Counted from the first letter of the stretch, positions 1 through 53,451 are shown. The stretch: 53,451 nucleotides of DNA from a virus (IMGVR_UViG_3300030333_004406:1-53451); one strand, 5' to 3'. Numbers and translations are program-made. The notes: generated by a model not told the origin, from the letters alone.

Positions 1-2
1 CT

Positions 3-416
3 GCTGTTATTTCCATACCACAAAAAGCACCTGAAGGTTCAATACTTAGAACTGAATCTCCATTTGATACTCTTGAGAGAGTTAAGCGTGTTGCACAAGA
101 GTGGATACGACCTGGTCACAGACGAGGTAGTAACACACACAACGTGTCAGCAACTATATCTTTAAAAGAGAATGAATGGAAAAAAGCAGGTGAATGGATG
201 TGGGAGAATAGAGAATATTACAATGGGTTATCTGTATTACCATATGATGGTGGTACATATACACAAGCTCCGTTTGAGGACATTGACGAAGCTAAATATA
301 ATAAAATGTCTAAAGTATTATCTAATGTAGATTTAACAAAGGTTATTGAAGCAGAAGATAACACAGATCTATCAGGTGAGTTAGCTTGCGCTGGTGGATC
401 GTGTGAAGTTGTTTAA
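3..416 (+). CDS. nrdJ: Class II (adenosylcobalamin-dependent) ribonucleotide reductase, C-terminal part (5'-truncated by the window)
   Basis: The frame is open from nt 3 (AVISIPQKAPEGSILRTES...HNVSATIS...YNGLSVLPY...YTQAPFE) and ends in the redox-shuttle tail ELACAGGSCEVV typical of RTPR/NrdJ. Confidence 0.85.
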   Translation, partial: AVISIPQKAPEGSILRTESPFDTLERVKRVAQEWIRPGHRRGSNTHNVSATISLKENEWKKAGEWMWENREYYNGLSVLPYDGGTYTQAPFEDIDEAKYNKMSKVLSNVDLTKVIEAEDNTDLSGELACAGGSCEVV

Positions 417-434
417 TTTAATAAAATATAAAAT

Positions 435-614
435 ATGAATTTATCAGAATTATTAGACGTTATGCAAGATGAAATGCATAGCGCACACGAGGAAATAGAC
501 AAGTTTATGGGTGGAAATAAATCAGCCGGAACTAGGGCTAGAAAGAGTATGCAAACAATTAAGGAGGCTGCTCAAAATGTGAGAAAACAAATTCAAACTA
601 TTAAAAATAGTTAA
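435..614 (+). CDS. Histone H1-like (Hc1-family, Bacteroidota-type) small DNA-binding protein, 59 aa; not in the ORF track
   Basis: Hand translation: MNLSELLDVMQDEMHSAHEEIDKFMGGNKSAGTRARKSMQTIKEAAQNVRKQIQTIKNS. GNKSAGTRARK is the family hallmark. Confidence 0.8.
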   Translation: MNLSELLDVMQDEMHSAHEEIDKFMGGNKSAGTRARKSMQTIKEAAQNVRKQIQTIKNS

Positions 615-620
615 AATAAT

Positions 621-647
621 AAAGGGAGCTTCGGCTCCCTTTTTTTA
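621..647. terminator. Bidirectional rho-independent terminator between convergent transcription units
   Basis: AAAGGGAGC-TTCG-GCTCCCTTTTTTT: perfect stem, C(UUCG)G loop, T-tract on + and A-rich flank on the other side. Confidence 0.9.
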
Positions 648-713
648 TCTTGATATTTTAAAGATTACATAACTAACTATAACAGCGGTTATACATATAG
701 GACACAAACACAT
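645..713 (-). CDS. Putative 22-aa Cys-rich hydrophobic peptide (MCLCPICITAVIVSYVIFKISR)
   Basis: ATG overlaps the thioredoxin-like stop (TAATG) and the ORF ends at the terminator. CxCxxC plus one hydrophobic helix. Confidence 0.5.
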   Translation of the reverse strand: MCLCPICITAVIVSYVIFKISR

Positions 714-1108
714 TATTGAAATTTATTTAATATTATTGTATCAACAGAGTTTTGTATAGTTTTTCTATCAGCTTCTAATTGAAACATTATATTAGGATTG
801 AATCTTACTTTTTCTACTCCGTTGTCAAAAATAATAACAGTTGGAATACCTGTTATATTATACTTAGTTTGTATATCGGAGTTAGCCATTATATCTAATC
901 TATACGATTCACACTCTTTTAATTTGTTTAACTCAGCGAATTGATTGGTTTTATTCCAATCAGCCCAAAATTCCACAGCAACAACATCTTTTGCTATTCG
1001 CTCTTTAAAATCACCATTAATAAAAGTTTGACCTTGAGCAACACCACATCCAAAAGCAAGTATCATTAATAAAATATAAATGTAATTTGATATATCTATT
1101 TTAATCAT
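713..1108 (-). CDS. Exported thioredoxin-fold protein lacking CxxC
   Basis: Signal peptide (AQG|Q), VAVEFWADWN where WCxxC is expected, and the cis-Pro motif ITGIPTVIIF. Confidence 0.8.
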   Translation of the reverse strand: MIKIDISNYIYILLMILAFGCGVAQGQTFINGDFKERIAKDVVAVEFWADWNKTNQFAELNKLKECESYRLDIMANSDIQTKYNITGIPTVIIFDNGVEKVRFNPNIMFQLEADRKTIQNSVDTIILNKFQ

Positions 1109-1449
1109 TGTCTTAATAATTTTATTTCTTCTTTCAACTCATCTACTTCCTTTACTAACGCGTCAATTTGGTTACGAGCCATTTGATCTTTCATATTAAA
1201 TTCCATTCTAGTTGGAGGCCAAGTGTTAGTCGCAGCTGGATCACCCATATCTATAGTGTATATACCTGTCCCAGGTTTAGGTAATTCTAATGCTTCATTA
1301 ACTTTGAGTTCTAGTTCTCCAAATTTAGAGTTGATAGTACTCATTAAACCAAAATAAGCAGATACAACTGTAACAACGGCTACAACTATACTGATTAGGG
1401 TTTTTATACTTATTTGAAATTTACTTTCTTCTGATAATTCTTTAGCCAT
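1105..1449 (-). CDS. Single-TM membrane protein with a C-terminal coiled coil
   Basis: TM segment ISIVVAVVTVVSAYFGL and heptad tail QIDALVKEVDELKEEIKLLRQ. ATGA overlap with the next gene. Confidence 0.7.
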   Translation of the reverse strand: MAKELSEESKFQISIKTLISIVVAVVTVVSAYFGLMSTINSKFGELELKVNEALELPKPGTGIYTIDMGDPAATNTWPPTRMEFNMKDQMARNQIDALVKEVDELKEEIKLLRQ

Positions 1450-1461
1450 TATTTATTAATT

Positions 1462-1863
1462 TTAATCTCCAAATGGAACATCTTCATTTTGATCTTGTTT
1501 GTCTATTTCTTTTTTCTTTTTCTTACCACCCCAATACTCAACAGCATAACCTTCTTCAACTAATTTGTCATTAATGTTTATAGACTCTTCTGCGACAGTA
1601 TATATTGTGCCAAGTACTCTTCCAAATTTACCTACCTCTCTACTTTCTAATATAAAATTTCCTTCGCCAAGTAATTCTATTAATCTAGCCTTAGAAGCTA
1701 AACCTCTAGCTTTTTCCTCTAAATCTCTGGTTCTAGATTCAGGCGTGTCAATACCGGTCAATCTAATTCTTTTATGTATAGTAATGTCAAATCCAAGATC
1801 TATATTAGCATCAATAGTATCACCATCAATAACTCTATCTAGTTTAGCTTTATATGTATACAT
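1462..1863 (-). CDS. Thermonuclease (SNase-like) family nuclease
   Basis: RVIDGDTID, RIRLTGIDTPE, GKFGRVLG, INDKLVEEGYA. The likely start is MYTYKAK at 1863 rather than 1890. Confidence 0.9.
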   Translation of the reverse strand: MYTYKAKLDRVIDGDTIDANIDLGFDITIHKRIRLTGIDTPESRTRDLEEKARGLASKARLIELLGEGNFILESREVGKFGRVLGTIYTVAEESININDKLVEEGYAVEYWGGKKKKKEIDKQDQNEDVPFGD

Positions 1864-1864
1864 A

Positions 1865-2518
1865 TTACTTTGAATAATAGATTTTCCCATTCTCTATATA
1901 CAAACCCTTTCTTACCAAAACCGCTTGTCCTTTGATATTATATATTACACTATTTTGAAGTGATTTATCTATTACTTCCATAATACTTGAATTACAAGGT
2001 AAACCTGAATCACAATCAATATATTCTACTATTTCTTCATATTGTATTTCTATAATAGTATCATACTCAATAACTGGTATTTCAATAAATAACGTATCCA
2101 ATATGTCATCGTATACAATAATCGTATCAGTTTGATATATATAATCAATTTCAACGATCGTATCGTATTCAATTATTGTTTCATATATCGTATTATATAT
2201 TGTATCAAATAATGTTTGATATTCAATTATTTCAACAAAAACCGTATCACATTCTGGTAACGGTGGAGCACAATCTTCTGGTGAAGTAGGTTCAGCTTCA
2301 TTTTCATCAGAAGCGTCAACACAGTCTTCCCACCCATCATTCAACCAAGATGTTTGTACGCACCCCATAGGAGAGTATTGAGTCCAATTTGCTGGATCAT
2401 CTCCACAATAAAAACCATTAGCCTCAGCGCAGTCTAAACATAATTGCTGAAAGTCGTATCCTTGCGCATTGACGAACGAGCCAATAAACGCAAATAGTAT
2501 TATAATATATTTCTTCAT
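1865..2518 (-). CDS. Secreted protein with an LDL-receptor class A-like module, DT(I/V/L)-repeat stalk and T9SS-CTD-like tail
   Basis: Signal peptide VNA|Q; FYC...GCVQTSWLNDGWEDCVDASDE; six DT[VIL] motifs; C-terminus IYNIKGQAVLVRKGLYIENGKIYYSK. Confidence 0.7.
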   Translation of the reverse strand: MKKYIIILFAFIGSFVNAQGYDFQQLCLDCAEANGFYCGDDPANWTQYSPMGCVQTSWLNDGWEDCVDASDENEAEPTSPEDCAPPLPECDTVFVEIIEYQTLFDTIYNTIYETIIEYDTIVEIDYIYQTDTIIVYDDILDTLFIEIPVIEYDTIIEIQYEEIVEYIDCDSGLPCNSSIMEVIDKSLQNSVIYNIKGQAVLVRKGLYIENGKIYYSK

Positions 2519-2535
2519 AATTTCATTTTTTAAAT

Positions 2536-2823
2536 TTATTTTTCATCTTTTTGTTTAGGGGTTATTGGTTTTACGGTACCATCTTCGTTTAGTTCAATTT
2601 CACTTTCCCAATTAGGATTATTCTTACGATACTCTGTAACTTGTTTTTTCTTTTCTTCCCATGATAACTTGTTACCATCAGGATCTGTAGCACCATGCAA
2701 ATCCCAAGCTTTTTTAGCATCTGCATCCTTTTTGTCAGTTATTCTCTGTTGTTCTTCTTCAGGAAGATTTGTCTCTTTTTTAAAAGGAAAACTCCCTTCG
2801 TTATATTTCATTTTAAAAGCCAT
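2536..2823 (-). CDS. Hypothetical charged protein with an N-terminal MAFKMK motif
   Basis: MAFKMKYNEGSFPFKKET; tightly packed in the operon. Confidence 0.7.
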   Translation of the reverse strand: MAFKMKYNEGSFPFKKETNLPEEEQQRITDKKDADAKKAWDLHGATDPDGNKLSWEEKKKQVTEYRKNNPNWESEIELNEDGTVKPITPKQKDEK

Positions 2824-2825
2824 AA

Positions 2826-3878
2826 TTAAAATATTAAATAGTTAAAACCAAACTTCACTTCGTACACTGGTTTCTCCCAGTATTTCATATGAGTCCCTTC
2901 AATAAACATCCCAAGTGATTTTGTAATCCTTGAGCCAAATACAATACCAGCATCCCATTCCATTGTATCCCATCTTTCATCTCCATATTCAAACGAGTAT
3001 TCGTCTAATCCGTAATGTAACGGTAAACAATTAGCCCAAATATGTAGCCATAATTTAGGTGTGTACTTATAATAAGCTAATCCTATAACAGCACTAACTT
3101 CTTTTTGTAAACCTAATTTCTCCAATTCACGTTCGTTAAACCGTGCAACTGCGTCTCCGAAATAGTGGTGGAAAAACTCGTCGTTTGAGGTAGCGATAAG
3201 TACGGAATCTCCACCACTGACATCGTACCAATTCTGGTCGATATAAAATCCTTGCATCCAAGGTTCTGAAGCATAACCAAAGTCTTCTGCTAAATCTTGA
3301 AATGTATTTTCTCCTGGAACCCAGAAATCATCTATTGGAGTTACACCATAAACAGGGTGAACCCTCATAACAGCTCCTAATGTTAAATCCCAGTTGCCTT
3401 TTGTTACTCTGTATCTAGTATCAAATGACATATATTTTAAATTTACTCTTTGATTATCTGTGTATTGTAATTTAGTAACACAACTATTACCTAAATATCT
3501 TAACCAAAAATTTTGATTATTAAATTTTTCTCCACGTTCACGGATAAAAGAATAGTTAAGTAAATATTCCCAACCAATAGCGTTTCCTATTGTCACATTA
3601 TCACTTACTCCATCTTCAGTTCCATAATACCATGTTTTAACCTTATATTCATAATCCATTCGAGCAATTTTTCTCAACCCTATTGTTAAGTTGTAATCAT
3701 ATGGATTAATTTCTGTTACATCCTCGTAACCCTTATCGACCGCTATATAATCTTCTGTTTCTACAAAAGATGTACCCATGGTCATCGATGTGTAGAACGT
3801 TGAATATTTAAAGAAGTCATTTAACTGAGCAGTGCAAATAGCGCTGACCAATAGAAATAGTAGTAGTATTTTTTTCAT
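2826..3878 (-). CDS. Putative outer-membrane beta-barrel protein
   Basis: Signal peptide CTA|Q, aromatic-rich amphipathic strands, and a C-terminal BAM-type beta-signal YEVKFGFNYLIF. Confidence 0.7.
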   Translation of the reverse strand: MKKILLLFLLVSAICTAQLNDFFKYSTFYTSMTMGTSFVETEDYIAVDKGYEDVTEINPYDYNLTIGLRKIARMDYEYKVKTWYYGTEDGVSDNVTIGNAIGWEYLLNYSFIRERGEKFNNQNFWLRYLGNSCVTKLQYTDNQRVNLKYMSFDTRYRVTKGNWDLTLGAVMRVHPVYGVTPIDDFWVPGENTFQDLAEDFGYASEPWMQGFYIDQNWYDVSGGDSVLIATSNDEFFHHYFGDAVARFNERELEKLGLQKEVSAVIGLAYYKYTPKLWLHIWANCLPLHYGLDEYSFEYGDERWDTMEWDAGIVFGSRITKSLGMFIEGTHMKYWEKPVYEVKFGFNYLIF

Positions 3879-4006
3879 TTTCCTTGTCCTTTATATAATT
3901 TTTTATAGTTCTTACTTTTTTTAAGAGTTGACGTTTTAGACTTAGCGTGAACTCCTTTTCTTTTTGTTCGTTTCTTTTTTTCAAAAACGTATACTAATCT
4001 AGCCAT
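3875..4006 (-). CDS. Small very basic phage protein, 43 aa; not in the ORF track
   Basis: MARLVYVFEKKKRTKRKGVHAKSKTSTLKKSKNYKKLYKGQGK, coupled to both neighbours (TAATG and ATGA overlaps). Ends in the Y[KR]GQG[KR] motif common in marine phages. Confidence 0.8.
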   Translation of the reverse strand: MARLVYVFEKKKRTKRKGVHAKSKTSTLKKSKNYKKLYKGQGK

Positions 4007-4503
4007 TATATAGTCTTATATTTTATTGTAACTTCCTCTCCACAATCAATAGCCTTTGCTATCTTGGGATATATTCTCTTATACGCTTGAGTTGATTTAC
4101 CTATAAAACCGTCCTTCGTGATTTGGTTGTTTTCTTGGGAGTCGCCAACGAGGAGACAGCCAGCTGTATGCTCATCGGTATTACCACAATGTATAAGAAT
4201 ATACTCAAAACCAGGCACATCAATAACGTGAAGCATGCCAATATGAATGTCTGGAAACCTCTTACTATACCTTTGATGATATCCACCTTCTTTTCTAAGA
4301 TCCAGCTTATAAGTTCCATTAGGAATTCTTGTCTCGCCATATATTTTTTTATCTCGTTGTTCATCTTCTAATGTGTATGCTAAAAATTTTCTTTTACATC
4401 TAAAACCCTCACCATGAGGATTGTTTGCTGTTCTATCTAGTTCCAATAACATACCATTGGTACTGTCAGTGCCACTAGAGAATCTAATTACTTCTAATTC
4501 CAT
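4006..4503 (-). CDS. DUF5675-family protein (putative L,D-peptidase-like cell-wall enzyme / endolysin candidate)
   Basis: YTLED, TRIPNGTYKL, DVPGFEYILIHCGNTDEHTAGCLLVG (HxGN...GC catalytic-type motif). Confidence 0.8.
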   Translation of the reverse strand: MELEVIRFSSGTDSTNGMLLELDRTANNPHGEGFRCKRKFLAYTLEDEQRDKKIYGETRIPNGTYKLDLRKEGGYHQRYSKRFPDIHIGMLHVIDVPGFEYILIHCGNTDEHTAGCLLVGDSQENNQITKDGFIGKSTQAYKRIYPKIAKAIDCGEEVTIKYKTI

Positions 4504-4516
4504 TTATTTAATTTTT

Positions 4517-4807
4517 TTATTGAATTATAACTGTTATTGCAGGGGCTGTACCGGTGCTATAACAAAACAAACTCCATTCAGGTGGCACATAATAACCTTT
4601 ATCAAAAACTAAAGTAGCACCCTTAGGTATCATGCAGTTCTTAATTATATAAGCATCAGTTGCGCCTTGTTTGTAATATAGGTCAAACCTAGCATCAGCG
4701 GTATTATCACTAAAATTTGATACTGTTATAGTTTTTATATCTCTTAGTGTACCACCTGTTATCAAAGCCGTTGTTGCTGGTGATGTTGTTATTGTTTTTA
4801 TTACCAT
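4517..4807 (-). CDS. Small beta-rich virion protein (hypothetical)
   Basis: 96-aa ORF with a beta-strand pattern (IPKGATLVFD), located in the tail-fibre block. Confidence 0.6.
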   Translation of the reverse strand: MVIKTITTSPATTALITGGTLRDIKTITVSNFSDNTADARFDLYYKQGATDAYIIKNCMIPKGATLVFDKGYYVPPEWSLFCYSTGTAPAITVIIQ

Positions 4808-4817
4808 TTTATTATTA

Positions 4818-6143
4818 TTAACTTTCTATTATTTGCACCCCATCTATTGCTAAATCACTTCTAAAACCTGTTGCGTTTTGACTAACAAAATATATATAAT
4901 AATCAGTGTCATTTCTATAGCTATTTAGACTAATTGTTTTTTGTTGCCACACACTACTTGAATTTGTAAAACCACTAAATGATTCATAAGCTGCTAATTC
5001 TGTAGCATTACTATGATTAGAAGTTGTAGCATCATCTATGTATACATACAAATCTCCCATTTGAGATCCATAAGCGTGAACCCAAAATTTTAAATCTAAA
5101 TCATTTCCAGAGTCTATCATCTGATCACTATTGAACACTGGCATTCTAGCCACAAAACAATACAAATGTCTAAGTTGAGTTGTTTCAGTATACAAATATT
5201 TAGTTGATGAAGCATGCGAACCATCTGAAACATCAACGCCATTAGCGGGTCCAGTACTACCAGATGGTGTTGTGCCTGTGTCACAGTTCCAACCTTTAAC
5301 TGTTTTATTAGATGTTCTTCCCCAGTAAGTTCCATCTGTAGCACTTGATCCATTCACCCAATTATTACTTGGAGACCAACTACTTAGATGACTAGTCTGT
5401 GTTGTTTCACCTTCGAACTGATAAAATAGTTGATAAGGTGTGGGTTCCACTGTGTTACCGGGTTGAGCAATATTCGCTAAACTAGAAGTGCCAATTCCAT
5501 TTACTTTTAATATATCAGCTGGGGGTTCACCAATAACTTTATCAGGAAATTGCTCAGAATATGTTACTCTTAATCCTATCTCCCCAGGTCCACCTATTAC
5601 ACTAATGGGTGTACCAGCTGAGCCAACAATGTAGAGGGCAAAACCAAAATTAGCTTGATCACTAGGATCCCAAGATAATCCTGATAACGAATCACTAGCG
5701 CCCGCCATAACATCTGTACCAGAAACATTGTTTACATAGTATTTATTAGAACCTTGTAATGTTAATTCAGTTGAATCACCATTTAAGGTGCCACCACTTG
5801 GTGTAGATAAAAATGTTAAAGGAGCTGAATACGATGAGCCATTATAAAACCTCATCATCCAAACGTGATTTTCACTAGCACCCATTCCTCCAGCTGCACC
5901 AAACTTTCCATTACCCACGGTAGCTAGTTCAACCCCAGTTATAGTAGCTGTAGCTGGTATAGTACTTGAAAAACAACCTGACCACATATTACCCACTGGA
6001 GACGTACTAGTGGTATAAACAACATTAAAACCTGATGCATATAATCTCGTTGGTGCACCAAAACTAGCGTATGTGTTACCATCTCCTAGCGCTGTGCCTA
6101 AGGTAACGTTTGCTGTTGGTGGTGATATACTAGTAACAGCCAT
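4818..6143 (-). CDS. Tail/fibre-associated protein with a C-terminal MAM domain
   Basis: TPSGSTGP...KYLYTET...LKFWVHAYGSQMGDLYVY...WQQKTISL...SDLAIDGVQI matches the MAM pattern; central DKVIG...LKVNGI linker. Confidence 0.75.
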   Translation of the reverse strand: MAVTSISPPTANVTLGTALGDGNTYASFGAPTRLYASGFNVVYTTSTSPVGNMWSGCFSSTIPATATITGVELATVGNGKFGAAGGMGASENHVWMMRFYNGSSYSAPLTFLSTPSGGTLNGDSTELTLQGSNKYYVNNVSGTDVMAGASDSLSGLSWDPSDQANFGFALYIVGSAGTPISVIGGPGEIGLRVTYSEQFPDKVIGEPPADILKVNGIGTSSLANIAQPGNTVEPTPYQLFYQFEGETTQTSHLSSWSPSNNWVNGSSATDGTYWGRTSNKTVKGWNCDTGTTPSGSTGPANGVDVSDGSHASSTKYLYTETTQLRHLYCFVARMPVFNSDQMIDSGNDLDLKFWVHAYGSQMGDLYVYIDDATTSNHSNATELAAYESFSGFTNSSSVWQQKTISLNSYRNDTDYYIYFVSQNATGFRSDLAIDGVQIIES

Positions 6144-6144
6144 A

Positions 6145-6348
6145 TTAATCTACTTTTATATAACCAGTGGTTTGATCATAAAGACCATCAGGTATAAAAT
6201 TATTATTATCATTATCCCAAAATCCTTCAGAATCTAAAACACCCTCTTGAGTTTTCCAATACTTACCGAAATCAAATGTTTTACCATTAACAGTAACAGT
6301 TTCCGTGTTGACATCATATGTCGCTCTAGTGAAGTTAAAATTAGACAT
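6145..6348 (-). CDS. Hypothetical protein
   Basis: 67-aa ORF overlapping the tail fibre end and abutting the next gene. Confidence 0.6.
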   Translation of the reverse strand: MSNFNFTRATYDVNTETVTVNGKTFDFGKYWKTQEGVLDSEGFWDNDNNNFIPDGLYDQTTGYIKVD

Positions 6349-9300
6349 GTTCTACCCAAGTATTATCAGGATTAAACCATATTTTATTTGTATCACCTGT
6401 TGTTAAAGCATAACCAATAACTCTAACTATATCTCCAGTAGCTGTGGGTGCAGCTGTTGTTGCATCTCCAGCAGTAGCTTTATCTAAATAAAGTATACTA
6501 CCTAAAGCTTCAGTTCCAACTATATTACCCGCTAAATCCACTGTACCTCTAAGTAACATTCCATCAGCGTCAGGATCAGTGCCTAATGCTACAGCTAATA
6601 AACCTGTAGCTGTACTTGGGTCATCTGAGTTAGTTAAAACCCACAATCCAGTGGATGCGTAATAGTATATCTTACCAGCTACGGTTGCTGTTCCCCCTGT
6701 GTTGTTTCCTATATATACAACATCTCCATCAGCTCCTCCATCACTAGGTGTTACAAATTGTCTTCTTGGAATATTTGTTTTTCCAACTATTTCATTTGAA
6801 GTACCAGTTATACTAACGTTTGTTGCGTCTACATCTAGTGTACCAGCATTTATATCAACTGTACCAGATGTTGTTAAATCTATTTCGCTTGATCCACCGG
6901 CAACAGAAAAAGCACCAGATGGAGTTATAGTTATTGCGCTTTCTCCTGTAACGTTGTCACCTTTCAAAGCTAGATCACCAGCTATAGTAGTTGTTGAAGC
7001 TGTTCCAGCTCCGATAGTAACATCTATTTCTCCGTCAGCATTGGTATCGCCGTTCAACACTAAACCGGCTGTTGTACTTGTACCATCATATTCTGTAACA
7101 TAAAATGACAACTTACCAGCCTCTTGTCCAGATACAGCATCCGCGATTGTAGCCTGAATACCAGCGTATATTTGTTCAGATGGAGTACCGTCGTCATAAC
7201 CTTTAAATTGAATACTTCCTATAACGTCATTGTTTGAAGCATCAAAGATTGAACCTGGATCACCTCCCGCAACATTGGTTCTTTCTTTGTTAAATATTAA
7301 CATAGGTCCATTAGCATCATTAACTACGTCATATATTGTTATTTGTGCATTTGTAGCCCCATATCCACCAACTTCTAATTCACCAGTGTCGCTCAATGAC
7401 ATTACTTGTTTTGAACCATGGTATCCATTTGCAAACCAATGAAACGAGGAGGTGCTATCATTATCCACGTCTATAGCAAAAAACATATCAGTGTCAGCGC
7501 GAAGAGACAGACTACTATCTGTTGGCCCGTATATATCACCTCCAGAAACAGTTAAATCTCCGGTTATTGTAGCGTCCCCAGCTATTGTAGTTAAAGACGT
7601 TGCTCCATTACCGATTGTAACGTCGACCTCGTCTTCCGCGTCACCACTAACTATGCTTAAGCCAGGTTGTAATTCCCCGTCATGACTAGCAACACTTAGT
7701 GTTAATAAACCTTCTTCAGCGCCATCAGTCATGTCGTTAATTCTTGCTACTATTTCAGCATAACTAATTACCTCAGGGGTTCCAGCGTCGTTATCTCCAT
7801 GAAAAGAAATTTTACCCAATACTTCACCACCTTCAACATTGTCTGCATCTTTTAAAAACTTTAATTCAGACGAAGTTGTTCTAGTTGTGTTTGTAGTTTT
7901 TATTTCAACCACAGGTTTTCCAGCACTTGCTGACGCTATATCAAAATTATCAGTATCAACCGTGATATCATTGCCAGTTGCATTTAATGCGATATCTCCA
8001 GTAGCATCCAGTGATATATTTCCACTACTATCGATATCAAAATTACCTGTAACATCCATTGTTGGAGTTGAGTCAAGATGCCATCGTATTCTTTCTGTAC
8101 CATTCTCCTTGAAGAACATATCTTCACCAGTATGGGCATCTAATACTATTTCCCCTTGAGCATCTAAAGTTAAATCAGCAGAGGTTCCACCATTATCTAC
8201 TGTTGCTATGGTTGCTGCTCCACCTGCTCCAACAGCTATAGTGCAGTAATCATTAACACTAGTTGAACTCCTCATTACTATATCCCACCCAGCACCATCT
8301 TCACATGTTAATTCTATACCGTTGTTTGTATCTCCATCCGTCACCTCCATTTGTATACCACGATTAACAGCGGTACCATTAGTACCGGCAGAATCTACAG
8401 TTAACGCTATACCAGTCATGTTCATCACGCCAGAGTTGCTAGTTGCCGCGTCGTGCATTGTTAGGTTGATACCATTCTGCGAAACAGTATTTAATGATGC
8501 TACATTACCGCTTTTATTGTAGTCCAATTTAATTAAACCATTCTCACTTCTATTTATGTCGGTAGTTAAACCATCGTTATGGACTACATGTATAGGGTTT
8601 CCATTTGTTAAAGCATCACCTCTAATATTAAGTATATCACCTGTTGTAGCGTTTGCCGCATCTATATCTACTACATTAGCGGTTGTATTAGTAGCATCTA
8701 TATGTAGTGCTACTTGATCATCATCATTATTATCAATTAACAAAGCCGCCGCACCCGATGATGAACCATTTTCTATTTCAACACCGTCAGACGTAATTTT
8801 AGTAAGACCAAATCCATCGTTATCTAGAAGAATATCTCCATCAATCGCTAGCGAAAGATCTGCAGCATGTGCTGCGTTGTCTTTTGTGGTGATTGTTGTT
8901 TCACCGTGTTCTGCAACCTGTATTTCAAAGTAATCATCTGTAGAAGCACCACCCATTTCATACATTCTTAACTGTGAAAAGTTGTCGTTTTCCCCTAAGA
9001 TTCTAAGAAACTCATTATTAGCACCATCAACATGAACCTCAAAATCTCTACCAGGATCATTGTCAGCGATAATAACTTTAAAATCTCCATCAGCTTGAAT
9101 TGTTATGTCTGCCGCTTCAGCATTATCGTCCACTGTTGTTAGAGTTGTAGCTCCATTTGTTGTTGTAGAAATACTAAAATAGTCTCCTGAGTCAGCTGAA
9201 CTCACAGCCTTGAAATCAATACCACCATCTTCTACCTTAGAATAGTAACCAATTGAGGTGCTTACATCACCGTCTGTTAGTACAGCTCTATAACCCGTTT

Positions 9301-19900: not shown

Positions 19901-22900
19901 AGAGGGGCTAATCCACTAACAACATCATTGGTTAAATCTGTCATGTGTCTGTAAGCGTTGTCAGTCCAAAAAGCTTCTCCCCAATTACTATCACCTTGTC
20001 GACGGTCTTGTGTTCTAACAAATTGTTTTTGCTTTATTAGTTCTTGCCAAACATCTCTTTCATCACTTAAGCTATACTCACCCCCATCAGTTGTTACCCA
20101 ATCATCTCTAAAAAAAGCTTGAGTAAGACTATTGACACCATTTGTGAGTATGCTTTCTCTGTACATGTCGTATGGGTCGACATTTAAATTAATAGCTTTA
20201 TTCAAAAGCCTGAATCTAATCATAGCATCATTCAATGCTTTACCCTCATATGAATTACCACCAACTTTAGTAAACACATCAGATCCATCACCTGCTATAT
20301 CATATGGTGAACCCGTTTCAATTATCGTTTCTATTTGTTTTACTACACTCTCCCAGCTTTCAGATGGTATATCAGCGATATCACCTCTTTCAAACGCATC
20401 TTCCCACCAAGGGTATTCGCTAGAAACTTGATCAAGATTATTGTAAACTAATTTAGATAGATATCTAACATCACCCGCTGCCTCTAGTAAAGCTAGATAT
20501 AATTCATCTTGGTCATTTTCGGTGGCCACTTGTAGTATAGCATCTTCGTCGTAACTTATATCATATGCCATTGTTTTACCCGTTGGTTCTCCATCTTTTC
20601 CAACTTCCATTAACATAGGATTTTCTTCAGACGAATTAGGATCAAGAACCCATTGTCTACTATAAGCTATGAAATTACCATTTTTATCTAAAAGATCTTT
20701 AATGTTATTTTTAGAAACAAAGTTATCTCTATCTTTTTTTAAGATTGCTAATCTTTTTTCTTTCTCTTCTTTGCTAAGAGTTATTAACTCGTTTTTTGTG
20801 ATTACGTTATCATCATTTAAATCAACCCAATCTTTTCCAGTTTCATTTATGAACTCTATTCTCTTACGATACTCCCATAGTTTTCTAGGTTCTCGTTTCA
20901 TTACCCTAGCGGTATACTCAACGTTTTGATCTTTAAACTTATTAAAACCATCTTGGTGTCGTTCTTGTTTATTTGCTATGTTACTATCAGCAAGTTCTTC
21001 TAGTATCATAACTTGCTCATCTAACTTGTTTTCAGCGTGCACCATTCCAAAGGCAGGATCAGTAAGTGCCATCCTATTTTTATACGAGTATGTGTATGGA
21101 ACCATGTGTTTTTCTGCCACTCCATCTCCATTTAAATCATATTCAAAAACTCTAAAACCGTAGTTCTCTATAACATGTTCATCATCGTGTATTATATTTG
21201 TAAACCATGCACGGCTAAAAGCCCAATCGTGTCCACCTACTTCTTTTTCCTCAGTCCACTCAGGTGTAGGTTCTGCTTCTGGATCTAACTCCGTGTCAGC
21301 AGCAATACTCCTCCTATATATTCTAGCTCCAGAACCTGTTAAATCTGAACCTAAATCTAAACCCTGTAATGAGTTAAGTTGGTTATAAAATGTACCTTCA
21401 TTTATAGCACTTCTACCAGCAGAAGCGGCAGCTAGTAAATCTGGATTATCTTTATATTGTTGTCTCTCAAACTCTTGCCAAGCTCTTTTAAATTTTGGAT
21501 TTAATTCTAATTGAATATGAAACTTAATAGCTTCTAAGGTCATAGGATCTAATGTAGCTTTTGATCTAACGTTTGTAGTTAAATCAAATCTAGTACCCAC
21601 TCTTTGATTACCTATTTTCACTCTTATTCCATCATATTGTTTAAATAAACCAGTATTAGCTTTCTCGAATGTTATAAAAGACTCCATACCGTTTACCGCG
21701 AATTGAGTGTCAAAGTATTGCTGATATTGATCAACGACAGTTTCAGATAAACTACTTAATTGACCATCACTATAATTCCCATCTTCTATTAAATGAGAAC
21801 TTAAATCAATATCTGGAAATGCTTCTTGAAAAATTTGAATTTGTTCACCACGAGATTTGTTTAATCTATCTGAAGAATCTCCCATTCTACCAACGTCATC
21901 TCCTGCACTTATGTAGCTACCTGGCGTATTAAACGCACCTCTTCCTTCACCATGACTAAGTTCTAGTCCATTCATGTCTAAGAACTGGAAGTTTTCAGGC
22001 AACTTATACTTATCTTCAATAGCATCATCCTCCATTGTACTAATCATAGATTCTACTCCTAACACGTGTCTCATAGTCCAAGCTACACCATCGTTAAATA
22101 CTTTTTTCGCACCATCTGGATCAGCCATGTAAGCGATCATTGGGTGTGTTCGCGCTATTGGAGCAATGTTATCATAAACTTTTTTAGCAATCCATCTTTG
22201 AGGAATAAAAAATTCATGACCAAAAAAACTACCCCATGAAGGATCATTAAGTTTGAAATCCATAGTTGAAGGCATAAACTCTTCTACTGCTGCAACATGA
22301 TTTTTAAAGTAATCGGGATCTTCCATTATACCTGGTAGTTGCTCCGCGCTCCACCTTAGCCATTCATCCGTGTTAACCACAAGTCTACCATCTGGTAGTC
22401 TTTCATTACTAAATACAGAAGTGGGCCATAAGTGACCCTTGTTATTTAAGTAATCGTATGTTTCTAATTGTGTTTGAGTGTAATTAACTAGGGATTCATC
22501 GCTCGGATCAATATTATAAGTCGCTTCTCCGTCAAGGACTTCTTTAAGAAAGTTTTTGGATTTTTCCGATTTATTATCAAACAGTGAATATACATCTAAA
22601 GTGTCTAGATCTTTGGTTTGAGAACCATCTGTTTTAGATATCGAATGTGATTTTGGTAATGGAGTTATGCTCATAGCATACTCAGTATTTTTATCTGTCG
22701 CTACTGACGCCTCAGGCATTGACAGGGTGGGCTCTGTATCTATTTCTGTTTCTTGAATATGTCTATTCTCTACTTTACCAGTGCTCACGTCAACCTTAAA
22801 CTCATCATTACCAATATGAGTTAAAGTGGGATTATTATCCTTATATTTTTTTAAAAATTCTTCTTTTTTTTCTTGAGTGACTTCAATAGTCCTCGTTCTA

Positions 22901-22935
22901 CCATCTTTTTGAATGGTATAAAATTCGTTTGCCAT
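10999..22935 (-). CDS. Giant (3978 aa) putative virion ejection / polyvalent protein: EF-hand-like loop, zincin HExxH, sigma-region-2-like segment, HAD phosphatase with an inserted P-loop kinase, helical/TM region, two C-terminal Zn-finger-like repeats
   Basis: DLNDDNVITKNE; GHEIGHE; LNNMRLVSALSKK...PFGAY; FDFDDT / VLTARP / YFVDD; FLAGGAGSGKS; Cx10Cx13CxxH and Cx9-10Cx9-10CxxH. Third and largest gene of the post-tail cargo block. Confidence 0.85.
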   Translation of the reverse strand: MANEFYTIQKDGRTRTIEVTQEKKEEFLKKYKDNNPTLTHIGNDEFKVDVSTGKVENRHIQETEIDTEPTLSMPEASVATDKNTEYAMSITPLPKSHSISKTDGSQTKDLDTLDVYSLFDNKSEKSKNFLKEVLDGEATYNIDPSDESLVNYTQTQLETYDYLNNKGHLWPTSVFSNERLPDGRLVVNTDEWLRWSAEQLPGIMEDPDYFKNHVAAVEEFMPSTMDFKLNDPSWGSFFGHEFFIPQRWIAKKVYDNIAPIARTHPMIAYMADPDGAKKVFNDGVAWTMRHVLGVESMISTMEDDAIEDKYKLPENFQFLDMNGLELSHGEGRGAFNTPGSYISAGDDVGRMGDSSDRLNKSRGEQIQIFQEAFPDIDLSSHLIEDGNYSDGQLSSLSETVVDQYQQYFDTQFAVNGMESFITFEKANTGLFKQYDGIRVKIGNQRVGTRFDLTTNVRSKATLDPMTLEAIKFHIQLELNPKFKRAWQEFERQQYKDNPDLLAAASAGRSAINEGTFYNQLNSLQGLDLGSDLTGSGARIYRRSIAADTELDPEAEPTPEWTEEKEVGGHDWAFSRAWFTNIIHDDEHVIENYGFRVFEYDLNGDGVAEKHMVPYTYSYKNRMALTDPAFGMVHAENKLDEQVMILEELADSNIANKQERHQDGFNKFKDQNVEYTARVMKREPRKLWEYRKRIEFINETGKDWVDLNDDNVITKNELITLSKEEKEKRLAILKKDRDNFVSKNNIKDLLDKNGNFIAYSRQWVLDPNSSEENPMLMEVGKDGEPTGKTMAYDISYDEDAILQVATENDQDELYLALLEAAGDVRYLSKLVYNNLDQVSSEYPWWEDAFERGDIADIPSESWESVVKQIETIIETGSPYDIAGDGSDVFTKVGGNSYEGKALNDAMIRFRLLNKAINLNVDPYDMYRESILTNGVNSLTQAFFRDDWVTTDGGEYSLSDERDVWQELIKQKQFVRTQDRRQGDSNWGEAFWTDNAYRHMTDLTNDVVSGLAPLVAEIYCFNLAGVAMTGTKTVVSMTKRTQSMLHAIKRIGLKPFRSGKLGKNVAKKAKKIQQSKGLNKVINTIVAPAIVTPIEWAAAEQLEFGGMESHTLHTDRETGETHFNYAFPMFMGIGGGVWGSILRPGLSNAINKSIASKTWKIGGRERPNPLGWLYIKATGGGKWSQKLYAQKTTHKYVPGKEVMKWVGDKVGHGATAAGLLQFASTADQMRKDFASGEWVNHDWMPDSIKNLDPNSDRYKEWAAEWEEISLLGSKGWDNFISVFLGMTMMGMKSGLWKSYAKDILRANRDTPLTKKYAESLGIQKNKRKNDTYRERDINQAADKKINKLKNKLNKTKDKNKRKDLNKEIAKIEEARRELLIRNKLIWAQDNAKRISSKEYQKELRRQYDVIDMIHGPLTPAKLRLLAEMDLETLENYMQERRLTTDQKISIMNLWRVNKVNEFKLRKIFGREKHKLREDFLQNQFEIAQIEQKIRDAEKQIKNIKNSNKKKGYSVDGFSARESHLKNLKLKLKELEGKEKEIKEKLVKEYNRRVKDQLIIDKAHTKDIKNIENFKVVEDLKEYEALKKKHNIEGEGEAFIITGENGKKTIIISPTLAVKYKTLGAGGHEIGHEAIWGHIMEEYVKKDGTPGIRVSKEGIEIVDAFKRLVERISKKDFKELESAIELNYKYEQELIVNPKTNKLEWVNKIDPKTKKPIEKKKEDYYDEYITVFGSLLKDGIIKGREYTMKREFTNMFQGMITKLPMFKDAYGLEINGKDSRKAAEDILRVIEDINTPGYGGGMTVAVKSALKSSAAKQAKWVNVESRDGRSSSSAFRRDLINELEGTNPNIKRTTLDIVEGNNKITDAIYEFRDGYNKANPNNKITLKQAKDQATVMWEHPIMEFNEAGQLVHQKNSAGELMYSKPRTTPISEALMLNNMRLVSALSKKAAVRGETIELEAGKKVSYEDFQSGYMAELGELIRTWEVEVNKKHIPFGAYMNKILPKRYGQILEQAKGAQPIEGALGSITDATGKTIDVIDQGPGIEGTIDVRDATAKKVNEIITSELLRKVIPASGKMSIEFKKNLESAVADAISTTKGDITKQQYYDKIYKAVEKVMRTYSKEITGSAADVPRFIEQNGALIFKSFDVKMLLDMQSQMKGELLKGVEKPFVRVVKRLTTIEDINRHINLPESHPHKLPPSARFKSEAGVAIYEKQSIEKALPYLIQYFSLTSSTKYTRATKLADNITKTLTKDAFMEIRQREAVEEKRKEIKEADANDMIKNELELMSLEIGRSMGQRLSSSKRGFEELEYTDITEAGELLRKFYKKGMEEVVEFINGEWHVIGGTGKQPSQFTIRRAIDSWVNKGIQTEKGEYYKSAIRNSKEGEFFKEWKDQYLADGKFHKSNVDLMEKYAKEVLDITLEIGKDVLTAKQLSAFWNVVGFHNRLLDAAKIKNSTGKPGPYEKLFRKCKSEINKLKSDPKLKKIVENVELMNKSFGLFKRIDEIQRMNIKVEGKDGKLELLKELEPRIEKANAANIELHKILVKNLILAVKNNKISGTAVMHMMQGQTNLIAGFRALSRLDMIDLKDGSQAVYRYKKDGKWVYTNDTGPGFFVKGEYTNAKGEIKQGRNGEVNMENPLLKDAIRFYQNQGVSVTKAGKETGGGQYLPSGKPNQNWRKLTKQEAFEIAVENLLTKGEHLGPSSNTNLAIVKLMSDVYTGKVSIESIDMELDRVLEGHSQFYTSKFVADIIDLGGKTNNTNFHRIKLLDKYGFGKYINSIYSPGGKSYQEIMITKETNKWKLDNLRKAIEFKGRHKQNESLAQTTRNSISGKRRGMSTFDFDDTMAYTKSGVRTTVPNTDGLPKPSRKVIFLAGGAGSGKSNVVKKLGLEEQGFKIVNQDISLEWLKKNHGLPENMRELTKEQRSILGKLGHQARGIAKRKMMKFQGNADGIVVDGTGASKKNMEKLVNEFKDKGYDVSMLFVETTLKTALARNAARKERSLLDIIVRKNHESVQGNKLDFKNLFGERFMEIKTDNLTMESPMPMELVSKMNDFVRSYEKLRLDAAEFAAQGDAILKKGGKFDFSEFEQVVEGTEGPYLQKAIERAKKFGTKDLFVLTARPVESAKAIQEFLKSQGLDISIENITGLANSSANAKAKWMLEKFAEGYNDMYFVDDALPNVEAVKKVLDQLDVKSKVVQAKARFSNSMNRNFNEILERQSKLPADKIVSLQEAKLMGRGKGRFDYFVPPSAEDFKGLIYKMLGKGRQGDADMKFFKKALMDPFAKSTRDLTIVKQKMSEEYKTLKKQYKKDFDLNENVEGTIHTKDAAVRAYLWEKAGFEVPGISKVELEMLTSHVKNNPNLMAFAESLSAITRLKEGYSAPSEYWMVESIASDLNFMVGQGGRKNFFAEWIENKNIIFSKDNLNKIEAIHGKYYREALENILWRMETGRNRMTNTGDSITNNWYDWINGSVGATMFWNVRSAMLQTISTVNFTNHMENNIFAQAKAFANQKQFWKDFAFIMNSPMLKQRRAGLQIDVSANELTNVFEKSGKNPKAILQWLLQKGFTPTRIADSFAIAFGGAPYYRNRINMYLKQGLSEAKAKEKAWLDFQEIAEETQQSSRPDLISQQQAGPLGRIILPWHNTPMQMTRLMKKALSDLVNRRRTEGHKTQWQSDRANISRILYYGAMQNLWFYTLQSGLGWLLFGSDQEEMIEKKELQVVNGAFDTLLRGTGIYGASVSTLKNVILQYRKEMAKDWGKDDFGNVVIEAINLSPPIGAKARKLYGAHKTWHYNEGVSGELGFRIENPNIHATANVIEALFNVPLARLVNKANNLEEAISGDHYWWQRAAMTLGWNRWNVGARDEELDIAKEKAYEKRKIENQIKREKEKEEQKKQEIEEKKSQGLLHKRCGATNSKGKRCSIMVWVKKGKAARCGYHTSYKPNEGSDRDNDGIKEYQCKATTSSGNRCKNRTEHKSKKCYAHR

Positions 22936-22958
22936 ACTGTATCGTTAGTTACCCGTTA

Positions 22959-24350
22959 TTATTTATTTTTATTTTTTTTAGCTCCCTCAATTAGTTCTTC
23001 AACTGTTATACCCATTTGTTCAGCTATTTCAGCTAAGCCGGCCATTTGGCTTGCGCTGAGGTTATCTAAATCAACGTCTGAGTTCTCATCAGTCCAAATA
23101 GAATTGGCACTTGAAGTAGTCTCTTGATTAGCAGCATCTGGAAAATATCCATCTAATTTTTCTATTGCTGATTTGTATTTTTCATCTTTAGTTAGATCAA
23201 TCCAGTTACCATCAGTGTTCTTTTTTCTAGTATGCCACTTACCCTCAATCATTTTATAATCCCAAGTTTTATCTCCTGGTATTTCATATACACCTTCGTT
23301 ATTAGGTTCTCCAGTTGTAGTTGGTCGATGTTGTGAATTTTGATTTATAGAGTTAGTAACATTTTCATTATTACCAGCATTATAATTATCATCGATCCAA
23401 TTTCTCTCAAGATGATTAGTAACATAAGTTGTTAAATACTTCTTGCCTAATCTTTCATTTTTCAACAATTCATCTGCTATGATAGCTGCATCTTCTATAG
23501 TAATTGGAGTATCTGGCGTTGGATCTTTTATATTCCTTTCATTGATACCAAGTTCTTCATACGTGTTATTTGATATCATTTCTATTAAATCAGTTTTAAA
23601 TGTTCTACCAGGTATTAATATATCCGCATCATTAACCATTGATTTGTAATTACCTTTTCCAACAACCTGGCTTTCTATATTTCTATAGTTTTGATCATAT
23701 TGAAATATACCATTATCATTTGGTAAAGATGCATCCGCACCATTAGCAGATCCATTTGCTAGTGTGCTAACTAAATTTTGTGTAGCTCCGTCTCTTTGGT
23801 TTTCTTTTAGCTTGGCAGCCATATCTACCGTGGATATCATAACCTTATTGCCATCATCATCTAAAACCTCATATTCATATTCTTCTGTCTCCTCATTCCA
23901 AGTTGGGCCACCCTCTAGTGCATTTAAGTAAGACTCACCTTGATCACTACCCATCCAATTCTCACTTAGACCAGTCTCACTGTTCTTAGCAAGATTTGCA
24001 AGTTGTTTTTTTAATTCATTATACTTATCGCTTTCAACCTTTTCAGTTTGCAACTCCCTCATTAACATTTCTCGATCTTTCTTTCCAGCCCATATAAATT
24101 GATTTCTCCTCCTGTTCAATCTTTTTCTTAATTTCTCATATTCGTGATGAGGTATATTGCCCTCTTTTCTACCCAACTCCCAATCAGCAAACTTTTGAAA
24201 TCTTGCGTTTCTCTCTTGTACTACCGCGCTAATAGCTTTTGCTGTCGAGTCACTTATACTCATCAAGCCAGCTGCTGCACCTAAACCATAACCAGCTATA
24301 TTACCACCGGCTGCCGCATAAGCTCCTGATATTAAATTTCCATTTGCCAT
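22959..24350 (-). CDS. Putative internal virion (ejection) protein
   Basis: Gly/Ala-rich hydrophobic N-terminus and helical body; lies between the pilot-like gene and the giant gene. Confidence 0.6.
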   Translation of the reverse strand: MANGNLISGAYAAAGGNIAGYGLGAAAGLMSISDSTAKAISAVVQERNARFQKFADWELGRKEGNIPHHEYEKLRKRLNRRRNQFIWAGKKDREMLMRELQTEKVESDKYNELKKQLANLAKNSETGLSENWMGSDQGESYLNALEGGPTWNEETEEYEYEVLDDDGNKVMISTVDMAAKLKENQRDGATQNLVSTLANGSANGADASLPNDNGIFQYDQNYRNIESQVVGKGNYKSMVNDADILIPGRTFKTDLIEMISNNTYEELGINERNIKDPTPDTPITIEDAAIIADELLKNERLGKKYLTTYVTNHLERNWIDDNYNAGNNENVTNSINQNSQHRPTTTGEPNNEGVYEIPGDKTWDYKMIEGKWHTRKKNTDGNWIDLTKDEKYKSAIEKLDGYFPDAANQETTSSANSIWTDENSDVDLDNLSASQMAGLAEIAEQMGITVEELIEGAKKNKNK

Positions 24351-24368
24351 ATTATTTATTTTATATTA

Positions 24369-25034
24369 TTAACCTGTTGGTGCTTTTGCCAACCCAGGTA
24401 TCATGCTTGTTATGTTACTAACTGTTCCAGATATTGCTTGCCACTTAGCTTGATTAGCAGCTTGAGCTTGTTGCATGTATGCTGCTGTTTCTTGTTGAGA
24501 CATGCCAAGTAATGTAGATTGTTTGTTTAACTCCATTTGTCTAGATTGCATTTCGCCTTGTCTTTCTAACTGCTGTATTCTACCGGCCTCTTGTCTTTCT
24601 AGTTGTTGATTTCTAGCTTCTTGAGCACCAATATCAGCTGCTGCTTTTTGAGATGCTAATTGACCTTGTTGAGCAAGTGTTTGTGCCAGCGCAGCTATAC
24701 CACTACTACCAGCTGCTCCTCTTAATCCACCTAGTATATTTGCTTGACTTTGAGAGAAAGTTTGTTTTTGAAAATCAGCAGCTTTTTGATTTATAGTTAA
24801 ATCTTCCATTGTGTTCTCCATATTGAGAAAAGGATTACTAGTATCTAAATTAGCATAGATACCCTTTAATCTATTCATTTCTGCTCTAGCCTTTCTTTCC
24901 TTTCTTTCAGCTTCACGTTTAGCTTTACCAGCGCTAATAGCACCAGCAATTCCACCAATAGCGGATATTCCAGCGCCTATAGCTAAAGCCGCGGCGGGTA
25001 GTAATTTAAAAGGACTGTTTTTCTTATTTGCCAT
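24369..25034 (-). CDS. Putative DNA pilot / ejection protein
   Basis: AAALAIGAGISAIGGIAGAISAG hydrophobic glycine-zipper followed by a Gln/Ala-rich coiled coil. Confidence 0.65.
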   Translation of the reverse strand: MANKKNSPFKLLPAAALAIGAGISAIGGIAGAISAGKAKREAERKERKARAEMNRLKGIYANLDTSNPFLNMENTMEDLTINQKAADFQKQTFSQSQANILGGLRGAAGSSGIAALAQTLAQQGQLASQKAAADIGAQEARNQQLERQEAGRIQQLERQGEMQSRQMELNKQSTLLGMSQQETAAYMQQAQAANQAKWQAISGTVSNITSMIPGLAKAPTG

Positions 25035-25043
25035 ATCTGTTTA

Positions 25044-25066
25044 ATTTTACTATAATATAGTTACAT
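25044..25066 (-). promoter_or_regulatory. Putative late promoter / operator, 23-bp copy 1 (ATGTAACTATATTATAGTAAAAT)
   Basis: 22/23 identical to 35949-35971; intergenic, upstream of the ejection-protein block. Confidence 0.65.
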
Positions 25067-25076
25067 TTTTTATTGC

Positions 25077-25544
25077 TTATTTACTACTTTCTGTTACATC
25101 GCAACTAGCGGTAAACATCTCTGCTTTTTCTATTGAATCATTTCTAAACTCAACACTAGCATAATACCCTTTTACAGAACTAGCATTAACACGGTTGTCT
25201 TTTGCAAAAAATATAAAAGAATTTGTAGTTGGAGGTTCATCATCTATAAGAAACGTATCCTCATCATCAACGGTTATTCTAACATGATTAAAAGGTGCGG
25301 TAGCCACAGTTATCGTGTTTGTTACAAGATCAGTTGATTGAGTCCCCTCGATCAACCCATTACTATCCACGTTTCGCGTTATATTACTTATAAAACCCAT
25401 GCATACTAGTCCTGTTAACCCAAATTGTCCAGCAGCGGTGCTAGTAAACCCTTCTTGAGTAACAGTTGTGTCTATATAGTAAACCGTATCACCAACTTGA
25501 GCAGACATGTTTAAATCTTGAAATGTATATTGTGTTAAAGCCAT
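25077..25544 (-). CDS. Tail-associated structural protein (hypothetical)
   Basis: SAQVGDTVYY...FIFFAKDNRVNASSVKGYYASVEFRN; located in the tail block. Confidence 0.65.
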   Translation of the reverse strand: MALTQYTFQDLNMSAQVGDTVYYIDTTVTQEGFTSTAAGQFGLTGLVCMGFISNITRNVDSNGLIEGTQSTDLVTNTITVATAPFNHVRITVDDEDTFLIDDEPPTTNSFIFFAKDNRVNASSVKGYYASVEFRNDSIEKAEMFTASCDVTESSK

Positions 25545-25555
25545 AGTTTTATATT

Positions 25556-27481
25556 TTATCCAGAATAAGTAGTTACTATATCATCTAAGTTCACATTCAT
25601 TGTTACATCTTGTGTTCCCCATTTAATAACTTCTACGTCAAATTTTATAAGATATGTATCAGCTCCAGCGGTACTAGTATCGGTTTGAAATATATTAGTT
25701 ATTCTTAATTCTGTTCCCCCGTTGTCAGCTGTAACAGAATTAGTCCAATCAGAAGCTGTTGAGTCTGTGTTAGAAAAACTCATAACACCATCATCATCAA
25801 CAGAACCCGCGGTATCTGTACGCACTTTATTGTGAGAGTTGTGAGCAACTAAACTCCAACTAACACTAAATTTATTTGGATATTTTACATATTTTTTTAT
25901 CTCATCTCCCATTGTGTGAGCTATACCAACTCTTGTTACAGTTGCTGCCCCACTTGAATTTAAATTAGCGTTAGATTCTGTAGCTGTAATTTTTAATATA
26001 GGATTTACACTTTGAGTGAGTAAATAATTATAAGCTCTTCTAGTGTGAGTAAATGGAGTTTTACTTTGTATATTGCTACCAAAATCTGTTTGTGCACCAC
26101 CTTGCCGTTTGACATAACTTTTATCTATATTTATGTAGTATTCGTCGCTTTGAATAAACGAGGCAACATCTCCTTTTGTAGCGCTTATAGCTTGACTTAA
26201 GGTTACTTGAGTTGCGCTATTAATCGAGTCAATTGTAACATCAGCTGTATAATCTACAGCGTGTGCTGAATTACTAGGACTTGTAAAAACTAATTTATCT
26301 TTTGCTGTCAACCCTGTTGTATCTGCTAAATTCATGGTAGCTGTACTACTCATATCTGAAGTTACAGTGGTAGTAAGTCTAGTTGCACTAGGAAATTCAA
26401 CCGGAATAACAACTTGTCTTTTTTGATTAATTTTTTTCTTTCCTTTTCTATTAATACCTTGTTCTGGTAAAGTAAATTCATAAGCATCAATCTCACCAAC
26501 AACACTATCGCTTGTTGACGAGTTTATATAATCGGAACTTAAAATACAAGAATTAGTACTCTTTTTTATTATAGATATTTTTGCTGTAGAACCGCTAGTA
26601 CCTTGTATTACTATTTTTCTTTTTTCTCCTTTAGGATCTATGATTGAACTACCAAAATCAATATCAATTATCTCGTATTTTCTACTCTCTTTTTCTACCG
26701 CGTTATATATTAATACCGATCTCACATTATCTTCAATAGACGCTATTCTACTGTTCTTATAAAAAACATCATAATAATAATCAGTTATAAATCCATCGGT
26801 ATCTTTTGTTGTTTTTGTTAACTTCATTGTAACAACCCCATTGCTTGCACTGTTTGTTTTTAAATAAGGTCTTTCATTAAAATAATGATTTGTATCTGCA
26901 CTTATATGTATGCTAGCAACTTTTTTGTTTGCGGAGCTATGAGTAGTTTTAATACTATAAATTTCTTTTTCTAATACATAGTTAATATCTTTACTAACAA
27001 CATTTCTTTTTAAACCCAATTGCACTCCATCAAAGTTGTTAGATTTAGTTACCGTTGAACCACCAGTTGATGTTACTGTTATATCTGCAAATGTATTTGC
27101 TTTATTATTTTTAACAAAATAATCTTCTATAAAAAAAGTTGACTCAGGTAATATTGATTTATATAATGTAGTTTTTCCGTCAAAATCTATAGTCCACTTA
27201 ACATTATTATTTGGCATCACAAAATTTGGATCAATCCACACGGTTGCTAAAACAGTATTTCTAAGAGTATCAGGTTTTCCGCTATCAGCAAAAGTAACTT
27301 TAATAATACCGTAAGGTAACTCTGTTTGATCTGTGTTATTTCTAAAATCACTCGCTTTAATTACGTATCCTTTTTTAGGCTTTATGGTTAATACGGCATT
27401 TTCAGGCATAGTATTGTTATTAAGACTATCTCCAAATACTTCCGTTGTTTTAAAAGTTGATATTGTATAATTCTTTGCCAT
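25556..27481 (-). CDS. Tail-associated structural protein (beta-rich)
   Basis: 641-aa ORF following the tail stabilization gene. Confidence 0.6.
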   Translation of the reverse strand: MAKNYTISTFKTTEVFGDSLNNNTMPENAVLTIKPKKGYVIKASDFRNNTDQTELPYGIIKVTFADSGKPDTLRNTVLATVWIDPNFVMPNNNVKWTIDFDGKTTLYKSILPESTFFIEDYFVKNNKANTFADITVTSTGGSTVTKSNNFDGVQLGLKRNVVSKDINYVLEKEIYSIKTTHSSANKKVASIHISADTNHYFNERPYLKTNSASNGVVTMKLTKTTKDTDGFITDYYYDVFYKNSRIASIEDNVRSVLIYNAVEKESRKYEIIDIDFGSSIIDPKGEKRKIVIQGTSGSTAKISIIKKSTNSCILSSDYINSSTSDSVVGEIDAYEFTLPEQGINRKGKKKINQKRQVVIPVEFPSATRLTTTVTSDMSSTATMNLADTTGLTAKDKLVFTSPSNSAHAVDYTADVTIDSINSATQVTLSQAISATKGDVASFIQSDEYYINIDKSYVKRQGGAQTDFGSNIQSKTPFTHTRRAYNYLLTQSVNPILKITATESNANLNSSGAATVTRVGIAHTMGDEIKKYVKYPNKFSVSWSLVAHNSHNKVRTDTAGSVDDDGVMSFSNTDSTASDWTNSVTADNGGTELRITNIFQTDTSTAGADTYLIKFDVEVIKWGTQDVTMNVNLDDIVTTYSG

Positions 27482-27490
27482 AACAATTTA

Positions 27491-30400
27491 TTAATAATTT
27501 GGAAAGTTTGACGTAGTTATATACGCTACATTCCCATTAACACTATTTTCTCTCCAACCATCTATGTGAGGAAACTGATTTGTTCCCACGTTATTAACCA
27601 TCCATATGTTTTCACCAAGACCTAAAGGATTTTGATCTGCACCAATAATATTGGTAAGATCAACTGTTTTATTTAATTTAACCGACCCGTCTGATCCAAC
27701 AACACCAACGTGAGCATTGTAAAAAATTATCGCAGCATTAGCTTGTGCTACTTCACCATTATTGGTAGCAAAATTTATTTTAATTTTATTGTCATAAACG
27801 CCCCCCGGATCTGTTATATTCACCTGCCATGTTGTGGTGTAATGCGTGTCTCTGCTTAAAGATATTGTTGTATTATTACCGCCAAAGTAGTTCATTAAAT
27901 TAGCTTCTACACCACCTATTTCCACTGTAAGTGGTGATGAAGACGGCCAATACTCAGAAGTCAATCCTAACGTTGATCGCAAGTATATACCAAAAGTAAA
28001 GGTTATGGTGTCACCTGTTTCATGTACGTATGAATCAAGTATACTTTGATGCTTTATTCCCCATGGAGAGTTTCCAATTGATTGAGAATTCATAAATGTA
28101 AACATAGACCAAGGCCCGTCCCAATCATCACTATCTTGTATCACTAGGGATTGGTTAATGTTAACAACATCGGGATCTGTTATATTGGTCGCTAGTCCAA
28201 TACCTTGTACTGTAGATTCTTCTTCATTTATAAATGCGTCTAATGTACTGTCAGTGTCTTGAAACAAATTACCACTTATATAACTAAACCATTTACCCTC
28301 TTTTTTAATAAAATCTGAAACCCTACCAGCGTTTAAATCTGTTTTTATTTCAGACGGTGTGTCAACGTACCAACCTCTATTATTATTTAAATTATAGTAT
28401 TCTCCATCTGATAAATTATTTAACCAATTTCCAGCCTTATCTTGTATACTAAAGTCTAGAAATTGTGAGACTCTACTTTGTGAACCTTCATAGTTTATAG
28501 AATTAAAGGATTTTACAGTATCTGGTCTATCGTTAAATATTATATCAACCGTGCTTTCTGCAAATTGTCCATTGAAAGTATTTCTATTTACATCTGATCT
28601 ATTGTGTTCAAAAATTCTATTACCAAGACCAGTTAAATACCTTCCAGCAACTGAAAGTCCAGTAGAGTGACTATAAGACTTGAAACTTACCCACCCTTTT
28701 GCCACTTCGTTAAAAGAAATGGTATTAAATAAAATAGGTTCATCTACATCAAAATCAATTTCTTCATCTTTGTATGCTAAAGTGATATTATACTCACCAT
28801 TAAAAGCGTCAAATGATCCAATTATAGATTTTGTTGTTCTTAACTTATCATTAAACCAAGTTTTCATACCAACATTAGATATTGGCGTTAATCCATCTCT
28901 AGATAACCTTAAAACAGCTCCACGTTGTTTATCCGTAAAATACATTCTAAAATTATCCCAAGCTAGTGATTCAGGATTTTTTGATATACCATAGTCACCA
29001 ACAAAAGGTATTGTTTGTCCAAGAACTCTATCTGTTGCAGTTAAATTGGGATTACCTTCAGCGTTAAATACAGCATCTTTGTTGGCTAAAACTTTTAATA
29101 TTTTATCTTCGCAGAAAGTAATAACATCTGTATCTCTAGTTTTTAACCTTTGTATAGAACCATATGCTGGATTTAAGTCTTTAGTTATTTTTTCTCCCAT
29201 GTTAAATTGATTCAGATCATTAACACTTGAGTTTGAATTATATAGACCTGAGTATATCATACCACTACCTCTAACTTCCTCTTTATATTCTAAGAAAGTT
29301 GTCGACGCTTTAATACCGTTATCTATAGTTGGAGCGTTAAAATCATCTCTTATTCTATTTGACTCAACTCCATTTCCAAATGAATAACAATTAAACCAGT
29401 TTAGTTGTATAGGATAGTTGTACACGTCTTGATCTATTCTATACCAACCGTCCGTGGGACCATTTGAAAAAGTAATTGGCACTGCAACTGGATTTAACCA
29501 ACTACTAAATGTATTTACAGAGAATGGTGTAATTGCTACAATGGTCAACGCACCACCGGGATTATAATAAACCACTAAAACCTGGCATGGACCCGATATA
29601 ATATCACCAGTTACCTGCATACCCTCTTCTATACCTAACACTTCGACGTCCTGGCCAGATATGATAAGATAATTGACTCCGGTATTTGAGCTTCCCCATC
29701 CAAATCCATTCACTGTTACACCACCGCCATTGTCATCAACAACAGCAACACCATTATCATCTATGGTAGCTATAGCCTCTACATTAGATCTAGTAATTGT
29801 TCCATCATTGTGTTTAAACTCTAATGTATCTCCAATTAATAAATCTGTAACACCAGTAGGCGTACCATCATTATTTTGATCACATAGAAGTTCAATACAA
29901 CGAGGTCCATTAGTATCGTTTACATATACTGGATTTGGATATATTGGACTAGCTACAGGTTGTTGTGTTGACAAATCAATAACGTTTCTTATCACGTTGA
30001 CTCTAGCTGGAACAGCAACTTTAGTTTTTGGCTGAGTATATTGTACTATACTCTCTGTTGTTAATCTTACTGGTATAGCATTTGAGGCTTCGTAATATAT
30101 ATCTAAATCGGCACTTTTTTTAGGTTCTGTTTCCCAACAAGCGCCCTCTGTCAATGAATTTTCATTAGAAAGATTATCTTCGTCATTAGATCTTAATATT
30201 TGAATTTGAATAGATCCATAATTTCCATCATCATCAGCAACACCATTGTGATATAATAAACCTCTAGGATCCCAAAGATTTGAATTAATACCTTGACCTG
30301 GTTCAAAGGTTTCTGATCCAGTAACTCTACCAAATCTAACTATAATTGTACTTCTTATATCACCTATTAAACCTTCGTTAAGACCGTGGTTTTTTAATGG

Positions 30401-33400
30401 ACCTGGAACATTAAAAGGCACACCTACCGTTTCATACATGGTTACGTTCCCCATACCACCAGTTGCATAAGCATAGTCGTCACTCATTTCAAGTATAAAA
30501 CTCGTATTGTCTACTTCGTAGACATTATCGGTTGGATCATTTGCAAATCTAAATCTAGTACCAGGTGTCATCATGTGACCTCTGAACAATGAGTTATTAG
30601 CGCCACCTATTCCGGGTGTATTCCAACCTCCTAAAACAGAGAAAGTTAATTCATTAAACATACCACTAGGACTCATCAAGGCGCCCTGATTTGCGTTTGG
30701 CTCAGCATATGTCATAACTGAATTAAAACCTTTTAGCTCTCCACTATTAGGTACACCACCAGGAATATACCAACCACCACTATAACTTATATCAGTATTT
30801 ATTTCGAACCCATCTGGTGAATTTGCACCTCCACTAGTTGTTGCTATAGCAACCGCATCATTCCAATTGTCAACAAATAACGTGGTGCCACCTTGAACGT
30901 TAAAAAGGCCCTGTCCAAACCCATTATCAACAGTCCAACCAAAAGCATCTATAACATTGTATGCTGGTGTTGCATCTATAAATATATCAGCCTTTCTATT
31001 AGGATGAGCGTGCCAGGCATTCCAATAATCCGACACTCTTTGTTGATTAGAACTCCATGCAGTTTGCGGGGCAAGTGATGTTCCACCGTAATCAAAATAC
31101 CCGTTAACATTCCACGCTGATCCCGCTGTTGCTGTTCCTCCATTAACAGCATTTGAATTTGCTGGATTAAAACCACTATTACTAATATATGTTACTTCAA
31201 ATTGATCTTCAATTATATAATCACCACTATACTCATGTAAAACATTTTGAGATAGTGTAGCATCTTTTTCTATTTTAACAAAAAATCTACCGTCAAATCG
31301 CGGAGCACTCTCTATGTGTTCGTCCTTAAACTCTAAGAAATACGTTATATCAACACACTCAGTGTCAGCCGTGTCTATAGTTACACCTAATGTTTGTGTA
31401 AAGTGAAGATAAGCATTAGCTTCGTTACCAAATGTTTCAGACATCACAACACCTCTAGATGTTGTACCCTGAGCACCATCTATTAATCTACCTATTTTCT
31501 TCCAACCAGTTTTATATGTAGCTTCAACAGGCGCTTGTAACCAACCACCCTGCACCTGATCATCACCAGCAAAATCATTTTGAATAGCGGCAGTATTACC
31601 AGGTCTGTACTCTGCTACTATTCTACCGTAATTAGTATCACCTTTAAATGCTCCTTTATCTAAACCAGCATCATTAAATTCATTACTACCTAATAGAATT
31701 TTTCTTCTACCTATTAGTCCATCAGGAACACCAGAAGGATCACCACCGTTACCAATGTTTTGTTGTATATTGTCCACCCCGTAAGCTGCGTTATTATAAA
31801 CTATAGAGTTTGGTATACGAATCATATCCATTCTTCTACCATCTCGTTTTATGTAATCTGGTGCTTCATTTTCTATGGCTATAATTTTATATCTAGCGTT
31901 TTCTAAAACAGGGTTTTGATCACCATGTCCATTTTTAAGAATTAAATAAGTTTCTAAATCAACTTTATTTCTATCTGCAGATGGAAAAGCTAACCACACG
32001 TTACCGTCTTCAGCATCATACCATCTATCCATTACTAAATTGTGGTATTCACTGGATGTTTCCTTGACATAGTATTTAACATAATCTATCCAACTTGGTG
32101 GAGATTGATTTTGCCAAACTTGTGTTAATATAAATTTATTAGATTTTCCACAATATTCCTTACCAATAGCGACATCTCCAGTTATAGTTAAAGCATCTCC
32201 AGCTTCCCCAGATGTTATAGAACTAGCTATAACCGGAGTTTCTCTTCCGTACTCATCTCCAAACACCATACCAAATTTATAACTTCTTAGAGATTTAACG
32301 GATTTAACTGGCATTAAGGCGGGTACTTCTTCGCTGAACAGTATTTGCTCTAAACCAACTGATTGATTTATATCATAACCCTGGGTGTAATTACCATAAA
32401 TCAATCTACTACCACTTATTTCTTGAGATAAAGCTTTTCTTGGAACATTATCCCAAGCTCTAATCAACTGGTTTGATGGCAAAGACTTATGTATCATTTC
32501 TGATGTTAATACTATGGATCCAGTATTATCTCCTTGTTCAGAGGTAAATAATTCCCATTCATTATCTATCTCTCTAGTTATAGTTCTAACAACATAGACG
32601 TTTTGATCATTTGTTGTTTTAAATAATATATCAATCGTTTTAACATCACTGGGCCTGAGAATATCTGGTGGTATAAAATCAGATATGGTTAACATTCTAA
32701 CGTTATTAGTCATACCCACGTTATAACCATTTTTAGCATTATATAAGAACTTACCAGGAAGAAACGCTAATTCTGACCATGGAGAAAAAGTAGAATATTC
32801 ATTATCATCATATCTATATCTATAAGCAAATCTACCTAATTGTAACTCAAATAAAGGTTTTGAAGTTTGAAGATTAGCCTCCCAATTAGTGATAACACTG
32901 GTTACATTGGAATTAACATTAGTTAATTTAACTGAGATTTCGGTTCCTCCAATCTCACTAGTCAAGTTTAAAACAGCCGCGGTTATAGTTATTGCTTCGT
33001 TTTGATCGAAATTAGTAAAAGTAAGTAGATCACCAGCTAAAATATCCACTTCTTCTTCCACCATTATAGTTTGCTCATCTCCCACTAATGGTAACATTGA
33101 TATACCTGTTTCAGGATTTATCGTGTTAAAGCTATGCGAAATATTAAACGTCGTTGTACCACTCCTTGTTGTTCCTCGCATTACAATATTCGGTGCTTGT
33201 TTTGGAGCTTTACGTATAACAGTTATGTTTTCTTTTTTTAGATATGCATTATCTAAACCGGGTTCTAAGTCTGTTACTGGTACTATATCGCCGGTTAGTG
33301 GATTTGTGACGTACAGTAAAGAATGTCTAGTTCCGTCATTAACTAAGGCTTGACCAGAGGAAAGATCTATTGGATTTGTGCCCAATATACTTTTATCAAT

Positions 33401-34243
33401 ATTTATCTTTTTAGGCTCGTTGTGATTATCTGTCCAAAATAGTAGATTGTTGATAACATTTATTCCAGTTATATACCTATTTGGACTAAGATTTAATAAT
33501 CTTTTTTCTTCAGGCATTTTAAATATTACACCTACAGCACCACCAAGTCCTAATGTTTGAGACGTATTTAAAACAATTGTATCATTTTCATTGGCGTTGT
33601 TATTTGAAATAACATCTTGGACTAATACCCAATCTGGTTCCCCATTTTCATTTATTAGCAAATGAAAACCGTCTTCGTCAAAAACTCCAATCTCCATACC
33701 TGGTATGTAATTGCTAGCTGTTTGGGGTAAAATATTTAACGACGTCCAACCCTGAGCAGTATTTGACGGGTTAAACATCGCTTCAGCAAAAACAGCACCT
33801 ATATTACCAGCGGTAATAAATCTATCGACTATAACATATGTCATGGTGCCGTCCACATGTTGTTGAACTATGTAATCGGCCCACGTTTCAATTTCATCTA
33901 ACCCTGATAACTCCTCACCACTATATCCAGTGTAGGTAGGTGCTGATACAAAAAAATACGCAGTATCATTCTTGTCATCAGCGACACTTCCAACAATAGT
34001 TGTACTTTCTTCTGTAAGAGTAAATAAATTATCTTTAGTAAGTAGCGCTGTTTCTCCCACCACCACGTTACCAGGAATATTTTGAATAACACCAGCGTCA
34101 CCAACACCATTGCTAGCACCACCGCTATCGGTTGTTCTAATTTGAATATTCATGGCATCACGATACTCACCGTTAGGTAGAACTCTCTCGTCAAGATCTT
34201 TATTCATTCTACCTGTTGTAAAACTATGTTTAATTTCTGGCAT
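27491..34243 (-). CDS. Tail stabilization / nozzle (muzzle-like) protein
   Basis: N-terminus FTTGRMNKDLDERVLPNGEYRDAMNI, LLFWTDNHNEPKKIN and beta-propeller-like C-terminal motifs (YGISKNPES, YFTDKQRGAVLRLSRDG, GWVSF), as in crAss-like tail stabilization proteins. Confidence 0.75.
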   Translation of the reverse strand: MPEIKHSFTTGRMNKDLDERVLPNGEYRDAMNIQIRTTDSGGASNGVGDAGVIQNIPGNVVVGETALLTKDNLFTLTEESTTIVGSVADDKNDTAYFFVSAPTYTGYSGEELSGLDEIETWADYIVQQHVDGTMTYVIVDRFITAGNIGAVFAEAMFNPSNTAQGWTSLNILPQTASNYIPGMEIGVFDEDGFHLLINENGEPDWVLVQDVISNNNANENDTIVLNTSQTLGLGGAVGVIFKMPEEKRLLNLSPNRYITGINVINNLLFWTDNHNEPKKINIDKSILGTNPIDLSSGQALVNDGTRHSLLYVTNPLTGDIVPVTDLEPGLDNAYLKKENITVIRKAPKQAPNIVMRGTTRSGTTTFNISHSFNTINPETGISMLPLVGDEQTIMVEEEVDILAGDLLTFTNFDQNEAITITAAVLNLTSEIGGTEISVKLTNVNSNVTSVITNWEANLQTSKPLFELQLGRFAYRYRYDDNEYSTFSPWSELAFLPGKFLYNAKNGYNVGMTNNVRMLTISDFIPPDILRPSDVKTIDILFKTTNDQNVYVVRTITREIDNEWELFTSEQGDNTGSIVLTSEMIHKSLPSNQLIRAWDNVPRKALSQEISGSRLIYGNYTQGYDINQSVGLEQILFSEEVPALMPVKSVKSLRSYKFGMVFGDEYGRETPVIASSITSGEAGDALTITGDVAIGKEYCGKSNKFILTQVWQNQSPPSWIDYVKYYVKETSSEYHNLVMDRWYDAEDGNVWLAFPSADRNKVDLETYLILKNGHGDQNPVLENARYKIIAIENEAPDYIKRDGRRMDMIRIPNSIVYNNAAYGVDNIQQNIGNGGDPSGVPDGLIGRRKILLGSNEFNDAGLDKGAFKGDTNYGRIVAEYRPGNTAAIQNDFAGDDQVQGGWLQAPVEATYKTGWKKIGRLIDGAQGTTSRGVVMSETFGNEANAYLHFTQTLGVTIDTADTECVDITYFLEFKDEHIESAPRFDGRFFVKIEKDATLSQNVLHEYSGDYIIEDQFEVTYISNSGFNPANSNAVNGGTATAGSAWNVNGYFDYGGTSLAPQTAWSSNQQRVSDYWNAWHAHPNRKADIFIDATPAYNVIDAFGWTVDNGFGQGLFNVQGGTTLFVDNWNDAVAIATTSGGANSPDGFEINTDISYSGGWYIPGGVPNSGELKGFNSVMTYAEPNANQGALMSPSGMFNELTFSVLGGWNTPGIGGANNSLFRGHMMTPGTRFRFANDPTDNVYEVDNTSFILEMSDDYAYATGGMGNVTMYETVGVPFNVPGPLKNHGLNEGLIGDIRSTIIVRFGRVTGSETFEPGQGINSNLWDPRGLLYHNGVADDDGNYGSIQIQILRSNDEDNLSNENSLTEGACWETEPKKSADLDIYYEASNAIPVRLTTESIVQYTQPKTKVAVPARVNVIRNVIDLSTQQPVASPIYPNPVYVNDTNGPRCIELLCDQNNDGTPTGVTDLLIGDTLEFKHNDGTITRSNVEAIATIDDNGVAVVDDNGGGVTVNGFGWGSSNTGVNYLIISGQDVEVLGIEEGMQVTGDIISGPCQVLVVYYNPGGALTIVAITPFSVNTFSSWLNPVAVPITFSNGPTDGWYRIDQDVYNYPIQLNWFNCYSFGNGVESNRIRDDFNAPTIDNGIKASTTFLEYKEEVRGSGMIYSGLYNSNSSVNDLNQFNMGEKITKDLNPAYGSIQRLKTRDTDVITFCEDKILKVLANKDAVFNAEGNPNLTATDRVLGQTIPFVGDYGISKNPESLAWDNFRMYFTDKQRGAVLRLSRDGLTPISNVGMKTWFNDKLRTTKSIIGSFDAFNGEYNITLAYKDEEIDFDVDEPILFNTISFNEVAKGWVSFKSYSHSTGLSVAGRYLTGLGNRIFEHNRSDVNRNTFNGQFAESTVDIIFNDRPDTVKSFNSINYEGSQSRVSQFLDFSIQDKAGNWLNNLSDGEYYNLNNNRGWYVDTPSEIKTDLNAGRVSDFIKKEGKWFSYISGNLFQDTDSTLDAFINEEESTVQGIGLATNITDPDVVNINQSLVIQDSDDWDGPWSMFTFMNSQSIGNSPWGIKHQSILDSYVHETGDTITFTFGIYLRSTLGLTSEYWPSSSPLTVEIGGVEANLMNYFGGNNTTISLSRDTHYTTTWQVNITDPGGVYDNKIKINFATNNGEVAQANAAIIFYNAHVGVVGSDGSVKLNKTVDLTNIIGADQNPLGLGENIWMVNNVGTNQFPHIDGWRENSVNGNVAYITTSNFPNY

Positions 34244-34247
34244 AATG

Positions 34248-35120
34248 CTATTTTATTGGTTTACTTAATCCTTTTAAAATTTGAGTAAATTCCTCAATCT
34301 TAATGTTTGATAATCTTATTTTTGCTTTTCTAGTTTCAGCAAATTTTTCTTTTTTAAATCTTTGTACTATATATTCTGGCATATTAGATCTTGTAGATAG
34401 TATACCGTACATTATCCATTTATATACAGCTTCTTCGCAGAATTTATGTACAACCATCTCGTCATCAGTACCTAAACCATCACTTATATATCTTAATACT
34501 ACTGTTTTTCCACCTAAAGAAGAACCAAAGTGTATCCAGTTCTCTGGATAATCTATAAAAAATGTTCCATTTTGTTGTGCATATTGTGGATCCAATCCAT
34601 ACCTTCTACCTCTATGATCTAATATTGAATCAGAACTTGCACTATCAATAGACCCTGTATCATCGTCACCTATACTACTCCAGTTTGTTGAAGTTGTAGA
34701 AGCACCAGCTCCAATTAAACTACCAGTGTTATCATATTGATAATTACCATTTTCATCTTGTGATATATGAAACGGAGAAGATGTTTTACCTGTTGGATAC
34801 AATACTCTTTCTATTCCATCACTACCAACTCTAGATAGTTTAACGTAGTTTATGTAGTCGTGCGGGAGTGGTGTTACTAACGTGTTCGGGACTTCAAATT
34901 CTATTAATTTAACAGATCTAAAAACATCGTAAGAAAGTTCTTGAATAGCGCGCATAGCATGAAACTGAACATCTGTTCTATTTACTTTGTTTATTATTTT
35001 ATCTTCTCCAACATAAGTGTACATAAAAGCACTTATTATATTATGTAGCGATACAAACTGATAATGACTATTAGCTAGTCCAGTTGCACTTTGAGGTGTT
35101 ACATTATCAAAAAATCCCAT
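34248..35120 (-). CDS. Tail tubular / ring (adaptor) protein
   Basis: LPHDYINYVKL motif; positioned between the capsid block and the nozzle gene. Confidence 0.6.
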   Translation of the reverse strand: MGFFDNVTPQSATGLANSHYQFVSLHNIISAFMYTYVGEDKIINKVNRTDVQFHAMRAIQELSYDVFRSVKLIEFEVPNTLVTPLPHDYINYVKLSRVGSDGIERVLYPTGKTSSPFHISQDENGNYQYDNTGSLIGAGASTTSTNWSSIGDDDTGSIDSASSDSILDHRGRRYGLDPQYAQQNGTFFIDYPENWIHFGSSLGGKTVVLRYISDGLGTDDEMVVHKFCEEAVYKWIMYGILSTRSNMPEYIVQRFKKEKFAETRKAKIRLSNIKIEEFTQILKGLSKPIK

Positions 35121-35122
35121 AG

Positions 35123-35929
35123 TTAATTATTTTGTGATTGGTGAGTACTTTGTATATCTATCATAGCAGCTTGTTGCACACTAGGATCTTCTATGATAAC
35201 ACCTGCTAGTTGAAGTATTCTATTTACTAAACGCTCTTCTTCAGAAACGTGTAGTTCAAAATTAATACTAGTGTTTACATTAAATAAAGCTGAGTTATTA
35301 GCAACAACATATCCCCATTGTGGTGCCATTGGCACTCTCCAGTAATAAAGTGAAAATGTTGTTTGCAATGTTGGAGTTGGATATATCCTTAATCTACTAT
35401 TACTGTCTCTAACAAAAACAGGTCTTATTTGCGAGGCAGCTAGTAGTGGATGATGTTGAGAATATACAACTTCTTTATTTGTCATCTCTGTTACCTCTGT
35501 AAAATGAAGATCTTCAATACCAGGAGTTGTAGCATTAGCAATATCGTCTGTAGCAAATGAAAAACCCTCAGGCACAATATGTACTTTTTTTAATGCGTCT
35601 ATCATGTATAAATTTTCATCAACGTTGATACCTAATTCACTTATGATACCAGTTAAATCAATCCAACTATTACCCGCATCTTGAATCCAAGTCGCTATAG
35701 TTTGAAAAGGTTGTAGTTTTTCTTGATTCATTTCTATATCATCAAATCCACTACCCATTTGATTTTTCTTTTTATGATAAGCTGTTTTTGTATCATGAAA
35801 ATAACTATCAAATATCTCCATTTGAACCTTATTAGCTAATAAATTAAACTCTTGAGGTGTTATATAACCTCTTTGTTCTTTATTAGCTAAAGCTAAAACT
35901 TTTTGATATACGTTATCTATTCTAACCAT
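35123..35929 (-). CDS. Tail tubular / ring (head-tail adaptor) protein
   Basis: ANKEQRGYITPQEFN...YWRVP..PQWGY...FELH; typical position after the capsid genes. Confidence 0.6.
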   Translation of the reverse strand: MVRIDNVYQKVLALANKEQRGYITPQEFNLLANKVQMEIFDSYFHDTKTAYHKKKNQMGSGFDDIEMNQEKLQPFQTIATWIQDAGNSWIDLTGIISELGINVDENLYMIDALKKVHIVPEGFSFATDDIANATTPGIEDLHFTEVTEMTNKEVVYSQHHPLLAASQIRPVFVRDSNSRLRIYPTPTLQTTFSLYYWRVPMAPQWGYVVANNSALFNVNTSINFELHVSEEERLVNRILQLAGVIIEDPSVQQAAMIDIQSTHQSQNN

Positions 35930-35948
35930 TTTGTTTACTTTATAATAT

Positions 35949-35971
35949 ATTTTACTATATTATAGTTACAT
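35949..35971 (-). promoter_or_regulatory. Putative late promoter / operator, 23-bp copy 2 (ATGTAACTATAATATAGTAAAAT)
   Basis: Near-identical to 25044-25066; lies just downstream of a terminator and upstream of the tail genes. Confidence 0.65.
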
Positions 35972-35994
35972 ACTAAGTAGAAAGGTTAGCACCT

Positions 35995-36027
35995 AAATAA
36001 AAATAGCCACTCCTTTCGGGTGGCTAT
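35995..36027 (-). terminator. Rho-independent terminator after the 272-aa gene
   Basis: Minus strand ATAGCCAC-CCGAAAGGA-GTGGCTAT followed by TTTTATTT. Confidence 0.8.
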
Positions 36028-36047
36028 CTCTACTAGATTAAGAATTA

Positions 36048-36866
36048 TTATTTCATTCTTTTTTCTATGTTTGCGTATATTTCCATTCCTTCATCTGTTT
36101 TGAAGAAAGCAGCTAGCGCTGAATATGGGTGTTCGTCAAATGGAATAGTCATAACTTTTCTATCATTAGAAGACCACATAAAGTATCGTTGATCAGAGGA
36201 TAATTTAAGTATTCCAGCTTCAACAGCTTTAATACCAAAATTTCTAAGTTCAACACTATCATCAGAGACGAGTTCTATGAATAGTTTAGGATTTCTTTTA
36301 GCAAATAATAGTAAATCTCTTTTAAGTTCTTTAGAACTCATATTAGATACTTCAGATCCAATCTCTACTCTCATAATCGCTTCAGCTATATCAATATCTA
36401 AATTTTTAGCTAACATTAATGCTTCAACTTCAAACTCTAACCAATCTAAATGATTTTCAGCTATCTTAACAGGTTCGTGTTCATAAAACACTCTACCATT
36501 ATGCGGGTGATATATAGATAAAAACTTCTGTAATGTCACTTGTTCTTTAGGAACAAAAAGCGCTCCACTTCTAAAAACTATATGTTCTAATCTCTGTTCA
36601 CCCTTCATTTCATCAACAAAACATGTTCTTTGGTTTTGACAATATTTTATTTCTCTTTCAAAACCAGCTTCTTCATCAAACCAATATAAATCACAAGACT
36701 TAATTGATCTTGATAAAGGTTTCTGTCTACCTTTTAAATAGTAAATTCTATCTTTAATCTCCCATTTAGGTTTTTGTGGTTCTTTTTTTACCACCGGTTT
36801 CTCCATAGTAACCGTTTCTTTAACTACAGGTTCTTCAACCTTAGTTGTTTCTTTTTTCTTTGCCAT
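36048..36866 (-). CDS. Conserved phage protein downstream of the major capsid gene (hypothetical)
   Basis: 272 aa with a low-complexity K/E/P N-terminus; flanked by terminators. Confidence 0.7.
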   Translation of the reverse strand: MAKKKETTKVEEPVVKETVTMEKPVVKKEPQKPKWEIKDRIYYLKGRQKPLSRSIKSCDLYWFDEEAGFEREIKYCQNQRTCFVDEMKGEQRLEHIVFRSGALFVPKEQVTLQKFLSIYHPHNGRVFYEHEPVKIAENHLDWLEFEVEALMLAKNLDIDIAEAIMRVEIGSEVSNMSSKELKRDLLLFAKRNPKLFIELVSDDSVELRNFGIKAVEAGILKLSSDQRYFMWSSNDRKVMTIPFDEHPYSALAAFFKTDEGMEIYANIEKRMK

Positions 36867-36890
36867 AATATAATATATAATATAATTAAT

Positions 36891-36925
36891 AAAAAATATA
36901 AGGGCGATACTAGACCGCCCTTATA
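36891..36925 (-). terminator. Rho-independent terminator after the major capsid gene
   Basis: Minus strand TATAAGGGCG-GTCTAGTAT-CGCCCTTATA followed by TTTTTT. Confidence 0.8.
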
Positions 36926-36937
36926 AAATAAAGTGTC

Positions 36938-38446
36938 CTACTTCATTAACATGAAGTTGTTAGCACCTTGTGTAATTAAACATCTTTCTGATAACATGTG
37001 AATTTGCATAGCATCAAGCGATGTAGTAGCAGCTCCAACAGAACCAGTTGTCCAAGTTTTTAACTTTCTGTTATCTGTTTTAGAAGCTCTATATCTAACG
37101 TGTAAGAATGGTCTCTTCATATTCTTACCCATTTGTTGATCATATACAGTTGATGTACCAGCTGGTATCATAACACCTCTAATAGCATCTGCAGCATTAG
37201 CGGCATTAATACCACCTCTTGTAGCTAAATCATTCAAGTATCTAAAGTCAGATTTATAGAAGTCATAAGAACCTCTTCTAAATCCTGAGAAACCTAAATT
37301 AAGCGCCATGTTCTCGTCGTTGTCAAATACTCCATAAGAAGTACCTCCAGCTCCGTAAGAATTCATAGAAGCTAACATATCATCCATTGCTAAACTAGTA
37401 GCTCTATTTACAAACATCATGTATTCTTCAATAGCACCTTGTTTATCAAACTCCGCTAAAATAGCATCAAACTCAGCTAAATCAGTAGCAGCGTTAACAC
37501 CAGTAACACCAGAAGTAATATTACCTCTTGACTCAATAGCAGCGAATAAACCTTCAGTACCAACTAGAGTATCAGTGTCAGAACCATAAACAAACGAGTC
37601 TACAGCATTTTCAGCAGAATCATCTGTATCATCAGCTTTAACAGCTTCTAACATTGACATTTCTAAGTAATCAGTAAATCTAGCTCTTGTGTCAGCTTCA
37701 GCTTTTAAATACCAAAGATAACCTGATTGTCCTTCTTCACCAGATACTTCAACCCAACCAATTCTAGCTGTATCAGATCCTGATACCTCGTAGTAATCTT
37801 TCATTATGATTGGTTTGTTAGAGAATGACTTGAAATCTGGTTCATTAGCACCTCTTGACTCAGCTTCCGTAGAAGCAGCAGCGTTAGTGTAATAACCAGT
37901 TCCTTTATTGTATTCAGAACCATAAACTAAAAGAGTAGTACCAATAGCTGTATTTGTAGCTGTAAGTGCAGCACCATAAGGCGCAAGTGTTATATCATCA
38001 GTTGAAACAGCTGTAACGATACATTTTCTTATTTGATTAACATCTGAAATAATAACAGTATCATTTACTCTAATACCGTGGTGTATACCAGATAAACCGT
38101 TTGAAATACCAGTAGTACCAGTACCAGCACCTTTAGCACCATCAATATCTTGTTGTACTATAAATGAGGTTGTATCTGTTAATCTACCCTTATAAGATAG
38201 ATGTAATCTACCTTGTTCAGACCATACAACTTGATCAGCTTGCATAGCCTCTTCCGCTCCAACTTTTTCTAAGAAACCTCCAATAGTTCGCGGACCGAAT
38301 ACTTCAGCTTCTTTTTCCATTAAGTCAGGCAGGAATTGTTGAGCCCAGTCATTAGCACCGGACGTAAAATCCAAAAAGTTACTAGCTAAAGCTTGCTGTT
38401 GTGCAGCAGGCGTGCTATTTAACAATGGACCAGTAGTAATTGCCAT
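36938..38446 (-). CDS. Major capsid protein
   Basis: 502 aa after portal and scaffold and followed by a terminator; motifs VVWSEQGRLH, NKPIIMKDYYEVSGSD, GTEGLFAAI, GFSGFRRGSYDF. Confidence 0.85.
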   Translation of the reverse strand: MAITTGPLLNSTPAAQQQALASNFLDFTSGANDWAQQFLPDLMEKEAEVFGPRTIGGFLEKVGAEEAMQADQVVWSEQGRLHLSYKGRLTDTTSFIVQQDIDGAKGAGTGTTGISNGLSGIHHGIRVNDTVIISDVNQIRKCIVTAVSTDDITLAPYGAALTATNTAIGTTLLVYGSEYNKGTGYYTNAAASTEAESRGANEPDFKSFSNKPIIMKDYYEVSGSDTARIGWVEVSGEEGQSGYLWYLKAEADTRARFTDYLEMSMLEAVKADDTDDSAENAVDSFVYGSDTDTLVGTEGLFAAIESRGNITSGVTGVNAATDLAEFDAILAEFDKQGAIEEYMMFVNRATSLAMDDMLASMNSYGAGGTSYGVFDNDENMALNLGFSGFRRGSYDFYKSDFRYLNDLATRGGINAANAADAIRGVMIPAGTSTVYDQQMGKNMKRPFLHVRYRASKTDNRKLKTWTTGSVGAATTSLDAMQIHMLSERCLITQGANNFMLMK

Positions 38447-38467
38447 AATTAATTTATTTTAAAATTG

Positions 38468-39643
38468 TTATTTTTTATTTTTACTCTTAATTTTAAATTT
38501 GAAATCATTAGCAGAATCACCTAATACTCTATACTTAACTCCTCCAACATTTGTTTCACCATGTGTTTGACGAGGTTCAGTATTTATATTTTTATCTTTA
38601 GCGACACGATCTTTTATTGCGTCAGCTTTTCCTTGTTCATAAAAATGACTAGCAATAGCATCTGCATTCATAGCTGTAAATAAAGATTTGTGATAACCAA
38701 GACCATCTTCTATACCAATATTGTCTTTGCCAACAAATTTATTTACAAAATTATTGAGATCACTTTGGGTTTCTTTAACCTTATTAACGTCTTTAACGTT
38801 AAATCTAAATTTTTTATCACCAACGTTGTATTCAAAACCTTTGAATTCTTCGTTAAAAACTTCATTTGTTTTCTTAGTGAATTTTGATTTAGCTTTTTCA
38901 GCTGCTTTTTGACCCGCTGCTTTTTTCTTTTCAAATTCATTGAAGAAATTAATTGCTTTTTGTTGTTCTTCGGTCAACTTTGACCCAGCTTTAATATCTT
39001 CATAATATTTAGACTTTTGCCTGTCTAAGTGGGCTTTAGCCTCGGCAACTTGCTCTTTAAGGGCTATTTTCTTTTTACGTATAGTTCTTTCATCGTCAAC
39101 ATCTTCATCAATACCAAAGTTATCTTCCATTAAAAAGGATCTTTCCTCTGGTGATAAATGAGATTTAGTTGAACGATAATATTCATCTAATATTTCAGAG
39201 TCATCTAACTTATCGATTTCTCTATTCAACTTAACGTAGTCATTGAGATCACCACCTGTTTCTTCCATGAATTTTGCAATTTTTTGCAATTGATCAGGCA
39301 ATGGTAAGTTGTTTTCTTTAAAAGTATCTATTGCTTCTTCTACCTCTTCGGTATCAACTTTAAGATCTTCTATTGTAACCTCCTCTAGCGTTGGTAAATC
39401 TTGTTTCTCCTCGACTACTTCTTCTTTAGGTGATTCTGGAATTTCTTCATTAACTACGACCACCTCTTCTTCAACGGGTTGTTGTTCAACCTCTTCGTTT
39501 TTAGATTCTGGTGGATTACCTAAATCTACCTTAAAAACACTACTATCCCCAGCGCTTTCAAATTTAGATTCATCTACTTGTTTAACCTCTTCTTGAGGTT
39601 GTTCAGTTACTTCTTGAGTAACTTCTTTATTTTCTTCTGCCAT
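38468..39643 (-). CDS. Capsid scaffolding / assembly protein
   Basis: Highly acidic disordered N-terminus plus coiled coil; between portal and capsid genes. Confidence 0.7.
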   Translation of the reverse strand: MAEENKEVTQEVTEQPQEEVKQVDESKFESAGDSSVFKVDLGNPPESKNEEVEQQPVEEEVVVVNEEIPESPKEEVVEEKQDLPTLEEVTIEDLKVDTEEVEEAIDTFKENNLPLPDQLQKIAKFMEETGGDLNDYVKLNREIDKLDDSEILDEYYRSTKSHLSPEERSFLMEDNFGIDEDVDDERTIRKKKIALKEQVAEAKAHLDRQKSKYYEDIKAGSKLTEEQQKAINFFNEFEKKKAAGQKAAEKAKSKFTKKTNEVFNEEFKGFEYNVGDKKFRFNVKDVNKVKETQSDLNNFVNKFVGKDNIGIEDGLGYHKSLFTAMNADAIASHFYEQGKADAIKDRVAKDKNINTEPRQTHGETNVGGVKYRVLGDSANDFKFKIKSKNKK

Positions 39644-39669
39644 AATAAAATTTTATAAAATATTAAATA

Positions 39670-42072
39670 TTAGAGACCAAGACCTTCTATTCCTGCATCC
39701 CCCGTAAGTATATCATTACCTGATGATTCAAAGTTTTTAGTGGAATCACCCTGTTTTCTTTGCTCTATCATTTGTTTTTGATGAGCAGCTTGTCTATCTA
39801 CTCTTTGATCTTTTCTATCTTCTCTCATTTGCTCGTCACCAATCTTTGTTTCTCTTTCCATTGCTTTAAGTTGAGAATTTAATTCAAACTCAAATTGCAT
39901 TAATTCTTTTTTACCTTGAATTTCTTGTTGTAAGTATTGAGTTTTTAACTGTCCTTTGGTTTGCTCTAATTGCATCTCTGCTTGCATCTTTGCATTATTC
40001 TTTTCAACTTCAGATTGAGCGGCTATTTGTTGTTGCTGAGCATTAGCCTGAGCTTGTGCTTGCATGTTCTGCTGTTGCATAGCTTGATCTCTTTCCATTT
40101 TTCTCTTTCTTTTAACCTTAAGTAGTTGGTTAGCGAGTTTAACGTTTCTAATTTCACGTAAATCAATTGCGTCATCAAGATCAATAGTTTGTTGCTGTAA
40201 AGCTATTTGAATGTTGTTTTCTAATATAGCTTTTTCTTCTTCATCTGGTAGTAACTCTATGAATATACCAAAATCATAAAGATGTAAATCCTTTATCTCC
40301 TCAAGAGTCGCTACATTGTGAACACCTACTGCTCTTATAAAGGCTTCTTTCGTTGGAGAGTACTCTACTATATCAGATATTCTTAAAGATAAACATTCAG
40401 CCACTTCAGCTGTTAAGTATAGCATAGAGTTTAATATATGTCTAGTTGCTGTATTAGAATTAGCAGCTGCTAACTTTTGTACACCAACTAAAGCTTTTGG
40501 ATCTGGCATGCTACCGTCTCTAGCTTCATTAAGTCCGGTTACGTCTCTTATCATTTGTAGATAATAATTGTAAGCTGTTATTAAGCTTTGTATTTTATTT
40601 CCACCAGCTCCATTTTGTATTTGTTGAATTGGTACTTTACCTGGGTTCATATCCCCTTCAGATGTAAAACTCCTACCAATAACACTACCAGTTTGAAAAA
40701 ACATGTTAAGGGCTTCTTGTGGATTATAATTTGTTCCGTTACCTAAATCTATTTCCGCTAACCCGTCAACATCAAGATAAACACCGTCTGGTACCATTCT
40801 TGCCATTACTTGTTGTAACTTCAAGTGCGTTAGTTGAATCATATCAGCAAAACCTGTTATTCTGCTAACTAAAGATTCGATCCTACCCTTGTATAATTTT
40901 GGAGCCACAATTTGATAGTTCATTTTAACTGAACTAAAATCAGAATCTGATCGCATCATATTGTCAACCATTTTCCATTTTAATAACTTATCGCAACCTA
41001 CTAAATAAACACCTTCATACAGCACTTCAACAACTCTTTCTAGTTTACTAAATTCTCCATCCATACTTTCTACCGGTGGATTAAATGTATCATCTTTTTC
41101 TATAACTTTCTCTGCACCACTACCTAATGTTTTTAATTTATAAACATTATTCATGTGTGTTTTATAATTAAAGTATAAAACCTCTATTTTGTTTTTGTCA
41201 GTTGTTTTATGATATCTAGCTCTACTATAAGCGTTGGCGCCAGAATTTTCAGTTATCTTTTTTATATCTTGTTCTGTTAATTCTGGAAATTCTTTTACTA
41301 ATTCATTTATTGGTATTTCTTTTATTTCCCCAATGTAATACACATCTTCAAAGTATGGTGACTCTGTGTATGAATAAACTAAATTTGCTGGATCTATGTA
41401 TTTAGCTTTTGCTCCACTAGCCCAGTCAAAAGTTGTTTTTGTTGCAGCTATACCTATAACGCATAAATCTTCTAAACATCTCTTTCTAACTAAGTCATAA
41501 TCACTGTTTTCCATTAAGACGTTTATAGCTTGTTCTTCCGCTAACTCTACAGCTTGTTTGTAATTCAACTGCATGTGGAGAGCTAATTCTTCTTCTGTAT
41601 CTGGTAAGGTTTCAGGATCGTTTTCATAAAGATCAATATCAAAGTCCATTTTAACCGCTTCATTAAACTCCTTAGCTCTCATATCCCTAAGCATGGATTC
41701 CATATACTCTGTTCTTTTACTAACACCATATTGATCTTGAGAAAAAGCGTTGATATCAAATGTTCTTTGAGCCATACCGTTTACAACGATATCTACAAAT
41801 TTTGAAATTATTGGAACTGGTTTCCAGTCTAAATTAAGATAAGATAAATCACCATTTATAGATAATTCATCTTTATATTTCTGTATTGATTGTTCTCCTC
41901 TAGCATATAATCTTAACTCATGAAACTTATTTATTTGAGTACTAAACTTTGATGTAGCCCCATGAAACCACTCGTGTCTTATAGCTTTTGCAACTTGTAA
42001 TCCATACTTTTCACTAAGTTTTTCTAAATCACTAACCGCTTGAGATGGAAAATTTATAACAGACTCTGTCAT
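39670..42072 (-). CDS. Portal protein
   Basis: 800 aa directly after the terminase; LDWKPVPIISKFVD, IRDVTGLNEARDG and a Gln-rich C-terminal coiled-coil barrel. Confidence 0.85.
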   Translation of the reverse strand: MTESVINFPSQAVSDLEKLSEKYGLQVAKAIRHEWFHGATSKFSTQINKFHELRLYARGEQSIQKYKDELSINGDLSYLNLDWKPVPIISKFVDIVVNGMAQRTFDINAFSQDQYGVSKRTEYMESMLRDMRAKEFNEAVKMDFDIDLYENDPETLPDTEEELALHMQLNYKQAVELAEEQAINVLMENSDYDLVRKRCLEDLCVIGIAATKTTFDWASGAKAKYIDPANLVYSYTESPYFEDVYYIGEIKEIPINELVKEFPELTEQDIKKITENSGANAYSRARYHKTTDKNKIEVLYFNYKTHMNNVYKLKTLGSGAEKVIEKDDTFNPPVESMDGEFSKLERVVEVLYEGVYLVGCDKLLKWKMVDNMMRSDSDFSSVKMNYQIVAPKLYKGRIESLVSRITGFADMIQLTHLKLQQVMARMVPDGVYLDVDGLAEIDLGNGTNYNPQEALNMFFQTGSVIGRSFTSEGDMNPGKVPIQQIQNGAGGNKIQSLITAYNYYLQMIRDVTGLNEARDGSMPDPKALVGVQKLAAANSNTATRHILNSMLYLTAEVAECLSLRISDIVEYSPTKEAFIRAVGVHNVATLEEIKDLHLYDFGIFIELLPDEEEKAILENNIQIALQQQTIDLDDAIDLREIRNVKLANQLLKVKRKRKMERDQAMQQQNMQAQAQANAQQQQIAAQSEVEKNNAKMQAEMQLEQTKGQLKTQYLQQEIQGKKELMQFEFELNSQLKAMERETKIGDEQMREDRKDQRVDRQAAHQKQMIEQRKQGDSTKNFESSGNDILTGDAGIEGLGL

Positions 42073-44312
42073 ATTTCTTGTTTTATTATTTTAGATGTTA
42101 CTCCTTTGTTATTATATTTCGATATACCAAGGTTTAGTGGTGTCTTATCTCTCTCTTGATTTGGTCTATATAAATGTCTATTGCAAGCCATTATAGCTAA
42201 ACCAGAGCTTATTGATGCATCATGTTTTGTTCGTTTGTTTATATCAAACTTAGACCAATCGTTTAAAGTAGAATTAAAATACATAGTACCATATGTACCA
42301 TCTTCAAGTAAACCAACATGATCATTTATATAGGTTTCTATAGCTGCAGCGTGAGCTTGTTTTATATCTTCACTAGAGTTTGGTATACCACCAACTTCTT
42401 TTTCCGCAACAGATAGTTTATTCCAAACTTTATCTGGTCTATTAATACTAAACTTTCTATATCCTCTTCTTCTAAGATAGTACAAAAGTCTAGGTTTATT
42501 ATTTTCTGCTAACAATGGCATTCCATAAAATACTAGTGCCATCAAAACGTCTTCAAAAAATATATCAGCTGTTTGTGGTCTCGCTATATATTCTAAAAAG
42601 AAAGTGTTAGCCGGAGCGTCTTCCATTGAAAACTTAGTTAATCCATGTAAAGCCCCTTTTGATCCAGTACCATCAACTGTTCCTGATATGTCATATGAGT
42701 CACAACCAAATGCTCCCATATGTTCATTGCCTGGATATTTTACTCCATTTTTAACTATTACACTATTTTGAAGTTTTTGATTAGGCACCCAACTAACTTT
42801 AAATCTTCCTTTTGGATCTGGATTAAAAGTAACTTTAGTATCTTTAATACCATTGACCCATTGAAAGTTGCCAGGTGTTAACACTGATGAATTTCTATTA
42901 CCTTCATTATAATCTATTTGCTCATATATTTTAACGAGATTAAATAAACTATTGCCTGTTTCATCTCTAAATGCGTGTTCTTCTGTTCTAGGAAACTGAC
43001 GATAAAATTCATTTAAAGCGTCTTGATCGTCTTTAAGTCCATCAGCTTCATTGTCCCAGTGGTCTATCACACCGTAATCTATCTCTATTCCATGGGGATC
43101 AAATGTTTGTTCGCTAGGAGTATTGAATACAGGTTGACCGTATTCGTCAATGAAACCCTCATAATTCCACTCCATGGGTATAAACAAAGAATACAATCCT
43201 GATTTTGTTTGCCCGTTTCTATTTCGCTTTGTAACATCTGAATTATAATATAGATCTTTAAAATTATCTCCTCCTTTATCTAGTGCGTTAGAAGTGGATC
43301 CCATCATGCATTTACCTATAATTCTACTACCTAATCGCAAGCAAGTTTTTGTAACTCTCCAGTTGTTTTTTATATTATCAGGTCTTTCCCATTTACCACT
43401 CTCATCGTGAACTAATAAAGAAAGCTTTTCACCGTCATAACTATTGTCACCTGTATTTTTCCAATCTATAGTAGTATCAAGACCCTCCATGTCATCTTGT
43501 TCCTCTCGTTCCCTCATTTTTTTACGAGTAAACTTTTTAGCAGGAACTCTATATGCTAGTTCTGATTTTGGACGATCCATACCGTCTTGTATTGGTTTAA
43601 AGAAGAATGGATAGTTAATACTAATTGGTACCACTTTGTCAGTAAACATTTTTTTAGCATCAGCACCAGTCTTAGACAATATACCAAATCTACTATCACT
43701 AGCTAATGTAGCTTGGTGTACTGTTTCAGCTGAACTCATAAATGAAAAACCAGAACGTCTATTTTTTAAATAACACATTCCATAACTTCTTTTATCTGCT
43801 TTACAGGCTTCCCAAAATATAAAGAACAATCTATTTGCTTCTCTATAATCTGGAGCACCAACATCAATCTTGCTCCACTGTAAATACATATAATGCGTAC
43901 CCGTTATATATGTTGGTTTACCATTGTTCATAAACCAAAAACCCTCTTCTCTTCTTCTAAACTCTTCGTCTATATATCCATAATGTTTTTCTTTAAAATC
44001 ATCTGGATAATCTTGCCAATCAAATACTGTCTTAATTCTTTTAAAATCAGGATTAGGTGGAAACTGTTTCCATTTTTGTTCTGATTTTATTTTACTACAA
44101 GAATATACTTCTTTAGGTTGCTTAGGTAAAGCTATTTGAAAACCTTGTATCTCAAGTATTTCACCTATCATACCAGTTTTAGATATAGAAACTATATCAG
44201 ATTCCTTGTTGTAGCCATACTCCCATTTTTTAGACTTATTAAGTCTTTTAATGGTATTTAATTTTATAGGTTCTACAACTTTATATAATGTTTGTTTATA
44301 GTTATTCATCAT
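42069..44312 (-). CDS. terL: Terminase large subunit
   Basis: Walker A-like LKNRRSGFS, Walker B LLVHDESGKW, coupling motif GSTSN, nuclease motifs FGCDSYD and HDASIS. Confidence 0.9.
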   Translation of the reverse strand: MMNNYKQTLYKVVEPIKLNTIKRLNKSKKWEYGYNKESDIVSISKTGMIGEILEIQGFQIALPKQPKEVYSCSKIKSEQKWKQFPPNPDFKRIKTVFDWQDYPDDFKEKHYGYIDEEFRRREEGFWFMNNGKPTYITGTHYMYLQWSKIDVGAPDYREANRLFFIFWEACKADKRSYGMCYLKNRRSGFSFMSSAETVHQATLASDSRFGILSKTGADAKKMFTDKVVPISINYPFFFKPIQDGMDRPKSELAYRVPAKKFTRKKMREREEQDDMEGLDTTIDWKNTGDNSYDGEKLSLLVHDESGKWERPDNIKNNWRVTKTCLRLGSRIIGKCMMGSTSNALDKGGDNFKDLYYNSDVTKRNRNGQTKSGLYSLFIPMEWNYEGFIDEYGQPVFNTPSEQTFDPHGIEIDYGVIDHWDNEADGLKDDQDALNEFYRQFPRTEEHAFRDETGNSLFNLVKIYEQIDYNEGNRNSSVLTPGNFQWVNGIKDTKVTFNPDPKGRFKVSWVPNQKLQNSVIVKNGVKYPGNEHMGAFGCDSYDISGTVDGTGSKGALHGLTKFSMEDAPANTFFLEYIARPQTADIFFEDVLMALVFYGMPLLAENNKPRLLYYLRRRGYRKFSINRPDKVWNKLSVAEKEVGGIPNSSEDIKQAHAAAIETYINDHVGLLEDGTYGTMYFNSTLNDWSKFDINKRTKHDASISSGLAIMACNRHLYRPNQERDKTPLNLGISKYNNKGVTSKIIKQEI

Positions 44313-44595
44313 ACGCACTTATATCTATCTTAAAACTATCACTTAAACCTTCTTTGTCTATCAAATCGTGACAAGCCTTAGTGTTTTGTTTGTAAAATTC
44401 TTTCTTTGATATTTTTGATTTAAAATACTTATCAAACATTTTATCAACTCTGCACTCCTCGGGTCTTGTGTTATATATAGAACACTTGTTAGTTTTTTTG
44501 TTTAAATGAGAACAAACACCATTTATATCATGAGGTAATCCTGATCCACTAACATTCCTACAGCAAGCACCACATTGTGAACATAAAAATTCCAT
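44302..44595 (-). CDS. YkgJ-family (CxxCxxCC) Zn/Fe-chelating protein
   Basis: FLCSQCGACC...CSHL...KCSIYNTRPEECR. Confidence 0.85.
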   Translation of the reverse strand: MEFLCSQCGACCRNVSGSGLPHDINGVCSHLNKKTNKCSIYNTRPEECRVDKMFDKYFKSKISKKEFYKQNTKACHDLIDKEGLSDSFKIDISAYDE

Positions 44596-44870
44596 TATCT
44601 AGATCTTCCTTCGGCAAATCCCTTGAAAGTATTTTTCTTTTCCTCTTCAATAGGCTTACCCTCTAACATAGCTTCTTCTTCATGGATTCTATTTAATATT
44701 TCAAAAGCATCAAATATAGCTAACTTTTTTGTAGCTGCAGCATTCTTTAATCTGTCAGCTGATATATCTTCGTCTGAATCTACTATTTCTTCTCTAGCTA
44801 CTTTAATTAACTCTTCAACCGCCTTGTGTCCAGCTTGGATTATATTCTTTTTCGTTTCCTTGATATTCAT
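44595..44870 (-). CDS. Putative terminase small subunit
   Basis: 91-aa helical protein upstream of terL; call is by position and size only. Confidence 0.45.
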   Translation of the reverse strand: MNIKETKKNIIQAGHKAVEELIKVAREEIVDSDEDISADRLKNAAATKKLAIFDAFEILNRIHEEEAMLEGKPIEEEKKNTFKGFAEGRSR

Positions 44871-45393
44871 ATTTAATTGTAATAAATTTATTCATAACCC
44901 TATATAATCTTTCTCCATCAATAATAAATTCATATTCACTATTGGGTGTAAAACCCACTAATTCCTCTTTATTAAATGTTCCATCAGAATATTTAATAAC
45001 ACCAACTAGTGGTCTTTCAACTTCATTTCTAAGTTTATCAATAGAAACTAATGGTTTAACAAAACTATAACCAGGCGTTGCTTTTTTATTATATAAAAAA
45101 ATTTGATCACCCGATATCAAATACTTATTTTCTTTCCAATAAGATCTACTATTTCTTTCCCTACCTTTAACATCTGTCCATCTTCTAAATATATTGTGAT
45201 GCACTATTACCTCATCACCCACGTTAATGGGTGATTGAAATAACAGTGGAGTAGCGATTATTTTTGCTCTTCTATTTACAAAATGGTGATTAAAAATATC
45301 TGTATTAAGTATAAGTTCTTTTTCTCCAACTTTTTTAGAATTATTATATCTTTCACCTATTGGAGAAACTATAAAATCTTTATAAGCTTTCAT
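44815..45393 (-). CDS. GroES-like (tandem co-chaperonin fold) protein
   Basis: Two GroES-like halves: KKVGEKELIL...AKIIATP...VGDEVIV, and FVKPL...GVIKY...EFIIDGERLYRV. Confidence 0.5.
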   Translation of the reverse strand: MKAYKDFIVSPIGERYNNSKKVGEKELILNTDIFNHHFVNRRAKIIATPLLFQSPINVGDEVIVHHNIFRRWTDVKGRERNSRSYWKENKYLISGDQIFLYNKKATPGYSFVKPLVSIDKLRNEVERPLVGVIKYSDGTFNKEELVGFTPNSEYEFIIDGERLYRVMNKFITIKYEYQGNEKEYNPSWTQGG

Positions 45394-45617
45394 TAATATT
45401 CTAGATTATACTCAACTGATATAGCCATATTTTTATTAAAATCTTTCCAAGGTATAACCACTTCTTCTTTTCTAATATATATAGAATATTTATCTTCTTC
45501 TTCTATTATATCACAAATTTTATGACCTCCATACACTTCCTGATTAACAGCATAGTGCATGGAGTCATTTTTATAATCTTTACCTATAGTGATTTTTCGA
45601 ATTATATTATTCTTCAT
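45393..45617 (-). CDS. Conserved hypothetical phage protein
   Basis: 74-aa ORF overlapping both neighbours. Confidence 0.65.
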   Translation of the reverse strand: MKNNIIRKITIGKDYKNDSMHYAVNQEVYGGHKICDIIEEEDKYSIYIRKEEVVIPWKDFNKNMAISVEYNLEY

Positions 45618-45888
45618 TTTTACTACCTTCTACCTTCCAGTTTATTGTGCCATCTACAATATTAACATCGTCATTTCCATACTCTTTTCTTAAAGTATCA
45701 CGCATATCATTTATGCTTTTCTGTGCGCCACCTAACTCGTGTAATAGGTTGTGTTTTTGGGTCTCTAATTTACCCACATTAAACTGAATTCCATTTATTG
45801 TATTTACTACTTTTTGTAGTTGTTCAAGATGTTCTTTTGAAATCTTCTCTGCCTTTGGTTTTAATTCAACCGTTTTTTCTTTTGCCAT
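45607..45888 (-). CDS. Coiled-coil hypothetical protein
   Basis: 93 aa with a helical-hairpin pattern. Confidence 0.65.
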   Translation of the reverse strand: MAKEKTVELKPKAEKISKEHLEQLQKVVNTINGIQFNVGKLETQKHNLLHELGGAQKSINDMRDTLRKEYGNDDVNIVDGTINWKVEGSKNEE

Positions 45889-45921
45889 ATTTTATTATAT
45901 TTAATTTAAGTTAATTTATTT

Positions 45922-46725
45922 TTAGTATTCTAATCCAAGCATTAATTCGATTGGATGTTTAAAACATATTTCGTCATCATCCTCTAGTGTTGCCGCTACA
46001 TTTGATGTTAATACTAATGTCGTGTGAGAACCATCATCCTCTATAGTTGAAACTGTACCGATTGCTGCACCATCAGCTGCAACTAGTTCATCTCCAGGAG
46101 CAAACAATATATCACCAGCCGTGCCATCGCAGTTTAAAGTAGCCGTTGCATCAGCGGTATATCCAGATCCATTATCTATTTCCATGCCTGTACCAAAATC
46201 TGCTCCACCTTCAGCTGCTATACCAGCAACCCATATAGTTTGATAACCCTTAGTTGTTCCAGAATAATTTGGATCACCTTCTAATATTATAGGTGAGAAA
46301 CCAGATATCATTCCACCTGTTGCATCATCTTTGTCTTGCATCCCATCAGCAAGTATACTATATCCAACAAGTTCGGCATCAGTACTTCTTGTCTCTGTTG
46401 CCGCTAAAAACTTATAACCTATAATATGTTTTCTAATCAAAACTGCGTTAGCTACTGCTAGCGCCGAATTAGAAACGGGTAAAGCTGGAGGAGCAACTCC
46501 ATCAACTGATTTAGCAAAAATAAGTGACATATTCTTGTCATTAGCGGCTGCACCGTTTGTTCCCTGCACTATAGCTGTTACCGATCTAATAGCACAACCA
46601 CCTCTTGGAATTTCAAGTGCATGCCAATCGAACAGCACATCACCTGCGGTATAAGCGGTAGCGTGTGCCGCTCCATTAAATGCTGGTTTAAATCTTGCTA
46701 AGTGAAATTTACTTTGTATTGCCAT
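45922..46725 (-). CDS. Putative structural protein
   Basis: 267 aa, rich in A/G/D/T and beta-strands. Confidence 0.55.
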   Translation of the reverse strand: MAIQSKFHLARFKPAFNGAAHATAYTAGDVLFDWHALEIPRGGCAIRSVTAIVQGTNGAAANDKNMSLIFAKSVDGVAPPALPVSNSALAVANAVLIRKHIIGYKFLAATETRSTDAELVGYSILADGMQDKDDATGGMISGFSPIILEGDPNYSGTTKGYQTIWVAGIAAEGGADFGTGMEIDNGSGYTADATATLNCDGTAGDILFAPGDELVAADGAAIGTVSTIEDDGSHTTLVLTSNVAATLEDDDEICFKHPIELMLGLEY

Positions 46726-46727
46726 AA

Positions 46728-47153
46728 TTATTTATTATTATTTTGTTGTTCATTCTTTTTTGACGATCCGCCGAAAAAGAAATCGACTACCGTATTAACT
46801 TTTGCGCTCATTGCGCCAAATATTGTAGAGATAAAACTTATCTCAAATTCTCCTAATTCTAGATCTCCCATTACAAAGTATCTAAACATCATGAAACTTA
46901 ATCCAAAATATGCTAACGTGAATAATGACGCAAGTATCTTTTGAATAAGCGCATCGTCTTTATACATATCGCGAGCGCTCTTTCTGTCTTCGACTTCCTT
47001 TGCGAAGGCTTCTTTCTCAGCTTCAAGTAATAATCTTTTAAGAGCAAGCTTTGCTTCATCTCTTTCTTTGTCTGTTGTAATAACTTTGTCAAGTATTCCT
47101 TCTGCATTATCTACTATCTTACTGAATAAGCCACCTACTAAATTTTTTATCAT
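46728..47153 (-). CDS. Holin (GTA 3TM-like family)
   Basis: ILDKVITTDKER...EDRKSAR, then two TM helices ending in FFFGGS. Confidence 0.7.
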   Translation of the reverse strand: MIKNLVGGLFSKIVDNAEGILDKVITTDKERDEAKLALKRLLLEAEKEAFAKEVEDRKSARDMYKDDALIQKILASLFTLAYFGLSFMMFRYFVMGDLELGEFEISFISTIFGAMSAKVNTVVDFFFGGSSKKNEQQNNNK

Positions 47154-47590
47154 CTTTCATTATCTTTTATCATATCATCGATAGACTTATTCATTACCTT
47201 ATCGGTGTATGACTTGTTATTAAAAAATATACTCTTATCAGAGGTTGGTATATCCTCTTCACCTAAGAGTATTCTATAAATTCTACTTATTAAGTGTGAA
47301 CACTTAAAGGAGGTTTTGAATACAGAGTATTTGATGGTTGTTCTATTTCTATGTCTCCAAGTTTCTATCCAACCATTCCTCCTTAATTTTTCCCAACGGT
47401 TCTTGTCCCAACTCATTGTATAAGTACCGTCAATAAATTCTTGACGCGTGAATCTTCCTTTACAATCTAAGTAAATAAGAAGTTCTAAATCTGCGTCAGT
47501 CAACCCGTAAGTTTTACAGGCCCATTTTCTAACGAGCCTGTAATACTTAAGGATTTGTAAATCACGTAAATCGTGACTTGTTAATCGCAT
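47150..47590 (-). CDS. Winged-helix (MarR-like) DNA-binding protein
   Basis: YGLTDADLELLIYL...EKLRRNGWI wHTH pattern. Confidence 0.55.
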   Translation of the reverse strand: MRLTSHDLRDLQILKYYRLVRKWACKTYGLTDADLELLIYLDCKGRFTRQEFIDGTYTMSWDKNRWEKLRRNGWIETWRHRNRTTIKYSVFKTSFKCSHLISRIYRILLGEEDIPTSDKSIFFNNKSYTDKVMNKSIDDMIKDNER

Positions 47591-47595
47591 GCTAA

Positions 47596-48360
47596 TTATA
47601 CAGTAGCAGACTCAACTAAGTGAACAGTAGCAATTGCAGTAGCTAAGTGACCACTTAAGTGCCAATTTACTCCATCACACACAAAATGCATATTCATGCC
47701 TTCTGCTGATTGTGCGACGTCAGCGTCTACAGTGATTTTAGACATACCATTAAAGGCGTCTACAGTAGAGTTTGCTGCTAATGTAATAAGACCACCATAT
47801 ATATCAGTAGCATTACCGTCTGTTTTAATTATAAAATCAGCATCATCATCTGAGTTTACTAAAAAACAAAAGTCATACCAAACTCCAGCTGAAGTTGACG
47901 CTGCAGGTAATGTTAACGTTACATTATTATCCACAGTTGACATATCGACAGTAAATAGTTTACCAGATTCAGTAGCAGTCAAAGTTCTTGTAACAGCAGA
48001 GCCGTTAGTAATAGCCTCTACTTCTCTTCTGCTACCAACAATACCTCTTGTTATACCAGTAACTCCAGTTATGTTACCATTTACATAAGTACCAGCAACA
48101 GCGTCAGCTATAACAGTCATAGTTTTTGAACCAGAACCATCTATAGCAGCACCTATAAATTCCATTACTTCCTGTTCTTTATTTGAGCTAACAGCCAACT
48201 CTATCTTATCATAAGCACCAGAACTAGCAGCTCCTTGTACAGCGTCAAAGTAAAGAATAACTGATGTGTCACCCTGGTGGTCACATCCTCTAAAGTTATC
48301 AGCTAAATTCATATAAGCGTCATTATCAGCCGCTTTTATAAATACAAATTTTTTTCCCAT
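47596..48360 (-). CDS. Putative virion structural / decoration protein
   Basis: TRTLTATESGKLF...LTLPAAS..AG...FVCDGVNW motif typical of phage capsid-decoration or fibre domains. Confidence 0.55.
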   Translation of the reverse strand: MGKKFVFIKAADNDAYMNLADNFRGCDHQGDTSVILYFDAVQGAASSGAYDKIELAVSSNKEQEVMEFIGAAIDGSGSKTMTVIADAVAGTYVNGNITGVTGITRGIVGSRREVEAITNGSAVTRTLTATESGKLFTVDMSTVDNNVTLTLPAASTSAGVWYDFCFLVNSDDDADFIIKTDGNATDIYGGLITLAANSTVDAFNGMSKITVDADVAQSAEGMNMHFVCDGVNWHLSGHLATAIATVHLVESATV

Positions 48361-48442
48361 TTTAAAATTTTTTTAAGTTATTAATTAATTGTTTTCGATT
48401 TGTTGTTTGAGGATTATGGATTATGGTTTGTGTATAATCTTC

Positions 48443-48459
48443 TTTAATAGATATTACAT
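48443..48459 (-). promoter_or_regulatory. Putative late-promoter motif variant (ATGTAATATCTATTAAA)
   Basis: In the intergenic gap after groES, upstream of the next gene block. Confidence 0.35.
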
Positions 48460-48477
48460 ACTTTTTAGAAATAGTAA

Positions 48478-48735
48478 CTATTCTACTAGAACTATGTCTC
48501 TCGCACGTATAACCCTGTACATGTTGTCTTTATATGCTATATCGTGTCCGGCAGCTCCATCATAGTATATAGAATCACCTTTCTTAACTATAGGCACATC
48601 ATTTCCAATAGATATTATATTTGCTTTTCTGTATCTATTTGACTCATCTGTCTCATCTGTTAAGATTAAACCTCCAACCTTCTTTGGTCCTTCTTTAATT
48701 ATATCAACTATAACGTAATCATTAATTGCTTGCAT
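48478..48735 (-). CDS. groES: Co-chaperonin GroES
   Basis: MQAINDYVIV, mobile loop KVGGLIL, VKKGDSIYY, DIVLVE. Confidence 0.9.
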   Translation of the reverse strand: MQAINDYVIVDIIKEGPKKVGGLILTDETDESNRYRKANIISIGNDVPIVKKGDSIYYDGAAGHDIAYKDNMYRVIRARDIVLVE

Positions 48736-50290
48736 CTGGTATTCTTATATTTGAAATTACACAATCTGCTGACATGATAGTTAAAGCTACACTTACAGCA
48801 TTTTTAAGTGCAGATTTAGTTACTAATACTGGATCAATTATTCCTTCTTTAATCATGTTAGGAAATGTTCCATTTACAACATTACAACCATATCCTTCTT
48901 TCATATTACTAGGATTCATAGATAATCCAGCGTTATCCATTATAGTTTCATATGGTGAAGACAATGCTTTTAACAACACTTTACCGGCTAGTCCGGTCGA
49001 AATTTTTTGAGAAGCATTTAATAAGGCTATTCCACCTCCTGGTACTATACCTTCTTTTAATGCTGCTTTTGTTGCAAATATACCATCTTCAACTCTATCT
49101 TTCTTTTCTTTTAACTCAACTTTAGAATTAGCACCAACTTTAATCATACCAACGCTTCCAGATAACATAGCTAATCTTTGCTCTAGTTTCTTTTTAATAT
49201 ATCCATTTTTCTCTTCAGCTAATTTCTTATTTAACTCATCTATTCTACCCTCAATATTCTCATTCATTCCTTCTAGTGTTAAAACTGTTGTTTTATCGTC
49301 AGTTATACTAGATTCAGCTTCACCCAAGTGTTCTGGTTTCATGAGATCTAAATCATCACCCAACTCCTCGTTAAGTACTGTAGCTCCGGTTAATATAGCT
49401 AAATCCTCAGTTGCGTCTTTTTTAGTAGGACCAAAACCTGGTAAATCTATAATATTAACTTTAATATTACCTTTAACTTTGTTCATCATGAGTGCCGACT
49501 TTACTGATTGCGCAACTGGTGCTATTATAAGTAAAGATCGGTTATTTTTTATAACGTGTTCTAATATGTTTTGTATTTTTCTTATATTAGGTATTTCAGA
49601 TGAACATATAAATACTAGCGGGTTGTCCAATTCACATGTATATTTCTCAGTATTTGTTACAAAATGCGGAGATGTTAATCCACAATCAACCTGAACGCCA
49701 TCCACAATGTCAACGTAAGTGTCCTCAGTTGGAGATTCTTCCATAAGCACAACTCCATCTTTGCCAACCTTCTCGTATGCCTCTGATATTATATTACCTA
49801 ACTCCTTATCATTATTGCATGATATAGAACTAACAGATTGCAACATGTCGCCCTCTACGTCAATTGCTATACTATTTAAATAGCTAATGACACTATCTAG
49901 TGTTTCATTTACTCCATCTTTAATTTCTCTGATTGTAAGACCATCTGCGATCGCAGTGTCTATTTGTTTGATTAGTGCTTCAGCTAAAACTGTAGCAGTT
50001 GTTGTGCCATCACCAGCTTCTTTGACTGTATTTCTAGCAGCTTCTTTTATTAAGGTTGCCCCCATGTTTTCAACCGGATCATATAAGACTACGCTTTCCG
50101 CAACGGTTACACCATCTTTTGTTATGACCGGTTTGCCCCTCCCGTCCTCGTAGACTACGCACCTTCCTGATGCACCTAAAGTGGACTTTACGGCTCGGGC
50201 TAATTTATTCACGCCGGTGATTACCTTAGCTTTAGCATCATCGCCAAAGCTAAGATCTTTCACCAACTCACTTGGTAAGTTGTATTCCAT
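48722..50290 (-). CDS. groEL: Phage chaperonin GroEL
   Basis: ITKDGVTVAE, AGDGTTTATVLA, GIVPGGG, GIIDP; no GGM tail. Confidence 0.95.
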   Translation of the reverse strand: MEYNLPSELVKDLSFGDDAKAKVITGVNKLARAVKSTLGASGRCVVYEDGRGKPVITKDGVTVAESVVLYDPVENMGATLIKEAARNTVKEAGDGTTTATVLAEALIKQIDTAIADGLTIREIKDGVNETLDSVISYLNSIAIDVEGDMLQSVSSISCNNDKELGNIISEAYEKVGKDGVVLMEESPTEDTYVDIVDGVQVDCGLTSPHFVTNTEKYTCELDNPLVFICSSEIPNIRKIQNILEHVIKNNRSLLIIAPVAQSVKSALMMNKVKGNIKVNIIDLPGFGPTKKDATEDLAILTGATVLNEELGDDLDLMKPEHLGEAESSITDDKTTVLTLEGMNENIEGRIDELNKKLAEEKNGYIKKKLEQRLAMLSGSVGMIKVGANSKVELKEKKDRVEDGIFATKAALKEGIVPGGGIALLNASQKISTGLAGKVLLKALSSPYETIMDNAGLSMNPSNMKEGYGCNVVNGTFPNMIKEGIIDPVLVTKSALKNAVSVALTIMSADCVISNIRIPDASN

Positions 50291-50333
50291 AATGTATTTG
50301 ATTTTATTAAATTAAATTGTGTAGATTAAGGCT

Positions 50334-51125
50334 CTACTTATAGTATCCTTTTGGCTTTTTAACCCATTCCCACACTTGTTTTCCAGACTCTTCTTTTTCA
50401 CCAAAACCACCTGTTTGTTTCCAAATGTAACCCTCTCTATCTCCTGTTCCATGAGTGTCAGCGTCTGTTGCTCCACCCGGTTCAACACCTTGTTGTTCTT
50501 CTCTGGTTTCAGTATGGTACTTTCTACCATCCCACATAAAGTTTTCTTTACCAGCTTTTCTAGCTGCAGCAAAAGCTTCCTTAAAAGTTTGTGTAGGTGT
50601 TTGGTTGTTTTTCTTAACTTTTTCTCCATCTACTTTTTTAACAACTTTTTCTCCACCCTTTTTAACAATAGTCTTGTCTGTTGTCACATTTAAACCTTCA
50701 CCTGATTTCTTTTTCTCGGTTCCTCTTATTACCTCTCCTTTATTGTTTTTTAAAGTTCTTGTAACCGCATCTTTTCTTCCTTGTTCGTTAGTTGTCTTTT
50801 GTGTTTCCAATGTAGCAACACCTAAGTCTCTATTAACATCTTTATTCAAATTAGCTCTCTTAGGTTTACCTTCTTTAATGTTTTTAACCATCTGTTTTTT
50901 TCTAGATAGTTTGTTCTTTACATTAGATATTCTATTTTCTAATCTCCCTTTTTTTCCTTCAGATATACCTTCTTTATTTAGCTTTTCTTCTAACCTTTGT
51001 TGTTTTTTAGTTAATCTTTCAACAGCTCTTTCAGATTGGTTTTTGTTTAAAGGGCCTGTAGCACCTTGTGCGCCTTGAGGAGGTTGATTTTGCCATCCGC
51101 CCCAGCCGTTCATTTTAAACGCCAT
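50334..51125 (-). CDS. Basic hypothetical protein with a MAFKM N-terminus and an F.EAF..AR...F.W.G..Y module
   Basis: MAFKMNGW..., Lys-rich coiled coil, TFKEAFAAARKAGKENFMWDGRKYHTE. Confidence 0.7.
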   Translation of the reverse strand: MAFKMNGWGGWQNQPPQGAQGATGPLNKNQSERAVERLTKKQQRLEEKLNKEGISEGKKGRLENRISNVKNKLSRKKQMVKNIKEGKPKRANLNKDVNRDLGVATLETQKTTNEQGRKDAVTRTLKNNKGEVIRGTEKKKSGEGLNVTTDKTIVKKGGEKVVKKVDGEKVKKNNQTPTQTFKEAFAAARKAGKENFMWDGRKYHTETREEQQGVEPGGATDADTHGTGDREGYIWKQTGGFGEKEESGKQVWEWVKKPKGYYK

Positions 51126-51147
51126 AATATTATTTTTTTATTGTTTA

Positions 51148-51522
51148 TTAATTAATTAATTTTTCCGCTTGAATAGCTTCTGCTTCCCAAGGGTGGTTTG
51201 GATGACCCTCTGGCCACCTGCCATTTGGTCCATCTATAACAGGTGTACCATTTTCTGTTTTTCTTAAATATATTTTACCCTCCCACATCACGTAATTATC
51301 ACCATAACCTGCTCTTCCTGATGCTATTTGCTCCATGTGACACATTTCATGCGCGATAACTTTTCTACCGAACTTACTATTTAAATCTATAGAAGGATCT
51401 ATATCTATAGATCCATCCATATTTGCTTGTGCTAAAGCGCCTTCGCCAGCATCACCTCTCTTAACGGTTACATTAAGCGAGCTTTTAATATCTCTTTTTT
51501 CACTTCCTAACTTAAAAGCCAT
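51148..51522 (-). CDS. Small zincin-like metallopeptidase
   Basis: VIAHEMCHMEQ (HExxH) plus distal PWEAEA; MAFKL N-terminus. Confidence 0.75.
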   Translation of the reverse strand: MAFKLGSEKRDIKSSLNVTVKRGDAGEGALAQANMDGSIDIDPSIDLNSKFGRKVIAHEMCHMEQIASGRAGYGDNYVMWEGKIYLRKTENGTPVIDGPNGRWPEGHPNHPWEAEAIQAEKLIN

Positions 51523-51524
51523 AA

Positions 51525-51911
51525 TTATTTCTTTTTCTTTCCTCTCATGCTTCTTTTTCTTTCTTTAGCTAGTATTTCTCTTATTCTATCGTCAGATAAA
51601 CCAGCGTATCTATGAGGTGCTCTTTTTTTAGCTTCTTCAACTTCATTTCCACCTTTAGGAGCATCGGTATTAATAGTATCATCATACGCCCAACCTCTAG
51701 CATCATACTCTTTTTTTCTGTATTCACTCCCAATTCTTCCTTTCGGTGGACCCAAAGTGTTAGATTTAGGATTTTCTTTGTCATCTAGGTAGTTTGTTTC
51801 CTTTTTTAAATGAGAACCCGTGCCGTAACCTGCACTCCATCCTTTCATTTTGAATCCTGATTTCTTATACATTGCAGATGATTTTCTGCTACCGTCTTTA
51901 TTCCAAGGCAT
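51525..51911 (-). CDS. Basic hypothetical protein with an FKMKGW motif
   Basis: SGFKMKGWSAG...SHLKKET; basic C-terminal tail. Confidence 0.65.
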   Translation of the reverse strand: MPWNKDGSRKSSAMYKKSGFKMKGWSAGYGTGSHLKKETNYLDDKENPKSNTLGPPKGRIGSEYRKKEYDARGWAYDDTINTDAPKGGNEVEEAKKRAPHRYAGLSDDRIREILAKERKRSMRGKKKK

Positions 51912-51918
51912 ATTCTGA

Positions 51919-52212
51919 TTATTTAAACGTTTTAACCACTTTTGGTCCTTTTATGTATTCCAATTTCTTACTGAAATGCTCAACACTACCTTCAATTGCA
52001 GCTTCTGCACCTTCTAAAGTTTCTCTACGGGTTATATCAACCCATACGTCATCTTCATTTGGTTTATTTACCTCTGTTTGGTAATAGCCATTTGGTAGTT
52101 GTGTGATTCTCCAGTTCTTTTTAGCTGCTAAGTGCTTCCACTCGCTAATTTGTTTTTCTGAAATTTTTGGTTCTGAGGTACTCGTAGTGCCTCTATAGTA
52201 TATGTATGTCAT
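51919..52212 (-). CDS. Conserved hypothetical phage protein
   Basis: 97 aa, WRITQLPNGYYQTE...WVDITRRET. Confidence 0.65.
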   Translation of the reverse strand: MTYIYYRGTTSTSEPKISEKQISEWKHLAAKKNWRITQLPNGYYQTEVNKPNEDDVWVDITRRETLEGAEAAIEGSVEHFSKKLEYIKGPKVVKTFK

Positions 52213-52262
52213 TGTTTTTGGTTTTTATTTATTTATTTGGTATAAGGATTTTCCTTATTCTA

Positions 52263-52802
52263 TTATCCTCTGTCGAACAACCACCATTCTAGTACCGGAT
52301 CACCAGCATTATTCTCTACATAGATATCACCTGTGTAATCCCATGGAAAGAAAGCAAATTCACCTGGTTTCAACGTGAATGTTCTCAGTGTTGTATTATC
52401 AGTGTTAGCTAAATGGCCATCTCCTGAGGCCGCTGGTGCTGTTGCGCCGTCCGCTCCTGTTAATGTCCCATCATTTCTATTGCAATTAGATACTATACCA
52501 ACATATATGCTGTCAGTACCTGATGTGTCTGTGTTTTTCATGTATAAAAAGCATCCTACACTACCCGGTGTCCATACATCTGATCCATGCAACGTCATTA
52601 CATCGTGACCATCTAATATTTGAACTGGTGAGCTAGTTGTTTTATATGTATTCTGTATAGTTCTATCAACCGTTAATCTACCACTAGCGTCTGCCGTTGG
52701 GGTTGTTGCTAGATTTAGCGTGAATGAAAATGGTCCTGGACTAGACTTAGCATCATCATTATTTTCAGCTGTTATACTAAATGTTGGTTTTATATAAGCC
52801 AT
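52263..52802 (-). CDS. Putative structural protein, paralog of 52815-53267
   Basis: Shares IKPT.SITA, GP.S..L.L, Y.KN and TLKPGEFA.FPWD.T.D with its neighbour. Confidence 0.7.
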   Translation of the reverse strand: MAYIKPTFSITAENNDDAKSSPGPFSFTLNLATTPTADASGRLTVDRTIQNTYKTTSSPVQILDGHDVMTLHGSDVWTPGSVGCFLYMKNTDTSGTDSIYVGIVSNCNRNDGTLTGADGATAPAASGDGHLANTDNTTLRTFTLKPGEFAFFPWDYTGDIYVENNAGDPVLEWWLFDRG

Positions 52803-52814
52803 ATCTTTTCTTTA

Positions 52815-53267
52815 TTATTGAGTTCTAGTAAATACCCACGATTCAAGACCGTTTGTAGCGGTTCCACCTACTGCATCCATAATTAGATCTGCAGTGAAAT
52901 CCCAAGGAAACCATGCAAATTCTCCTGGTTTTAGTGTCATTAATCTATCAGCCGCTCCATCAGCTTCTAGTGCTGCCGTAGATGCTTTATGACCAATAAG
53001 TATATTATACGATGCATGTAAATTTTTAACATATACAAATCCACCATCTGTACCAGATGTTTCAGCACCATCTGTAAATGCAGCTTCATCCCAAAGAACT
53101 TGATCATCTGCTACTGTTGGTGAAACTATTTTTGATTGAACAGCTGTAACATCTAAAGAATCTGTAGCTGATAGTGATAGTGCTATACTTAATGGTCCAG
53201 CGTCCGCGCTAGGCGTGTATGTTGAAGCATTTGCTGTTATTGATAATGTTGGTTTTATTATTCCCAT
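52815..53267 (-). CDS. Putative structural protein, paralog of 52263-52802
   Basis: Same shared motifs as the adjacent gene. Confidence 0.7.
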   Translation of the reverse strand: MGIIKPTLSITANASTYTPSADAGPLSIALSLSATDSLDVTAVQSKIVSPTVADDQVLWDEAAFTDGAETSGTDGGFVYVKNLHASYNILIGHKASTAALEADGAADRLMTLKPGEFAWFPWDFTADLIMDAVGGTATNGLESWVFTRTQ

Positions 53268-53321
53268 TTTAGTTTATTTTTTAAGCTTAATATTTTGTAC
53301 GATCTTGTCGTTTTTCTACAA

Positions 53322-53336
53322 TTAAGATAATTACAC
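53322..53336 (-). promoter_or_regulatory. Putative late-promoter motif (GTGTAATTATCTTAA)
   Basis: Upstream of the first gene of the minus-strand region; matches TGTAAyWAT. Confidence 0.45.
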
Positions 53337-53451
53337 AGAAGATTTGATATTTACTATGACATAAGCAGTTACTCATATACTTAACCGGGTATATGTCACT
53401 ATATAATCCCCGTATTGTAAATATTTAGGTTCTGCATCGCCCCCTCCCCCC

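Follow-up and report, generated by a model that had tools for sequence, protein, structure and literature searches.

A probable lysis cassette in a marine Flavobacteriia phage carries a conserved trio of barrel, transmembrane and thioredoxin-fold proteins

The late operon of an uncultured, podovirus-like marine phage infecting Flavobacteriia ends in nine ORFs (645-4503) that we read, with a probability of roughly 0.85, as a lysis cassette with a DUF5675 protein as its endolysin, into which a few unrelated passenger genes are spliced. We favor this reading because the type of lysin found beside a core trio of genes swaps between loci and because a holin gene adjoins in many of them. The trio encodes an outer-membrane β-barrel, a single-pass transmembrane (TM) protein and a thioredoxin-fold protein (Trx). 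It is a conserved, phage-only syntenic set that accompanies endolysin and holin genes in many phage lineages. That the trio itself carries out the outer-membrane step of lysis is, judged from its gene neighborhood, an even call. All functions discussed here are assigned by guilt by association, and no member of the cassette core has a relative of known function.

The window is the whole stretch of viral DNA that was analyzed (IMGVR_UViG_3300030333_004406:1-53451; 53,451 nt); four queries matched no GenBank phage record. A first-pass annotation had described nine tightly packed, often overlapping genes at the end of the late operon. All nine ORFs are present on the minus strand where they had been placed, and the packing is as tight as described, with junctions of -1, -4, +2, +17, -26, +12, -4 and -1 nt (Table 1). 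A terminator follows, and beyond it lie convergent plus-strand genes. Late operon ends also gather morons, a point against a lysis reading of this region.

Table 1. Features of the cassette and of its surroundings in the window.
Feature	Position	Strand	Description
Cassette under study	645-4503	-	nine ORFs at the late operon end
Bidirectional intrinsic terminator	621-642		9-bp stem with 5 GC pairs, T runs on both strands; closes the late operon
Hydrophobic CxCxxC ORF	645-713	-	22 aa; doubtful or variable
Trx	713-1108	-	131 aa, AQG↓Q; Sec-exported thioredoxin-fold protein without CxxC; core
TM protein	1105-1449	-	114 aa; type II inner-membrane protein, i-spanin-like; core
SNase	1462-1890	-	142 aa, no signal peptide; staphylococcal-nuclease-like endonuclease; variable passenger
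Secreted LDLa-like protein	1865-2518	-	217 aa, VNA↓Q; acidic; frequent fourth member
MAFKM protein	2536-2823	-	95 aa, no signal peptide; variable passenger
Outer-membrane β-barrel	2826-3878	-	350 aa, signal peptide CTA↓Q, C-terminal ..NYLIF; core
Very basic ORF	3875-4006	-	43 aa, 17 K+R, pI 10.8; variable passenger
DUF5675 protein	4006-4503	-	165 aa, no signal peptide; candidate endolysin, putative C82-like Cys/His peptidase
Holin-like embedded ORF	4101-4364	-	87 codons, +1 frame of the DUF5675 gene
Second holin candidate	46728-47153	-	141 aa, outside the cassette; amphipathic N-terminus and two hydrophobic stretches

Three exported proteins carry Bacteroidota-type signal peptides. The glutamine that had been noted after the cleavage site recurs in 86/86 distinct homologues of the barrel, 71/71 of the LDLa-like protein and 71/71 of Trx. 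Signal peptides were recognized by a heuristic of our own (a hydrophobic core, then small-x-small↓Q), which is also satisfied by 30 of 853 other ORFs of at least 100 aa. Four of the nine proteins, namely the DUF5675 protein, the basic peptide, the MAFKM protein and SNase, have no signal peptide; the region is therefore not a cassette of exported proteins throughout, as had been proposed.

How well does this gene set hold together in related phages? Two samples were drawn, one centered on the barrel (111 loci, of which 90 are unique and 64 assessable) and one on the TM protein (72 unique loci). Since the loci were found through one of these two genes, all counts are conditional on them; lysins and holins were detected with HMMs that we made ourselves from the first 35 loci. 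Around the barrel, TM protein and Trx are both present in 60/64 loci, the secreted LDLa-like protein in 52, a lysin within -3 to +7 kb in 56 (DUF5675 in 24, a phrog_33083-type protein in 8, Peptidase_M15_3 in 24) and a phrog_3427 holin in 26. Three of the eight lysin misses carry a second M15_3 form, one of which scores 4e-13 against Pfam, and four loci keep the barrel and the secreted protein without TM protein and Trx. Around the TM protein, Trx lies directly downstream in all 66 assessable loci. A barrel is found at most 4.5 kb upstream in 43/51 and downstream in two more; eight of the 51 TM-Trx loci lack an upstream barrel. In this sample our models detected a lysin no farther than 4.5 kb away in just 41 of 66 loci, and a holin in 36 of 66.

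The lysins beside the trio belong to five unrelated types: DUF5675, the phrog_33083 type, two Peptidase_M15_3 forms and Amidase_2. At about 40% barrel identity the gene order reads 2-TM protein, barrel, TM protein, Trx, secreted protein, M15 endolysin and holin, with PHROG matches for the endolysin (2.5e-26) and for the holin (phrog_3427, 2.2e-19), the latter a homologue of the second holin candidate of the window. A contig of a Flavobacteriales MAG has, after the trio, a gene for a protein combining PG_binding_1 and Amidase_2.

Within the cassette, the DUF5675 protein scores above the gathering cut-off of PF18925 (E 3.9e-26; 91.6 bits, cut-off 26.7) and matches phrog_1501 (E 4e-25); no PDB sequence matches at E<=1. 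H105 and C116 of its motif IHCGN..TxGC are invariant in 16/16 homologues, and in relatives its slot is taken by a phrog_33083 'endolysin' protein. In the accessible part of a recent preprint, DUF5675 is placed structurally with the C82 peptidases (bioRxiv 10.64898/2026.04.11.717860). Our protein shares its Pfam family with these MEROPS C82-like (L,D-transpeptidase-fold) candidate lysins and conserves the His...Gly-Cys signature. It is best read as a candidate endolysin and not, as first suggested, as part of an envelope machine.

An ORF embedded in the DUF5675 gene, new in this analysis, is holin-like and kept open across relatives. Its product would have a hydrophilic N-terminus, continue with a hydrophobic core of about 25-30 aa and end in a basic tail. 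Synonymous resampling left at least 88 codons open in 3 of 5000 trials, and the 49,512 coding nt of the window hold only three same-strand alternative-frame stretches of at least 80 codons. The frame is open over at least 82 codons in 31 of 34 distinct genes, which retain the hydrophobic core and basic tail, and open in 30 of 33 homologues compared to 5.2 expected. Against coding, synonymous variation is not lower within the overlap (0.378 vs 0.351); PHROG yields no holin match for the ORF. In Staphylococcus phage 187 the holin gene hol187 is likewise embedded out of frame, wholly inside the endolysin gene ply187, and its product, too, is a short, basic-tailed membrane protein. Unlike in that phage, the putative holin gene here lies within a DUF5675 gene, and the host is Gram-negative. 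A second holin candidate, encoded elsewhere in the window, matches phrog_3427 'holin' at E 6e-5 and GTA_holin_3TM at E 0.012, the latter below cut-off; its homologue adjoins the M15 endolysin and the trio in the distant loci described above.

Turning to the trio, the AlphaFold2 (AF2) model of the barrel (pLDDT 68, pTM 0.68) has 12 long strands. Its 43 Foldseek matches in the PDB at E<=0.001 are all outer-membrane barrels, headed by BrkA, NanC, FapF and invasin. Neither Pfam nor NCBIfam contains a family that matches the window barrel, including PorP/SprF, Phage_OMP (PF24653) and OMP_b-brl, and 0/21 diverse members match an outer-membrane-protein family of Pfam at E<=0.5. None of the 120 listed among its 305 homologues bears a Pfam family or an informative name. 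The family counts 304 cluster representatives in 1.84 billion proteins and is encoded on at least 587 IMG/VR stretches, compared to three loci in 185,579 GTDB species genomes. Other phage-encoded barrels, such as the porin- or autotransporter-like ones in BFVD and the Phage_OMP of cyanophages, are Sec-exported as well. Our barrel has no HMM relationship to them, and its one link to Phage_OMP, a score of 0.93 from ESM Atlas features, is of a kind flagged as frequently due to chance.

The head of the secreted protein is Cys-rich and LDL-A-like. A Pro linker joins it to an acidic stalk of D/E-T-I/V repeats, which varies in length and is followed by a tail of about 40 residues. The mature form has a pI of 4.05 with 41 D+E vs 6 K+R. 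AF2 models the head at pLDDT 80-87, the stalk at 24-36 and the tail, one helix and three strands, at about 71. In the head D61, W63, D65, C66, D71 and E72 are invariant. It reaches 17.9 bits against Ldl_recept_a (PF00057), below the cut-off of 24.1; LDL-A modules take the top Foldseek ranks at E>=1.2, with no match at E<=0.001. The tail has invariant G197 and I208, and Y193, N194 and Y207 are kept in at least 90% of sequences. [quoted passage not shown] 2025, PMC11969387). By motif only, the phage tail fits this 'short' type A signal in its length, its Y..G motif, the GxY-I after 1-6 residues and the terminal basic residue. It differs from these signals in being phage-encoded, in the host class and in lacking HMM support: no CTD family matches in Pfam or NCBIfam at E<=0.1 or in Pfam at E<=1, and the Foldseek matches listed for the protein include no CTD structure. 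A full type A CTD, a seven-strand β-sandwich, was rejected in view of the modeled tail and the missing CTD model match.

Such frequent T9SS-like cargo points to surface display instead of lysis, and to a reading we consider rather unlikely: phage barrel and T9SS-delivered, acidic, Ca-binding protein would be planted in the host envelope for surface remodelling, superinfection exclusion or progeny protection, either masking receptors or keeping released virions off debris. TM protein and Trx would then be assembly helpers, and the proximity of lysis genes would reflect late timing only. The cassette does come after genes for tail-fibre-like proteins of 1375 aa and 441 aa, the latter with a MAM domain (E 1.6e-7), and in 53/64 loci the barrel is accompanied by a signal-peptide protein with a short-CTD-like tail. 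Our own tail pattern, as distinct from the published authors' model, matches 93 of 1424 ORFs, every one of which has a hydrophobic N-terminus. BFVD contains many phage-encoded barrels of the porin and autotransporter types, and in the accessible text on P. gingivalis phages, Q-rule secreted proteins are interpreted as envelope modifiers (PMC10367356). Against this, the barrel is tied more closely to the TM-Trx pair than to the cargo, and a cargo-like protein occurs in only 17/46 TM-centered loci. The trio also remains beside endolysin and holin genes though their types change, no PADLOC defence family matches any core member, and exclusion genes are usually expressed early.

The TM protein has a short acidic N-terminus and a single hydrophobic segment from about residue 10 (19-aa window scan), followed by a putative periplasmic helix, a Pro/Gly linker and a heptad helix. 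These parts align in 27 diverse members, with the helices read from the sequence. Of the coiled coil proposed earlier, a 3-4 hydrophobic spacing (I95, L98, V102, L105, I109, L112) can be recognized, which would suit such a structure. The protein matches phrog_20984 (unknown function) weakly, and its 30 nearest ESM Atlas clusters are all viral and share no common Pfam family. Its partner Trx scores above the cut-off of PF00085 (E 3.5e-7; 30.6 bits, cut-off 23.5) and below that of TIGR01068 (E 2.7e-9). Where WCGPC would be expected, the redox site reads FWADWN (W-A-D-W-N); the Cys pair is absent from all 44 family members, and Q27, N52, N55, P89 and T90 are invariant in 44/44.

Could the TM protein instead control lysis timing? 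As an antiholin or sensor, this single-pass protein with a periplasmic domain would be comparable to T4 RI, and Trx and barrel would inform the holin about the state of the envelope or about superinfection. A length of 90-122 aa, an N-terminal TM segment and periplasmic helices suit an antiholin no less than an i-spanin. In many loci the TM protein is immediately preceded by small holin-like genes whose products have two TM segments or one (a 2-TM gene in 22/64, one matching phrog_1296 'holin' at E 2.8e-4), and some loci have a second TM-protein paralogue of 108-112 aa. We nevertheless consider this improbable: there is no homology to any antiholin, the near-constant outer-membrane barrel goes unexplained, and these phages would be left without a candidate for the outer-membrane step.

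The remaining genes are variable. SNase (PF00565, E 1.3e-12, 48.5 bits, above the cut-off of 21; phrog_452, E 1.5e-41) occurs in 8/64 loci, and about 130 nt of its gene are 69-76% identical to cyanophage endonuclease genes. The MAFKM protein belongs to a basic 'MAFK[ML]' multigene family; it is present in 17/64 loci, where both position and copy number vary, and paralogue-like N-termini occur at 50334-51125 and 51148-51522 of the window. The basic ORF is seen in 8/64 assessable loci (12/35 by tblastn) and has no family match in Pfam or PHROG; the CxCxxC ORF, also without a family match, is seen in 5/35 related loci by tblastn. Co-occurrence thus holds for the core and fails for these four, and the first-pass idea of all nine genes as one trans-envelope system has to be given up; SNase and MAFKM protein are cytoplasmic judged from their sequences. 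That the trio, too, consists of independent morons hitch-hiking at a recombination-prone operon end, with synteny by shared descent only, would suit a highly mosaic region in which many inserted small genes differ between close relatives and several cassette genes are clearly passengers, but is very improbable, as the order of the trio genes and the 4-nt overlap between those for TM protein and Trx are still seen where barrel identity is down to about 30-40% and the genomic context differs, with everything surrounding the trio replaced.

Which proteins would then open the outer membrane? In line with the earlier observation that a lipoprotein spanin is missing, a lipobox scan of all window frames returned, as the only hit in a real gene, AFG↓C in the Trx signal peptide; this Cys is missing in many homologues, whereas Q27 is invariant. 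No lipoprotein ORF recurs across the 64 loci, and the window has no unimolecular spanin of the T1 gp11 type (N-terminal lipoprotein signal and C-terminal TMD). Spanins were likewise not found in 91 of 677 phages, including Bacteroides and Croceibacter phages, for which the accessible text raises the question of an alternative route (Kongari et al. 2018, PMC6139136).

The trio resembles two-component spanins such as lambda Rz/Rz1 (as described in the accessible part of PMC6139136) in lying beside endolysin and holin genes. It also has a type II inner-membrane partner with a predicted helix-linker-helix periplasmic domain, as in i-spanins. The stop of its gene overlaps the start of the next, Trx, by 4 nt, and the outer-membrane partner is encoded alongside. 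The trio shares no sequence similarity with Rz/Rz1. In place of a Pro-rich lipoprotein of small size, it has a large β-barrel as its outer-membrane partner; a soluble protein of thioredoxin fold is an obligatory third component, and conserved periplasmic Cys residues for intermolecular disulfides are missing (the TM protein has none).

In the lysis reading, holin and endolysin would act first and the trio would then open the outer membrane, the third step of Gram-negative lysis. The TM protein would take the i-spanin part as inner-membrane anchor, the BAM-inserted barrel would replace the lipoprotein o-spanin as outer-membrane anchor, and the redox-dead Trx may serve as periplasmic adaptor or chaperone between them. 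The acidic LDL-A-like protein would be an optional accessory, probably ending on or in the outer membrane. Two points speak against a spanin-like role: the periplasmic part of the TM protein (about 55-75 residues) is short for bridging the periplasm alone, and a barrel does not obviously drive membrane fusion as a lipid-anchored o-spanin does.

Three roles had been offered for the region, namely outer-membrane disruption, exclusion and surface remodelling. The co-occurrence of the core genes beside lysis genes across many phages favors the first. In these phages the trio is the sole candidate for the outer-membrane step, and its gene neighborhood suggests that it may be an undescribed route to open the host outer membrane.

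Nine minus-strand ORFs with junctions of -26 to +17 nt do lie within positions 645-4503, as the first-pass annotation observed. Its proposal that all nine form one trans-envelope system of exported proteins is not borne out: by locus counts, the genes of the span other than three core genes and a secreted LDLa-like protein are passengers (table). An N-terminal hydrophobic segment is absent from DUF5675, the basic peptide, the MAFKM protein and the SNase.

These counts come from two samples. A divergent barrel alignment finds at least 587 IMG/VR stretches encoding a barrel relative. The barrel-centred sample started from 35 IMG/VR loci, in five of which the small CxCxxC ORF is present, and gained 80 more through this alignment; duplicate removal left 90 unique loci, 64 of which include the whole barrel plus 3.5 kb or more of downstream sequence. 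The reverse sample, centred on a distant TM protein with 316 relatives, comprises 80 fetched loci, of which 72 are unique. Here the thioredoxin-like protein (Trx) lies directly downstream of the TM protein in 66/66 assessable loci, while a barrel precedes the pair in 43/51 and follows it in two more. Co-occurrence in both samples therefore defines the core as a trio of barrel, single-pass inner-membrane TM protein and Trx. The TM-Trx pair is its tightest unit, and the secreted protein often accompanies the trio as a fourth member. Four barrel loci (L027, L073, L074, L076) have no TM-Trx pair, and the eight TM-Trx loci without an upstream barrel are evidence against an obligate trio.

Features of the window and frequency of cassette genes in the 64 barrel-centred loci
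Feature	Position	Strand	Loci	Remarks
Hc1 histone-H1-like gene	435-614	+		PF07432, E 1.5e-17; convergent with late operon; kept in most related loci
TM protein and Trx together	1105-1449; 713-1108	-	60/64	
SNase	1462-1890	-	8/64	
LDLa-like protein	1865-2518	-	52/64	
MAFKM family	2536-2823	-	17/64	
Barrel	2826-3878	-		
Basic peptide	3875-4006	-	8/64	
DUF5675	4006-4503	-		
Candidate embedded holin-like ORF	4101-4364	-		87 codons, +1 frame of DUF5675; hydrophobic core of ~25-30 residues, basic tail
441-aa protein	4818-6143	-		directly upstream of cassette; MAM domain, PF00629, E 1.6e-7
192-aa protein	44815-45393	-		phrog_13932 'co-chaperonin GroES', E 4.4e-15
phrog_3427-like protein	46728-47153			far from cassette; weak match, 6e-5
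MAFK[ML] proteins	2536-2823; 50334-51125; 51148-51522	-		also families f16, f18, f33 and f38 in related loci
Small 2-TM protein			22/64	
PAP2 phosphatase			13/64	

Around this core the composition varies. A PAP2-family phosphatase (PF01569, E 4e-7; for example L020:15110-15676), downstream of Trx in the loci that carry it, is another envelope-lipid-related passenger. Eight loci of the TM-centred set (L148, L151, L154, L155, L162, L163, L167, L171) have a second TM-protein paralogue of 108-112 aa after Trx or the secreted protein. Some distant cassettes place a second small exported barrel-like protein of 135-139 aa (L109:10764-11180, L113:10708-11115; weak OMP_b-brl match, E 0.031) and a 74-aa 3-TM protein after an M15 lysin. 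The MAFK[ML] motif opens numerous Lys-rich, low-complexity proteins of small to medium size, whose copy number and location vary both around the cassette and towards the window's other end. One possibility is a mobile or packaged family of proteins that share an N-terminal signal. In the SNase gene, a stretch of about 130 nt (1709-1841) is 69-76% identical in DNA to the endonuclease genes in 127 phage records, 125 from Synechococcus/Prochlorococcus cyanophages and two from Staphylococcus phages, which suggests exchange between marine phage groups.

The barrel, the LDLa-like protein and Trx carry export signals of the Bacteroidota type. A heuristic for signal peptides, a hydrophobic core and then small-x-small before Gln, holds for every distinct homologue of the barrel (86/86), of the LDLa-like protein (71/71) and of Trx (71/71), against a background of 30/853 other ORFs of at least 100 aa, in agreement with the Q-rule peptides assigned earlier. 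The Q-rule is established for Bacteroidetes (PMC5837995, PMC10653852), and proteins of P. gingivalis phages have been noted to follow it (PMC10367356). The Gln following the Trx signal peptide is invariant (44/44). A lipobox-like AFG-Cys raised Trx as a candidate lipoprotein; this was rejected, as the Cys is not conserved among homologues whereas Q27 is invariant.

At the level of single proteins, DUF5675, SNase and thioredoxin exceed the Pfam thresholds and the LDL-A match falls below. No Pfam, PHROG or NCBIfam family covers the 350-aa barrel. Its fold model has about 12 strands (pLDDT 68, pTM 0.68), and the 43 PDB structures that Foldseek matches to it at E<=0.001 are outer-membrane barrels. 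Lipid hydrolase activity of the OMPLA or PagL kind was considered and set aside. S262 and H279 are near-invariant, and both are predicted to face the lumen, as judged from residue alternation in the model-predicted strands rather than from coordinates. Trx has W-A-D-W-N at the position of the thioredoxin CxxC site. When barrel 18-350, TM protein 40-114 and Trx 27-131 were modelled as a complex with Trx as the partner, the prediction (score 0.00, mark 0.32, without controls) gave no verdict.

In the secreted protein, the Cys and a D-x-S-D-E pattern are invariant. A confidently modelled head (pLDDT 80-87) is followed by an acidic repeat stalk, whose length differs among relatives and whose structure is not modelled (pLDDT 24-36), and by a tail of a small helix and three strands (pLDDT ~71). 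A long T9SS C-terminal domain (CTD) can be dismissed, with no CTD match in Pfam or NCBIfam and nothing significant by Foldseek. Ye et al. (2025; PMC11969387) described 48 'short' CTDs that form a three-stranded sheet and whose motifs B, D and E are separated by just 1-6 residues. The tail fits this description, as do the tails of unrelated 170-200-aa secreted proteins after Trx in distant loci. The earlier 'T9SS-like' label is thus plausible at the level of motifs and finds no HMM or significant Foldseek match.

How do such phages open the outer membrane? A six-frame window scan for hydrophobic cores with a lipobox behind them gives just the Trx site, which is not conserved, and two antisense ORFs within large genes; no canonical spanin is evident. 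No lipoprotein ORF recurs across the 64 loci, a single 61-aa candidate being confined to L062. Kongari et al. (2018; PMC6139136) report 91 spanin-less phages among 677 of Gram-negative hosts, including Bacteroides B124-14 and Croceibacter P2559S/Y, and raise the existence of another outer-membrane route as a question. For flavophages, the available text of Bartlau et al. (2021; PMC8776804) mentions spanins for two groups only, each with one potential unimolecular form. We found no description of a barrel-containing lysis module in the available portions of PMC8776804, PMC10136315 and PMC6139136, supplementary gene calls (Kongari Table S1, Bartlau SI file 7) aside. On one contig binned as Woesearchaeota (L118:9440-9883), a 147-aa lipoprotein-like ORF rich in Pro and Tyr (..AFAS before Cys) comes after the barrel in place of the TM-Trx pair, and may have been exchanged for it as an o-spanin-like partner.

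The neighbours of the trio point towards lysis, and the lysin adjoining it changes type between loci. DUF5675 lies upstream in 24/64 loci, and in 8/64 its slot is taken by a 202-aa protein matching phrog_33083 'endolysin' (2.2e-14). In 24/64 a Peptidase_M15_3 protein (Pfam 5.2e-9; phrog_894 endolysin, 2.5e-26) lies downstream of Trx, usually followed by a phrog_3427 holin (2.2e-19; 26/64 loci). Three loci have a second M15_3 form (Pfam 4e-13 on L109), and in a Flavobacteriales MAG contig, whose barrel is 32% identical, the trio precedes a PG_binding_1 and Amidase_2 protein. Using lysin models that are incomplete, we recognise a lysin within -3 to +7 kb in 56/64 barrel loci but in 41/66 loci of the TM-centred sample, so the link between trio and lysis is strong, not universal.

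The lipobox scan also drew attention to a hydrophobic ORF inside DUF5675 genes. When the synonymous codons of DUF5675 are redrawn from the window's own codon usage, an open stretch of at least 88 codons arises in 3/5000 redraws (mean 30.9). Same-strand alternative-frame stretches of at least 80 codons number only three in the window's 49,512 coding nt; one of them lies inside the MAFKM-type gene 50334-51125 (-), where frame +1 is open for 98 codons. The embedded frame is open for at least 82 codons in 31/34 distinct genes, and in 30/33 homologues, which are not independent of one another, against 5.2 expected from a redraw limited to codons differing from the window. Two results count against a holin-like gene: synonymous variation is not reduced within the overlap (0.378 vs 0.351), and no holin family is matched. 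On balance, the ORF is probably an overlapping holin-like gene, which also fits a reading of DUF5675 as endolysin. DUF5675 has no match among PDB sequences.

Taken together, we tentatively propose, at a probability of about 40%, that the trio represents a third class of phage system for disrupting the outer membrane, one that needs no lipoprotein: a three-part envelope bridge anchored on the outer side by a BAM-inserted β-barrel, used by hundreds of marine Flavobacteriia phages that lack a canonical spanin and here accompanied by a DUF5675 endolysin that hides its own holin out of frame. Among the possible roles, lysis is the reading we adopt. A holin (the embedded ORF and/or the distant phrog_3427-like protein) would release the DUF5675 peptidase; once the wall is cut, the trio would open the outer membrane, the TM protein acting as an i-spanin-like component, the barrel as outer anchor and the Trx fold as adaptor or chaperone. 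The analysis shows only topology signals and gene linkage; from these we infer every interaction and the activity itself. The 43-aa basic peptide was rejected as a disruptin-like cationic peptide, being non-amphipathic and found in just 8/64 loci.

Among the rivals, surface remodelling or exclusion would also suit an exported barrel with a frequent secreted companion; PADLOC's sole match is the SNase nuclease domain, to a candidate model, and most barrel loci place a lysin nearby. Control of lysis timing would share that linkage and would assign no gene to the outer-membrane step. Unrelated morons would describe the passengers and are a poor account of a TM-Trx pair adjacent in every assessable TM-centred locus.

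The genomic setting is that of a late operon in a tailed phage. The virus record (53,451 bp, IMG/VR) is 98% complete by CheckV and transcribed almost throughout from the minus strand, and its terminase, portal and capsid-type proteins match head and packaging PHROG families. Downstream of tail-fibre-like genes, the cassette is closed by a bidirectional terminator (621-642) facing the convergent Hc1 gene; the MAM-domain protein upstream may be a receptor-binding or fibre-tip protein. The terminase matches 87 GenBank phage records, among them 68 Flavobacterium, 15 Cellulophaga, 2 Tenacibaculum and 1 Maribacter. The top match is the uncultured Caudoviricetes genome MW202828 (62.5% identity), which has no annotated gene between the giant protein and the strand switch, the expected cassette position. 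Its annotation includes groEL and a 10-kDa chaperonin.

Beyond IMG/VR, the barrel has 305 relatives in a 5.8-billion-protein set, with no Pfam domain or informative name among the 120 listed, and 304 cluster representatives among 1.84 billion proteins. It also has Tara relatives. Its nearest 30 ESM Atlas clusters are all viral; across the Atlas comparisons of the barrel and the TM protein, the nearest named clusters score 0.80-0.93, flagged as often chance. In 185,579 GTDB species genomes there are three barrel loci: one belongs to a Flavobacteriales MAG, and the other two sit on contigs whose assignment to Woesearchaeota we suspect to be a binning error. By tblastn, 50,697 GenBank phage records give no match for the window barrel and TM protein, the L116 barrel or the L104 TM protein, so that these collections provide no known cultured carrier.

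Marine Flavobacteriia are major degraders of algal carbon, and their lysis is poorly annotated. The cassette addresses the open question of how spanin-less phages open the outer membrane, and offers a concrete, abundant, phage-only candidate module for this step. The analysis further suggests that the DUF5675 family consists of working endolysins and that a holin gene overlaps theirs. Recognising both the outer-membrane module and the DUF5675/overlapping holin pair would improve Bacteroidota phage annotation and lysin discovery.
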